Assembly: GCF_006345805.1 (NCBI RefSeq)
Contig: NC_043005.1
Location: forward strand, 84,134,001 to 84,198,000
From: Octopus sinensis
Lineage: Eukaryota
Direction of reading: 5' to 3'
Length of the DNA stretch: 64,000 bases
The position numbers were made by a program, and so were the translations under genes. The notes under the pieces are model-generated. The model was not told where the DNA came from and made no database searches. It was given only the letters and a program-made list of their open reading frames with translations. Shown piece after piece: positions 1-64,000 of this stretch. Position 1 is the first letter of the stretch. The number at the start of each line of letters is the position of its first letter.

Positions 1-313
1 TGAAGTCCTGTATACCCATCATGACTACCTGTCTGATAAGGGTACACCAGGCACATGCATCACAACCATATGTGCGTGACATGGTGATATCATATTAAGA
101 TAAACAGCGCATGACCTTGCAGGTGGGGCCTAGTTCGAATTTTCTTCTGGTCAAGTAACTCACCACACTCAAATGGTCCTTGAATAGTGGTTGTTTAAGG
201 ATGTTGAACGAAACACCCATGTTTCCAAAGGCAAATTATTCAAACCCCAAAGAATCCCCCTCAACACATGGCTATGATGCTCCCCCACTACTTCTGCTCA
301 TGATCAGAGATGC
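1..313 (-). mobile_element. Fragment of a TAA-flanked non-coding interspersed repeat (family D)
   Basis: Same sequence recurs at 5571, 11141, 20256 and 61136; abuts (ATT)n. Strand inferred from truncation pattern. Confidence 0.75.
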
Positions 314-933
314 AGTTCTCATTATTATTATTATTATTATTATTATTTTGACTTCAGACAATTTATTTGAGTTTTACATAATATATGATGCACACACATT
401 GACAAACTGCAAAATAAAAGCCGTCGCTTCACTTGATTTATGCTTCTCTTTGTCTATGGCAAGTTTTGTGATTCATTACCAGAATTATAATAAAAATAAC
501 CAAAATAAAAAAGAAAAAATAGACCCAAAAGAACCCTTTCTTAATCATGTATGCTGTACAGTCTCATTCAGATAATTGTCGAGTGATTGGCGAATATCTT
601 AGAAAGACAATTGTTTGCAACACCAACAACAATATGTCATATCCTGAGGTGTTTTATTTTCTATCAGAGCTGAATACCAATCAACAAGATAACAACTACC
701 ATCAGATCAGAAAGTCATTTAAAACTTCTATGCACAGCCCCCAACCCCTGCACAAAATGGTTAGCATCAACTTTAGGTGAATTTAGCTTTTATTTCCTAA
801 TTGCAGAATGGTTTATATCTATGTTGTTTGGTGTCTCTCTCTATACTTTGAATCCTTGAACTTAATTTTCCTTAACCATGTTTTTTCATTGTCTCTTAAA
901 GAATGATACTTCATTGTCCCTCTGCGTCTGCAT

Positions 934-1165
934 CAGGGGTTCTCAACCATTTTTCACCTTTGGACTCCTTTGATTCTCCTTTTTCTCTACTGGACCCTAA
1001 TAGCTATTTGATGTTTTAAAAATCCTATTATATTTTTGTGATGAAATATTTTTAGGAATTGTAGAAAAAAAATGTTAAAATATTTTGTGTATTGTACATA
1101 AATTTGAACAAGAAAATCTTATATAGACCCCTAATGGCCATAGGGATCCCAGCTGAGAACCATTG
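934..1165. mobile_element. hAT/Charlie-like MITE
   Basis: Ends CAGGGGTTCTCAACC ... GCTGAGAACCATTG (imperfect TIR); a second copy lies at ~14870-15552. Confidence 0.65.
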
Positions 1166-1509
1166 ATTTAGATTCCCCAGACATTGATATCTGTAAGGCC
1201 CATTACATATGATGCAAGCATATTTTATCTGGGTCCATGCTCAAGGATACTTGATGGCCCAGTCTTGGGGTCATTACATAATAATATGTATTGCATGTGT
1301 GTGTGTGTGTGTTGGTTGTTTAACCCCAAGTCAGATTCTGTGATTTTAAAGGTATTTCAGCTGTGATGTGACCATTCCCTTTTCTGGAATGAGAAGAATG
1401 GGCACCACTGTTTGGACACTGACCATTTGGCATGGCTGACTGGACATTCAGACTGTTTTGGCAACGGTACTTTTTGGCATTAGAGCCAGGCGAACACACA
1501 CACACTCTT

Positions 1510-1543
<34 letters not shown>

Positions 1544-2410
1544 TACAGAAATATATACACACATACAGGAAGGGAGGAAGAGACATTACAATTCATTAAT
1601 CGAACACAAATGACTTTCCTCTTCCCCATACACATGAAGAGAAATATGCTTTCACATCCAAATGTTTGTATGTGATTTATATTTAATATTTATTATTTAT
1701 TATATTGTATTATTATAAGAATGTAATATACTGTTGTGCTAATAAATTAAAATTTTTTTTCATTTTTGAATTTCCAATCGTTATATACATCTCCATTTTC
1801 TATTATTTTCATAATTTCATATATTTATATACTAGCTTTAAAAGCTGCCCTATCAGGTGGATTTTAAGCTAGCTCCTGAGGAGGGCTCTTCCTTGGGGCC
1901 TTGGGCCCAACAATGACACTTCATGCGTTGAACACATATTAAATTTTATTAAACTTGACCAATATTTTTCAAGTAATGAACAATTATATAATTTGTTGAC
2001 TTGGAACTTATTGCAAAGCTGCATGATAAACAACATCTTTTGTCTTCCCATTCGGGGGTCAGTACAATTTTTTTTCTAACTTCTTTCCTTCTCTCTCTTT
2101 CTGTTGCTTGTTTTCTACCATCACCAGTTCCACCACCATCGCCACTACAACAGCCATACACACACCATTCAGACTTCTGATACCACCACCATCAATACCT
2201 TTGACTTTGCTGCCTTCCCCTCCACCACCATCACCACTGTCTTTCACATCATCTACTATCACTATCAATCTATTACCATCTCTATGTTTACTATTACTCT
2301 CACCCCCATCATGAGGAATAGTGGAACTGTCATTGAATAGTGAGAGAGGGGGTCAAAGTGTGACACACTGATACACAGAAATTTGTTTTGGCACTTATTA
2401 TTATTATTAT

Positions 2411-2688
2411 TCAGTAGTTTTATCTTTATAACGTGCTTTCACTTCACTACCGAGCACAGTTCTGTGTGCCTTGGGAATGTACTGTGATTTGTTGTGATGC
2501 TCTGATGGTTACTGTATTGAAAGTGTTTTGCGTAGGATGTGTGCAGAGCCCATTAGTGCAATTTTTTATATGTTATATGTGTCTGTAAGTCATGGTGTTT
2601 TTGTTATGTATTTGTCTGAATATTTTTTTATCATACCTAATGCGCCTACTATGATGGGAATTGTTTCTGTTTTTAGATTCCACATGTA
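2411..2688 (-). mobile_element. R4/Dong-clade non-LTR retrotransposon 3' fragment (pseudogenised)
   Basis: Minus strand reads MWNLKTETIPIIVGALGMIKK...KIALMGSAHILRKTLSIQ*, then a short 3' UTR ending in (TAA)n. Confidence 0.8.
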
Positions 2689-3352
2689 AATGTATATATA
2701 TGTCAGTTACTGGATGATGATGGGAACAACATAAGAGGGACCTGTCTCTCTTGTCAGTTCCCAGCAGCTGCCTTTATGGTCCCTGCTGCTGAAGAGAAGT
2801 TAATTACTGTGAGAAAATTTTCCCATGACAAGATACTGTGAATAGCTTCCTTACAGGTTCAAATATACCTCAAACATATTTGAATGGGAAACAAGTTTGT
2901 ATTTCTACACAACACTGCTTAGTGCAGTCACCATGTATGTATATATATATATCATCATCATCGTTTAATGTCTGCTTTCCATGCTAGCATGGGTTGGATG
3001 ATTTTGATCTGGTAGAGTTTCTACAGCTGGATGCCCTTCCTAATGCCAACCACTCTGAGAGTGTATGTGTATATATACATATATATGTGTGTGTTTGTGT
3101 AAGGTGTGTTATGAGAATTTATAGAACAAGTATCCTATAGAAACTCAACAAACTGTTAAAGATGGAGAAGGGAAGATGCTAAAAATTTGAAACATATTTA
3201 ATCCATGCATACAATTGTTTCAAACAGCAATATTAACATGTAAATCACATGGTAGGAAAATTAGAAATTAATTTAATTTTAATTAAATTAATTACATATT
3301 ACTGTTCTCCTCGGTGTGAAAAAAAGAATCCATCAAAAAATATTTTTATTAT

Positions 3353-3631
3353 TAAAGTGATGGTATGTTGTCAACTTAATGTGACAGTCCCATGAAAGGG
3401 AAGAATGCTATGGTTATTTAGCTCTAGTAAACCCTGTTTCCTGTTGGCCGTGACACATTTCCTGTGTCATTGCGTTTACAAATTGGAGATAAGCACCTCT
3501 ACCCAGCAAAGCCAGCATCCAGGAAATGTGTCAAGCCCAACAGGAAACGGTGTTTCCTAGGGCTAAATAACAGTAGCATTCTTCCCTTTCATAGGACTGT
3601 CACATTAAGTTGACAATATACCATCACTTTA
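3353..3631. mobile_element. MITE with ~110-bp imperfect terminal inverted repeats
   Basis: TAAAGTGATGGTATGTTGTCAACTTAATGTGACAGTCC... matches the reverse complement of ...GGACTGTCACATTAAGTTGACAATATACCATCACTTTA. Confidence 0.8.
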
Positions 3632-3960
3632 TTGTGCTGCTACTGCATAAATCTCTCTGAGAGATTTAGAAATGTATTATTTCAATATTATTATTGCTAC
3701 AGAAGACTTGATGGAGTGAGTATCACATAACATGTTTGGATATACATATTATCCTTATGAAAGATTAAGTGTTGTTGAGTCTAGTTGTGTATGAACTAAA
3801 TCTATCAGTTTTAGCTCATACACAACTTGTAGCATTTTCATATTCGGAAAATTCTTACAACAGGAAGCTACCAAGGAAATATGAAGAATCTTTATTAGAA
3901 ATCCACCTTTGGAACCCTCCAATGTAAAGAATGAAATAGAACTCAACATTTCCTCACACT

Positions 3961-3989
<29 letters not shown>

Positions 3990-3991
<2 letters not shown>

Positions 3992-4570
3992 ATGTATGTG
4001 TATGTATGTTTGTCCTCTCCCAACATCGCTTGACAACCAATGTTGGTGTGTTTACATCCCTGTAAATTAGTGGTTTGGCAAAAGAGACCAATAGAATAAG
4101 TACTAGGCTTATAAAGAATAAGTCCTGGGGTCGATTTGTTCAACTAAAGGCAGTGCTCCAGCATGGCTGCAGTCAAATGACTGAAGCAAATTCGTTTTTA
4201 TTATTCTTTTATTTGTTTCAGTCATTGACTGCAGCCATGCTGGAGTACTGCTTTTAATTAAACAACTTAACCCTGGGACTCATTTTTTGTCAGCCTAATA
4301 CTTATTCTATTGGTCTCTTTGTTTTTGCTGAACTGGTAAGTTACGGGGACGTAAACACACCATTGTTTGTCAAGTGATGGTGGTGGGGGGGACAAACACA
4401 GACACACAAACGCGCACATTCACACACACACACACACATATAACAGGCTTCTTTCAGTTTCGATCTACCAAGTCCACTCACAAGGCTTTGGTCAGCTCAA
4501 GGCTATAGTAGAAGACACTTGCCCAAGGTGCCATGCAGTGGGATGAACCCGGAACCATGTGATTGGTAAG
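3990..4570. mobile_element. Two tail-to-tail partial copies of SINE family A
   Basis: 3' half on + (~3990-4190) and a near-complete copy on - (~4193-4570); both match 60651-61073. Confidence 0.8.
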
Positions 4571-4694
4571 AAAAAAAAAAAATATATATATATATACACA
4601 CATATATATTTGTGAAAGAGGACAACAAACGCCGAGGCATAATAAGCATCTCAAGTCATTTACATTATTTTATATTATTCTTAAATTAGATGAA

Positions 4695-4770
4695 GTCTTA
4701 CTGCTGTTTCTAGGGTATCCCAAGTGATAGGCAAGTATGCCTGAATATGGGGTATTCCGTCATCAGAGCC
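4695..4770 (-). ncRNA. Candidate hammerhead ribozyme with long stem II, in a small TA-flanked insert
   Basis: Minus strand: GGCT-CTGATGA-CGGAATACCC...GGGATACCCTA-GAAAC-AGCA-GTA-AGAC. Confidence 0.55.
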
Positions 4771-5302
4771 TAGTATAGAACATCTGAAAAATCTAGACAT
4801 GGAGAATTCTCAGATAATCAGCAATGAAATAGAAGAGTAGAGAGTAAGGAAATGAAGTTCATAGTTCGTCTTTCTGAAGGTGTGGATGTTAGTCTGAATG
4901 TCCTTAGGTAAAATCCAAGGTAAATCCAGGCAGTATTTCGGCAAAGTATAAGTAGTGTGTTCACAGCATAAATATCCAAGCAATATTTTGGCAGAAATGG
5001 GAATGGTGTGTTCAAATAGAGATGGCTGGTTTGTGAGAGAATGATTTTGTGCTAACACCACTTTTATAGTCATTCTCTCACAAACCAGTCATCAGGTGAA
5101 CTGTGGTTTCTAATGTGTCCTTCCTTTTTTAAGATGATAAGGTAGGATTTGAGGGAGATCACTTTGCCTGTCACCCTTTTAGGGTTGATAAAATAAGTAT
5201 CATTCAAGGACTGAAGTCGATGTAATTGACTAAGTCCCTCTTGCTCCAGTTATTGGTCTTGTGCCAAAATTATTATTATTATTATTATTCTTATTATTAT
5301 TA

Positions 5303-5516
5303 AGGCGGCGAGCTGGGAGAAACGTTAGCACGCCGGGTGAAATGCTTAGCAGTATTTCATCTGTCTTTATGTTCTGAGTTCAAATTCCGCCAAGGTTGAC
5401 TTTGCCTTTCACGTTTTCAGGGTTGATAAATAGTACCAATTGTATACTGGGGTTGATCTAATCAACTGGCCCCACCCCCACCAAAAATTTTGGGCCTTGT
5501 ACCTCGAGTAGGAAAG

Positions 5517-5518
<2 letters not shown>
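5303..5518 (+). mobile_element. SINE family B (tRNA-like head, Nin/Deu-like core), (TTA)n tail
   Basis: AGCTGG...AG A-box-like and GAGTTCAAATTCC B-box; core TTTGCCTTTCA...GGGTTGATAAA; multi-copy in window. Confidence 0.75.
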
Positions 5519-5552
<34 letters not shown>

Positions 5553-5570
5553 GTTATTATTATCACCATT

Positions 5571-5762
5571 GAGTGAAAGAGCAGTGCATGACATCAAAGT
5601 GACACTGGAGTAAAATATATGAAGTCCAGGATACCTGTCTGATAAGGGTACACCAGGCACTTGCATCACAACCATATGAGCATGACATGGTGACCTTATA
5701 TCAAGATAAACAGCTCATGACCTTGTAAGTGGGGGCCCAGATAGAATTTTCTTCTGGTTGAC
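5571..5762 (-). mobile_element. Family D repeat, truncated
   Basis: Matches 20256-20460; abuts (TTA)n. Confidence 0.75.
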
Positions 5763-6092
5763 TATTGATGTCGATGTAATTGGCTTAACGCCTTCACCGA
5801 AACTGCTGGACTTGTGCTAAAATTTGAAACCATTATTATTATTATTATTATTGGTAATAATAGTGAGAGTTCTACAAACAAAATGTACTAAAACTAAACT
5901 TGATATCTGTTGAGAGCAGAACAGCGTTTGTTCATTGTTCCAAGTACTTTTATTTCTGCTCTTGCTTGTCTGTCTCTCTTTTCAACCACTTATACTACCT
6001 CCAACACTTATTCAATAACACCACCACCATAACTACAAGTACCACCACCACTGCCACCACTACCGCTACAGCTATTACTGCTGCTGCTGCTG

Positions 6093-6128
<36 letters not shown>

Positions 6129-6739
6129 GCACTACAATATCAAATGCTGCTGCAACAAATAGTGGTACCACCACCATGACTGCTAGCATGACCAATCTTG
6201 CAACCCCCCCATCACCACCACCACCACTGCCGCTACTACTACTACTACTACTGCTGCCATCGCCACCACCACCACTAAAGAGAAGCAATTGGAGACTAGT
6301 GAAAAGAATAGTCAACATCCTGTCAGTGATGATGATGTAATAGTCAGGTGGTCAAAGAGGATGATAAAAGGATGTAGGGGTGGTGGTATTATTATTATTA
6401 TTATCATTGTTATTGCTGTCACCCTGACTGTCCTACTTCTGCTGTATGGAGTGGACCATTCCATTCAAACTGACCCACATTAATCTGAGTCTGACATTTC
6501 ACTCAAGCTGGTTCATTGAAAGTAACTTAGTATACTACTACTACTACTACTACTACCGCCTTTGCTACTACCACCACTAACACCAGCACTACTACTACTA
6601 CAACCACCACCACCACCACTACTTATAGAATATGGTGGTGGTGATGATGGATCTTCATTGTTCAATAATGAGGATTCAGTTGTTTGATCCACTGAATTGA
6701 CTGTTCTTGAATTAATGTGTGAGTGACTGAGTATTCCAC

Positions 6740-6938
6740 AGAGATGGTGAAAGCAAGGTAGACCAAGAAAAATGTGGAGGGGACATGTAGAGGAGGAGAT
6801 TGGGAGGGTTGGCTTGAGAAGGAAGGACACCCAAAACTGGGCGAGATGGTGTGAGGGTGGTTACTATGGCATTGAGGTAGATCCAACCACCCCTGTTAAT
6901 GGGGACAAAGCCAGTATTCAAAACGATGGATGATGATA
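6740..6938 (+). mobile_element. Diverged RTE LINE 3' end
   Basis: Translates ...QGRPRKMWRGHVEEEIGRVGLRRKDTQNWARW, then a short UTR and (GAT)n tail. Confidence 0.6.
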
Positions 6939-6948
6939 TATATATATA

Positions 6949-7491
6949 TGAAGGTGAGTCAAAAAGTAATGCCATTTTGTTTAGGACAGGTATAATTACC
7001 AACATAGGAAACTGTATCATACATCAAAACGAAGCTGGTCCTCTGTGGATCACATCCCTACTTCTCAACATAGTCACTGTTTCTCTCTAGCAATGTTCCA
7101 CCTTCGAATAAGATATGTATCCCTGCCCCATAAAATTCTGTTGACTGTTCTTTTAGCCACTTTTTCACTACAGCTTTCACTTCCTCATCACACTATCAGC
7201 TCTTTGGCCCCATGAAAGAGGGCTTCAGAGGCATACATTATTCCAGTGATGAGGAAGTGAAAATTGTAGTGAAGAAGTGGCTCAAAGAACAGTCAACAGA
7301 ATTTTATGGGGTAGGGATACATGCTCTCATTCGAAAGTAGAACATTGCTATTGAGAGAAACGGTGACTATGTTGAGAAGTAGGAATGTGATCCACAGAGG
7401 ACCAGCTTCATTTTGATGTATGATACATGTTCCTGTGTTGGTAATTATACCTGTCCTAAACGAAATGGCATTACTTTTTGACTCACCCTCG
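6949..7491. mobile_element. Foldback non-autonomous mariner made of two inverted 3' ends
   Basis: ~245-bp inverted arms (6949-7191, 7246-7491) with TA flanks; right part encodes YQLFGPMKEGFRG...WLKEQSTEFY...NGDYVEK*, a mariner C-terminus. Confidence 0.85.
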
Positions 7492-7670
7492 TATATATAT
7501 ATATCATCATCATCATCATCATCGTTTAGCATCCGCTTTCCATGCTAGCATGGGTTGGACGGGTCAACTGGGGTCTGTGAAGCTGGAAGGCTTCGTCAGC
7601 CCAGTCAGATCTGGCAGTGTTTCTACAGCTGGATGCCCTTCCTAACGCCAACCACTCCGCGAGTGTAGTG

Positions 7671-8342
7671 GGTGTTTTTTACGTGCCACCTGCACAGGTG
7701 CCAGACAGAGCTGGCGAATGGCCACGAACGGATGGTGCTTTTACGTGTCACCGGCACGGGGCCAGGCGATGCTGGCAACGGACATGAACGGATGGTGCTT
7801 TTACGTGCCACCGACACGGGGCCAGACAGAACTGGCAACCGGCCACGAACGGACGGTGCTTTTACGTGTCACCGGCACGGGGGCCAGCCGAGGCTGGCAA
7901 TGGATGCGAACGGATGGTGCTTTTACGTGCCACCGACACGGTTGCCAGACAGAGCTGGCAAACGGCCATGAGCGGACGGTGCTTTTACATGTCACCGGCA
8001 TGGGGGCCAGCCGAGGCTGGCAACGGACACGGACGGATGGTGCTTTTACGTGCCACCGACACGGGGCCAGACAGAGCTGGCAAACGGCCACGAACGGATG
8101 GTGCTTTTACGTGCCACCGACACGGGGCCAGACAGAGCTGGCAAATGGCCACAAACGGACGGTGCTTTTACGTGTCACCGGCATGGGGCCAGGCGAGGCT
8201 GGCAACGAACACGAACGGATGGTGCTTTTACGTGCCACCGACACGAGGCCAGGCAGAGCTGGCAAACGGCCATGAGCGAATGGTGCTTTTACGTATCACC
8301 GGCACGGGTGCCAGACGAGGCTGACAGCGGACACGAACAGAT
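7671..8342 (-). repeat. Tandem array of 11 x ~60-bp GC-rich units of two alternating types
   Basis: Units begin GGTGCTTTTACGTG at ~61-bp spacing; order X Y X Y X Y X X Y X Y. Confidence 0.9.
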
Positions 8343-8391
8343 GGGTCACTTAACCCCTGCTTTCTGATATATGATTTGATTTTGATTGTTC

Positions 8392-9690
8392 TCACTTGTC
8401 TTGCCGGGTCTTCTCACGCACAGCATACTTCCATAGGTCTCGGTCTCTGGTCATTTCCTTGGTGAGACCTAGAGTTCGAAGGTCGTGCTTCACCACCTCG
8501 ACCCAGGTTTTCCTGGGTCTACCTCTTCCACAGGTCCCCTCAACTGCCAGGGTGTGGCACTTTTTCACACACCTATCTTCATCCATTCTCACCACATGAC
8601 CATACCAGCGCAATCGTCTCTCTTGCACACAACATCTGATTCCTCTTAGGTCCAACTTTTCTCTCAAGGTACTTACACTCTGTCGACTATGAACACTGAC
8701 ATTACACATCCAACGGAGCATACTAGCTTCATTTCTCGCGAGCTTACGCATGTCCTCAGCAGTCACGGCCCATGTTTCACTGCCATGTAGCATGGCTGTT
8801 CGTACACATGCATCATACAGTCTGCCTTTTACTCTGAGCGAGAGGCCTTTAGTCACCAACAGAGGTAAGAGCTCCCTAAACTTTGCCCAGGCTATTCTTA
8901 CTCTAGCCGTTACACTTTCAGCACACCCACCCCCACTACTGACTTGGTCACCAAGATAACGGAAGCTATCAACTACTTCTAGTTTTTCCCCCTGGAAAGT
9001 GACGGAAGTTGTTTTCTGCAGATTTTCAGAGGTTAATGCTCCCGAGCATCTGCCACATACAAAAACCATCTTCCTAGTTAGCCTTCCTATGACATTGCTG
9101 CACCTCTTATGTGTCCATAGCTTACACTTGGTGCATCTTATAGAGTTTCTACCTACACCTTTTCTACAGATCGAGCAGGGCCATCTACCTGAAGGCGTTT
9201 GTGATTTGTCTACCTTCCTACTTATTAGGACTTTGGTTTTAGCTAGGTTGACTCTAAGGCCCTTCGATTCTAAACCATGCTTCCACACCTGAAACTTCTT
9301 CTCCAGTTCTGATAATGACTCAGCAATTAGAGCAAGGTCATCAGCATAGAGGAGCTCCCAGGGGCATCCTGTCTTGAATTCCTCCGTTATTGCCTGGAGG
9401 ACTATGATAAATAGGAGGGGGCTGAGGACTGAGCCTTGGTGGACCCCTACCTCTACCCGGAATTCTTCACTGTACTCATTTCCAACCCTCACCTTACTAG
9501 CAGCGTCCCTGTACATGGCTTGCACAGCTCTCACTAACCATTCTTCTATTCCTAGTTTCCTCATTGACCACCATATGAGGGATCGGGGGACCCTGTCGAA
9601 GGCTTTCTCCATGTCAACAAAAGCCAGGTACAGGGCCTTATCTTTGGCTAGGTATTTCTCCTGCAGCTGCCTTACCAGGAATATAGCATC
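8392..9690 (-). CDS. RTE-clade reverse transcriptase, C-terminal ~430 aa, uninterrupted, with inserted PHD finger
   Basis: Motifs AFVDMEKAFDRV, GVHQGSVLSPLLF, LLYADD, FRYLG, LHGSETW, RLRWYGHV, GRGRPRKTW. The N-terminal YIYIY in the ORF track is microsatellite. Confidence 0.95.
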   Translation of the reverse strand, partial: DAIFLVRQLQEKYLAKDKALYLAFVDMEKAFDRVPRSLIWWSMRKLGIEEWLVRAVQAMYRDAASKVRVGNEYSEEFRVEVGVHQGSVLSPLLFIIVLQAITEEFKTGCPWELLYADDLALIAESLSELEKKFQVWKHGLESKGLRVNLAKTKVLISRKVDKSQTPSGRWPCSICRKGVGRNSIRCTKCKLWTHKRCSNVIGRLTRKMVFVCGRCSGALTSENLQKTTSVTFQGEKLEVVDSFRYLGDQVSSGGGCAESVTARVRIAWAKFRELLPLLVTKGLSLRVKGRLYDACVRTAMLHGSETWAVTAEDMRKLARNEASMLRWMCNVSVHSRQSVSTLREKLDLRGIRCCVQERRLRWYGHVVRMDEDRCVKKCHTLAVEGTCGRGRPRKTWVEVVKHDLRTLGLTKEMTRDRDLWKYAVREKTRQDK

Positions 9691-10018
9691 ATATATATAT
9701 ATATATATATACACACACATGTACTCTTAACATAATTATTGTTCGGTAGAATCAATTTGATATGGTGTGTGGTAGGAACAATCCACCTGAACAACTATCG
9801 AAAAGAAAATGTTAAAACAATGACAATGAGTCTAATCAGTTTCAATTAAAGTTTTGTAATTAATTATAAATGCATAACTTTAATTAAATTTTTGTAGCTA
9901 TCTTTAAGCCACTCAGCATACGAATAAAAAGTTGCTTTAAGTAAAAATGCCGCCATATTTGATGGCACAAATTTCTGTGTGCATACATATATACTCATAC
10001 ATACATATGTATGTATGA

Positions 10019-10056
<38 letters not shown>

Positions 10057-10290
10057 TTATGGCCCACCATTTATTCTTGAGTAGCATGTAATATTATTAT
10101 ATTTATGAATTATTGGTTTTGGCCTTTTGGCTGAGATGAAAGTAAGGTGATAGAAATTGTGAAGGCTTCAGGTAAGGAATCCGTAGATAATTTCATCTGT
10201 CATTTTGGACAGATGTACCTATCTTGGTAATAATTAATAAAAATGTCATCATTTTTTATAATATTGATGTACTACTACTACTACTACTAG

Positions 10291-10682
10291 TTTCTTTATT
10301 GGCCACAAGGGCTGAACACAAAACAAATAGGGTACAATACAAAACTAGGGACACTTGGGATTTAGCACAGAAATCAAGTAAACAATAAAGTAACAATGAC
10401 AATTAACTATGTAAATTAAACAATAAAATTCCCCCTACCCCAAAATGGGGAGTTCCTCACAGAGACAACTGAGAAACCCCATGCATTCTGGTTATTTGCC
10501 AGATACACCTCAGCAGGTGCCTCTCTCTCCTTCTCAACTCTGGTTTACAAACAAAAGTTCAAAGCAGGCTCATTTACACGAGCCCTCCTCACCACTTTCA
10601 CCCACCTCTCAACAAATTTACTGGGTGGGTGGGGGCAGGACTTTCCTCTCTACTTTCACTTTCCTTTTCAAGTGGAACTTCG
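10291..10682 (-). mobile_element. Probable L1/Tx1-like LINE 3' end
   Basis: Minus strand KFHLKRKVKVERKVL...SKFVERWVKV-like C-terminus, then a UTR ending CTTGTGGCCAATAAAGAAA and (TAG)n; clade assignment is from recall. Confidence 0.45.
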
Positions 10683-10699
10683 AGAAAGTTGATGAGGGC

Positions 10700-10870
10700 T
10701 TGGCATGGGTAGAGGAAATAGACATGAAACCTTGTTTAGTGCAACTTCAGAAAGCAGTATTATTAGTGATGGCTAGGATACTTAGAAAAGTGTTGTATAG
10801 GGAATCTGTACACCCCCGTGATTGGCAAAGTGAACTCTACTAGTTAGTATAAATGAGCATGCATTGAACA
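10700..10870 (+). mobile_element. R4/Dong-type extreme C-terminal fragment
   Basis: WVEEIDMKPCLVQLQKAVLLVMARILRKVL matches the QK..LLGTA.ILRKVL terminus. Confidence 0.6.
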
Positions 10871-11140
10871 GTCTGAGAAAAGTGTCATATCTGCAGGCAT
10901 ATTGTACAGGTCATAGGAATTATTGAATAGAGATATCGTGGAGCACACAGTTGGAGGGTAATAAGAGAACATCAGAAAGTTTAATATTATAACAGTTCAG
11001 ATATAACAGTGACGATGAGAAGTCGTATGTCGTATCAGAAGGTTCTTTGCATCTAAGGTTACTTGTTGTAGCCTGGTGTTAGGAACTTTTCTTTTTCAAC
11101 AGGTTAATCTGTTGTGTATATATGAAATAACAATAATAGT

Positions 11141-11487
11141 AAATGCCCTGATGCAGTACCAGGCAGTGGCTCTCATAGCTTCTGATCTTAACTGATTGGA
11201 AGTGTTATCATGTACATTGTTTTGTCTTGGTATAAAAGATGGGCTACAGCAAATATTCTGCTCAGTACCACAGATTTGCTTGTCACTTGTTTGACCATAA
11301 CCAGTTGAGCATGTCCCTTAGTGGCTGATGATATGTGCATCTCTGATCATGAGCAGAAGCAGCAGGGGAGCATCATATCATAGCCATGTGTCGAGAGGAA
11401 TTCTTTGGGGTCTAAATAATTCCCCTCTGGAAACATGGGTGTTTCGTTCAACATCCTTAAACAACTCTTGGTCAGGGATCTTTTGAA
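11141..11487 (+). mobile_element. Family D repeat (putative 5' portion)
   Basis: Reverse complement of ~61420-61705 and ~175-313; preceded by AAT repeats. Confidence 0.75.
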
Positions 11488-11749
11488 GCAGAATATTTGA
11501 GTTGTATATGGTTGGTTTAAATGCCGAAGGGTTAAAACAAAAGGCTTGTATTGTAGAACTAAGGACAACTTCAATAAGGTTGGCATCAAATGGGTTAAAC
11601 TGCACAGACAATGCATCTGTCTGTGTATTATATTCTTGAAAACAATTCAAGATTTTACCAGAAATACTGATGTTCTGCTATATATATATATATATATATA
11701 TAGTATATATATATATATATACACATACATACACACACATATATGTGTG

Positions 11750-11783
<34 letters not shown>

Positions 11784-11890
11784 CACATACACTCATACAT
11801 ATATGTATATATATACATATATTATACATACATATATATATATATTCTATACATCGTCATCATTTAACATATAGATACATATATATGCAC

Positions 11891-11923
<33 letters not shown>

Positions 11924-12822
11924 CACACATATATATATGCATATATATACATACACCAACTAATGCTCTTGTGTTTGTCTGTCTGTGTGTGTATATATAT
12001 ATAATATATATATATATGTATGTATATATATATGCTCTTATATATATATGCACACACCCCCAACACATCATTTGTCACAGACCTGACCTATTTCTGCTGC
12101 AATTGTCTTCAATCTTCCTCTTTTAGAAGCAGTAAAAGGAGAGGGTGGTGGTGGTGGTGTGAGGATCAGGTAATGATTGAGTACCATGATTGGTGATGGT
12201 GGCAGGTAAGTTGGGGGTGAGGGGTGTGGGAGATGAATCTAGTGCTGGTTATTATTGCTTTTGAAGAGCCATTTCAGAGTTATTTTGGGGTGATGGCCAT
12301 GATGAGTTTTTTTTTTTTTAGTGTAGTGGCACTAAGAGTGGACAAGAGGGTGAATCAGTGTGGTGGTGGTGGTCAGAAAGGCGACAATTATGATTGGTGT
12401 TTGAATAGTAGTGGTCAGGAAGTGGTGACGATGGTGGTAAAAATGCAGTGGCCAGAGAGGCAGTAGTGTTGATGATGGTTGTGATAATTATGGTCAGGGA
12501 AATGATAATTAATAGTGGTGGTCAAAGTTGTGATTAGAGAAGTAATTAAAATAGTGGTCAAAGAGGTAAGGATGATGGTACCGGTGGTAATAGTAGCGGT
12601 CAGGGAAATAATAATTATAATGGTGGTGTTGGCTATATTATGGGGGATCATTCAGCTTGTATTTCAAAGAAGAGTGAGACTGTCCATGTGAACTGATGCA
12701 AATTGCAGGGCTCAGTGAACATTGACACCTTGAACACGCATTGAGGGTCCTGAGATCCCATTGTCCTGGGGCCTGTCAGGTCGAAAGTTATTTAAAGTGA
12801 CAGGCAGAATCTATAGCAAGCT

Positions 12823-12990
12823 ATAGGCACAAGAGTGGCTGTGTGGTTAGAAGCTTGCTTCCCAACCACGTAGTTCCAGGTTCAGTCCCACTGCATAGCA
12901 CCTTGGGTAAGTGCCTTCTACTATAGCCTTGGGCCAACCAAAGCCTTGTGAGTGAATTTGGTAGACGGAAACTGAAAGAAGCCTGTTTTA
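12823..12990 (+). mobile_element. SINE family A, 5' half
   Basis: A box TGGCTGTGTGG, B box GGTTCAGTCCC. Confidence 0.8.
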
Positions 12991-14869
12991 TATACATATA
13001 TATACATATGTGGTTGGTAAGCAAGCTACTTACCACACGGCCACTCCTACGCCTGACATTATCCGACAAACACCAACCAAGATGGCATGAATCAGCCCAG
13101 CTTTATCTGCTAGAAATAGCAACTCAGATGTTTTAAAATCAAGAAGCAAATGGAGGGCAGATTTTTAATCCTGGGATCATCCTGATCCCCAAAAGGTATA
13201 ATATGTCTATGTAGAGCAAATGTAGACTGAGATACAGGGGTCCTGGATGGATAGACAGACAGAATTTCACTTTTATTATCATAGATGTGTACCTTTCCAA
13301 GATGGGTTTTAACTTGATGAAGATCTAGCTTCTATTTCTAGTGAATGGAGTGACTGTGTAGAGGTTCTCTCATTAGGTCGAGATGCTAGTGGTGCTGGTT
13401 GATGTTGTTCAAGGACAGCGGATACTTGTGTGAGCATGTGTGTGTGTATGTATGTATGTATGCACACATGAATAGCTTGTATATATATATGTGAAAGAAA
13501 AACCAAGTGTATGTATATGTGTGTGTGTGTGCATGCATGCAGTAGTGAAAAAGAGGTCAAAGGTTGTCAAAGGATGGAGGTAGGTAGGTGATGTAGAAAT
13601 CATCCAGTGAAGGGGAGGGAGGGAGAAGAGAGAAGTAAGACAGCATCTTACAGTGATAGTGATGATGATTGCTTTGGCTATGGTCAAGGTTGGGGGTGAA
13701 GTGTGTGTGAAGAGGTGTTGATTCTTGTTAACTTTTGAGTCATCATAATCATCATCATCATTACCATCACCCTCATTGAATCATTGTCCTCCTCATCATC
13801 ATCATCATTATCATCACCCATCATATCATTGCCACCACCACCACCATCATCATCAGAATCAACTTCCTGCTGTTTTGTAAGGGATGTCATGAGAAAGAGT
13901 GTATCTGGGAACAATAGTTTGTCTGCAGATGATGACAATGATGATGATGGGTGATGGGCATTGAGGGTGGGTGGGGATAAGGAAACTGGGCAGATGCTGC
14001 CATTGGAGGAAATGACAGTAGACAATGATGATGATGATGCTCGTGGTGGTGATGGTGAAAGTGAATGCTAGGAGTGGCAGGAGAGAAAAGAAATTAGGTC
14101 AGGGAAGTGGATCAAGTTGCTGTCAGAAGATGATGATGACGAGGAGGAGGAGATGATTTATAATGATGATGATGATGATGATTATAATGAAGAAGAAGAT
14201 GATGATGGTGGTGGTGGTGGTGTTGATAACGCAAAGAACTGGATCATGAGTAGTCATGAGAACAAGTGGTGGTGGTGGTAATAATTTCATCCAATAAAAG
14301 ATTTTTTTTTGAATCTGGTACTTATTCTATTAGTCCCTTTTGCCAAGCTGCTAAGTTATAGAGGAACATAAACCAACACAGCTGTCAAGGGGCAGTGGAG
14401 AACAAACATAATGTCTCACACACACACAGGATTTCTTTCAAGTTTCCACCTACCAGATTCACACACAAAGTTTTGATCAAACTGGTGCTCTGGTAGAAGA
14501 CACTTTCCCATGGTGCCTCACAGTGGGACTGAACTCAAGACCACATGGTTGGGAAGCAAGCTTCTTGACTGCACAGCCATGCCTGCATGCATATGGAGAG
14601 AAATGAGCCTGGAATGGAATTATGGAGGAAGATGCATCTGGACGAAATAGAGAGAAAGGGACTTAAGTTGAAGGAGATTCTTCAAAGAGAATTCTAGAAC
14701 AAAGGTATTGGTAACCTATTTTAGTTGTCTTAAATGAGTCATCGTTGAAGTACATTTGTGAGTGTATGTAGGTCAGAAATAAACTGACTGACCACTGTCT
14801 GACCACTAAACTGACATAAATTATCAGAGGATCTTTTTTTTTTTTCTGTAAGGTAGGGTGTAAGTTCTC

Positions 14870-15552
14870 AAGTTCTCAACCATTTTTTACATGAGATTGT
14901 TGCCAGAGCAACAAGCTGGCCTCCGTGCCCATGGCACATTAAAAACACCATTTGAGCATGATCGTTACCTGCGTCGCCTTACTAGCACTTGTGCTGGTGG
15001 CATGTGAAAAAAACATTCGAGCGAGGTCGTTGCCAGTACCGCTGGACTGGTTCCTGTGTAGGTGGCACATAGAAGGCACCATTTGAGCGTGGCCGTTGCC
15101 AGTACCGCCTGACTGGCCCTCGTGCTGCTGGCACGTAAAAGCACCCACTACATTCTTGGAGTGGTTGGTGTTAGGAAGGGCATCCAGCTGTAGAAACTGC
15201 TAGATCAGATTGGAATATGTTGAATAAATTGGTGCAGCCATCTGGTTTGCCAGACCTCAGTCAATCGTCCAACCCATGCTAGCATGGAAAGCAGACGTTA
15301 AATGATGATGATGATGATCTCCTTTGATCCCTATTTTACTTGGGATGGTAGCCATTTGATGTCTAAAAACCCCTATTATATTTTTATGATTAAATATTAT
15401 TAGGAATTGTTTAAATAATGATAAAATATTTGGTGTGTTGTAGAAGTAAAACCAGTTTATTGCAGATAAATTTTAACAAGAAAATCTTATATGGACCCGC
15501 AAGGATCACATCAATCCTCAAGGGGCATGTGGATACTGGTTGAGAACCACTG
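14870..15552. mobile_element. hAT-like MITE interrupted by an RTE 3'-UTR copy (~14895-15318, +)
   Basis: GTTCTCAACCATTTTT ... GGTTGAGAACCACTG; body matches 934-1165; insert has ~60-bp units and a (GAT)n tail. Confidence 0.7.
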
Positions 15553-15995
15553 GTGTAGGAAAAGAGGCAGTGCCCATGGCCTCTGTAGGCTCTCCTGGGC
15601 CAGCGAGATTGATGCCATTATAGATGGATAGGTTGTATTCCATCTAATGTGACTCCACTCAGAAGGCTGTCATATCATTTGACAGGAACACGGTATAAAG
15701 AAATACATGGAACAAGGTAGTAACTTTAAATGCCTATAATGTGGTCACGTATATACACATTATGTGGATACTGGTTGAGAACCACTGGTGTAGGAAAAGA
15801 GGCAGTGCCCATGGCCTCTGTAGGCTCTCCTGGGCCAGCGAGATTGATGCCATTATAGATGGATAGGTTGTATTCCATCTAATGTGACTCCACTCAGAAG
15901 GCTATCATATCATTTGACAGGAACACGGTATAAAGAAATACATGGAACAAGGTAGTAACTTTAAATGCCTATAATGTGGTCACGTATATACACAT
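15527..15995. repeat. Near-perfect ~235-bp tandem duplication
   Basis: 15527-15761 repeats at 15762-15995 with one visible substitution. Confidence 0.9.
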
Positions 15996-16984
15996 TGAAT
16001 GGTAAAATGGAAATGGCTTGATGCATGGAGGCCATAGTCTTCTCCTGTGTGTTAGCTCCTATCTGCTAATGGTGTGTGGTGTGAGAGAGCCAGTTAGGCT
16101 ACGTCTTCACTGTCTCGTGTCCCGATGCAGAAAAAGGTAGTTGTAAGGGCTTGTGCCAGAATCTCACACGCTAATGTTATCTAGCGATCTTGTTTTAAAA
16201 CTGCAGTCAAAGGGGTAACTGTGCCTACACCATTAATGTCCCTAGAGAATTTCTCTAAGCCAACATCAGCATGGAAGGGAACCCAGAAAGCCAACACTGC
16301 TTCTAGGAAGAAAGAACTGTGGGGGTTGGACACAACAAGGGTGATGGGAGGAAGAGAAACAAATGGAGTGGGGATGTTTGAGTGGGGGTGGCATGAGTCC
16401 ACCTGGTTCCAAGAAATAAGGGCCATGATAGTATTTTGGCCAGCCTATGAACTTTTCAGCTGAAACTCACGCACACACACACACACACACACATGTATGT
16501 ATGTAAATATGTATGTCATACACAACTTTGGCCATCCTACTAGAATATAAATAATTCTTCTCATTATGAGAATTCATCAAATGATAATTATCTGAATATA
16601 AAATAATTAAACAAGAGAAGAAACTACCCCTCCCCCCTCCCACTCCACTTACACACAACATAAATAACATCAATAACCAATTCAAGAACAACCACAAAAA
16701 TGTATCAAATTTGAATAATTAATAAGATGTAAGACGGGTTATTTTGATTAAGCATCGATTAGAGAAAACACCAACCATAAAAGCAAAAAAAAAATCTGAT
16801 GAGGTAAAAGATTAGGATGATGGGGTGGGGTGGAATAGGTTGCTTGCGGTGTTTGTGTTTTGGTCAAACCAGATCAGAGAGTCTTGTGGTCAAATAGCAT
16901 TTTAGTATACAAAACCACTGTGTCTGAGTTTCAGACATAGTATATCTAGGACTATATCATTTAATATGTTCCGCTGTTCCACTG

Positions 16985-17297
16985 ACTGACATTCCATCAG
17001 TTATGATGACGAGGGCCCCAGTCGACCTGATCTGCAAATCAGTCTGTTTGTGAAATTAACATGCAAGTGGCTGAGCACTCCACAGACACGCATACCCTTA
17101 ACGTAGTTCTCAGCGAGTTTTACTATGACAAAGCAGGCCCTTTGAAATGCAGGCACAGATCATTTTTGCCAGCTGAGTGGACTGGAGCAATGTGAAATAA
17201 AGTGTCTTGCTCAAGGACACAATGCACTCCTGGGAATTGAACTCATGACCTTGCAATCGTGAGCTGAATACCTGAATCACTAAGCTACATGCCTTCA
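16985..17297 (-). mobile_element. SINE family E (tRNA-derived)
   Basis: tRNA-like head, GTGTCCTTGAGCAAGACACT core; 3' part shared with 38594-38977. Confidence 0.7.
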
Positions 17298-17607
17298 TTG
17301 AGACATAGTTGTAAGCTAGACTACATTAGTCAGTATTAGTTTCCTTCTTCTAAGATGGTAGGAGGTGATTTGAAAGAGAGTGTTGAGGGTTCAATCTCCA
17401 TGTAGAGCTAACCTTGTAGACTGGGTTGAGTAAAGGTAGTTGTTGCTGTATTGTTTAGCCCTTGGTCAGGCTTGACTGAGCAGACATATGATCAAAAGTG
17501 TTCCAGTTATGGCTATCACATCTTTTTATATATTAAGGGCTACATTGTTAAAAAAATAATAAAAAATAATGATGATAATAATAATAAGAAGAAGAAAAAG
17601 AAGAAGA

Positions 17608-18783
17608 ATGCACCACCCTAAGGCAGATATAGAACAACTTTATCTGCAAAGAAAAGAGGGAGGCCATGGACTTTTACAACTGGAATTAGCAATGAAGATT
17701 GCCACAATTGGCCTAGACATCTACCTGAAAAACTCTGATGACTGGATGTTAAAACTTGTCTCAAAACATGAAAACAAGAAAGCATCAAACTCAGTAACAA
17801 TACAGGCAAAGGAATGTCTAAGTGAATTCCAAATACAACAAATTCCAGAATTAGACGTACTAGAAACAAGCGCAGAAAAAGCTAAGCGTATGAAAACCCA
17901 TGCTAAAACTGCTGCCTTAGATATTCTTACTGATAAATGGGAAGAGAAGCCTCTCGATGGCAACTACCCAAAGAGAGTGAATAATGCCGATGTTGACAAA
18001 GCTCTTATCCATCAATGACTAATGGCCTCTGGCTTAAAATCTGAAATGGAAGGGTTTATCATAGCAGCCCAAGATCAATACCTACCTACAAGGAACTATC
18101 AGGCCAATATATTAAAGAACGGTAGCTTCCCAACATGTCGTGTATGTCAATAACAAAATGAGACTATTGATTATGTTGTCTCCATGTGCAGTTTTCTTGC
18201 GCCTACAGAGTATCTCAACAGGCATGATAGAGCTGCACAATATATTCACTGGGTAATTTGCAAAAACCTGGACCTGCCTCATGATAAAAACTGGTGGGAA
18301 CACAAACCACCTCCAGTGCTTGAAAATGATCACATCTCACACCTCTGGAACTTCACTATTCAAACTGACAGAAAGATAGATGCAAATAGGCCAGACATCA
18401 TATTGAAAGACTTCAGACGAAAAACATGCCTCCTCATTGATATATGACTGTCCCAATCGATATAAATGTATCTGTCAAGACCTACCAAAAATGAGCAAAT
18501 ATAAAGATCTTGAAATAGAAATTAGCAAAAATGTGGAACCTCAAGACTAAAACAATACCTGTTGTCATAGGTGCCCTAGGAATGATAGCAAAAGGGGCTG
18601 ATTGCTACCTAGCTCAGATACCAGGAAACCCCAAAATGGCAGAAATTCAAAAGATAGTGCTCATGGGAACTGCTCATATCCTACACAAAATACTTTCTAT
18701 GTAATCTCAAATTTTAAAACAAACTCATAATTTTCTTATGGTTTCTTAAACATTCTCTAGAACAACACTATTTACAAAACCAA
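17608..18783 (+). mobile_element. 5'-truncated R4/Dong-clade retrotransposon (zinc knuckle + restriction-like endonuclease), pseudogenised
   Basis: HPKADIEQLYLQRKEGGHGL, AAQDQ, CRVC..ETID...C, RHD, NRPDI...ID, KYKDL, IPVVIGALG; internal stops and frameshifts; terminal stop at 18702-18704. Confidence 0.9.
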
Positions 18784-18787
18784 GGTT

Positions 18788-19085
18788 CCAGTGTGATTTA
18801 GTTTGGTTTCTATGGCTGGATGCCCTTCCTAATGCCAGCCACTTTACAGTGTGTGCTGGGTGCTTTTAATGTGGCACCAGCACAAGCACTTTTACGTGAC
18901 ACCAACATGTGTGCTTTTTATCTGGCACCGACACATGACTCTTGCAGGCCAATCCTCTTCCTCAGGGGATGCAGCCTTAATACTGCGAAGGATGGGTCAT
19001 CTTGAGTACAGCAAAGCACCAGTTATCTCGGTCCTTTGTCATCTTGTCTGTAAGGTTCAGCATTCTGAAGTCATCCTTCATTAGC
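18788..19085 (-). mobile_element. Old RTE 3' end with degenerate UTR units
   Basis: MKDDFRMLNLTDKMTKDRDNW...VLKMT aligns with the C-terminus of the 8392 ORF; followed by GGCATTAGGAAGGGCATCC domain. Confidence 0.7.
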
Positions 19086-19486
19086 TCATAAAGGAAAAAA
19101 GGCAGAAGGCTACCTGTAGGACTCAAACCCATATCTATTGTAAACCAAACAGCTATGATACCATTACACCAAGGTAGTTTTCCACCTTTCATCCCTCCAA
19201 ATTCGATATTTTAATCTTACATGTAAGAAAAATTGTTTGATGTTCTGAACTTGGTTCTGGTAATTCCTGAAACATCACTGATGTCACACCATATTAGGCT
19301 CTTGCTGATACAGTTTGGCATAGCACTGAAGGTGCAGAGATGGAAAAGTCAAAGTTTCATACAACTTTGTCACCTGACTGTACTCTGTACTGGCAACATT
19401 CATTTGGAAAGAGTGACCTTATACACAGCACAAACATTTCATCATTATAAACAAAGAAATCAGCAAGAAAACAAGAGTCTACAATA

Positions 19487-19901
19487 TACTCTTACTCTTT
19501 TACTCTTTTACTTGTTTCAGTCATTTGACTGCGGCCATGCTGGAGCACCACCTTTAGTCGAGCAAATCGACCCCGGGACTTATTCTTTGTAAGCCCAGTA
19601 CTTATTCTATCGGTCTCTTTTGCCGAACCGCAAAGTGACAGGGACGTAAACACACCAGCATCGGTTGTCAAGCAATGCTAGGGGGACAAACACAGATACA
19701 CAAACATATACACACACACTTATATATATATACATATACGACAGGCTTCTTTCAGTTTCCGTCTACCAAATCCACTCACGAGGCATTGGTCGGCCCGGGG
19801 CTATAGCAGAAGACACTTGCCCAAGATGCCATGCAGTGGGACTGAACCCGGAACCATGTGGTTGGTTAGCAAGCTACTTACCACACAGCCACTTCTGCGC
19901 C
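19487..19901 (-). mobile_element. Full-length SINE family A
   Basis: tRNA-like A/B boxes, internal TA/TG microsatellite, (AGTAAAAG)n tail; near-identical to 21812-22226. Confidence 0.9.
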
Positions 19902-20255
19902 TATATATATATTTTTATATTTAAAAAAAATGTGTAGAGGTAACAGACAGTACAACTTGTCATGCCACGAAAATTAATGGAAATTACCAGGAGCTCTTGC
20001 AGAATAAAAGGCAAGTAAACTATGAATGTTAATTTTAATTTTAATTTAATTTTATAAATAGATCTTTTATCAAGAAACAATATATAAATTAATATTTTAA
20101 CACTAATAATCAAACACAATCCAATTAAAAAATTAAATAATATTGTTATATAAATACATTACTTATCTTATCGAAAAACATTTTATAACGGAATTTTAAA
20201 TGTAAAAACGTAGTTACAATACGTATATTTATTTATTTTTATTATCATTATTATT

Positions 20256-20582
20256 GAGTGAGAGAGCAGCGCATGCCATCAAAGTGACAGTGGGGTAAAA
20301 TATACGAGGCCCAGTATACCCATCATGACTACCCGTCTGATAAGGGTACACCAGGCACATGCATCACAACCATATGTGTGCGACATGATGATCTCATATC
20401 AAGATAAACAGCACATGACCTTGTAGGTGGGGCCCAGTTAGAATTTTCTTCTGGTCGAGTAACCTATCCTGCTCAAAAGGTCCCTGAGTAAGGGTTGTTT
20501 AAGGATGTTGAACGAAACACCCATGTTTCCAGAGGTGAATTATTCAAGCCCCAAAGAATCCCTCTCAACACATGGCTATGAT

Positions 20583-20586
<4 letters not shown>
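20256..20586 (-). mobile_element. Family D repeat, TAA-flanked on both sides
   Basis: Multi-copy match; (TTA)n at both ends. Confidence 0.8.
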
Positions 20587-20625
<39 letters not shown>

Positions 20626-21238
20626 CTGTGAATTAACATATTACATATAATTTATTTTGTAAAATAGTTTTGTAAGACAAAATTTTCTCTAATAGTTAGG
20701 AGTTTTATTTGTTATGCAGTATAACATTAAAGTAAATACTTTTAATATTAATTGATATTTTGGTTAATTCTATAAGTGAGTGTAATCTATATATACTATA
20801 TATAAATTAATAATATAGTAAGTTTAAATAATAGGTGTGTTTATATTTCAACCATTTTCTATTTTTAAATTTTGTAGTCATAGTTTGTAGTAGTATTATG
20901 TATATAAGTTAGCATGAATTTTTTTTTTTAGTATATCATCATCATCATCATCATCATTTAACGTCTAAGATTTAACTTAGATGTTTATCAAATAAATAAA
21001 TAGATAAATAGATAAATAAATAAATGATTTAATTTAATGTATATAGAATAAATTATAGTATTTTAGTTTTCACTAAATGTATATTTTGTATTATATATAT
21101 ATATTATTATTATCATTTTGTAGTTTATTTAATTATTGGTATAGGTTTTATTATATATTTAATTTTTTTCTATATGGTATAATTTAATTATATCATTGTT
21201 CTTGCATTGTTGAATTGATGAAAGGTGGTTCTTCTCTA

Positions 21239-21271
<33 letters not shown>

Positions 21272-21274
<3 letters not shown>

Positions 21275-21807
21275 GGTGTCCCAAAAAAATGTATACACAC
21301 CTTAAATAATTGTAAATTTGGGGTTTATTATAATTCGAATAATTTTCAACATGTAAAAGAATTTACAAATATCATTCTATTGTCTTGTTATCGCATGTTC
21401 TCAAACTGATGTCCGTTCTGCTCCAGACTCTGCTGACAACGCGAAGCAATGGAATGGCACACATCATGGAACAATTCCCTTGGTATATTCGTACATTCAT
21501 GTTCAATGGTTGCCCTCAATTGAACGACTGTTGCAGGTTTCTGTGTGTAGACTTTGTCCTTTAGGTATCCCCATAAAAAGAAGTCTAGTGGTGTGAGGTC
21601 TGGTGAACGTGGAGGGTATTCGACAAAACCTCTCCGTCCAATCCACCTGTTTGGCAAGATCCCATCAAGAAAGGATCTAACATCGCGATGGTAGTGTGGA
21701 GGTGCCCCATCTTGCTGGAAATAAAACTCTTCCTGTTCAAAGTCCTCTCTAATGCTTGGCATGACAGACTGTTGCACCATGTGTATACATTTTTTTGGGA
21801 CACCCTA
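21272..21807 (-). mobile_element. Internally deleted Tc1/mariner DD41D (rosa/VS-type) transposon
   Basis: 28-bp TIRs CAGGGTGTCCCAAAAAAATGTATACACA in TA flanks; ORF has FQQDGAPPH...PPRSPDLTPLDFFLWGYLK with 41 residues between the 2nd and 3rd Asp. Confidence 0.9.
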
Positions 21808-21811
21808 TATA

Positions 21812-22031
21812 TACTCTTTTACTCTTTTACTTGTTTCAGTCATTTGACTGCGGCCATGCTGGAGCACCGCCTTTAGTCGAGCAAATCGACCCCGGGACTT
21901 ATTCTTTGTAAGCCCAGTACTTATTCTATCGGTCTCTTTTGCCGAACCGCTAAGTGACGGGGACGTAAACACACCAGCATTGGTTGTCAAGCAATGCTAG
22001 GGGGACAAACACAGACACACAAACACACACA

Positions 22032-22072
<41 letters not shown>

Positions 22073-22226
22073 GACAGGCTTCTTTCAGTTTCCGTCTACC
22101 AAATCCACTCACAAGGCATTGGTCGGCCCAGGGCTATAGTAGAAGACACTTGCCCAAGATGCCACGCAGTGGGACTGAACTCGGAACCATGTGGTTGGTT
22201 AGCAAGCTACTTACCACACAGCCACA
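21812..22226 (-). mobile_element. SINE family A
   Basis: Near-identical to 19487-19901. Confidence 0.9.
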
Positions 22227-22525
22227 GTGGTTAAGAGTGTTGGGCTCATAATCATGGGGTAGTGAATTAGATTCCTGGACAGGGCTGTGTTGTGTTCTTG
22301 AGCGTCACACTATTTCACATTGCTCCAGTTCACTCAGCTGGAGAAATGAGTTGTGACGTCACTGGTGCCAAGCTGTATCGGGCTTTGCCTTTCCCTTGGA
22401 TAACATTGGTGGCATGAAGAGGGGAGGCTGGTATGTATGGGCGACTGCTGGCCTTCCATAGAATCAACCTTGCTCAGCCTTGGTGCAATCTAATGGTCAC
22501 TTATGATCAAAGGGGGTCTTTACCA
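22222..22525 (+). mobile_element. tRNA-derived SINE related to family E, with a different 3' part
   Basis: AGTGGTTAAGAG head, TTGTGTTCTTGAGC...CACTCAGCTG core; tail also seen at ~43980-44090 (-). Confidence 0.6.
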
Positions 22526-23218
22526 TTTATATATGCATATATATTCGTATATGACAGGCTTCTTTCAGTTTCCTTCTACTAAATCCACTCTCAAGGTTTT
22601 GATTGAGAAAACACTTGCCCAAGATGCCATGCAGTGGAACTGAACCTGAATCTATACAGTCGGGAAGCAAACTTCTTCACCTTACAGTTATGTGTGTGCG
22701 TGCATTTGTTGATACATATACATGCATACATACACACACATGCTGAGCTATATTTTTCAGTAATTCTATAGTTATTCCGCACTCCACAACGAAGTGACAA
22801 AAAAAAATTTTTTTTAATGGTAACTAGGCACACCCTTATTTTTTGACTCCTGCAATTTCTCTGCAGAGACATTCTCAGAGACATTTTTTTTTGCTTCAAC
22901 ATGTGATGTCAAATAAATTCAGTGAATTCTCATGACTAATCAGTTTTCTTCTGTAAAGAACGGTTATTTATTTATTTATGAATTTATATATGTGTGTCAG
23001 TTTGGTGATGAAAAAAAAAGGCTACACACACACATGCACAAACACACACACAAACACACACACACATATATACATACATACATATATATATATATGTTAC
23101 TGTAACATCGTCCTCTGTGGGACCACCACATTTAGTTGGCAAATATATTTTACAATTCTATACTGTTACTGTTTAACTCTCCCTCAGAGATTTAATACAT
23201 CCTATATATATATATATA

Positions 23219-23637
23219 TCTCACGCCAGACTTCTCTCTGATGACCTCGCTACTGATGTGCTCTCTCAACAAGATTCCAAGCAGTGACCTTTCCATGGCT
23301 CTTTGAGCCGTTATCAGTTTCTGCTCTTCTCTCTTTGTTGTAGCCCATGTTTCACTACCATATAACATTGAGGGATGTCATTGCAGAATATACCTGCAGC
23401 AAGTTTAGATGGGCTGGACACGTCGCCCGGCTCACCGGTGGACCTGCGCAGTTGTCGAGTCGTACATGCATGAGCGGAAATGACCTCTTGGAAGGCCTTC
23501 ACGACGGTGGAGTTATGATTTCAGGAGGGCGATTGGGATCACGTGGATGAGAAAGGCGCGATCCAGAGAGGAGTAGACAGCGTGCTGTGACCAGAGGTGT
23601 CAAATGGATGCCCGACGGACTGGTCGGTCAAGGTGAT
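23219..23637 (+). mobile_element. Short RTE (RTE-1/BovB-like) copy with 5' inversion
   Basis: 23368->23219 (-) reads MLYGSETW...QRAMERSLLG...IREKSGVR; 23368 onward (+) reads LRDVI...FRWAGHVARL...GRPSRRW. Confidence 0.85.
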
Positions 23638-23962
23638 ATATGTGTGTGTGTGTGTGTATAACAAATGGCTAAGGTCAGTTGGGTGTGAAGCTGGGGTATT
23701 TCTAGTGAAGCACTCAACCTGAGTACTGGGCGAATGAACACTGTCGGGATCCAAGCCAAGGCTGGAATACTTTTGTAGAAAATTCAAGTTTCACAATGAT
23801 TATACTGTCATATAGGTATGGTGAAGGGTAAATGATCCAATGAAAAGGGGAAGACAAAGAAAATTCTTTTACACATCTTTAATTAAAAGTTACAATTGTT
23901 TCATGTGATTCTGTACACTCTCCATTTGCAACGCCAGTGTCCGCAAAAACATTACATAATTT

Positions 23963-24086
23963 ATGCAGTTTAGCCATCGGAGAGGCATCTCCTGATACTT
24001 GTACCAAGGTCAAATAGACACACAATGTAATAGCATGACTTTGATACAAGTCTGAGGAAGTGCCTCTCCAATGCCTAAAACTGCAT
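23963..24086. repeat. Small palindromic element (~50-bp imperfect arms)
   Basis: ATGCAGTTTAGCCATCGGAGAGGCA...CTTGTACCAAGGTCA pairs with TGACTTTGATACAAG...TGCCTCTCCAATGCCTAAAACTGCAT. Confidence 0.75.
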
Positions 24087-24734
24087 ACATTACATAATTT
24101 TTCCTTCAAGAATGGAGATGATACAGAAACATGTATAACTTATTATTAAAGAAGTATAAATGAATTTTCTAAGTGTTCTTCTTTTCATTGGAGTATATAT
24201 ATATATAATAATAATAATAATAATATATGATATGTAATATACATACACACATATATATAAAAGAGAATGACTCTCCCCAGACAACAGAATATGCTTCAAC
24301 ACACAAACTCATGTAAAGAATCTTGCAAATCAAATCCACAAATGAAATATAAATATATATATATATATATCATCATCATCATTGTTTAATGTCCGCTTTC
24401 CATGCTAGCATGGATTGGATGGTTTGATCGGGGTCTGGGAAGCCAGGAGGCTGCACCAGGCTTCAATCTGATCTGGCAGTGTTTCTACAGCTTGATGCCC
24501 TTCCTAACACCAACCACTCCGTGAGTGTAGAGGGTGCTTTTTACGTTCCACCGGCATGGACACCAGTCAAGGCAGCACTGGCATCGGCCACATTTGGATG
24601 GTGGTTTTTACATGCCACTGGCATAGGTATCACAACTATCCATTTGATTATTATTTTGATGTTGATATATATATATGTGTGTGCATGTAACTAACTACAT
24701 ATATGCATGTATGTATATATATATATATATATAT

Positions 24735-24963
24735 TTCTTTACTACCCACAAGGGGCTAAACACAGAGGGGACAAACACGGACAGACAAAGCGATTAAGTC
24801 GATTCCATCGACCCCAGTGCATAACTGGTACTTAATTTATCGACCCCGAAAGGATGAAAGGCAAAGTCGACCTCGGCGGAATTTGAACTCAGAACGTAAC
24901 GGCAGACGAAATACCGCTAAGCATTTCGCCCGGCGTGCTATGGTTTCTGCCAGCTCGCCACCT
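24735..24963 (-). mobile_element. SINE family B with LINE-like tail
   Basis: Near-identical to 35746-35977; ends TTTAGCCCCTTGTGGGTAGTAAAGAA. Confidence 0.85.
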
Positions 24964-24981
24964 TAACACACACACCCCATA

Positions 24982-25069
<88 letters not shown>

Positions 25070-25252
25070 GTGTTCGTGTGTGTATATATATATATTAAAA
25101 ATACAAATGGGACAAGAAGACGATACAAAAACACGGACGGGTCATTCGAAGCCTTTAATCTTCAGTCAAGAACCGGATCATCCTTACATTTCGGCTGATG
25201 AATCTTGAGATTGCTCCAATCTGGCCAGCCCCAAGGAAAAACTAAGCTAAGA

Positions 25253-25295
<43 letters not shown>

Positions 25296-25596
25296 TATTT
25301 CATTACAAGAGTTCTCTCTACAGGTACAGGCATGGCTGTACGTTAAGATGTTTCCTTCATAAATACATATTATCAAGCAGGTGTCTTTTACTATAGTGCC
25401 AGCACCAGGTTGACCGGTACTTTGTCCCTGCATTTGACAGACAAACTCACTGGAACTCCTTGAAAATTTGTCTGGCTGTCATCATAATCATTTAACATCC
25501 TTTTTCCATACTGGCATTGGTTGGATGCTTTGACTAGAGCTTGCATATATACATAAATATACATATATATATATATATATACACACGTATACATAC

Positions 25597-25628
<32 letters not shown>

Positions 25629-25799
25629 TTATACATACACAGACACACGCTTAAGTTGTAATAGGGAAGTCAAATAAAATACGTGTTTTGAAATAATTTG
25701 ATACGTGTCGCAGGTCTGTGTAAAATATAATAGGAAATACATCCATTACATAAGACTTTCCTTAGTTGAAGCATTGTGTGTGTGTGTGTGTGTATGTGT

Positions 25800-25958
25800 A
25801 TAGTTGAAATTTATAGAAAAACAAAAGACAAAGACAGGTGTAGGAACAACAAGAAAGTGTATTAGTTTGACACTCGGGGAAAAATGAAAATGTCTTTTAT
25901 GTTTCGAGCCTATGCTCTTCAGTAGAAAGTAATAAGAGAAAAAAACAGAGAGAGAATC
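25800..25958 (-). mobile_element. Solo PLE-LTR-like mini-element with minimal hammerhead motif
   Basis: CTTT-CTACTGA-A-GAGC-ATAG-GCTC-GAAAC-ATA-AAAG; homologous to 59760-59908. Confidence 0.6.
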
Positions 25959-27024
25959 ACACACACACCACACACACACACATATACAAACAAACACACA
26001 CACGCGCACACACACCTCGTCGTCATCATCACCCTCATCACTTGATGTCTGTTTTCTCTGATGGATGGTTTGACAGGAGCTGGCTAGGCCAGGAGCTACA
26101 CCTGGTTCCATGGTCTGTTTTGACACACTTTCTATACTTGGATACCCTGTCCTAATGCCAACCACTTTATAGAGTGTACTGGGTCCTTTTTATGTGGTAT
26201 CAGCACCAGTGCTTTTTATGTGGTACCAGCATCAGTGGTTTTTACATGCCACCAGTACAGAGAGGGTCATCAAGTACTTTACAAAACAAAACCCCTAGAG
26301 AGTAATATAAGAATCTTATAAAATAACTTATTTTTTAAGTGCGTATTTGAGGCAGAAATATGAAATTTTGATGTGAGGTTTAAATTTCATTCAGTTTAAA
26401 ACAGGAAATTTGTATCTTAGAACCAAAACTGGTTTCGAATGTGTTTGTATCAGAAATGTTAAGAAATAGGTTTTCCAAAGCTGAATTCCCCAGGCAAAGA
26501 AAGCAGTAATCTAACTTAATATTTTGTGAATCGGTACTGAAAGAGGAACAATGAATATATACAAGGATTTTTGAAAGAAATTCAGCACCTAACTCTTTCT
26601 TGGAGTTGTTATTGCTACAAGTCCGTCTATGAAACTTTTTTTTTCCTTCTTATTTATAAACCATGGCTTTCTCATTATAGAAATACTTCAAAGAATTTCA
26701 GAAAAAAAAAAGATAAGCATACAGACAGAGTAAACCATCTTGAAAGGCATAAATATAATTTACTATACATACATACATACATACATACATACATTCGTAT
26801 GTATGTATGTATGTATGTGTGTATATAAACATACTCATACTGAAAAGTTGCTCTTCTGTATGTATACCCCAATGTATATAATTGTGTGCTTATATATATA
26901 TATATATATTATATATATATATATTGAGTATGATATATGCTTATATATCATTCAAAATAATAAGTTCCACAAGATTTCAGCATTTGTGGTGTGGTGTGTG
27001 TGTATATATGTATGTTATATATAT

Positions 27025-27066
<42 letters not shown>

Positions 27067-27283
27067 GGTTATATACTATATATGTATATATATAATATGT
27101 ATATATATATATAATGTTGTCTATATATATATATATGTTTGTATATATATATATATATTATATATGTTTGTATATATATATATATATATATGTATGTATA
27201 TTATATATATATGTTTGTATATATATATAATATATTTATGTATATATATATATGTGTGTGTATATACATACATATATACATAT

Positions 27284-27315
<32 letters not shown>

Positions 27316-27383
27316 ATAGATATATATATATGTATGTATGTATACATATGTGCAAGCAAATATATATAGATGTCTGTACTTAC

Positions 27384-27628
27384 CATAGACACAGTATGCC
27401 CTCTGGTAGCTGATTGCTTCTATCCATCTCTCTATCTCTCGCGGACGACCAATGATGCTATTTATAAAGACCAACGTTAATCCGGTTAATCCAATTTGTA
27501 TCTGTCTCGGTGCAACATGGTAATTCCTGTCATTGTCCTCTGCCCTATATCGGTCAGAATGATGATCAACAGGGAAGCCTCTTTGGTTGATGACGGCGGT
27601 GAGAGCGGCGGTGGTAGTTCTGGTGGAA
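27384..27628 (-). other. Candidate host-gene exon (245 bp), product unknown
   Basis: Minus strand: branch-like TTCTAAT, pyrimidine tract TGTTTCTCTTCTGCAG acceptor, ATG|GTAAGT donor; non-repetitive island; one frame fully open. Confidence 0.6.
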
Positions 27629-28726
27629 CTGCAGAAGAGAAACAACAGCAATCATTAGAAACTTTCTGTCGGAGGAAGTGACCACTTTACCATGGTGGCG
27701 TTTCGTGTACAAGACATACAGGAATATCATGTACCAACGCCCCTCTTTCGTCTCAAAACTACGAGCTAAAATAACAACATTTCTGGTGGTGGTACTGTCT
27801 TCCTGTAGGATTCTTCACTCATATTCTTGCTCTTGTAGTTCTCATTATTATTGTCATTGTTGATGTTGTTATTATTATCATTATTATTACTATTATTATT
27901 ATTATTAATTAGTATGTCTTTACTTTCTCACCATTGTATTCCTAGAGATTATGTAGAGCTCTGTGTGTGTGTATGCGCATGTGCGTATGTATCTATATAA
28001 ACTTATATACATGTATTATATATATATATATATATATATACGTAGAAATACACCCCCACACACATATACAGACATATATACATATACACACATATACATA
28101 CATAAATATACACATATATATGAAGACAAACATATGCATATATATATACATACACAGACATATATATATACGTATATGTATACATATATGCTTACACACA
28201 TTTATAAACATACACACAAACATACATATGCATATACACACACACACACACCATATATATATATATACATATATACACACATGTATACACAGACATAAAT
28301 ATGCATACATATATACATATATCTAAGTATTCATACGTACATATATTAATATCTACACACCCAGACACACTTAGACAGATACACTTCAACAGTCATACAC
28401 ACACACACTCACCACACACACACACACACACTCACCACACACACACGCACACACACACACACACATTCTATGTCAATATGAGTAGGAAGGTAGGAGTATC
28501 TTGTTGAAGAAGGGTGTGTTTAAGCCTTGTTGATAGCTTTTATGTTTATCACCACACTTAGTGATGTGTGTGTGTGTGTGTGTGTGTGAAAAGGGAGAGT
28601 AAGAAAAAAGAAGATGAAAAAGTGAATAAGGTAGAAGATGGTGGGAAGGATGGCTGGAAGAGTGAACAGTATTTCAGATAAGGGGTGGATGTGAGCAGGA
28701 TATTCTGAACACTCTTTTTCATAATT

Positions 28727-29432
28727 TGGCTGTGTGGTTAAGAATCTCACTTTGTAGCCATGTGCTCCCTGGTTCAGTTCCACTGCATGGCACCTTGGGT
28801 AAATGTCTTAGGCTGACTGATGCCACGTGAGTGAATTTGGTGGCTGGAAACTGTGAGGAAGCTTGTCAATGCATGTGTGATTGTGTTTGTATTTGCCTCC
28901 CCCACCACCACCACAACCACCACCACTTGACAGCCAGGGTTGGGGGTTTGGTGAAAGAGGCCAGCAAGATAGATATCAGACTTAGAAACATAAAAGATGA
29001 GTATTGACTAAACCCTGCAAGGCAGTGCACCAGCATGGCCATGATCCAATGACTGAGACATGTAAAAAGAAGAGAAGATATATAGGTGCAGGCATGGCAG
29101 TGTGGTAAGATGTTTATTTCCCAAACACATGGTTCTAGGTTCAGTCCCACTGTGTGACACCTTGGGCAAGTGTCTTTTACTATAGCCTCGGGCTGGCCAA
29201 AACCTTGTGAGTGGGTTTGGTAGATGGAAACTGCAAGAAGCTCATTGTGTGTGGTGTGTGGTGTGTTGTGTGTGTGTCCCTCTACAGCTTGAAAATTGAT
29301 GTGGGTTTGGTAAAAAAGTGATAACCAGACTTTAAAAAACAAGTACTGAAGTCAATTCATTTGTTCAAGTAAGTCCCTTCAAGGTGGTGCCCCAGCATGG
29401 CCACAGTCTAATGACTGAAACAAGCCAAAGAT
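28727..29432 (+). mobile_element. Two consecutive diverged SINE family A copies
   Basis: Heads at ~28727 and ~29085 with A/B boxes; 3' CAGCATGGCC...TGACTGA motifs. Confidence 0.7.
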
Positions 29433-29869
29433 GAACATACACACACAAATATATAACTGATATATATATATATATATATGCCAGGCCTGCCTGACTGGCT
29501 CCCCTGCCAGTGGTATGTAAAAAGCACCATCTGAATGTGGCCGATGCCAGTACCTCCTGACTGACTCCAGTGCTGGTGGCACATAAAAAGTATTATCTGA
29601 ATGTGATCGATGCCAGGCCCACCTGACTGGCTCCTGTGCCAGTGGCATGTAGAAAGAACCCACTACACTCTCGGAGTGGTTGGTGTTAGAAACTCATTAG
29701 GTTATTTTTGTATAATGTATATATATATATATAATATTTAATACCTTGCAATGCATGTTTCCACGAATCACATGATTTTGACATCAAACTTAATGTCCTT
29801 GGGATTTGTACAGTATAGTTCATATTATCCACCCCTAACGTTACCGTAAATGAAATTAAAAGATATTAT

Positions 29870-29907
<38 letters not shown>

Positions 29908-30077
29908 TACTACTTTCAGGTTCTGTCTACCAAATCCACACAAAGATTTGTGTGGAAGACTTGCCCAAGGTTGACACACTGTGGGACTGAACTTGAGACA
30001 ATGTGGTTGAGAAGCAAACTTGTTAACCACACAGCCACACCTATGTATATATATGTATGTATATATATAGCCACACC

Positions 30078-30117
<40 letters not shown>

Positions 30118-30174
30118 CACACACACATATATATGTATGTATATATATATACATATAGATATATACATTTCAAA

Positions 30175-30385
30175 ATGTAACCACATGTGAATCGTTGGCA
30201 AGTTTTTTCCTCCATCTTCCTTTTCTCTTGGACTTTCCTTTGTCTCCTGTTTCCGATGAAGAGCTTTGCTCAAAACATAAAATCCATCTTTCTTTCCTTC
30301 CCTCAGCCTCTGCTAATACTTTGTCCCTATGTTGTTGTCTTTTTTTGTGCTTTTCTTCGTGTTTTTGGATTTACTATTTTATATA
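30175..30385 (+). mobile_element. Solo PLE-LTR-like mini-element with decayed hammerhead
   Basis: TTT-CCGATGA-A-GAGC-TTT-GCTC-AAAAC-ATA-AAA; homologous to 48855-49066; sits in (TA)n. Confidence 0.6.
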
Positions 30386-32106
30386 TATATATGTAAATGT
30401 ATGAACACACACACACACACATACATACATACATACATACATACACATACACACACACTGATTCAGACATAGGTGCACAAGCACACACGTCATCTTAACA
30501 ATGGTAATGATTAACATCAATGCATGTATGTGTAACACACACACACACACATACACACACACATGTATATATATGTAGAGAGAGAGAAGGAGGAAAGGAA
30601 GAGAAAGAACTGAGACATCATAAGGCGGTAGGCACTTAAAAAAGAAACAAACAATGAAGTAATAGGGGTGAGGGTGGGGTGGTCTATTGCTAACAATGAT
30701 ATCACCAGGGGAGATCCCCTAGTTTTTTTTTTGCTCTGTTTTAATCTTTGAAGCAATGGTTACTATTGTCATCAACAGTTGATAATGGCTAGATATTGGC
30801 TGACGATTATGACTCAGGGAACAGCCTTTTTTTTTCTTCTTTTTTTAGTCTTTTAGAACTCTCAGAATTACATGAGATTTTTTCTTTTCTTTTTGATGTC
30901 AGAAGGTGCTTTTAACTTATGAATATTAAGTTTTCATGACATCAGCATCAGTCTAATATTACCAATAGCACTAAGACCTACCAGACAGTACCAATAACTA
31001 CCAACACCACCATTAATAACGGCACTACCAACTAATTTAGGGGTTGGTAAATTTCTCATATTACTGACCCCCTTTCATGGAATTTTTCAGAACTTAATGA
31101 AACATCCCTGATTATAAATTTCTAAACTAAAATTGAAAAGCATAATTAGTGAAAAATTTCTTGATCTAAAAACAATAATTCCTTTGTTTGTTCTTGCATT
31201 TTTCCCCATTTTTTAATGAGAAATATTTAAAAGAAATTTAATGAAAACACTTAACGAAATTGATAAAGAACAATAATAATTCATTGATATTATATTGATA
31301 TATTTGGAATATTTAATGGAAAATATGTGTTTGGAGAATACTGATTACTATTACATCAATATTTGGTTGGTAATTAATGAGTTTTAGCCTTAAATTACTT
31401 CACTGTTAATGAAGGAAAGAAACAGCATAAATCTGTAAGAGTGTGGAAATTTAAATGGTAAGAAATTCACAGAAGGGTACTCAGGTGTCATGACCTGGAT
31501 TGGCCCAGCACCCTTAGAATATAAGAAGGGCCAAAACACTTGCTTGAGAGAGGTTTCTTTTCTGAAGACCCTCTGCTTTTTCAGCTCTCTTCACACTTTC
31601 TTACCAAAATCTAACAGAACCATACTATTTCTGTTCTTTGCTAAATGTGAATTTCCATGGCTTGATTTTTATAAAAAAATAAAATAAATTTCAAATTGTC
31701 CAACAAACTGAAACCAGTCTACAGTTATTGGTCAATAAATCCACACTAGTATTGACTGTCTGTATTACATTGTCTACATGCAGAGTGTACTCTTGTCCTT
31801 AATTGGTTCACCAATCAACTAGTTGGGGTTACAGGTTTACTAATCATATACCCACAATGGGATACCTGGTAAGGTATTTTGAATTTCCGTATTGTATTTC
31901 AGGTGGACCTTTTTAAATGGATCCACATGTTGAAACAACTGTAGCACCTTTAATGTTAAAAACTGTTTCACATGTTTATTGACCCCTTAGATAATAGTCA
32001 CATACACCCCAAAGGGTCAATATTGGCCACTGTATTTTGCCTGGTATGCTAACGATTCTGCCAGCTCACTGTCTTAGTGCTTTAAATAATAATAATAATA
32101 ATAATA

Positions 32107-32140
<34 letters not shown>

Positions 32141-32142
32141 CC

Positions 32143-32352
32143 TATATAATATAGGCACAAGGCTTGAAATTTTGGGGGAGTGGGGACCAGTCGATCATAT
32201 TGACCCCAGTCCTTGACTGATACTTAATCTATTGATCCTGAAAGGATGAAAGGCAGAGTCAACCTCAGTGGAATTTGAACTCAGAACATGGAGACAGACG
32301 AAATGCCATTAAGCATTTCGCCCAGCATGCTAATGATTGTGCCAGCTCACCG
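32143..32352 (-). mobile_element. SINE family B, (TTA)n tail
   Basis: Matches 5303-5518. Confidence 0.75.
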
Positions 32353-32542
32353 CACTACTACTACTACTACTACTACTATACTACTACTAATAATAATAAT
32401 AATGAATGGCATCTGGCATTAGTATGGGCATCCAGCTGTAGAAACTCTGCCAAATCAAGATTGAAACCTGGTGCAGCCATCTGGTTTGCCAGCCCTCAGT
32501 CATACGTCCAACCCATGCTAGCATGGAAAGTGGACGTTAAAC

Positions 32543-32581
<39 letters not shown>

Positions 32582-33321
32582 TAATGTACTTATTACAGAG
32601 TGCTCCGGTGCACTCCGACTTATTAGTAAAAGGTAAAAGAAGGATGAGGAAGCAGACATCAAATGAAGAAAGAGAGCCATGAAAGGCAAAAGTCTACCAG
32701 GAAAGGGAACGGTAAAAGAGGCATAAAGAGGAAAAGGAACCGAGGCAAGTCAGGGGTGATATTGGTGACTTGCAAGAAGCATGGAATTTTTGAAGGCTGC
32801 AGTATTGTGACAGCTAAGAAGTGATACGAATGGTTCATTTTGTGTTTATCTCATGCTTTGAGTGAGACATTTTCTGATATTCCCTGCAGTTCAGAAATTA
32901 TAGCTTATTTGAATGCACCTGAAGAACTTTTCATTGCTTCTCCAAAACTTTGAAGACCTTTTAAATGTATATTAGAACAAACCTCAGAGAACTAGCTCCC
33001 CATTCGATACTAAAGTTTGCTTTATTGTCAACAACAAACCAAATAAGGACATGGCACACGAAACATTTAATGTACAAGAGAACGAAATTGAATTAGAAAT
33101 GGTGAATCTAGGTGGCATGTTTATAAATTCTTGTAAACTTTGGTACTTTATCTCTATCTTAACAGGGGGTGAAAGGGAGGGGGAAAGGAGGGAGTAGGGG
33201 GGATAATTAATTGGTTTACTGAATGAAGGAAAACTGTTTTTGAATGGCAAAAGTCATTGAAACTGTAGATTAAGGATGATAAGACTTCATGAATGTATAA
33301 ATATCTAGATAGATGTATATC

Positions 33322-33364
<43 letters not shown>

Positions 33365-33923
33365 ACATATATACTCACATATGTGTATGTATGTATTTAT
33401 GTATGTATATATACACAAACACACATACACATGTTATATATATATATACCAACATAAACCTACACACAGGTATATATATATGTGTGTGTGTATGTGTGTG
33501 AGTGAGTGTAAATACAGATGTAACATGTTTGTACATATGTATGTATGTTTACTTGTATGTGTGTGTGTTTATTTATTTTTGTATGTATAAATGTATGTGT
33601 ATATGCATGTGTGTGTATAAGCATTGTATACCTTGTTGAGTGTACAATATTCTGCGTGATGCTTATGAGTGAGTGTATAGTGAACAAGGTGTGATTATAC
33701 TGTATATACATATGTTGTGTGTGAGCGCATAGTCAATATGAGATGACTGTAGTGTGTGTGTGTGTGTGTGTGTGTAGATTCTATATTGGAGATGTTGAAA
33801 CAGTAGAAAAAAAATTAAGAATAAACATTGTTAGTTAATAGTATAGAAAGAGATATGTATGTGTGTACGTGTATATATATATATTATATATATATATATA
33901 TATATACACCTAATAACATACAA

Positions 33924-33967
<44 letters not shown>

Positions 33968-33970
33968 CAT

Positions 33971-34003
<33 letters not shown>

Positions 34004-34011
34004 CACACATT

Positions 34012-34042
<31 letters not shown>

Positions 34043-34081
34043 CATCCATATACATACATACATATATATACACACATATAC

Positions 34082-34142
<61 letters not shown>

Positions 34143-34313
34143 CACTTATATACACACAGTAATATCTATTAGAATTTTGTCTATGTGTGTGTAAATACAT
34201 AAACAAATATATACAGATATGTACACCTACACAAATATATAAATGTCTATGTGTGTGTGTATATATATATAAATATATATATATATACACACACATGTAT
34301 TTCTATATCTGTT

Positions 34314-34344
<31 letters not shown>

Positions 34345-34785
34345 CAGTGAGTGTGTGCATATGTACATACAAAAATAATACATACAAAGATATGTGCATA
34401 CAAGTAAACATGTGTAGAAACATGTTACATCTGTATTTACACTCACACACACACACACATACATATGTATTTATTTAAGTAAACTTTTATATAATTACAT
34501 TTAAAGCAATATGATGCAGCTGATAGAATTTAAACGCAAACATGTGTGTGTGTGTACTTTGATGCAATTCTAGGTGTATCTATGTATATCCCTGTGTGTG
34601 TGTGCGTGTATTGTATGCAAGGATATAAACTGTAAAGTACATATACATCTATCAGTCTATCTATCTGTCTCTCTGTATGTCTCTCAATCTGTCTCTCTCT
34701 CTCTATCTATCTCTCTATCTCTCTGTCTGTCTATCTAGCTGTCTGTCTGTCTATCTGTCTGTCTGTCAGTCTATCTATCTGTCTC

Positions 34786-34824
<39 letters not shown>

Positions 34825-34937
34825 GTCTGTCTCTCTGTCTATCTGCCCGTCTGTCTGTCTGTCTATCTATCTATTTTCTGCCTGCCTACCTACCTACCTG
34901 CCTGCCAGCCTGTCTGTCTGTCCGTCAGTCTATTTCT

Positions 34938-36058
34938 ATGAATGAAGTGGTATCGAAAAGTTCCTGGACTATTCTTTTATTCTTTCACTTGTTTCAATCA
35001 TTTGACTGCGGCCATGCTGGAGCACCGCCTTTAGGTGAACAAATCAACTCCGGGACTTATTCTTTGTAAGCCTAGTACTTATTCTATTGGTTTCTTTTGC
35101 TGAACCGCTAAGTTACAGGGGTGTAAACACAGCAGCATTGGTTGTCAAGTGATATTGGGGGTGGGGGACAAACACAGACACACAAACATACACACACACA
35201 CACACATGCACACATGCACACACACATACACATGCACACACATACACACCATCATCATCATCATTTAACGTCTGTTTTCCATGCTAGCATGGGTTGGACG
35301 GCGTAACGGGTTTCTTCCAGTCTACCAAATCCACTCACAAATCTTTGGTTGACCTGAGGCTATAGTAGAAGACACTTGCCCAAGGTACCACACACTGGGA
35401 TTGAACCCAGGACCATGTGTTTAGTAAGCAAGCTACTTACCACACAGCCACACCTGCACTTAGTTATGTTGAATAAAGAATAACTTATTTACCTAAGTTT
35501 TAACATCATCTCCTTCAAAATAGTCACCTTGCAAGGCAATACACTGGTCCCAGTGTTCCTTGCCACTTTTGAAATCTGGTCTGGAAGTTGTTTTCTGTAA
35601 GTGAGTCGAGGACCTTCTGTGATTTGCTCAGGATCTCAACAATGGTACTAAAACAGCAACCTTTAAGCTGCATTTTCATCTAGAGGAAGAGATGGGAGTC
35701 TGCAAGTGCTAAATCTGGTGAATAAGGTGAATGTGGATGCGATACCTATTTCTTTATTACCCACAAGGGGCTAAACACAGCGGGGACAAACAAGGACAGA
35801 CATAGGTATTAAGTCGATTACATCAACCCCAGTGCGTAACTGGTACTTAATTTATCGACCCCGAAAGGATGAAAGGCAAGGTCGACCTCGGCGGAATTTG
35901 AACTCACAACATAACGCAGACGAAATACCGCTAAGCATTTCGTCCGGCGTGCTAACGTGTCTGCCAGCTCGCCACCTTTTGTGGATGCAATACCATGTTG
36001 TTTCTGGCGAAAGACTCACAAGTGAGGAACGCTTGCTGACAGGGTTCATTGTCGTCGT
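34938..36058 (-). mobile_element. Mariner (DD34D-type) 3' remnant interrupted by SINE A (34971-35458) and SINE B (35746-35977)
   Basis: Minus strand HDDN...SPYSPDLALADSHLF...LQGDYFEGD; TIR-like end ...GTGGTATCGAAAAGTTCCTGGACT; SINE B flanked by 14-bp TSD TGTGGATGC(G/A)ATAC. Confidence 0.8.
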
Positions 36059-36195
36059 TATACCATTCTGGGTTGTCCATTTGTCTAATGTTCTTCCTAG
36101 AGGTAAGACGAAATTTTTCATGTTCACTACCCTCACATGTCTTTGCCTGTATATCAGCTGATATTTCCAGTAAACATTAGTGTCTTGTTGTACCA

Positions 36196-36265
<70 letters not shown>

Positions 36266-36776
36266 GTTCTATGATGGTAATGAGAGTTAAAATGAACTGA
36301 AAAAGGCAAAGACTAAATAAGTATATATAGTTTACACAATTGGCTGGGTGTATGTGCCTAGTTAACTCTCTATCTCTGTACGTGTGTGTGAGTGTATACA
36401 TTATATATCTTCAGTTACACACCGAATTATAAACACATCTATACATACACACATATATACATATCTATGCTCATGCATATATATATGTATATATATGTAT
36501 TTATAGACATGCACACACATACAAATACATAGCACACACATACACAAACATACACAACAGGAGAGAGTGAGCGAGTGATATATGAATGCACACACATACA
36601 CACATGTATATACATACACACATGCACACACTCAATTTCTCACTTAGTGTTTATTTTTGCTGTTAGCAATCATTTTCTGCCAGTAAATTATTTATACTAA
36701 GCCATAATTCCATCCCCTCAACAACACACCAACAACCCCCACCTTCTCGACATTGAAATATAATTAAACATTTCAT

Positions 36777-36829
<53 letters not shown>

Positions 36830-37101
36830 GCATATATATATATATATATATATGCGTCTGTGCTGAGTCTCCAAAAACTGCAAGCTTCTGCTGTGCAGTT
36901 CCTTTGTGGTGTGGAAATCTATTAGCTATTGTTTGACAACAGCACCATTATTGTTGTTGATGTGGTTGTTAATGTAGTTGTTGTTGTTGTGTTTTGATGA
37001 TGTTAATGGTTGTAATAGTGATGATGGTTATCACACCAATGGGAACTTTGGTAGAGGTTGGGCTATTTTCTTGTTGATGTTAATGGTGAAATTACTCTGT
37101 C

Positions 37102-37132
<31 letters not shown>

Positions 37133-37169
37133 TACACATTGTTTAATGTCTGCCTTCCATGCTGGCATG

Positions 37170-37505
37170 ATATCATCATCATCATCGTTTAACGTCCGTT
37201 TTCCATGCTAGTATGGGTTGGACGGTTCGACTGGGGTCTGGGAAGCCAGGAGGCTGCATCAGATTCCAGTCTGATCTGGCAGAGTTTCTACAGCAAGATG
37301 CCCTTCCTAATGCCAACCACTCCGTGAGTGTAGTGGGTGGTTTTTACGTGCCACAGACAGAGGGGCCAGATGAGGCTGCCAAACGGCCACTATCAGTTGG
37401 TGCTTTTATGTGTCACTGACACGGACACCAATCAGGCGGCGCTGGCATCTGCCACGTTCAGACGGTGCTTTTAACGTGTCACCGGCATGGGTATCTTAAC
37501 TACAA
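37170..37505 (-). mobile_element. RTE 3'-UTR-only copy
   Basis: ~60-bp units, terminal domain and (GAT)n as in 7504-7800. Confidence 0.75.
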
Positions 37506-37527
37506 TGTATATATATATACACACATT

Positions 37528-37585
<58 letters not shown>

Positions 37586-38549
37586 TCTTACATATATATA
37601 AATACATCTATGAATACATATCTATGTAAATACATCTGTATTTACCTGTACCTGTCTCTCTCTCCCAATTTTTATATATCTTTGTTCATGTATATGTGTG
37701 TGTGTGTATGTATGTATGTGCGTGTGTGTTTCCCATGTTTGCAAGAGTCAGAGTTTACTGAGGCAAATTTTCTACACCTGGATGCCATTCCTGTTCCCAA
37801 TCGAGATAATACTTCCCCACGGCCAGACATGTTTTTGCACAAGATTGCATATGAGTGACTCTCATTTATCTTTTACTTGTTTCAGCCATTGGTCTGTGGC
37901 CATGCTGGGGCACCACCTTAAAGTGTTTAGTTAAAGAAAATCGACCCCAGTGCTTAATTGTTTGAAAGTCTGGTATCTACTCTACTAATCTCTTTTTGCC
38001 ATTACAGGGATGTAAACAAACCAACACTGATTGTTAACAGTAGGGGCTGAGACAAATGCAAATACACACACACATACATATGATGCTTTTGACATTTTTA
38101 ATCTGAAAGAATATTTACATGCTATTATTTATAACTTTATGTGCTTCAAGTTCCACAGTTAAGTATGAAAATATCTATGCTGGGCTTCCACACAGTTTCC
38201 ATGTCCCAAATTCACTCATGAGACATTGGTTAACCCAAAGCTATTATGAAAATCACTTGCCCAAGGTGCCTCACAGTGGGGTTGAACTTGAAGCCACATG
38301 GTTGCAAAGCAAGCTTCTTAACCACATAGCCGTTCCTGTGACTATGCAGTAAATGAACCCTAATCTCCAGATCACTGCAAAAATCTAAGACTTCTATGCC
38401 AACACCAAAGGAACTGGATGTCTGTCATCAACAGAAAATCTTCCATTTTAATAGAAACACAATCAGCCATAGAAGACAAGAGAAAGGTTTATGTCCACCA
38501 TTTTCACTGTCTCATCTCTCTCACTCACCCCTCTCTTTCTCTCTCATTC

Positions 38550-38581
<32 letters not shown>

Positions 38582-38593
38582 ATATGTGTGTGT

Positions 38594-38977
38594 GGAGGCG
38601 CAATGGCCCAGTGGTTAGGGCAGCAGACTCACAGTCATAGGATTGCGGTTTTGATTCCCAGACCAGGTGTTGTGAGTGTTTATTGAATGAAAACACATAA
38701 AGCTCCATGAGGCTCTGGCAGGGGGTTGTGGAAGACCCTGCTGTACTCTTTCACCACAACTTTCCCTCAGTTTTTCTTCCTGTTTCTCTTGTACCTGTAT
38801 TTCAAAGGGGCCAGCCTTGTCTGACTCTGTGTGAAGCTGAATCTTCCTGAGAACTACGACGTTAAGGGTACATGTGTCTGTGGTGTGGTCGGTCACTTGC
38901 ACATTAATTTCACGAGCTGGCTGTTCCATTGATCGGATCAACTGGAACCCTCGTCATTGTAACCAATGGAGTTCCAC
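38594..38977 (+). mobile_element. Full-length tRNA-derived SINE family E
   Basis: GGAGGCGCAATGGCCCAGTGGTTAGGGCAG A box; GGTTTTGATTCCC B-box-like. Confidence 0.8.
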
Positions 38978-39110
38978 ATATGAAAACAAGCAAGTTAAAT
39001 ATGCAAACAACGAGAAAAAAAATTTGAAAACAGGACAAGTAACACACAGAATGACCCTTCATCAGTTGTTGGCTGCCTATCTACTCCTCATTTTGAGCAT
39101 TCAACAACAG

Positions 39111-39147
<37 letters not shown>

Positions 39148-39467
39148 AATGTATGTATATATGAACGAATATACATACATATATTCATATAAGTATGTTT
39201 CTCCAATTGTATTTAAGTGGCTTATCACTGACAATTAACTAAGGTAATTAAAAGCAAATATTTTATGATAGATTAAATAGGTTTTATTAATGAGCTAGAA
39301 ACTGATCTTTTAAGCATGTTCTGTCTGTACATGTAGATAGTATGAATGTGTATGTGTGTGCAATATATGTTCATATATGTGTGTGTGTGTATATATATAT
39401 ATATTTGTGTGTGTGTGTATATATATGTGTGTGTGTATATTATATATGTGTGTATATATAGTGTGTG

Positions 39468-39531
<64 letters not shown>

Positions 39532-39534
39532 TAA

Positions 39535-39770
39535 GGGTATCTAAAAGATACCATCATGCTAGAGATAGCAGTCAAAACTAGACTCTAAGACCACATCAAA
39601 TATTCATACAGAACTAGGAGAGAAGACAAAGAGACAAAATAAACTAACAAAAAATTACTGAATTTTTTATTAGTTTATTTTGCCTCCCGGTACTGTATGA
39701 ATATTTAAATCCGGTTTTAGAGTCAAGATTTGACTGCTATCTCTAGCATGATAGTATCTTTTAGATACCC
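39535..39770. mobile_element. Fully palindromic MITE, TTAA-flanked (Kolobok-like GGG...CCC ends)
   Basis: TTAA-GGGTATCTAAAAGATACCATCATGCTAGAGATAGCAGTCAAA ... TTTGACTGCTATCTCTAGCATGATAGTATCTTTTAGATACCC-TTAA. Confidence 0.75.
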
Positions 39771-39879
39771 TTAATTATAATTTTAAGAATAATTATTATT
39801 TATGAGGTTTTTATTCCCATGCTAGCTACTTGATATGATCAGCATTTAAAAAAATGATCTTTTCCTTATTTATATAAAT

Positions 39880-39910
<31 letters not shown>

Positions 39911-40254
39911 ACAGGCACACACACACATCATATGTATATATATTCCATATATGCACTGATACATATTTGTATGTCTGTGTATGTGTATATGATGATGATG
40001 ATGATGATAATCGTTTTAATGTTCACTTTTTCATGTTTTTACTTGGGCCAGATGGAGTTCATAGAGGCAGATTTTTCTATAGTTGGATGCCTTTCCTGTC
40101 ACCAACCCTCACCTATTTCCAAGCAAGGTAATATTTCCTCCATGGCTGGACATGTTGACAGAAAATTGGAAAGAAACGACAGTGACACTTATTATTACAC
40201 CCTTTGTTCCAGAGGTACAGTGCCAGAGATTTCGGAAGAATAGGTAAGTGATTT

Positions 40255-40610
40255 ATATCGACCCCTGTACACAACTGGTACTTATTTTATTGACTCCATA
40301 ATGATGGAAGGCAAAGCTGACCTTGATTGGATTTGAACTCAGAAAATAAAGACAGACGAAATGCTAATAAGCATTTTGTCTAGCATGCCAACATTTCTTT
40401 TCTACTCTAGGCACAAGCCTGAAATTTTTGGGGAGGGGGCCAGTCGATTAGATCGACCCCAGTACACAACTGGTACTTAATTTATCGACCCCGAAAAGAT
40501 GAAAAGCAAAGTCGACCTCGGCACAATTTGATCTCAAAACATAAAGACAGACGAAATATTGCTAAGCATTTCGCCCAGTGTGCTAACGATTTTGCCAGCT
40601 CACCCCCTTG
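40255..40610 (-). mobile_element. Two nested/adjacent SINE family B copies
   Basis: Core and B box seen twice (40255-40397, 40398-40610). Confidence 0.75.
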
Positions 40611-40680
40611 AGTATAGGTAGATACATCTAAGGATTAATAAATAAAGAGACAGATAGACAAATAGATAAGTAACCAAATA

Positions 40681-42757
40681 TCATCATCATCATCATCATC
40701 ATCATTTAACGTCCGCTTTCCATGCTAGCATGGGTTGGACGGTTCAACTGGGGTCTGGGGAGCCCGAAAGCTGCACCAGTCCAGTCAGATCTGGCAGTGT
40801 TTCTACGCTGGATGCCCTTCCTAACGCCAACCACTCCGAGATTGTAGTGGGTGATTTTTGTGCCACCGACACAGGTGCCAGACGAGGCTGACAAACGGCC
40901 ACGCTCGGATGGTGTTTTTATGTGCCACCGACACAGGTGCCAGACGAGGCTGGCAGACGGCCACGCTCGGATGGTGTTTTTATGTGCCACCGACACAGGT
41001 GCCAGACGAGGCTGGCAGACGGCCACGCTCGGATGGTGTTTTTATGTGCCACCGACACAGGTGCCAGACGAGGCTGGCAGACGGCCACGCTCGGATGGTG
41101 TTTTTATGTGCCACCGACACAGGTGCCAGATGAGGCTGGCAAACGGCCACGATCGGATGGTGCTTGTTACGTGCCCATAGCACGGAGGCCAGTCGATGCG
41201 GTACTGGCTACGGCCACGTTCGGATGGTTTTCTTATGTGCCACGTGCCACCGGCACTGGTACCACAAAGATACAAATCCATTGATGTTCATCTATTTTGA
41301 TTTGGTTTTGATTTGATTTGATTTTCACTTGCCTCAACAGGTCTTCACAAGTGTCACAAGAAGGAAGGTATGCACAGGTGGACTGACTACGTCCCAGGTA
41401 GGGGCCATGGTTATGGCCTGACTAGTCTTGCCGGGTCTTCGGATGGTGTTTTTATGTGCCACCGACACAGGTGCTAGATGAGGCTGGCGACGGCCACGAT
41501 CGGATGGTGTTTGTCATGTGCCCACCGCACTGACTATGCACTGATGGATTTCTTGTGTGCCACAGGCACTGGTACCACAAGATACAAATTCCATTGATGT
41601 TCATCTATTTTGTCTATTTTGATTTGATTTGATTTGATTTTCACTTGCCTCAACCGTCTTCACAAGTTCACAAGAAGGAAGGAAGGTATGCACAGGTGGA
41701 CTGACTAGTCTTGCTGGGTCTTCGGAAGGTGTTTTTATGTGCCACCGACACAGGTGCCAGATGAGGCTGGCGAACGGCCATGATCGGATGGTGTTTGTTA
41801 CGTGCCCACAGCACGGAGGCCGGCCGATGCGGAACTGGCTACGGCCACGTTCGGATGGTTCTCATGTGTGCCACCGGCACTGGTACCACAAAGTGTGTGC
41901 CACCGGCACTGGTACCACAAAGATACAGATTCCATTGATGTTCATCTATTTTGATTTGTTTTGATTTGATTTTCACTTGCCTCAACAGGTCTTCACAAGT
42001 GTCACAAGAAGGAAGGTATGCACAGGTGGACTGACTACGTCCCAGGTAGGGGCCATGGGTTATGGCCTGACTAGTCTTGCCGGGTCTTCGGATGGTGTTT
42101 TTATGTGCCACCGACACAGGTGCTAGATGAGGCTGGCGAACGGCCACGATCGGATGGCCAGTGATGCGGTACTGAGTGTGCCACCGGCACTGGTACCACA
42201 AGCGGTACTGACTACGGCCACGTTCGGATGGATTCTTGTGTGCCACCGGCACTGGTACCACAAGCGGTACTGACTACGGCCACGTTCGGATGGATTCTTG
42301 TGTGCCACTGGCACTGGTACCACAAGGATACAAATTCCATTGATGTTCATCTATTTTGATTTGTTTTGATTTGATTTGATTTTCACTTGCCTCAGCAGGT
42401 CTTCACAAGTCGGAAGGTATGTACAGGTGGACTGACTACGTCCCAGGTAGGGCCCATGGGTTATGACCTGACTAGTCTTGCCGGGTCTTCGGATGGTGTT
42501 TTTATGTGCCACCATGTTCCCACAGCACGGAGGCCAGTCGATGCGGTACTGGCTACGGCCACGTTCGGATGGTTTTCTTGTGTGCCACAGGCACTGGTAC
42601 CACAAAGATACAAATTCCATTGATGTTCATCTATTTTGATTGATTTTCACTTGCCTCAGCAGGTCTTCACAAGTGTCACAAGAAGGAAGGTATGCACAGG
42701 TGGATCGACTACGTCCCAGGTAGGGGCCACGGGATATGGCCTGACTAGTCCTGCCGA
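40681..42757 (-). repeat. Composite tandem array of RTE 3'-UTR modules
   Basis: (GAT)n tail, terminal domain, five near-identical 61-bp units, then five ~280-400-bp modules each containing TTGATGTTCATCTATTTTGA, TTCACTTGCCTCA and CTAGTCTTGCCGGGTCTTC-like motifs. Confidence 0.85.
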
Positions 42758-42826
42758 TATATATATATATATATATATAACTTAGAAGATGATGTGTGGC
42801 ATTCAATCATATAATAATATAAATAA

Positions 42827-42881
<55 letters not shown>

Positions 42882-42933
42882 ATATGTATATGTATATATG
42901 CATATATACAGACGTATATGCACATACTACATC

Positions 42934-42973
<40 letters not shown>

Positions 42974-43578
42974 CATATGTGGGCACAGGATGTCATGAAA
43001 TGTGTACAACAAAAAGGTACGATGTATGAGTACATGGAACATGAACTATTCTTTTCGAACAACAAAAGACACAAATGGAAAACAAAACAAGCAATACGAC
43101 CCTTCATCAGTTATTGGCTGTTTTTCTACTCTTGTATTTTGAGCATTTAACAACAATATACGCTTTCAATAAAACAGTTGCTCCCGCAAAGCAAATTAAA
43201 TAAAATTTTGGATTTTATGGAGGGTCAAAATAGGTAACACGAACAGAACAGTGAAAACAAATAAGAAGGGCTGCTAAGCCTAAATAAGGTTGTGGTGGTA
43301 AATGCTTAAATCAAGCTTGGACAGGAGACAACCAAGAACACGTCTTCCTTGTTCCAGCTACAACAGAGAGAAAGAAAGAAACACAAGTTAGGAGAAGAAA
43401 GACGGCTGATTGTCATGTGGGAGCCACATGAGCAAGGGAGGAGGAGTGAGGGAGAGAGAGAGCGACAGAGTAATAGGATAGAAAAGTGGGAGAAGAGGAG
43501 GTAAAAGAATGAGAGAGAAAGAGAGAAAAACGAAAGAGTATATGTATATATGCATATATATATATATTATTTATATAT

Positions 43579-43627
<49 letters not shown>

Positions 43628-44769
43628 GGATAGATACTTAACTAGATAGACAGATGGATAGCTATGTAGATAGACATATATTTAGATAGATATAGATGGA
43701 TAGATTGAGAGAGATCTATAGACTGAGAAATATAAAAGTGCAAGATGTAGAACGTAGAGATTTATAACAGTTGTATAACACGTGTGTGAAGGCATGCATG
43801 CACACACACACATAATTGTATAGTGTGGAAGTTTGCTTCCCAACTATATAGATTCAGGTTCAGTCCCACTGCATGGCATCTTGGGCAAGTGTCTTCTCAA
43901 TCAAAACCTTACGAGTGGATTTAGTAGGAGGAAACTGAAAGAAGCCTGTCATATACGAATATATACACATATATAAATGGTAAAGACCCCCTTTGATCAT
44001 AAGTGACCATGAGTTTGCACCAAGAGATTTACCCTCCAAGGCACTAGACTGAACGAGGTTGTTTTATGGAAGATCAGCAGTTGCCCATGCATTTGCATGT
44101 GAAGGCATGCATACTCACACACACACAAAAGTAATTTACGCATATTTTCGAAGGATTCCATTAGTGAATTTCCTACACCGAATCAACTTAGAATACTTCA
44201 TGGCTTACCATTTTAAAGTAAACCGAAAGAAACTCACATCATTTAACGAATATCAAATGGAAAAAATGAGAGATTTTTGTGTTGTGGTGCATGCTAGGCG
44301 TTGGATGTAGATATTCTTAAGTGAATTTAGATGTATGGAACTGTAGACATCATGGAAGAACATTATAACAATTGTTTAACACTTTCTAACAAAGATATAT
44401 GCCATATTCACTTCCCATCAGTCCATTTGACTTTTCCTTTCGGTTTTTCTTCCTTTGTTATTTAAAGACAGTCAATATCGCAAAAAACATATAAACCAAT
44501 ATTTACATATAACTACATATATATATATATATATATATATTCAATGATTGCATATATATTGATTATATATGCCATCATGATCATCATCAAAATCATCATC
44601 AGCATTTAATATCTGTTTTCCCTGCTAGAATGGGCTGCATGGCTTAGCTGGAGCAGATGAATCATCTGCTCTGTACGGTTTGAAATGGTTTCTACTGATG
44701 GATGTCCTTCCTAATGCCAACCGGGCTGTACAGGGTGTGTGTACACACACATACACACACACACATGTA

Positions 44770-44823
<54 letters not shown>

Positions 44824-44890
44824 TATATTTGTAAAAAATGAAGTTCGAAAATGCTGCTGTATTATACAATTTTTAATTTTTATATATACA

Positions 44891-44935
44891 TTATAACATG
44901 TTTCAGTTCCTGAAATGAACCTTATCAAAAAAAGT
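44891..44935 (-). ncRNA. Decayed minimal hammerhead ribozyme in PLE terminal region
   Basis: TTGATAA-GGTTC-ATTTCAG-GAACT-GAAAC-AT-GTT: core differs from CTGATGA/CGAAAC by transitions; palindromic ACATGT stem III. Confidence 0.5.
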
Positions 44936-45244
44936 TATATATAAAAAGAGACAGCTCATGCCGTCAAACACAAGAAATTCATTTATAATACACAACGGAG
45001 TCAGACATCTTAGAGTTCATGTATAGTTGATATATAGTTCATGTATAGTTGATATATAGTTTGAAGTATATGTTCAAAGTGTTCGATGCAGTGGCCCACG
45101 GTGGCGATACGTATTCAATACAAAAAACAGATCAAAGTGGTGGAAAGCGGTCAATACAGAAGATTGATGTTTCCGAAAGAGCGAGGAATTCATTTTTGCC
45201 TTAAGCAATTGTGATGACCCATGGTGGAAGTTCGCTGGGTGGTT

Positions 45245-45642
45245 CTAGTGAGTTTTTGTGAAATGCTCGGTTTTATAATGCCTGTTAGGTGGTCAATCTA
45301 GCGTAGCGTGACGTCATCAATGTTTTGACCAATCGTTTCGTTAGGTGGCTTTAACCAAGTGGAACGGGACGTCATCATTATTTTGACCAATCGCTGCATT
45401 ATAACTCCCTCTTGTTTGTTTCCTGTCTTGACCAGTCGCTTCGTTAGTCAAGCATAGCGGGACGTCATCCAGATTCTGCCCAATCACAACTTATAGCTAC
45501 ATTAGATCTGCCCCCTGTCTGTACTTGTTAGGTGACTATTCAAGCAGAAAAGGACGTCATCAATATTCTGACTAATGACTGTCCCCTGTTTGTATCCTGT
45601 CCATTCTAGCAGAGCTAGACGTCATCAACTTGTTGACCAATC
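45245..45642 (-). promoter_or_regulatory. Putative Pol II promoter: 5 x (inverted CCAAT + CRE-like) modules, TATA box, initiator
   Basis: GACGTCATC-N6-(T/C)TGACCAATC-like motifs at 45310, 45368, 45461, 45553 and 45618; TATAAAA at 45277-45271; TCACT with A at 45249. Confidence 0.6.
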
Positions 45643-45808
45643 AGAATCGGGTCTGACCCTTAGCTGTATCGTATGTATCAGGGTCAGATTGCACGAAAGA
45701 ATTTTTTTCCTTTTTTACTAAGGCATATTTCCGTCAGAGTGAGTGTCTGTTTGAAGTAGCGGCCGTGGTGAAATTTGGTTCTCCTTTTCGGAGGACTTAT
45801 CTTTTGTT

Positions 45809-47380
45809 TTAGTATTCCTGGCCCAGGGTGTTTAAACTTGGTCTAAATTTTTTTATGAAATATAGTTCTTTTTTGGCGTTGTGTGAAGGTTGCGTTGTCA
45901 CTGAATTTATAGAGCGGGTTAGTTGTAAATTTCGGATTTACATTTCCAGCACATCTATCTATGTGTCCGCTGACCGGTATTTTGCGTAATCAGGGTTTCT
46001 AATTGTGATTTATGCACCGCCATCCTGTTACGTAAGCTATTTTTTGTATGCCCTATATACTGCCTATTGCAGCCTGTGCATGTTATGACATAAATTAAGT
46101 TTTCTGATGCGCAGGTGAAGTTTGTTCTAATGGTGAACTGGTGGCCTTGTTCCAGTATAAATTCTGATCCTTCTTTCAAGATGACACAGATTCCGCAGTT
46201 GGGCCTTCCACATTTTCTAACTGCTGGTTTGTGGTGATGTTGAGTGCAGTGTGCTTGGGTAAAATCCTTTTCAAGGATTTTGGTTGCCGTTTACTTTTAA
46301 TGATGGTGTGTGTTTCGAGGATCCGGTTCATCTTTGGGTCTCCCTTTAGTAGAGCTGTGCTTTGTAGTATGGTGTTGAAGGCCTCATTGTTGAGTGGGTT
46401 GTGTGTAGAGATGTAGGGAAGGGTTTTTAATTGTTCTTTCTTTTTTGGTTTTGTTTGTCTCAGGTCTTCTATACTTAATTTAAGTACCCGTTGGATTGCA
46501 CTGTCTATTAGGGGCTGTGGATAGTTTCTATTTGTGAGTGTGGTTCTAAGTTCCTGGAGACGTGTGTGTCGGGTGTTTGTGTCTGATATTATGGTGCAAA
46601 TCCTTCTAGCTAAACAAAAAGGGACATTCATTCTAGTGTGTCGTGGGTGGCATGAATCAAAGGGTAGGTACTGTTTAGAGTCTGTCGGTTTATAGTAGAT
46701 ATCTGTCTCTATTTTGTTGCCGGTTTTCTTAATGAGGATGTCTAAAAATGGTAATTCTTTTTCGTTGTGGTCCATCGTGAATTGTATATTGTCATTTATT
46801 CCATTTAATAGAATTTTAAATTCCTCAAGTTTCTCTATGCCTTTGTCCCAGATGATGAAACAGTCATCGAGGTATCTTTTCCAGTTGTTATGGATATAGG
46901 TGGCGAAGGTGTTTCCATATTTCTCGAGTGTCATCCGGTATAGTATTTTCTCGAGGTATCCCATCACTAGGTTGGCAAAAGATGGTGCAGTACGCGTGCC
47001 CATCGCTGTTCCCGATCTTTGCCTGTAGAAAGCATTGTCAAAATAAAATAATTGTTCTCTAAAATGAATCTAAGTCCTTCTATTATAAGGTCTTTGTTTA
47101 TGCGAGTTGGGAGTTCAAAGGGGTAGTTATTCAGCCAGAAGGTGATTGCTTCTATTCCTAGGTTGTGAGGGATGTTAGAATAAAGATTAACTACGTCGAA
47201 TGATACTAGAAGGGTTTTCTCATTGACTGTTTTAGGGAGGTGGTTGAGCATATCTATATCGTCTCTTACGTAGCTTTTGATGTGTTTTAGGAAAGGTTAA
47301 GAAGTGTGTCTAAGAAATTGCTGAGGCGGTGAGTTTCACATGCTGGCCCTGCTATTATCGGTCTTAGTTTAAGATCATTT

Positions 47381-47382
<2 letters not shown>
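45809..47382 (-). pseudogene. Penelope-type reverse transcriptase-GIY-YIG endonuclease, frameshifted
   Basis: LRPIIAG, SFDVVNLYSNIP, MGT..APSFANLVM, KRYLDDCF, LPFLDI, YYKPTD, NLIYVITC..C...YIGHT...LRNRM..H, terminal PSLN. Confidence 0.92.
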
Positions 47383-47435
<53 letters not shown>

Positions 47436-47465
47436 GTATGTATGCATATATATATGTATATATAA

Positions 47466-47683
47466 TTTCTTTTATTTGTTTCAGTCATATGGCTGTGGCC
47501 ATGCTGAGAGTACTACCTTTAGTCAAACAAGTCGACCCCAGAACTTATTCTTTGTAAGCCTAGTACCTATTCTATCAGTCTCTTTGCCGAACCACTAAGT
47601 TATGGGGGCATAAACACACCAGCATCAGTTGTCAAGCAATGGTATGGGGACAAATACAGACACACAAACATACACACACACAC

Positions 47684-47723
<40 letters not shown>

Positions 47724-48140
47724 CATATATATATATGTATGTATGCATATATATATATATATATGTATATATATATTCTTTTATTTGTTTCAGTCATATG
47801 GCTGTGGCCATGCTGGAGTACTACCTTTAGTCAAACAAGTCGACCCCAGAACTTATTCTTTGTAAGCCTAGTACCTATTCTATCAGTCTCTTTGCCGAAC
47901 CACTAAGTTATGGGGGCATAAACACACCAGCATCAGTTGTCAAGCAATGGTATGGGGACAAATACAGACACACAAACATACACACACACACATTATATAT
48001 ATATATATATATATACTCACAAGGCTTTGGTTGGCCCAAGGCTATAGTAGAAGACACTTGCCCAAGCTGTCACAGAGTGGGACTGAACCCAGAACCATGT
48101 AGTTGGTAAGCAAGCTACTTACCACACAGCCAGCCATGCC
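47466..48140 (-). mobile_element. SINE family A with ~310-bp internal tandem duplication
   Basis: 3' half present twice (from 47466 and 47776), nearly identical. Confidence 0.85.
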
Positions 48141-48854
48141 TGTACCTATATATATATATATATATAATATATATATATATATATAATTAGAGTGGTTTTA
48201 TCATTAACTTTTGAATTATGAAAATAATGTATTTCACTCATAATTATTATATTATTCGTTAAATTAAAGTCAATCAGGTTTTGTTTTGGAGAGAATTGAA
48301 TATAAAGCTTTCACTTTTATAATAGTAACTATGGAAGACTTGTAAAATTATTATTTGTATGGACTTAAAGATTGGTCGCTATTTAGTATATAATTCAGTG
48401 ATTGTAGGTTTACTATTAATACCGATACGGATGTACATATAGATTTATGTGTTTCTTTGTTGTAGTTTAATTTTAAAGTGTTTAATCCTGCCTATATTTA
48501 GATTGAATGAACGTAGTTAATAAGCTTTCACTTTTATATTATACTATGAAAGACTGAAGGTTGCTGTTTAGTTACATATTTAGGAGTTGGTTATTGATTT
48601 ACTTATTGAATTTTTTTACTAATACCATTGTACATAGGGTAAATGTGTTGTAGTTTTTTTGGTATATTTGTTCCCAAACAACACTTATTTTAGTGCTGTT
48701 GACTCCACCTGATTGATTGGTACTGCCCAGGTGTCGAAACCATAATGATATCCGTGGGACAGCTGATGATGGAGGTGTGTTGGATTGTTAGTATGGCTGT
48801 TTTTGTATATGTGGAATAGTATTATAACACATCCTTTTGATATATATATATATA

Positions 48855-49066
48855 TAGTTAATCCAAACATGAACAAAGAGAAAACACAACAATGCGAGGA
48901 CATGGAACAAGTATAGTGTTATTGGACGCTCAGGAAAGGAAAGAAAGAAGGAGGATTTAACGTTTTGAGCGGAACTCTTCATCAGAAACATAGAAAAAGG
49001 AAAGGTCCAAAGAAGGGAAGACGGAGAAAGAAAATCGCCAATGATATACACGTGGTCACATATTGA
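48855..49066 (-). mobile_element. Solo PLE-LTR-like mini-element with hammerhead motif
   Basis: TTT-CTGATGA-A-GAGT-TCC-GCTC-AAAAC-GTT-AAA; in (TA)n. Confidence 0.65.
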
Positions 49067-49780
49067 AAAATATATATATATTGTTTATATATATATTCCT
49101 ATATAGATTGTTTATATATATATTCCTATATAGATTGTTTATATATATATATAAAGAGAGAGAGAGAGAGAGATTATGCATACATGTGTACATACATATA
49201 TGTTTCAACACCTGAACTAATATTGCCAAAGAATTTTTAATCTTTTCTTGTTTTCTGTTAAATCATAGGCACTTTACACTTCTTAATAGAAATTCATTGA
49301 AAGCAAGGTACAATCACTGTAAAAAGTTTGCTTGTTATACCGTTTCTGATTTAGATACAAAGCTTGCAACTTTGAGGGGAAGGGTAAGTTACTACTTTTA
49401 GCTTCAGTATTTGACTGGTTAATTTTTTAATTAATCCTAGACACAATTAACCTGAGTAGAAATTGAACTTAAAATATGAGCCAAAAGGGGCTACGGTAAT
49501 CTTAATCTCAGAGTGGCACACTTAATCTGTTAGGGGTGTTAGACATAATCTACCACTCAAATTGTCCCTAATTTCTGGTTCTTTGGTACCCTATAGAAAG
49601 CGGAACCTATTGCAATCACTCAGACTCCAACATGTCCGGTCTGTGATAAAATAATAACCTAATATCTTGGTGTAAAATAACTTCACCCTTAAGCCAGGTT
49701 TTCCTCTCTCCTCTTTTACCCACCAAGATGCATCAATGGGGACTGTTCTACCTTCTTCCTCTGCATTATAAACACATCTG

Positions 49781-50000
49781 AAGGTGCAGGACTTAGGGGC
49801 TAAGGAATTTGGCTCATGATTATAAGGGCGTGAGTTTGATTCACAGCAGTATATTGTGTCCTTGAGCAAGACACTTTATTTCATGTTGCTCTAGTCCACT
49901 CAGCTGGCAAAAATGTGTTGTACCAGTAATTCAAAGGGGCCAGCCTTGTCACATTCTGTGTCATGCAGAAACTCCCTGAGAACTATGTAAAAGGGACACT
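49781..50000 (+). mobile_element. SINE family E, diverged
   Basis: Matches 17297->17080. Confidence 0.65.
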
Positions 50001-50760
50001 TGTTGACATAACTAAAGGAGAGCCAGACCATGAAGACACAAAGAAGAGACGAGGCCCCAACTGTTAATTCACAAGATGGGTCAATGATGAACTAGTGGGA
50101 AAGCCTCAATGTGTTCGATTGATTTGCTAAATTTAGCAGCTAAATGCTCTCAAATACTAATTTACTATTTTTGTAAAGAAACACTTTGGATAATGTTGTC
50201 ATCCAAAGCAGACAGGGAAAAAGATGAAATGGTCATGGATGGCATGCATTAGATCATATGTCTGCTCCTTTAGGACTGACCCTGGGCTAAACAACAATAA
50301 GAGGATATTGATTAAAGGAGTAACATACAACCAAGTCAGAATTTAAAAGCAAAAAAGTCATGAAAATTGTTGACACAGATTCATATAAAGTTTGTACAAA
50401 GAAACTCAATCTGACAATATTTAGATAGACAGACACACAGATACACATAGGCATACAGAACACATGCAGTTAAACATACTAATACATACATACACATCAA
50501 ACACACATGGTATTATAACAATATGTATTGTGTGTATATGTGAATGTATGTGTGTGTATATATATATAGGTATGTGTGTATGTGTGTGAATGTATGTATA
50601 TATATACATATACACGTGCAAATAGGCAAAATATAATATTTGCAAGCTGGAAAAATTTGAAATAAAAGTATTATAATTACATTATAATAATGCTCTGAAT
50701 ACCATATGTCTGACAGAATATAGATGTATATATATGTGTATATATGTGTATCTATATCTA

Positions 50761-50799
<39 letters not shown>

Positions 50800-50971
50800 G
50801 TGTGTGTGTGCATTGTTAGAAGCCACCATGGTGCTATCAAAAGCAAAAGTTCAAAAAATGAAAAAGAAAATTAAAAAATAAACTTAAAATGTACGATAAT
50901 TACATTATAATAATGTTTTCAATACCACATACTTGGGAGAAAAGTTGCATGGCACACACACACACAATTTA

Positions 50972-51012
<41 letters not shown>

Positions 51013-51562
51013 ATGTATACATATGTATATTAATCTGTGTAGAGTGTTATACTAATGTGTATGTATCAATGTCTATCTATGTATGTGTGTGTGTGTATAC
51101 ATATGTTTGTACATATGTATGTATTCATCTGTCTTTCTCCTTATATGTGTATACACCCACTCAAACACATACATTCATGCATATGTATTCGTACATAATA
51201 CTTACATGCACACGCATACACATATACACACATGACCATCATTACCTTAACATATGGAAATCAGGGTTTTTTTTTTGTTGTTTTGACTCCCTTGGTCCAA
51301 GACATACGAAAAATATTAACTTGTTCTTTTACAAACTGTAAATAGAATCTTTCACATTTCCTTATGTGCGTGCATACTTTTTCTTTTTTCCAGTCTCTTA
51401 GCAGGAGTTCACATATTATATTTCATTATCACATCTCCAATATTACCATTCTTTCAAAGAATTGTGATGAATCTTCAGAGGGTTCTGACAACCACACAAT
51501 CTCCACATGTATAATTTTCTTATTTCATATCCCTCTCTCTATGTATAAATATATATGCATGA

Positions 51563-51628
<66 letters not shown>

Positions 51629-52311
51629 ATGTGTGTGTATGTCTGTGTTTTGTCTTGTGTCTGATTAGCTGTTATGGTGAGATGGTGCGTTCTGATTGGC
51701 TGATAAAATGTGTTTAATATCAAAAATCTTAATGCATTCTCAACATGTTTGTTGAGGTATGTTCAATGTCGGTTATTAGAGTTGGACAGCATATGTTATC
51801 ATATTTGGACTTTAAAAAAAATAATTCTCCATGGTTAGCTGGTGTCAATATCATACATGTGCAACACATGTGGGACGCGTATGCGTGTTTTATAGAAGGA
51901 TTATTGTAAACAAATTTCTAGTGTGTTTTGTATGCTGTTTGTGTATTCTTGCCTTTGTCAAACTCTGTGATTAACAGCTCTGTGTGTGGGTGTATAATTA
52001 AATTAAGCGGTTTGGGGGCTGGGGTGGGGGGTGGGGGAATATGTTGTTCTTACGTGACCCATTTTCGTGACCTTGTGCTCTTTATTGAAGTTTTTAAAAT
52101 GTTCAGATGATAATATTCAAATATGAACATTAATTCCATGAATCATCATTAGCACATTTGTTGTTAATGACAGTTTTGTTTTTAAAGCAGTGCATTTTGA
52201 ATAGATAACGAGGTGGGGCAAGGGTGGGGCGGTGTTGTGGATTGTTAACGAGGGTCTGGGAACTGCCTTTACAAACATTTTTAATTGTTACACCAACATC
52301 ACTGCTATGAT

Positions 52312-52346
<35 letters not shown>

Positions 52347-52514
52347 ATAGGCACAGGCATGGCTGTGTGGGAAACCGTTTTCTTCCCAAATGCATGGTTC
52401 TGGGTTCACTCCCACGGTGCAGCACCTTGAGCTGCAACATCTTCTATAGCCTTGGGAAGACCAAAGCCTTGTGAGCAGATTTGGTAGAAGGGAACTGAAA
52501 GAGGCCTATCGTAT

Positions 52515-52560
<46 letters not shown>

Positions 52561-52564
52561 ATAT

Positions 52565-53953
52565 ATAAATGAAGTATATGGAAAGGAAAAATTGTAGGTG
52601 TAGACGTTCTTTAATTCATAATCCAAGTTGGTACAGATCCAACATACACAAACATGCAGGAAGTAAATAGACACCTTTAATTTTCAAAATCTTTTTATTT
52701 AATACACAAAGCGAACAATTGAATTGTAATCGATGTATGTAGGACTACATACTTTAGTATTTAGTTAGCATTTCCTTTGCAGTTTTTAATTCAGAAACTC
52801 TTTCTAGTATTGAACTGATGAGATTTGTGATTGTCTCTTGTGGAATTTCTGCCCACTTTTCACGTAACAATCAAAACAATTCATCTTTAGAGTTAGGTTT
52901 CTGTCGAATTTTTCCTATAGCTCTATCTAGTATACTCCTGGCTCGGCTAAGGAAGCTTTTTGATCCCATTTTCCATCAACCATTGTTGATTCCTTTTCAC
53001 TGTGTGGCTTGAACCCCCGTCTTCCATGAATAAAAACTCGTTTTCTGTTATGTTACTGTGTAAATACATCAGAAGTAGTCCTTGCTTAAGTATTTCGATG
53101 TATTTTTCAGGGTTTAAGATTCCAACACATTCGATCAGCACAGAATGACCATTGCTGGTGACAGCTCCCCATACCATCACAGAAAAACTGCTGTATTTCA
53201 CAGTTGGTTGGAGTCGTTTCAAATCAAATTCTTGATTGAGAAGCCTCCAGACCCAACATATCCACTGTCTGAAAATAATGCAAATCTGGATTCATCTGAG
53301 GAAATCACTCTATCCCAAAATGAACTGGATTTTTCTGACAACTCCTTAGTCCGTTTCTGTCTTTTCGTGATATTAATTGTTTGAAGGAGAGGTTTTCTTC
53401 TAGCTGCTCGCCCACAATACCAAAGCTTATGCAGATATGTAACACACATTCTTGGTCTAACTTCTAGCTGCTTTGCAATGTCAGAAGCCTTAGAACAGAG
53501 TTTGTTTTCCACAATTCTCTTCAAACGGCAGAGCTTCCTTTCTGAGGGCCCAGGTTAGCCAGGATGAAAATCTGTTGATTCTTTTCCTTGCCTTTTGAAT
53601 TGCACTAAAAGAGGAATTCGAAGGTTTTTGGCAATTTTTCGCTGGCCAAGACCAGCCTCAGATTGACCAACAATACAACCTCTTTGAAAATCTGACAGTT
53701 CTGCTGAATTTTCTGTGCACGGCATGGTTACTCTTCGCAAATGTTTAATATAATGGTACCTGGAATGAAAAAGAATAATTACATTGTAAATTCTATACCT
53801 CTGAAAACATGTTAAGCTGCTTAGATCAGAAATTTTGAAAATTAAAGGTGTCTATTTACTTCCTGCATGTCTGTGTACATCTGAATGTATATTGGATTAT
53901 GAATTACAGATCGTTTGCACCTACAAATTTTCCTTTTCTTATACTTCATTTAT
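52565..53953 (-). mobile_element. Tc1-family transposon with ~125-bp inverted repeats
   Basis: 52565-52690 is the reverse complement of 53830-53953, including ACATGCAGGAAGTAAATAGACACCTTTAATTTTCAAAAT. Confidence 0.9.
52754..53725 (-). pseudogene. Tc1-type transposase, frameshifted
   Basis: ELSDFQRGCIVG (HTH), AARRKPLL, WDRVISSDESRF, PTVK...VMVWG, FMEDG..SH, terminal TKY*. Confidence 0.9.
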
Positions 53954-54061
53954 TGTTTTTGCAAATACTGAATATATTTATTTTATATATATTTTTGACT
54001 TGGACTGTATTGGTAGACTTGGATGTTTGACATCCCTTTGAAAGATTTCAGTCCCCACCAC

Positions 54062-54095
<34 letters not shown>

Positions 54096-56004
54096 GTGTG
54101 TGTGTCTTTGTGTCTGTGTTTGTCCCCCATCACTTCTTGACAACCGGTGTTGGTGTGTTTACATTCCTGTAATTTAGTGGTTTAGCAAAAGAGACCGACG
54201 GTACCAGGCTTTAAAGAAAAAAGGCATAGGGTTGATTCATTCAACTAAAATCCTTCGAGGTGGTACTCCAACATGGCCGCAGTCTAATGAGTGAAACAAG
54301 CCAAAGATAAAAGACCATCATCATTTTAATGTCTGCTTTTCCAAGCTTGCATGGGTTGGTTGAGAGCATCCTGGGGCAGAGCTTTCATACAGCCGGATGC
54401 TCTTCCTGTCACCAACACTAACTTGTTTCCAAGATAATAATCTCTATGTCTATCAAACAACAAATAACCCTGAAATGTTTTCAGGAGAATGACTGGAAAC
54501 ACATGACACCGTATGAATGAGCCTTTTGTTTACAACTAGCAAGCACATGCGAAGACAAGGGACAAGATGAGCTCACACACACACATTGACACATACACAC
54601 ACACACATATACACACATACATATGTAGCTTCCCCTGGCACGTAAAAAGCACCCACTACACTCACAGAGTGGTTGGCATTAGGAAGAGCATCCAGCTGTA
54701 GAAACACTATCAGATCAGACTGGGCCCTAGTGCAGCTTCCTGGATTCCCAGACCCCGGTCGAACTGTCCAACCCGTGCTAGCATGGAAAACGGACGTTAA
54801 ACGATAATGATGATGATGATGATATAAAAATTTTAAAAAATCTCTAAAACGTACTGCTGTCATCATTTCTAAAAAAAAATACTGAAAAATGGTATGGCAC
54901 CATTTCTAAAAATAGCTAAGCAACTACTACATCTATCCACGGGAATGTATATAAAGGACAAAATTTAACCAGTCAACCACAGTTGAAACCAATGAACACA
55001 ATTGTCACCACCAATGAACCTGAAGACTGCATAAACGCAAGAAAGTATACAAGAATTCAATAAGAATGGACATTTAATATTTCATTTCATTTCTTTTTAC
55101 TATAGTGGTATTTTATATCTTATATTAATATTAGAAGATTATAACCAAAATGTGAAAAACAGAGTTGGAAATCCTTTGAGTAATATATTCTTCTATACAC
55201 AATCATACAAACCCCTTTGTGCATGTGTATATATATATATATGGTGTTTTCAGGAGAATGACTAGAAACACATGACACCGCGTGAATGAGCCTTTTGTTT
55301 ACAACTAGCAAACACATGTGAAGACAAGGGGCTAGATGAGATCACACACACATTGACACATACACACACACACACATATGTAGCCTCCCCTGGCACCTGT
55401 GCCAATGGCAGGTAAAAAGCACCTACTACACTCACGGAGTGGTTGGCGTTAGGAAAGGCATCCAGCTGTAGAAACACTACCAGTCAGACTGGGCCCTAGT
55501 GCAGCCTCCTGGCTTCCCAGACCCCGGTCGAACCGTCCAACCTGTGCTAGCATGGAATACAGATAGGGGTTATGGGTATAACCCACTATGGGATATCATT
55601 TATCCAATATACAGCTGGTAAAGTACCCAAATTCTTAATACATAAATGTTTTTATTGCAATGCAATTAATTCATTTATTGTATTAAACGGGTGAAGGTAA
55701 AGAAATATTTTTACTGTAAATTTATAATACAAATGAAACAACTGTATGAAGTAATTTTAGGATTTCATTAATTTATACTATGACTTTTAAAATCTGTATT
55801 TGTATTATTATCTTATCTATTGATTTATATAATATTTTTGTGTGCTTTTGATGTTCTCATTTTGTTAAATGAATAAATAATCCAACATTATAATATCCGT
55901 AAGTTGATGAACAAACCAAATTTGTATCTCCATTTTTATTATTTGTAATATATATATATATTACTTGAAGCCTTTGACGAAAAAGGAGGGGATATAGCAT
56001 CACA

Positions 56005-56462
56005 TGATGTGGAAGACAACTGAGGACATGTGTAAGCTTGCAAAGAACAAAGCCAATATGCTCCACTGTATGTGTAATGTCAGTGTGCATACTCGACAGA
56101 GCGTAAGTGCCTTGAGAAAAGTTGGACCTATGAAGCATCAGATGCGTTGTGCAAGAGAGACGACTGTGCTGGTATGGTCATGTGGTGAGAATGGATGAGG
56201 ATAGCTGTGTGAAAAAGTGTCACACTCAAGCGGTTGAGGGAACCTGTGGAAGAGGTAGACCCAGGAAGACCTGAGAAGAGGTGGTAAAGCATGACCTTCG
56301 AACATTAGTCTTCACCAAGGAAATGACTAGTGATCGAGACCTTTCCTTCATTGGACACTAAACCCTGCTTGAAATTGAAATATAATTCGATGACTGGCAT
56401 CCATGCCAGTGGAGCGCTAAGAGCACCATCCAAGTGTGATCGTTGCCAGGGCCGCTGGCAAT
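56005..56462 (+). mobile_element. RTE 3' coding fragment, same family as 8392-9690, followed by one UTR unit
   Basis: Nucleotide match to the reverse complement of ~8430-8770, with stops and frameshifts. Confidence 0.85.
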
Positions 56463-56482
56463 GATCATGCTTCTCATTATGG

Positions 56483-56697
56483 AAGGCTGCAAGCTGGCAG
56501 AATTATTAGCATGCTGGGCAAAATGCTTAGTGGTATTTCGTCTGCCACTAAGTTCTGAGTTCAAATTCCGCTGAGGTCGACTTTGCTTTTCACCCTTTTG
56601 GGGTTGATGAAATAAGTACAAGTTATGCACTAGGGTCAATAAAATTGACTAGCCCCCTTCTCCAAAAATTTTCAAGGCTTTGTGCCTAGATTAGAAA
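56483..56697 (+). mobile_element. SINE family B
   Basis: Matches 5303-5518. Confidence 0.75.
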
Positions 56698-56711
56698 TAA
56701 TAATAATTATT

Positions 56712-57077
56712 GTATGAGAGTTCACAGCTTATTTTGCTGGCTATGATGGAAAGCATCAGCTGTCCATAGCCAGCAGACTAAGGTGACACTTGTCTACTGG
56801 CCATGCTTCAAGAACACTGCAAAGAATTCTTGCATCTCCAAGCAATTCTGATTTTTGTAGCTGTTCTACTTTCACTCTTGCACTGATCTCTTTCAGCCAT
56901 GTTGGTAGTTGAGTGCTGATACTTCCAAGTGCACCAATTACTATTGGTATCATGTCTACTCTCTTCATGAACCCCAACCTTCGTATATTCCCCACTTTAA
57001 ATCGTCATAGTTGATTATTTTTTCTTCTTCTTTCACATTGATCCTGTTGTCACCAGGGCATGCTATGTCGATTATCA

Positions 57078-57080
<3 letters not shown>
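56712..57080 (-). mobile_element. R4/Dong-type 3' fragment between TAA repeats
   Basis: IIDIACPGD...KEEEK..YDDL, IPIVIGALG, LQKSELLGDARILCSVL. Confidence 0.8.
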
Positions 57081-57108
<28 letters not shown>

Positions 57109-57281
57109 TGGCAGAAGTTACAAAATGACTCATGAGCTGAGAGTTTCATGCATTAGCAATTATCAAACTGGTTTCAACTCATAGGGATAACATTTATAAA
57201 ACTATCACAATTATTTGGAACCATTTGATAAGTGCTAATACATGAAACTCCTGGCACTTGAGTACACTGTAACTTCTGCCA
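57109..57281. mobile_element. Small palindromic MITE
   Basis: TGGCAGAAGTTACA ... TGTAACTTCTGCCA, with internal pairing over ~70 bp. Confidence 0.7.
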
Positions 57282-57293
57282 GTTCTTCATAAT

Positions 57294-57356
<63 letters not shown>

Positions 57357-57405
57357 TACACACTCAAGTTTTGAGTTCTATTTTCCTGTTTGCATCACCA
57401 AACCT

Positions 57406-57443
<38 letters not shown>

Positions 57444-58714
57444 TCACACACACACTTACATACAACAGTGTGTATATATATATATATGTGCTTGTGTGCG
57501 CGTGGGTGTATGTGATCAGCTCTCCTTGTCTCAATATACATACACATGCGTCTACCATTACTGTACATAAGTATCTATCTACACACACACACACACACAT
57601 GTACAAAATCCTTCGACTCTTAACAGTGGTTTCGCTGACAGTCAACCCACCCACCTACCCTACACCTCAACCGCATCATTAATGATAAGTGTTGTCAGCC
57701 AGTATTTTCATTAATTATGCAAAATATCTTCAGATCACTTAATGCTTTTTAATGCATTTGTCATAATTCCTAATGTGAACTATATCATACCTGCTGTTTA
57801 GGGGCAACAGGAAGGTTTAGAAACCACCAACATTATTATTATTATTATCATCATCATTATTATTGTTGTTGTTGTTGTTGTTAGAGTGGGAAGGGGCCAT
57901 TAATGGTTTGTTCTAGTTTATTTAGTATTTCTGTTTTGTGTCATCATCATCATATACATATGAGTGTGTGTGTGTGTGCGTATGTATGAATGTGTGTGTG
58001 TGTATAAATGTATATGAGTATGTGTGTATGTATGTGTGTGTATATGTGTGCGTGAGTGTGCATATGTATGTGTATGTGTGTGAGTGTATGTATATGTACG
58101 TGTATATGTGTGTGTATGTGTGTGTATGTGTGTCTCTATGTGTGTGTATGCGTCTATATATGCATGTGTGTGCATGTGTGTGTGTGTGTGTGCATGTGTG
58201 TGTGGATGTGTGTACATATTCTGTTGTCTGGTGCCTTTTGTCTGGGAATAAAGCTTTACAGTTATCTTCAATATGTCCTTATTCACCATCATCAATCATC
58301 CCCCCCACCATCATTACCCCCACCATCATCACAACTGCTGCTATGATCTCCACCCCCTGCCTGCACCAGCTTCATTATCTTCATGCTTATTCCCTCCATC
58401 ATCACAACTGCCACCATCACTTTTATCATCATCCCCTCCCCATATCATCATCATCCTCATCTCCACCACCGCTACCACCACCACCACACCACCACCACCA
58501 CCGCCGCCAATGCCGCCACCACCACCACCACCATCATGAAAGAGCATCCATCAGAAAAAGGTTTCAGTAATATTCATCTAACTCATGCTAGCATGGAAAA
58601 ACAGATGTAAAATTGAAGAATGAATAAGCATGTGCTTGTGTGTGCATGTGTGTGGGTATGCCTGCTAATGTATGTACATGTGTGTGTGTAAGTTAGAATT
58701 GGCTTTAAATTACC

Positions 58715-59098
58715 ATGTAAAAAGCACCTGTGCTGGCACCACATAAAAGGCTTCCAGCTGGTGCCACATAAAAAGTTCCTCTGCTGGTAGCATATAAAAA
58801 GCACCAGTGCTGGCCTCCCCATATTAAGCACTAGTGCTGGTGCCATGTAGGAACCTCTTGTGCCAGTGCCACATAAAAAGCACTTGTGCTGGTGCCACAT
58901 AAAAAACACTGGTGTCACATAAAAAAAAACCCAAAACACTGTTAAAGTGGTTGGCATTAGGAGGGGCATCCAGCCATAGAAACCATGCCAAAACAGACAA
59001 TGGAACCTCATGTGGCTCCAGGCTGCCAAACTGTCCAACCCATACCAGCATGGAAAACAGACTTTAAATGTTGATGATGATGAGGATGATGATGACGA
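58715..59098 (+). mobile_element. RTE 3'-UTR-type copy with shortened units
   Basis: Repeats of GTGCTGGTGCCACATAAAAAGCAC, then terminal domain and (GAT)n. Confidence 0.65.
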
Positions 59099-59523
59099 TA
59101 ATGGATTAATAAAGATTAGTGTCATACGCGCACAAGAACTACTTGCATGACACCAAATTTTCACAAATTTTGCCAAAGCCTTTCCAGATTCTTCTCCAGC
59201 CTAACACAAGAACACATTACCCTCCACCTCGTTCTCTACTTTCTTCCTGTTTCTTCTTTCTTTCTTTTTTCTATTTCTTTGTCTTTTGTTGTTCTTTTTC
59301 CTTCTCTTGTATCTTTTACTTGTCTCATTCACTGGACTACGGTCATTTAGTTGAATGAGTTGACGCTAGTGCTTATTTTTGATTTTAAGCAAGGTACTTA
59401 TTTTGTTGGTCTATTTTGCTGAACTGCCAAGTTACAGGGACGTAAACAAACCAGCACCAGTTGTGAAGTGGTGATGGGGAACAAACACATACAAAACACA
59501 TACATGCATATATATATTTATAT

Positions 59524-59558
<35 letters not shown>

Positions 59559-59639
59559 CAGGTGTACACACACACACACACACATCCACATGTCAAAGTC
59601 ACCAGCCCCACCCACACACATACACACACGCATGTGCAC

Positions 59640-59908
59640 CTTCATTTTGGGATCAACATTACTTTATTATCTCCCCTTCTTCCTAGATCTCCTGTCCATC
59701 TACCTTTCTCCAACCAGTTGCCATGATTGACCGCTAAATCCACAAGTTTCTTTACTCTCTCTGTTCATTTCCTTGTTTTTCTTTCTGTTGAAGAGCATAG
59801 GCTTGAAATGTAAAAGACTTTTCTCACCTTCCTGAACATCAAACTAATACACCTTCTTGTTCTTTATACACCTAACTTTGTTTTTTGTTTTTCTGTAAAT
59901 TTCAACTA
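59640..59908 (+). mobile_element. Solo PLE-LTR-like mini-element with decayed hammerhead, nested in SINE A
   Basis: CTTT-CTGTTGA-A-GAGC-ATAG-GCTT-GAAAT-GTA-AAAG; homologous to 25800-25958. Confidence 0.6.
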
Positions 59909-59980
59909 CACACACACACAAAATGGGCTTCTTTTAATTTCCGTCTACCAAATCCACTCACAAAGCTTTGGTTTGCTTAA

Positions 59981-60205
59981 CCCTTTAGTGTTCAGATTAC
60001 TCTATTAAATGTATGTAATATCTTTTTTACTCAAATTGTTTTTAATTAATCATGCATTATCTTATAGCTTTGAGGTTTCAATGACGTGATTGTTTATTTT
60101 TAGAATGTTAATGTAGGTTAGGTGTGAGAGCCCTGATCTGGTCAGTTTAAACATAAAATAAGTAGAAAACTTTGGCCGGATATGGCCAGTTTAAACACTA
60201 AAGGG
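59981..60205. mobile_element. piggyBac-type MITE nested in SINE A
   Basis: TTAA-CCCTTTAGTGTT ... AACACTAAAGGG-TTAA; SINE sequence resumes on both sides. Confidence 0.88.
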
Positions 60206-60361
60206 TTAAGGCTATACTAGAAGACATCTACCCGAGGTGCCATGCTGTGGGGCTGAACCCAGAACCATGTGGTTGGGAAGCAAACTTTTTACTACACAGC
60301 CACGCCTGGACCTTAATTATTATTATTATTATTTTAATTATTACTGTTGTTGTTGTTGTTA

Positions 60362-60620
60362 TTCTCCACCACACAGACCTTTTACTTTCGGGTTGTATAT
60401 AATTATACCTCAGCTCCTGCATGCAGTTCAGTGGCATAAGACCTTCCTCAGCACATGAGCCTTTCCAAGCACTGCAGCCATTTGTGTACTCCCTAATATC
60501 TCAGGTATGGCAGAGATCTCAGGTATTGCATCCAGATTCTTTGAAATTGTTCCAAGTGTGCACTGATAAGAAAGAGGACAATTTTGAATGTATTTTCTGT
60601 ACCTGGCTTGCCACATCTTG
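60362..60620 (-). mobile_element. R4/Dong-type 3' fragment
   Basis: TLGTISKNL...QMAAVLGKAHVLRKVL*, then UTR and (AAC)n(TAA)n. Confidence 0.65.
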
Positions 60621-60650
60621 GTATTTGCCTACTTTTACTCTATTAGTTAA

Positions 60651-60818
60651 GTAGGAGTGGCTGTGAGGTAAGTAGCTTGCTTACGAACCACATGGTTCTG
60701 GGTTCAGTCCCACTGCATGGCAACTTGGGCAAGTGTCTTCTACTATAGCCTTGGGCTGACCAAAGCCTTGTGAGTGGATTTGGTAGACGGAAACTGAAAG
60801 AAGCCCATCGTATATATG

Positions 60819-60849
<31 letters not shown>

Positions 60850-61073
60850 TTATATGTTTGCGTGTCTGTGTTTGTCCACCCAACATCACTTGACAACTGA
60901 TTCTGGTGTGTTTCCATCCCAATAACTTAGCAGTTCAGCAAAAGAGACTGATATAATAAGTACTAGGCTTACAAAGAATAGGTCCTGGGGTTGATTTGCT
61001 CGACTAAAGGTGGTGCTCCAGCATGGCCACAGTCAAATGACTGAAACAAGTAAAAGAGTAAAGAGTAAGAGAG
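60651..61073 (+). mobile_element. Full-length SINE family A
   Basis: A/B boxes, internal microsatellite, AGTAAAAG tail. Confidence 0.9.
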
Positions 61074-61135
61074 TAGTGATATATAAATTATTATTATTAT
61101 TATTTATTATTATTATTATTATTATTATTGTTATT

Positions 61136-61373
61136 GAGTGAGAGAGCAGCACATGCCATCAAAGTGACATTGGGTGCAAATTAATGAAACTCAATTTACC
61201 CATTATGATAACCCGTCTGATAAGGGTACACCAGGCAATATGCATCACAACCATATGTGCGCAACATGGTGATCTCATATCAAGATAAACTGTGCATGAC
61301 CTTGCAGGCGAGGCCCAGTTAGAATTTTCTTCAGGTCTTGTAGTACCAAAATTGATACTGTGAGAATTATAAA

Positions 61374-61406
<33 letters not shown>

Positions 61407-61705
61407 TGTAGTTCATCCTGTTTAAGGATGTTGAACAAAACACCCATGTTTACAGAGTGAATTATTTAATCCCCAAAGAATTCCTCTCAACACATGGCTA
61501 TGATGCTTTCCTACCACTCCTGCTTGTGATCAGAAATGCACTTATCTTTCATTAAGGGACATGTTCAACAGATTTAGGTCAAACAACTGACAAGCAAATC
61601 TGTGATATTGAGCTGGATATTTACTGTAGCCCATCTTTTACACCAAGACAAAACGATGTACATGATAACACATCCAATCAGTTAAGATCAGAAGCCGGGG
61701 CATTT
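61136..61705 (-). mobile_element. Family D repeat, longest copy
   Basis: Spans both ends seen in other copies; TAA repeats on both sides. Confidence 0.8.
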
Positions 61706-61725
61706 ATTATTATTATTATTATTAT

Positions 61726-62280
61726 TCTATGTTTGCCTTTTGCTTGCATTTGTACAAGTTGGCTCCAAGTCTCTCTTAGAGACCTCAAGAGACAAGTTGG
61801 AAGTTCATGTTGGTGTTATGCCTTGGGTGCCATACATTTGATTTTGTACATAGTGTTGTTCTAGAGAATGTTTAAGAAACCATAAGAAAATTATGTGTTT
61901 GTTTTAACAATTTGAAATTACATAGACAGTATTTTACATAGGATATAGGCAGTTCCCATGAGCACTATCTTTTGAATTTCTGGCATTTTGGGGTTTCCTG
62001 GTATCTGAGCTAGGTAGCAATCAGCCCCTTTTGCTATCATTTCCAGGGCACCTATGACAACAGGTATTGTTTTAGTCTTCAGGTTCCACATTCTGCTGAT
62101 TTCTATTTCAAGATCTTTATATTTGCTCAGTTTCTGGTAGGTCTTGACAGATACGTTTATATCAATTGGGACAGTCATATCAAGGAGGAGGCATGATGTC
62201 TGGCCTATTTGCATCTATCTTTCTGTCACTTTGAATAGTGAAGTTCCAGAGGTGTGAGATGTGATTATTTTCCAGCACTT
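61726..62280 (-). mobile_element. R4/Dong 3' fragment with complete 3' UTR, same family as 17608-18783
   Basis: DMTVPIDINVSVKTYQKLSKYKDLEIEISRMWNLK...ILSM*; ends in (TAA)n. Confidence 0.9.
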
Positions 62281-62311
62281 ATCATCATCATCATTCTTCT
62301 TCTTCTTCTTC

Positions 62312-62370
<59 letters not shown>

Positions 62371-62479
62371 ATTCTCACAGTATCAATTTTGGTACTTTGG
62401 TAGAATTTGAACTCAGAATATAAAGTGGATGCTGCAAAGATTTTGTTCAATATTATAATAATTTTGTCTTTCGAGATAT

Positions 62480-63300
62480 TGATATTTTGTTGATGGGAAT
62501 AGAAGGGAACGAGAAGGAGAAGAATAAGAAAGAAGAATATGCGAGAAGAAAGACAAAAGAAGAAAGAAGGAAAGCAAATAAGAAGGAAAAAATGCAAAAA
62601 TGAAACAATGTGCAGAGGAATAGAAGACGAGAAAGAAGGAGTAAAGGAAGAAGAAAGGGAAAAGGGAATAAGTAAGGAGACAAGGAAGATGAAGAAGTAG
62701 GAAAAAGAAAAAATTAGAAAAGAATGAAGTATATAACTGAATGAAGACATAACTGAATGAAATGAAATTTCATTCAATTATATTTTTTAGGCGAAAAAAA
62801 AAGAGAAAAAAGAGAAGGAAGAAGAATATGAAAGGAGAGAAGTTAAAAGGAAAAAGTAAGAAAGGGGATATAGCAATGAAATGAAAAAGAAAAAGAAAAG
62901 AAAGAAATAACAAGAGAGAAGGAAGAAGAAAAAGGGAAGAGAAAAGAAAAAAGGAAGAACTGAGGAAATTAGAAAAGAAGAAAAAGAGAAAAATAAGTAA
63001 GAAAGAAAAAGAGAAAGAAGAGAAACTGAGGAAATTAGAAGAAAAGAGTAAGAGAAGAAGGAAAAGAAGAAGAAGCAAGAAGGAGAAGAAGAACTAAAGA
63101 AAGAAAAGGAGAGAATAGAATAAATTAGAAGAAAAATAATTTGGAAATGAAGACTAAGAAGAGAGAATGAACGAGAAACAGAATAAGATGAAGGAAACAA
63201 CCAACAGATGACAAAGAAGAAGGAGAAAAAGGAAAGAAAGAAAGAAAGAAAAAAGGCAAGTGCTTTGTGTTGCTGTGTTTGGTTGAGGAAGAAGAATATG
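62480..63300. repeat. Purine-rich (GAA/GAAA) low-complexity tract
   Basis: ~800 bp of mostly A/G on the + strand. Confidence 0.85.
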
Positions 63301-63630
63301 GAAGTGTTTCGGTGGAGTTTGCTAAATTTTAGGTGTTGCATGAATAGTTAGAGAGTACGTGTAGAGTGATACTAATCCATATTGGTCTCACATGATACGG
63401 TAAATGTACTAATTCTTCACTAGTTGCACCACTTTTCATTGGAAACCTATATTCTGTTGCATGTGTGCAGACATGCATAAATGAGAAAATATAATGACAT
63501 GCTGTTGCACACATACACACACACAGCCAGACTTGTGTGTGTGTGTGAGCATATATATACACACACACACATAAGGTACATGCCTATATATGTGGGTCAT
63601 GAAATATAGGCTGGGAACTGTAAAAGAAAA

Positions 63631-63665
<35 letters not shown>

Positions 63666-64000
63666 AGCATGCTACCAGTGTGCTTTCTGTATGCATAGCT
63701 GCATACAAAGCAGGTGTTTAGATATATAGAGCTCTACTGCAAAGATGCGTACACAGAAATACTCACACAAACACACACCATGTGTTTGTATACATATATA
63801 TATATGGACACACACACACACATATATATATATATGGACATATGCTAGCACTCCCTTAAAGAAACTGTTTATGTATATACATACATGCATATGTATATTA
63901 AATATATATGGACATATGCTAGCACTCCCTTAAAGAAACTGTTATGTATATACATACATGCATATATATAGCTATATATATTTATATATATTATTATATA

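Follow-up and report, generated by a model that had tools for sequence, protein, structure and literature searches.

The 3' pseudo-LTR (pLTR) of a Penelope-like element (PLE) family in Octopus sinensis is quite probably an upstream, LTR-type RNA polymerase II promoter, in which, judging from its motifs and from the ends of genomic copies, an array of modules and a TATA box would direct initiation at about position 45246, with a splice donor 47 nt further on. In a wider reading, hundreds of outward cassettes, each a promoter with a donor, have been spread through the genome by this Penelope family, which has two ORFs, an endonuclease and a U3-like enhancer-promoter, and one such cassette now serves an intact sialin-like transporter gene as promoter and first exon; this may well hold, though we would stop just short of calling it probable. 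The feature itself is real and belongs to a known kind; to this come a refined start, a donor seen in use, a single chimeric host transcript and a layout of two ORFs. The window (the whole stretch of 64,000 nt that was analysed) contains the following features:

51246-51253, minus strand: candidate first coding site of the XP_036361958.1 model, Met-Leu plus two bases before a donor, the only such site in the window upstream of the exon at 27384-27628

44827-47383, minus strand: copy of a young Penelope-like element with endonuclease, truncated at its 5' end and frameshifted, covering positions 2138-4725 of the 4725 in the unit

45809-47383, minus strand: frameshifted ORF2 remnant with reverse transcriptase, CxxxxCxxC linker and GIY-YIG

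45652-45688, minus strand: 9-bp inverted repeat, arms 45688-45680 and 45660-45652, 19-nt loop, intact in 26 of the 30 nearest copies

45311-45641, minus strand: five modules ATT(G/A)G-N12-TGACGT at intervals of 58-93 nt, each an inverted CCAAT box with a CRE-like site

45271-45277, minus strand: TATAAAA, 31 nt above the predicted start, without variation in the subfamily alignment

45246-45247, minus strand: putative transcription start at a pyrimidine-A step, the peak of genomic 5' ends

45200-45246, minus strand: putative 47-nt first exon, with an upstream ATG at 45222

45194-45202, minus strand: splice donor, AAG/GT in the family and AAG/GC in the window copy only (45198), cut 45200/45199

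44877-44947, minus strand: minimal type I hammerhead, core 44928-44895, predicted cut 44895/44894

27384-27628, minus strand: host coding exon, part of XP_036361958.1 (uncharacterized, isoform X2)

The window copy (44827-47383) represents the 3'-terminal 2.6 kb of a Penelope-like unit that is 4.7 kb long, and has (TA)n on both flanks and no tail. Its pLTR ends at about 44827, where (TA)n begins, and its ORF2 remnant closes with a TAA stop codon at 45811-45809 on the minus strand; part of the frameshifts in this remnant may be assembly errors. The genome holds at least 1066 family candidates, the best 40 of them at 98-100% identity, together with 692 exact matches to the family 3' end and 134 tail matches. 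Database proteins identical to host ORFs of this genome carry the name Octopus sinensis. The whole unit is present in 10 of 19 chosen loci and consists of ORF1 (466 aa) and ORF2 (765 aa), which overlap by 34 nt, are both intact in L063 and L068, and meet at a junction that is identical in 15 of the 16 loci inspected. The 765-aa ORF2 of L068 has a reverse transcriptase (RVT_1, E=2e-6) followed by a C-terminal GIY-YIG endonuclease (E=3e-6), as PLEs do, and the C-x4-C-x2-C ahead of the GIY-YIG domain conforms to the CX2-5CxxC linker of the Neptune and Nematis clades. The partial tandems with a pseudo-LTR and an optional 30-40 nt tail that mark PLEs were also found, along with inverted 5' pieces. 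The family departs from the single-ORF layout of endonuclease-bearing PLEs in having two ORFs; it works like a PLE, and its layout is a variant. The original prediction had taken the region for a PLE pLTR, and this assignment stands: in full copies the region directly precedes and adjoins the ORFs, and in 5 of 30 tail-bearing loci the order is pLTR, tail, ORF1, so that the 3' end reads through the short tail into the ORF, which identifies the region as a pseudo-LTR.

Several smaller observations were made on the unit. In L068 the two ORFs lie at 5003-6400 (ORF1) and 2739-5033 (ORF2), both on the minus strand, and they occur also in L062, L063 and L066. The N-terminal half of ORF1 is charged and its C-terminal half is rich in N, T, R, P and H and contains a repeat; ORF1 gave no informative Pfam match and an empty protein atlas search, and its five homologues, at 35-51%, are unnamed. 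A T-run-AG site 28 nt upstream of the ORF2 ATG is a possible acceptor or slippery site. The family tail carries a perfect 12-nt palindrome (L006, L012, L017 and others), and copies stop either before the tail or about 35 nt beyond it, both stops falling at an A-rich step into (TA)n.

All motifs of the ordered cassette that had been proposed for the region lie on the minus strand at the positions predicted. The five modules begin at 45641, 45576, 45484, 45391 and 45333 (minus strand); four have ATTGG and one ATTAG, in each case exactly 12 nt before TGACGT. The full TGACGTCA occurs in the last module only, and all five GATGACGTC words of the 64-kb window fall in the module region. For the modules the count was 0 in 1000 dinucleotide shuffles. 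The modules are tandem copies of one unit, however, and the conservation of columns is therefore better evidence than the shuffle test: the motif columns agree in 4-5 of the five units, the 14 columns upstream of them in 2-4. The 12-nt spacing is fixed in every module found in 30 tail loci, where the arrays number 2-7 modules. We infer from these motifs that NF-Y and a CREB/ATF factor would bind the modules.

The TATAAAA at 45277 is conserved, as predicted, across subfamilies. Six aligned copies of 82-97% identity, hand-chosen from the 30 tail loci, all keep TATAAAA, the hammerhead core, AAGGTAAAAATG and the AG at 45246-45245. Of the 30 nearest copies, 29 have the TATA box and 25 have both TATA and TCACT, and since these copies are 98-99% identical their agreement is weak evidence; motif conservation in so young a family says little. 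Shuffling produced a TATA plus initiator pair 70 times in 1000 and a 9-bp hairpin 22 times in 300, so that neither is remarkable alone. The predicted hairpin is present, but its frequency is near that of chance and it was rejected as a meaningful feature. The Kozak ATG at 45222 was likewise rejected as a conserved element, being lost in two of the six aligned copies.

The transcription start had been placed at the A (45249) of an initiator-like TCACT (45251-45247, minus strand), which was expected to be conserved across copies. Three of the six aligned copies have TCGCC or CCACT instead, and the start is likely to be three bases downstream, at 45246. This position derives from the ends of genomic copies only. 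A donor-anchored sample drew on the first 100 places among 328 and covered 90 loci there, with 92 copies; the other 10 places fell outside it. In it, 26 copies end at 45222-45250, ten of these at 45246-47; none ends at 45251-45294, a stretch that includes the TA-rich TATA box; 25 end over the following 480 nt (some of these being alignment artefacts), and 41 read through. In a 3'-anchored sample, the first 100 of 692 places, ten copies end at 45237-45247 where 0.73 would be expected, given 20 ends over the 300 nt downstream (P about 5e-7 once the scanning is allowed for), and none ends in the 47 nt above the start (45248-45294), a gap that is weak evidence alone (P=0.044). The two samples overlap, and the pairs L154/L155 and L130/L131 look duplicated. 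The peak lies 30-31 nt below the TATA box, the usual TATA-to-start distance, which argues that 45246 is the likely RNA start. Microhomology to (TA)n was rejected as the cause of the peak because no copies end at the TATA box.

Two features of the copy ends complicate this picture. A second pile-up, of 13 in 100 copy 5' ends, lies at 44899-44915, inside the hammerhead and upstream of its cut; several of these copies are short inverted pieces, and since there is no promoter here, pile-ups can have other causes. Moreover, copies that start at 45246 are preceded by an extra base that is C in seven of nine and G in two of nine, whereas a copied cap would give G. The extra C, which the family sequence lacks, stands before the copies in L114, L137, L154, L155, L185, L199 and L242. 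A single master as its origin was rejected, the C copies being on different haplotypes.

These observations speak for an alternative in which the pile-up at 45237-45247 arises where reverse transcriptase stalls or where the RNA is processed, the modules are a functionless repeat, and the true promoter is either borrowed from the host or internal, as in D. virilis Penelope, whose promoter is TATA-less and internal according to the accessible account (PMC2377424). The hammerhead pile-up is equally strong, and the extra base is C where a cap would give G. On the other side, the peak has an abrupt upstream edge, falls on a pyrimidine-A step at the above distance from an invariant TATAAAA, and is followed by a used donor at a first-exon distance, and the module motif columns and their 12-nt spacing are kept while the flanks drift. 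We consider this alternative unlikely.

It is less likely still, to the point of being very improbable, that self-cleavage of the hammerhead, and not a transcription start, sets the ends of the copied RNA. The predicted hammerhead-like sequence matches the U3-A8 core variant described in the accessible part of PMC4209133, and has a 5-bp stem II closed by G-U, a palindromic stem III, and a stem I with a 12-bp outer part and a mismatched inner part. The 3-8 pair, helix II and palindromic helix III of the minimal PLE core are thus all present, with G-U in place of the G10.1-C11.1 pair. The exact motif occurs in 27 of the 30 nearest copies, and the retention of the compensatory U3-A8 pair in a nearly invariant core, like the clustering of 13 copy ends within the motif, speaks for cleavage as the origin of the ends. 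An Rfam scan returned microsatellite matches and no hammerhead up to E=5, and the predicted active fold is not the minimum-energy fold. Hammerhead cleavage was rejected as the source of copy ends because none of the 100 copies of the 3'-anchored sample begins at the cut site (44894); the 13 ends lie 5-21 nt upstream of it, so that those copies include the uncut site. We infer that these ends fit a stall on uncut RNA at the point where the motif is folded, in agreement with the accessible part of a study of an Anolis element, which did not need cleavage in vitro (PMC11167929). Other repeat families have hammerhead-like cores in the window at 48950-48990 and 25900-25925 (both minus strand), one of them with a changed GAAA box.

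The donor 47 nt downstream of the predicted start had not been part of the original prediction, which envisaged a leader of about 310 nt; that stretch is present, but it lies mostly beyond the donor. A search of sequencing runs listed none outright as RNA; 14 were guessed by the tool to be RNA, all as contigs. Seven of the 23 listed runs were mapped. In the mapping of four runs on a tandem copy, one contig departs from the element exactly at AAG/GT, and its loose end has a single match in the genome, on contig C24, behind a pyrimidine-rich acceptor. A solo pLTR on C24, 94% identical to the window copy and equipped with two modules, a TATA box and a GT donor, lies 2.5 kb upstream of a sialin-like exon on the same strand. 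In a second mapping, in one of four runs (X9), a 2209-nt contig at a depth of 15 skips 2534 nt at a GT..AG junction that joins the donor of this pLTR to the host exon; the RNA nature of the X9 contig is the tool's guess, and its source differs from the genome at 6 of 742 nt. The C24 exon is covered in one of four runs. It contains an intact, intronless MFS ORF of 489 aa, which NCBI names sialin-like. The family donor thus has the GT..AG junction of a spliceosomal donor, seen in a transcript for the C24 copy in one of four runs. The proposal that a solo copy fires outward into host DNA gains support at C24, where the donor of the solo copy is spliced to a host exon, and is unsupported in the specific case for which it was made, the link between the window copy and the exon at 27628.

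Apart from the question of whether the family has a promoter, the pLTR piece at C24 could have been exonised, as an internal or alternative exon, within a transcript driven by a host promoter that lies upstream of it, a reading that is plausible if somewhat improbable. The contig ends just 30 nt into the repeat, so that the pLTR piece could be an internal exon, and the gene has a 487-aa relative in O. bimaculoides and therefore predates the insertion. At a distance of 26 kb, a paralogue with 60% identity has an acceptor-like site ahead of its ATG and lacks a pLTR, and the chimeric leader would contain five upstream ATGs. Against exonisation, the C24 copy retains its two modules, TATA box and donor in the correct orientation; the contig passes the acceptor without a break, so that no second upstream exon branches there in X9; and no strong acceptor is evident by eye upstream in the pLTR. 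The two sialin-like ORFs are both intronless and about 26 kb apart, one having the solo pLTR 2.5 kb upstream; sialin-like loci were noted at L081:1-3500 (-), L260:205-1671 (-) and L098:2738-4153 (+).

The window copy retains its promoter motifs but has a GC donor; the sequence suggests that it is probably inert as an exon donor and likely to be a passive intronic insertion, which for the copy itself is a modest result. The original prediction linked it to the exon at 27628, and two findings speak against this. Position 45198 is C in the window copy and T in all 29 of the 29 nearest copies; the donor is GT in the first 100 of 328 matches, and the only GC match genome-wide is the window copy. 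In addition, the database model for the exon uses another upstream exon: the XP_036361958.1 protein begins Met-Leu, which within the window can be encoded only at 51253-51246, upstream of the element. Provided that the exon really used is not outside the window, the element would thus sit in a sense intron. The only convincing match to the peptide of exon 27384-27628 is its own database record. That the window copy nevertheless fires outward and splices across 17.6 kb to this exon is highly doubtful. The two are on the same strand, the mechanism is seen at C24, GC splice donors can work, and the pLTR exon ends in phase 2 with its upstream ATG in frame with the exon (a 1-in-3 coincidence); the model evidence is that of isoform X2, isoform X1 being outside the comparison. 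The rest of the donor site is weak, however, and its GC, unique to this copy, may be a one-base assembly error. A strong Kozak ATG followed immediately by a donor-like GTAAAG lies at 27686-27700 (minus strand), 62 nt above the acceptor of the exon, and is absent from the isoform X2 model.

In the life cycle proposed here, the pLTR promoter would make element RNA in tandem copies, with unspliced and uncut RNA as the template for new copies. The template would be of this kind because the sequence beyond the donor is kept in every copy examined and none begins at the hammerhead cut. Such an RNA would run from start through body and promoter region to the end, would be redundant by about 420 nt, and would yield copies from whose 5' end the promoter is gone. 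Only tandems reaching above the start could then be masters. Two of the ten full copies do so: the 5' repeat starts below the RNA start in eight, and the TATA box is kept in the other two (L061 and L074). The promoter could be restored by a jump between the redundant ends or by insertion at the end of another copy. Solo ends would fire outward and their donors capture host acceptors; if the element acceptor lies in the body, solo donors would be orphaned, which would explain host capture. Candidates for the element acceptor are 44921, 44909, the tail and the pyrimidine-AG site 28 nt before the ORF2 ATG; use of the last of these would mean that splicing serves to express ORF2. The contigs of the four runs, which show presence and not absence, gave no junction between the donor and a site in the element itself, and no spliced genomic copy, with donor joined to acceptor, was found among seven variant copies by patterns that miss acceptors followed by GT.

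Promoters in pLTRs, the TATA/TCACT pair, leader introns and hammerheads of PLEs have been published before (PMC2377424, PMC3846280, PMC8557442, PMC4209133), and the comparisons here follow the accessible portions of those papers. The D. virilis Penelope resembles the octopus family in having its start inside the pLTR, in needing a partial tandem, and in an intron kept in genomic copies, and its distance from start to donor is 45 nt, compared with a 47-nt first exon here; it differs in its TATA-less internal promoter, where the octopus family has candidate elements upstream of the start, and in having one ORF instead of two (PMC2377424). The end of the D. virilis intron maps at hammerhead helix I (PMC4209133). 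Pen2a_Av of Adineta vaga shares a putative TATA box followed by an initiator-like TCACT in the pLTR and an optional tail, but its pLTR is about 200 nt long, its motifs are predictions only, and the accessible text mentions no module array (PMC3846280). Metazoan PLE hammerheads have the same minimal type I core and short palindromic helix III, with U3-A8 covariation in Schistosoma, whereas the octopus motif differs in its G-U for G10.1-C11.1, 5-bp helix II, long outer helix I and location about 320 nt below the start (PMC4209133). Chlamys-3_cRei likewise has a start in the pLTR and a 5' UTR intron (398 nt) reaching into the body, and Neptune and Nematis share the CX2-5CxxC linker and (TA)n targets; the endonuclease is N-terminal in Chlamys and C-terminal here (PMC8557442). 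Outside PLEs, the NF-Y arrays of ERV9/LTR12 are similar in that CCAAT units recur, a partner site lies at a distance of about 12 nt and a TATA box follows after about 50 nt, but these are retroviral LTRs of unrelated origin whose partner sites are E-box, AP-1 or GATA (PMC3730095, in its accessible part).

By the accessible descriptions, endonuclease-bearing PLEs are single-ORF and two-ORF forms are endonuclease-less (PMC6431247; PMC8557442), and the two-ORF layout is unusual on that account; a figure legend in PMC8557442 mentions an ORF1 with the clade unnamed, and this family, or a Neptune with two ORFs, may already be present in the consensus files of that paper or in Repbase. Few PLEs have a mapped promoter; the accessible sources give D. 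virilis Penelope and a single copy from Chlamys (PMC2377424, PMC8557442). A literature search that mostly excluded subscription journals found no Penelope pLTR with CCAAT boxes, and one judged by titles found no natural case of a PLE driving a host gene; the 2008 paper, in its accessible part, foresaw that Penelope could drive downstream genes or exons (PMC2377424). An upstream promoter that copies lose would explain the need for tandems, and the present data give a candidate start at base level. At least 328 copies carry the donor region and the TATA box is present in 24 of 30 sampled copies, arguing that the genome recently gained, in this family, a source of new first exons; the C24 case, if true, is the capture of a host gene by the promoter of a Penelope-like element.

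Other repeats were noted in the same window. A 308-bp tandem duplication of another repeat lies directly upstream of the 5' end of the element (47383-48015), and the RT-like open frames at 8392-9726 (minus strand) and 17563-18018 (plus strand) belong, by eye, to other elements of the LINE type.

Follow-up and report, generated by a model that had tools for sequence, protein, structure and literature searches.

The window, that is, the whole stretch of 64,000 nucleotides analysed here, is from Octopus sinensis (NC_043005.1, positions 84,134,001-84,198,000 of the forward strand; GCF_006345805.1) and contains a 5'-truncated Penelope-like element (PLE), the features of which are collected in Table 1. 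All 40 scored genomic matches to the 3' 1072 bp of the element cover that stretch at 97-100%, and the family is therefore regarded as young. The element is an EN+ PLE, in which a single ORF of the intact relatives carries the reverse transcriptase (RT) together with a GIY-YIG domain at its C-terminus; L065 and L090, two such relatives, match both RVT_1 and GIY-YIG. The copy in the window is defective, with a frameshifted ORF and a splice donor that reads GC, the one such case among 29 donor sites read. Two traits of the Neptune type are present, namely microsatellite targets and the CX2-5CxxC linker, which the accessible text of PMC8557442 ties to Neptune and Nematis PLEs; the likeness is one of motifs and targets.

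Table 1. Features of the element in the window, in element-sense order (positions are those of the window).
Feature	Position	Strand	Basis or remark
5'-truncated young PLE	44829..47382	-	C-terminal GIY-YIG, Neptune-like; lies between (TA)n tracts
RT-thumb-linker-GIY-YIG ORF remnant, frameshifted	45809..47382	-	three-frame translation; stop codon 45811-45809
CGRPNCGIC, the CX2-5CxxC linker of Neptune/Nematis-type PLEs	46186..46212	-	motif definition in PMC8557442 (accessible text)
Remnant of the inverted family C block, diverged	45642..45757	-	homology via L090 as intermediate
Unit 5 (most distal)	45603..45642	-	ATTGG-N12-TGACGTCT
Unit 4	45538..45577	-	CCAAT box degenerate, CTAAT
Unit 3	45446..45485	-	CRE CpG altered in 12/38 young copies, 11 with one common variant
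Unit 2	45353..45392	-	pattern match, alignment
Unit 1 (TATA-proximal)	45295..45334	-	CRE 39 bp upstream of the TATA box
TATAAAA box (predicted)	45271..45277	-	sequence; every later subfamily aligned has a TATA-like site
Predicted first exon	45200..45250	-	start placed ~30 nt below the TATA; 3' end from junctions at the equivalent base
Splice donor AAG/GT, reading AAG/GC here	45194..45202	-	other copies use this donor
Minimal hammerhead motif, U3-A8 core variant	44895..44928	-	alignment

In the sense of the element, the order is ORF stop (45809), an array of repeated units, TATAAAA, a short exon, the donor (45200), the hammerhead and the 3' end. The initial annotation placed the array next to an RT-endonuclease gene; the array is situated inside the retroelement rather than beside it. 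In the tandem copies L069 and L097, the region comprising the array and the TATA directly precedes the ATG of the next ORF, and this region is therefore a pseudo-LTR (pLTR). Partial tandems or inverted 5'-truncated copies are observed at L069, L097, L093, L063 and L066. Head-to-head pairs of pLTR-only arms, in which two arrays stand back to back, occur at L089, L160, L161 and L164. The U3-A8 core variant of the hammerhead (PMC4209133, accessible text) is found, as a sequence motif only, in all seven aligned copies, and an Rfam search of 44700-46000 returned no relevant family, the hammerhead motif included. Two alternative 3' ends ~35 nt apart (L069:5340 and 5375; ends of L083, L085, L086, L090 and L092) fit the 30-40-bp tail of PLEs.

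The array consists of five units in which a CRE is followed by a CCAAT box. GACGTCA-N12-CYAAT occurs five times in the window, at 45310, 45368, 45461, 45553 and 45618, and in none of 100 shuffles, which confirms the five-copy repeat described in the initial annotation together with its intervals of 58, 93, 92 and 65. The sequence that was said to be invariant, GACGTCATC, is indeed identical in all five units. The gap of 12 nt, described as fixed between GACGTCA and CCAAT, is found in every unit, with the qualification that unit 4 has CTAAT, and the YYAG-N9 portion of the proposed motif is present as sequence inherited from the ancestral unit. In the alignment of the five units, 13 of 14 core columns are invariant as against 8 of the 46 others (the core was defined after seeing the alignment), and a run of nine invariant columns has a permutation p of 0.0008. 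Outside the core, the units average 48% identity. The full palindrome TGACGTCA (45309-45316) is confined to unit 1 among the five. In MHC class II promoters, X2 is followed on the same strand, ~19-20 bp on, by an inverted CCAAT box (ATTGG). Like X-X2-Y, the array pairs a CRE-like site with a CCAAT box at constant spacing, but the orientation of its CCAAT is opposite, the gap is different, and neither an S/W box nor a known CIITA-type context accompanies it. The loose likeness to that enhanceosome thus fails on orientation and spacing, as the CRE of the array is followed by CCAAT after 12 nt.

The unit pattern has 1719 matches in the genome versus 3 for a control pattern, and the number of units per copy ranges from 1 to 8. 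In 34 hammerhead-anchored regions, TGACGT is located within 40 nt at 90 of 123 ATTGG sites, and the gap is 12 in 86 of these 90 pairs, most of the loci having been picked with a pattern that contains that gap. A looser pattern applied genome-wide, all families included, gives 714 matches at N12 versus 46 at N11. Comparison of the proximal units of the young family with those of L090 and L152 reveals that 93% of core positions but 22-24% of flank positions are common. The young family and the others are 95-99% alike at the ORF ends but 66-73% alike in the stretch from CRE to donor. A second PLE family (50-54% aa), though amplified, shows no array or such motifs in 30 loci.

Survival of the CpG in every copy, previously taken as a sign of selection, does not bear that weight. 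The CpGs of the CREs are altered in 16 of 190 copy-sites versus 46 of 2197 elsewhere, with 11 of the 16 being one common variant of unit 3, and the whole element is CpG-rich, with an observed/expected ratio of 0.68-0.97 across it versus 0.40 for the window. The CRE of unit 3 has been lost in a successful sublineage, the proximal CCAAT is missing in L091 and L092, and in old copies of a distant family, termed family C, the motifs decay like the flanks.

Family C was encountered among 20 loci picked from the N12 matches for unusual spacers and classified by family: nine belong to family C, two to distant relatives of it, five to older subfamilies of the window lineage, and four have no PLE link. 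The last four (L182-L185) are TGACGTCA-N12-CCAATC matches that may be due to chance or to host promoters. The proteins of family C and of the window family are 46-50% identical in four copies and 40-42% in a decayed fifth; the ORF DNA of the two is identical at 514 of 781 positions. Family C has its own tandem pLTR-ORF copy. Its order is ORF end, two TGACGTCA-N12-CCAAT units, an ACGTCA-N12-CGAAT unit, TATA and hammerhead, and the module thus has the opposite orientation to that of the window lineage. The CGAAT unit is found in 16 of 24 copies and the sense TATA in 18 of 24, while CCAAT at that unit is found in 0 of 24. Two distant relatives, L175 (~70% aa to C) and L180, keep TGACGTCA-N12-CCAATC with other spacers.

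In L170, an older-subfamily copy of the window lineage, positions -1 to +297 of C are present on the opposite strand and 251 of 277 positions are identical (90.6%). The palindromic CRE marks the start of the ~300-bp block, which a direct repeat of 54-63 bp borders. Since older relatives carry this block upside down and 91% identical to the end repeat of C, we infer that the window lineage likely captured it, inverted, from the distant family C. The transfer is likely to have proceeded from C into the window lineage because the sense orientation is shared by every relative of C. Of the sister family H (63-66% aa), all four hammerhead-bearing copies match the 3' end of the lineage above shuffles and 0 of these 4 match the family C block; blastn of 19 family H loci gave none that match either pLTR. 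That the array probably goes back to a different PLE family, from which it was captured upside down, had escaped the initial annotation.

Judged from their sequences, the subfamilies of the window lineage form a ladder of capture, TATA gain, conversion of CGAAT to CCAAT, and amplification. Old copies have CGAAT/AAACGTCA distal units and the captured proximal unit, with one CCAAT unit. Younger copies have CCAAT/RGACGTCA distal units, and the A-type copies, including that of the window, possess converted units only, with TGACGTCA in the proximal one. A sense TATA is absent from L170 and L172, is weak and ~100 bp below the CRE in L181, and lies 33-47 bp below the CRE in later copies. The antisense strand still bears the TATA of C in 6 of 7 old copies, and all 9 A-type copies surveyed lack it; it is likewise gone from the 45642..45757 remnant in the window copy. 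The order of the unit inventories is recovered in an ORF tree with family H as root, a single ladder from L181 to the young copies, with some nodes weak, with L170 left out (<200 nt) and with the position of L172 ignored, its endonuclease match being a separate insertion.

A history can be proposed from these stages, in which the block of family C would have been inserted in reverse, with the palindromic CRE at its start and the 54-63-bp direct repeat on its flanks. A sense TATA would then have been gained and its distance from the CRE shortened from ~100 to 33-47 bp. The ACGTCA-N12-CGAAT unit of the block would have been duplicated and converted to GACGTCA-N12-CCAAT, after which a converted unit that gained the full palindrome would have replaced the captured proximal unit, and the antisense TATA of C would have been lost. 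In the place nearest the TATA, the composite site apparently arose anew out of a degenerate unit, and this is the main argument for selection. Selection on the CRE-CCAAT geometry, proposed at the outset, thus finds support in this apparent CGAAT-to-CCAAT re-creation and in the 12-nt gap kept where the flanks are largely replaced. The same evolutionary argument suggests that the gap matters in either orientation.

RNA was studied in contigs of seven runs guessed to be RNA and one that is probably DNA, none of them being recorded as RNA. In three of the seven (X5, X11 and X12, from two studies), contigs exit the element at the donor; in the other four, no contig end at the donor is found among the ends listed. 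The continuation in X12 has a unique match at C16:20065925, directly after TTTTGCAG, in an exon of 93 nt situated 17.5 kb downstream of the solo copy L028. The continuation in X5 and X11 has a unique match on C4, 7 nt inside the exon following TTCTTCAG, and this acceptor is 4.0 kb downstream of the solo copy L026. Because the contigs continue at canonical acceptors on C4 and C16, the donor is considered to be used. L026 and L028 are 5'-truncated and have no upstream pLTR. The 93-nt exon has no Pfam match. A short solo pLTR of the present assembly, L147:171-656, is located ~250 bp above the C16 acceptor, and a deletion has removed its donor.

One X11 contig spans the intron unspliced, and among the junctions listed for the eight runs, none links the donor with the ORF of the element itself. 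For the spliceosomal intron that EN+ PLEs have in the pLTR, no splice acceptor belonging to the element was found; two weak acceptor-like sites are located inside the array. The contigs extend over the array in addition to the exon, a pattern that read-through would also give, and no transcription start is seen in the contig data. A contig of 48 nt ending 30 nt below the TATA was considered as a mark of the start site and rejected, as a variant bubble explains it. The Kozak-like ATG of the exon was likewise rejected as a start codon, being missing from other subfamilies and followed by a stop within 4 codons in both chimeric junctions. The loose X12 end at L069:5787, tried as an upstream host exon, maps to another contig at a joint without GT. 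An X12 contig joins L165 (C5:90861252-90861281) to the exon of the element at a non-canonical joint, which is possibly a polymorphic insertion or a chimera.

We consider it probable, with good confidence, that the array is the upstream part of a Pol II promoter in the pLTR, derived from a block likely captured in inverted form from a distant PLE family. In short, a captured, inverted and re-optimised promoter is likely. NF-Y, NF-YA domains of which are encoded in the genome, would bind the CCAAT boxes, with a CREB/ATF-type bZIP dimer occupying the CRE at a distance of 12 nt. On this model, the CCAAT of the TATA-proximal unit would fall near -84 and its full CRE near -65, the start being expected ~30 nt below the TATA. 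The distal units would reinforce the promoter, and transcripts would enter the next ORF in tandem copies or flanking DNA from solo copies. The earlier proposal of a retroelement promoter with selected CRE and CCAAT geometry agrees with the position upstream of the ORF in tandems, the TATA and the used donor. Its cAMP inducibility, for which the sequence offers one full CRE 39 bp above the TATA, is possible but doubtful. The distal units appear dispensable or degenerate, as unit 3 lost its CRE and old subfamilies have one CCAAT unit.

The main alternative is a passive minisatellite, in which the block was captured by accident, the unit was amplified by slippage or template switching, conservation reflects recent descent, and the RNAs are host read-through. 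The variable unit number, the lack of protection of the motifs among genomic copies, the contigs that cover the array and show no start site, and the acceptor-like sites in the array all agree with it. This is in contrast to the concentration of invariant columns in the core and to the stepwise appearance of a full CRE, CCAAT and TATA at the promoter-proximal position. Splice-in at the acceptor-like sites of the array is absent among the junctions listed, and selection is not expected to show in dead copies. This alternative is accordingly held to be unlikely, with roughly one chance in eight left to it by our own reckoning.

Less probable again is a bidirectional or antisense promoter, according to which the block keeps its original direction and yields antisense RNA into the ORF or outward from head-to-head copies. 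It accounts for the antisense TATA of old copies and for the common head-to-head arrays (L089, L160, L161 and L069), yet that TATA has disappeared from the A-type copies, while a sense TATA has been gained and a sense donor is used. A role at the RNA level, with the repeats forming hairpins, decayed hammerheads or RT binding sites, is the least probable of the three and in our view highly improbable. Each unit does contain a GUCA...UGAU inverted repeat and a hammerhead-core-like UGAUGA stretch, but the folding z-score is -0.74, none of four predicted pairs is compensatory, and the block is on opposite strands in families C and A/B. A hammerhead or structured-RNA origin of the units was rejected on the z-score and the pairs.

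The promoter reading can be compared with known systems. In the accessible text of Schostak et al. (2008, PMC2377424), the pLTR promoter of Drosophila virilis Penelope is internal and TATA-less, with its essential elements lying downstream of the start, and is capable of driving genes located downstream. The element described here differs by its predicted TATA, an upstream multi-unit CRE/CCAAT array and an identifiable donor family, and its promoter would be built on another plan than the PLE promoter analysed in Drosophila. Its later subfamilies retain a TATA-like box, and its start is a predicted one. Neptune-clade EN+ PLEs, as far as the accessible text of Craig et al. (2021, PMC8557442) goes, share with our element (TA)n targets, partial tandems, inverted copies, a pLTR hammerhead, the C-terminal GIY-YIG, the CX2-5CxxC linker and a 30-40-bp tail; that text describes neither promoter exchange nor an upstream promoter of modular make-up.

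Recruitment of new 5' UTRs is known from LINE-1 lineages, and tandem promoter monomers from mouse L1 (PMC5381506, accessible text). The PLE resembles them in that a single evolving lineage swaps its promoter while the ORF barely changes. LINE-1 promoters, however, are internal and 5', whereas the PLE module is situated in the 3' pLTR upstream of the TATA, with its source and intermediates still in the genome. The ERV-9/LTR12 enhancer has 14 CCAAT- and GATA-containing repeats (PMC3730095, accessible text) and is likewise a retroelement promoter region in which NF-Y sites are repeated in tandem and have a partner site at a set position, although it belongs to an LTR retrovirus, and GATA or AP-1, differently spaced, takes the place of the CRE. 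Human NF-Y partners (E box, TRE, PBX/PREP) are placed 10-12 bp 5' of CCAAT (accessible text of PMC3730095 and PMC7793273); the CRE of the array is on the same side but farther away, ~18-19 bp centre to centre. The accessible parts of PMC11167929 and PMC13282606 hold no promoter detail, and the literature searched, mostly at the level of abstracts, holds no PLE promoter with a CCAAT/CRE array and no inter-family promoter capture.

Promoter replacement is known from LINE-1, but with the donor family, junctions and intermediate stages all in one genome it becomes directly testable, and several hundred proximal units (714 matches, all families) could act as ready-made promoters splicing into neighbouring DNA. 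A broader and quite tentative proposal, which we would sooner doubt than accept, is that PLE families separated by deep divergence exchange promoters as portable cassettes that work in either orientation, that a full fossil series in this genome records the stepwise rebuilding of one, an acquired and inverted CRE/CCAAT block, into a signal-inducible TATA promoter, and that hundreds of young solo copies seed cAMP- or stress-responsive spliced transcripts into host DNA.

Other repeats were noted in the window. A frame of 444 aa at 8392-9726 (-), with a match to RVT_1 (E 7e-23) and a weak PHD-like match, is a fragment of another retroelement and adjoins a 61-bp tandem array. A tandem repeat family of 61-66 bp recurs at 7677-8344, 15014-15145, 29478-29647 and 40850-42326. 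A direct duplication of 308 bp (96%) at 47383-48015 adjoins the truncated 5' end of the PLE, and a tandem duplication of 235 bp with 99% identity is located at 15527-15996.
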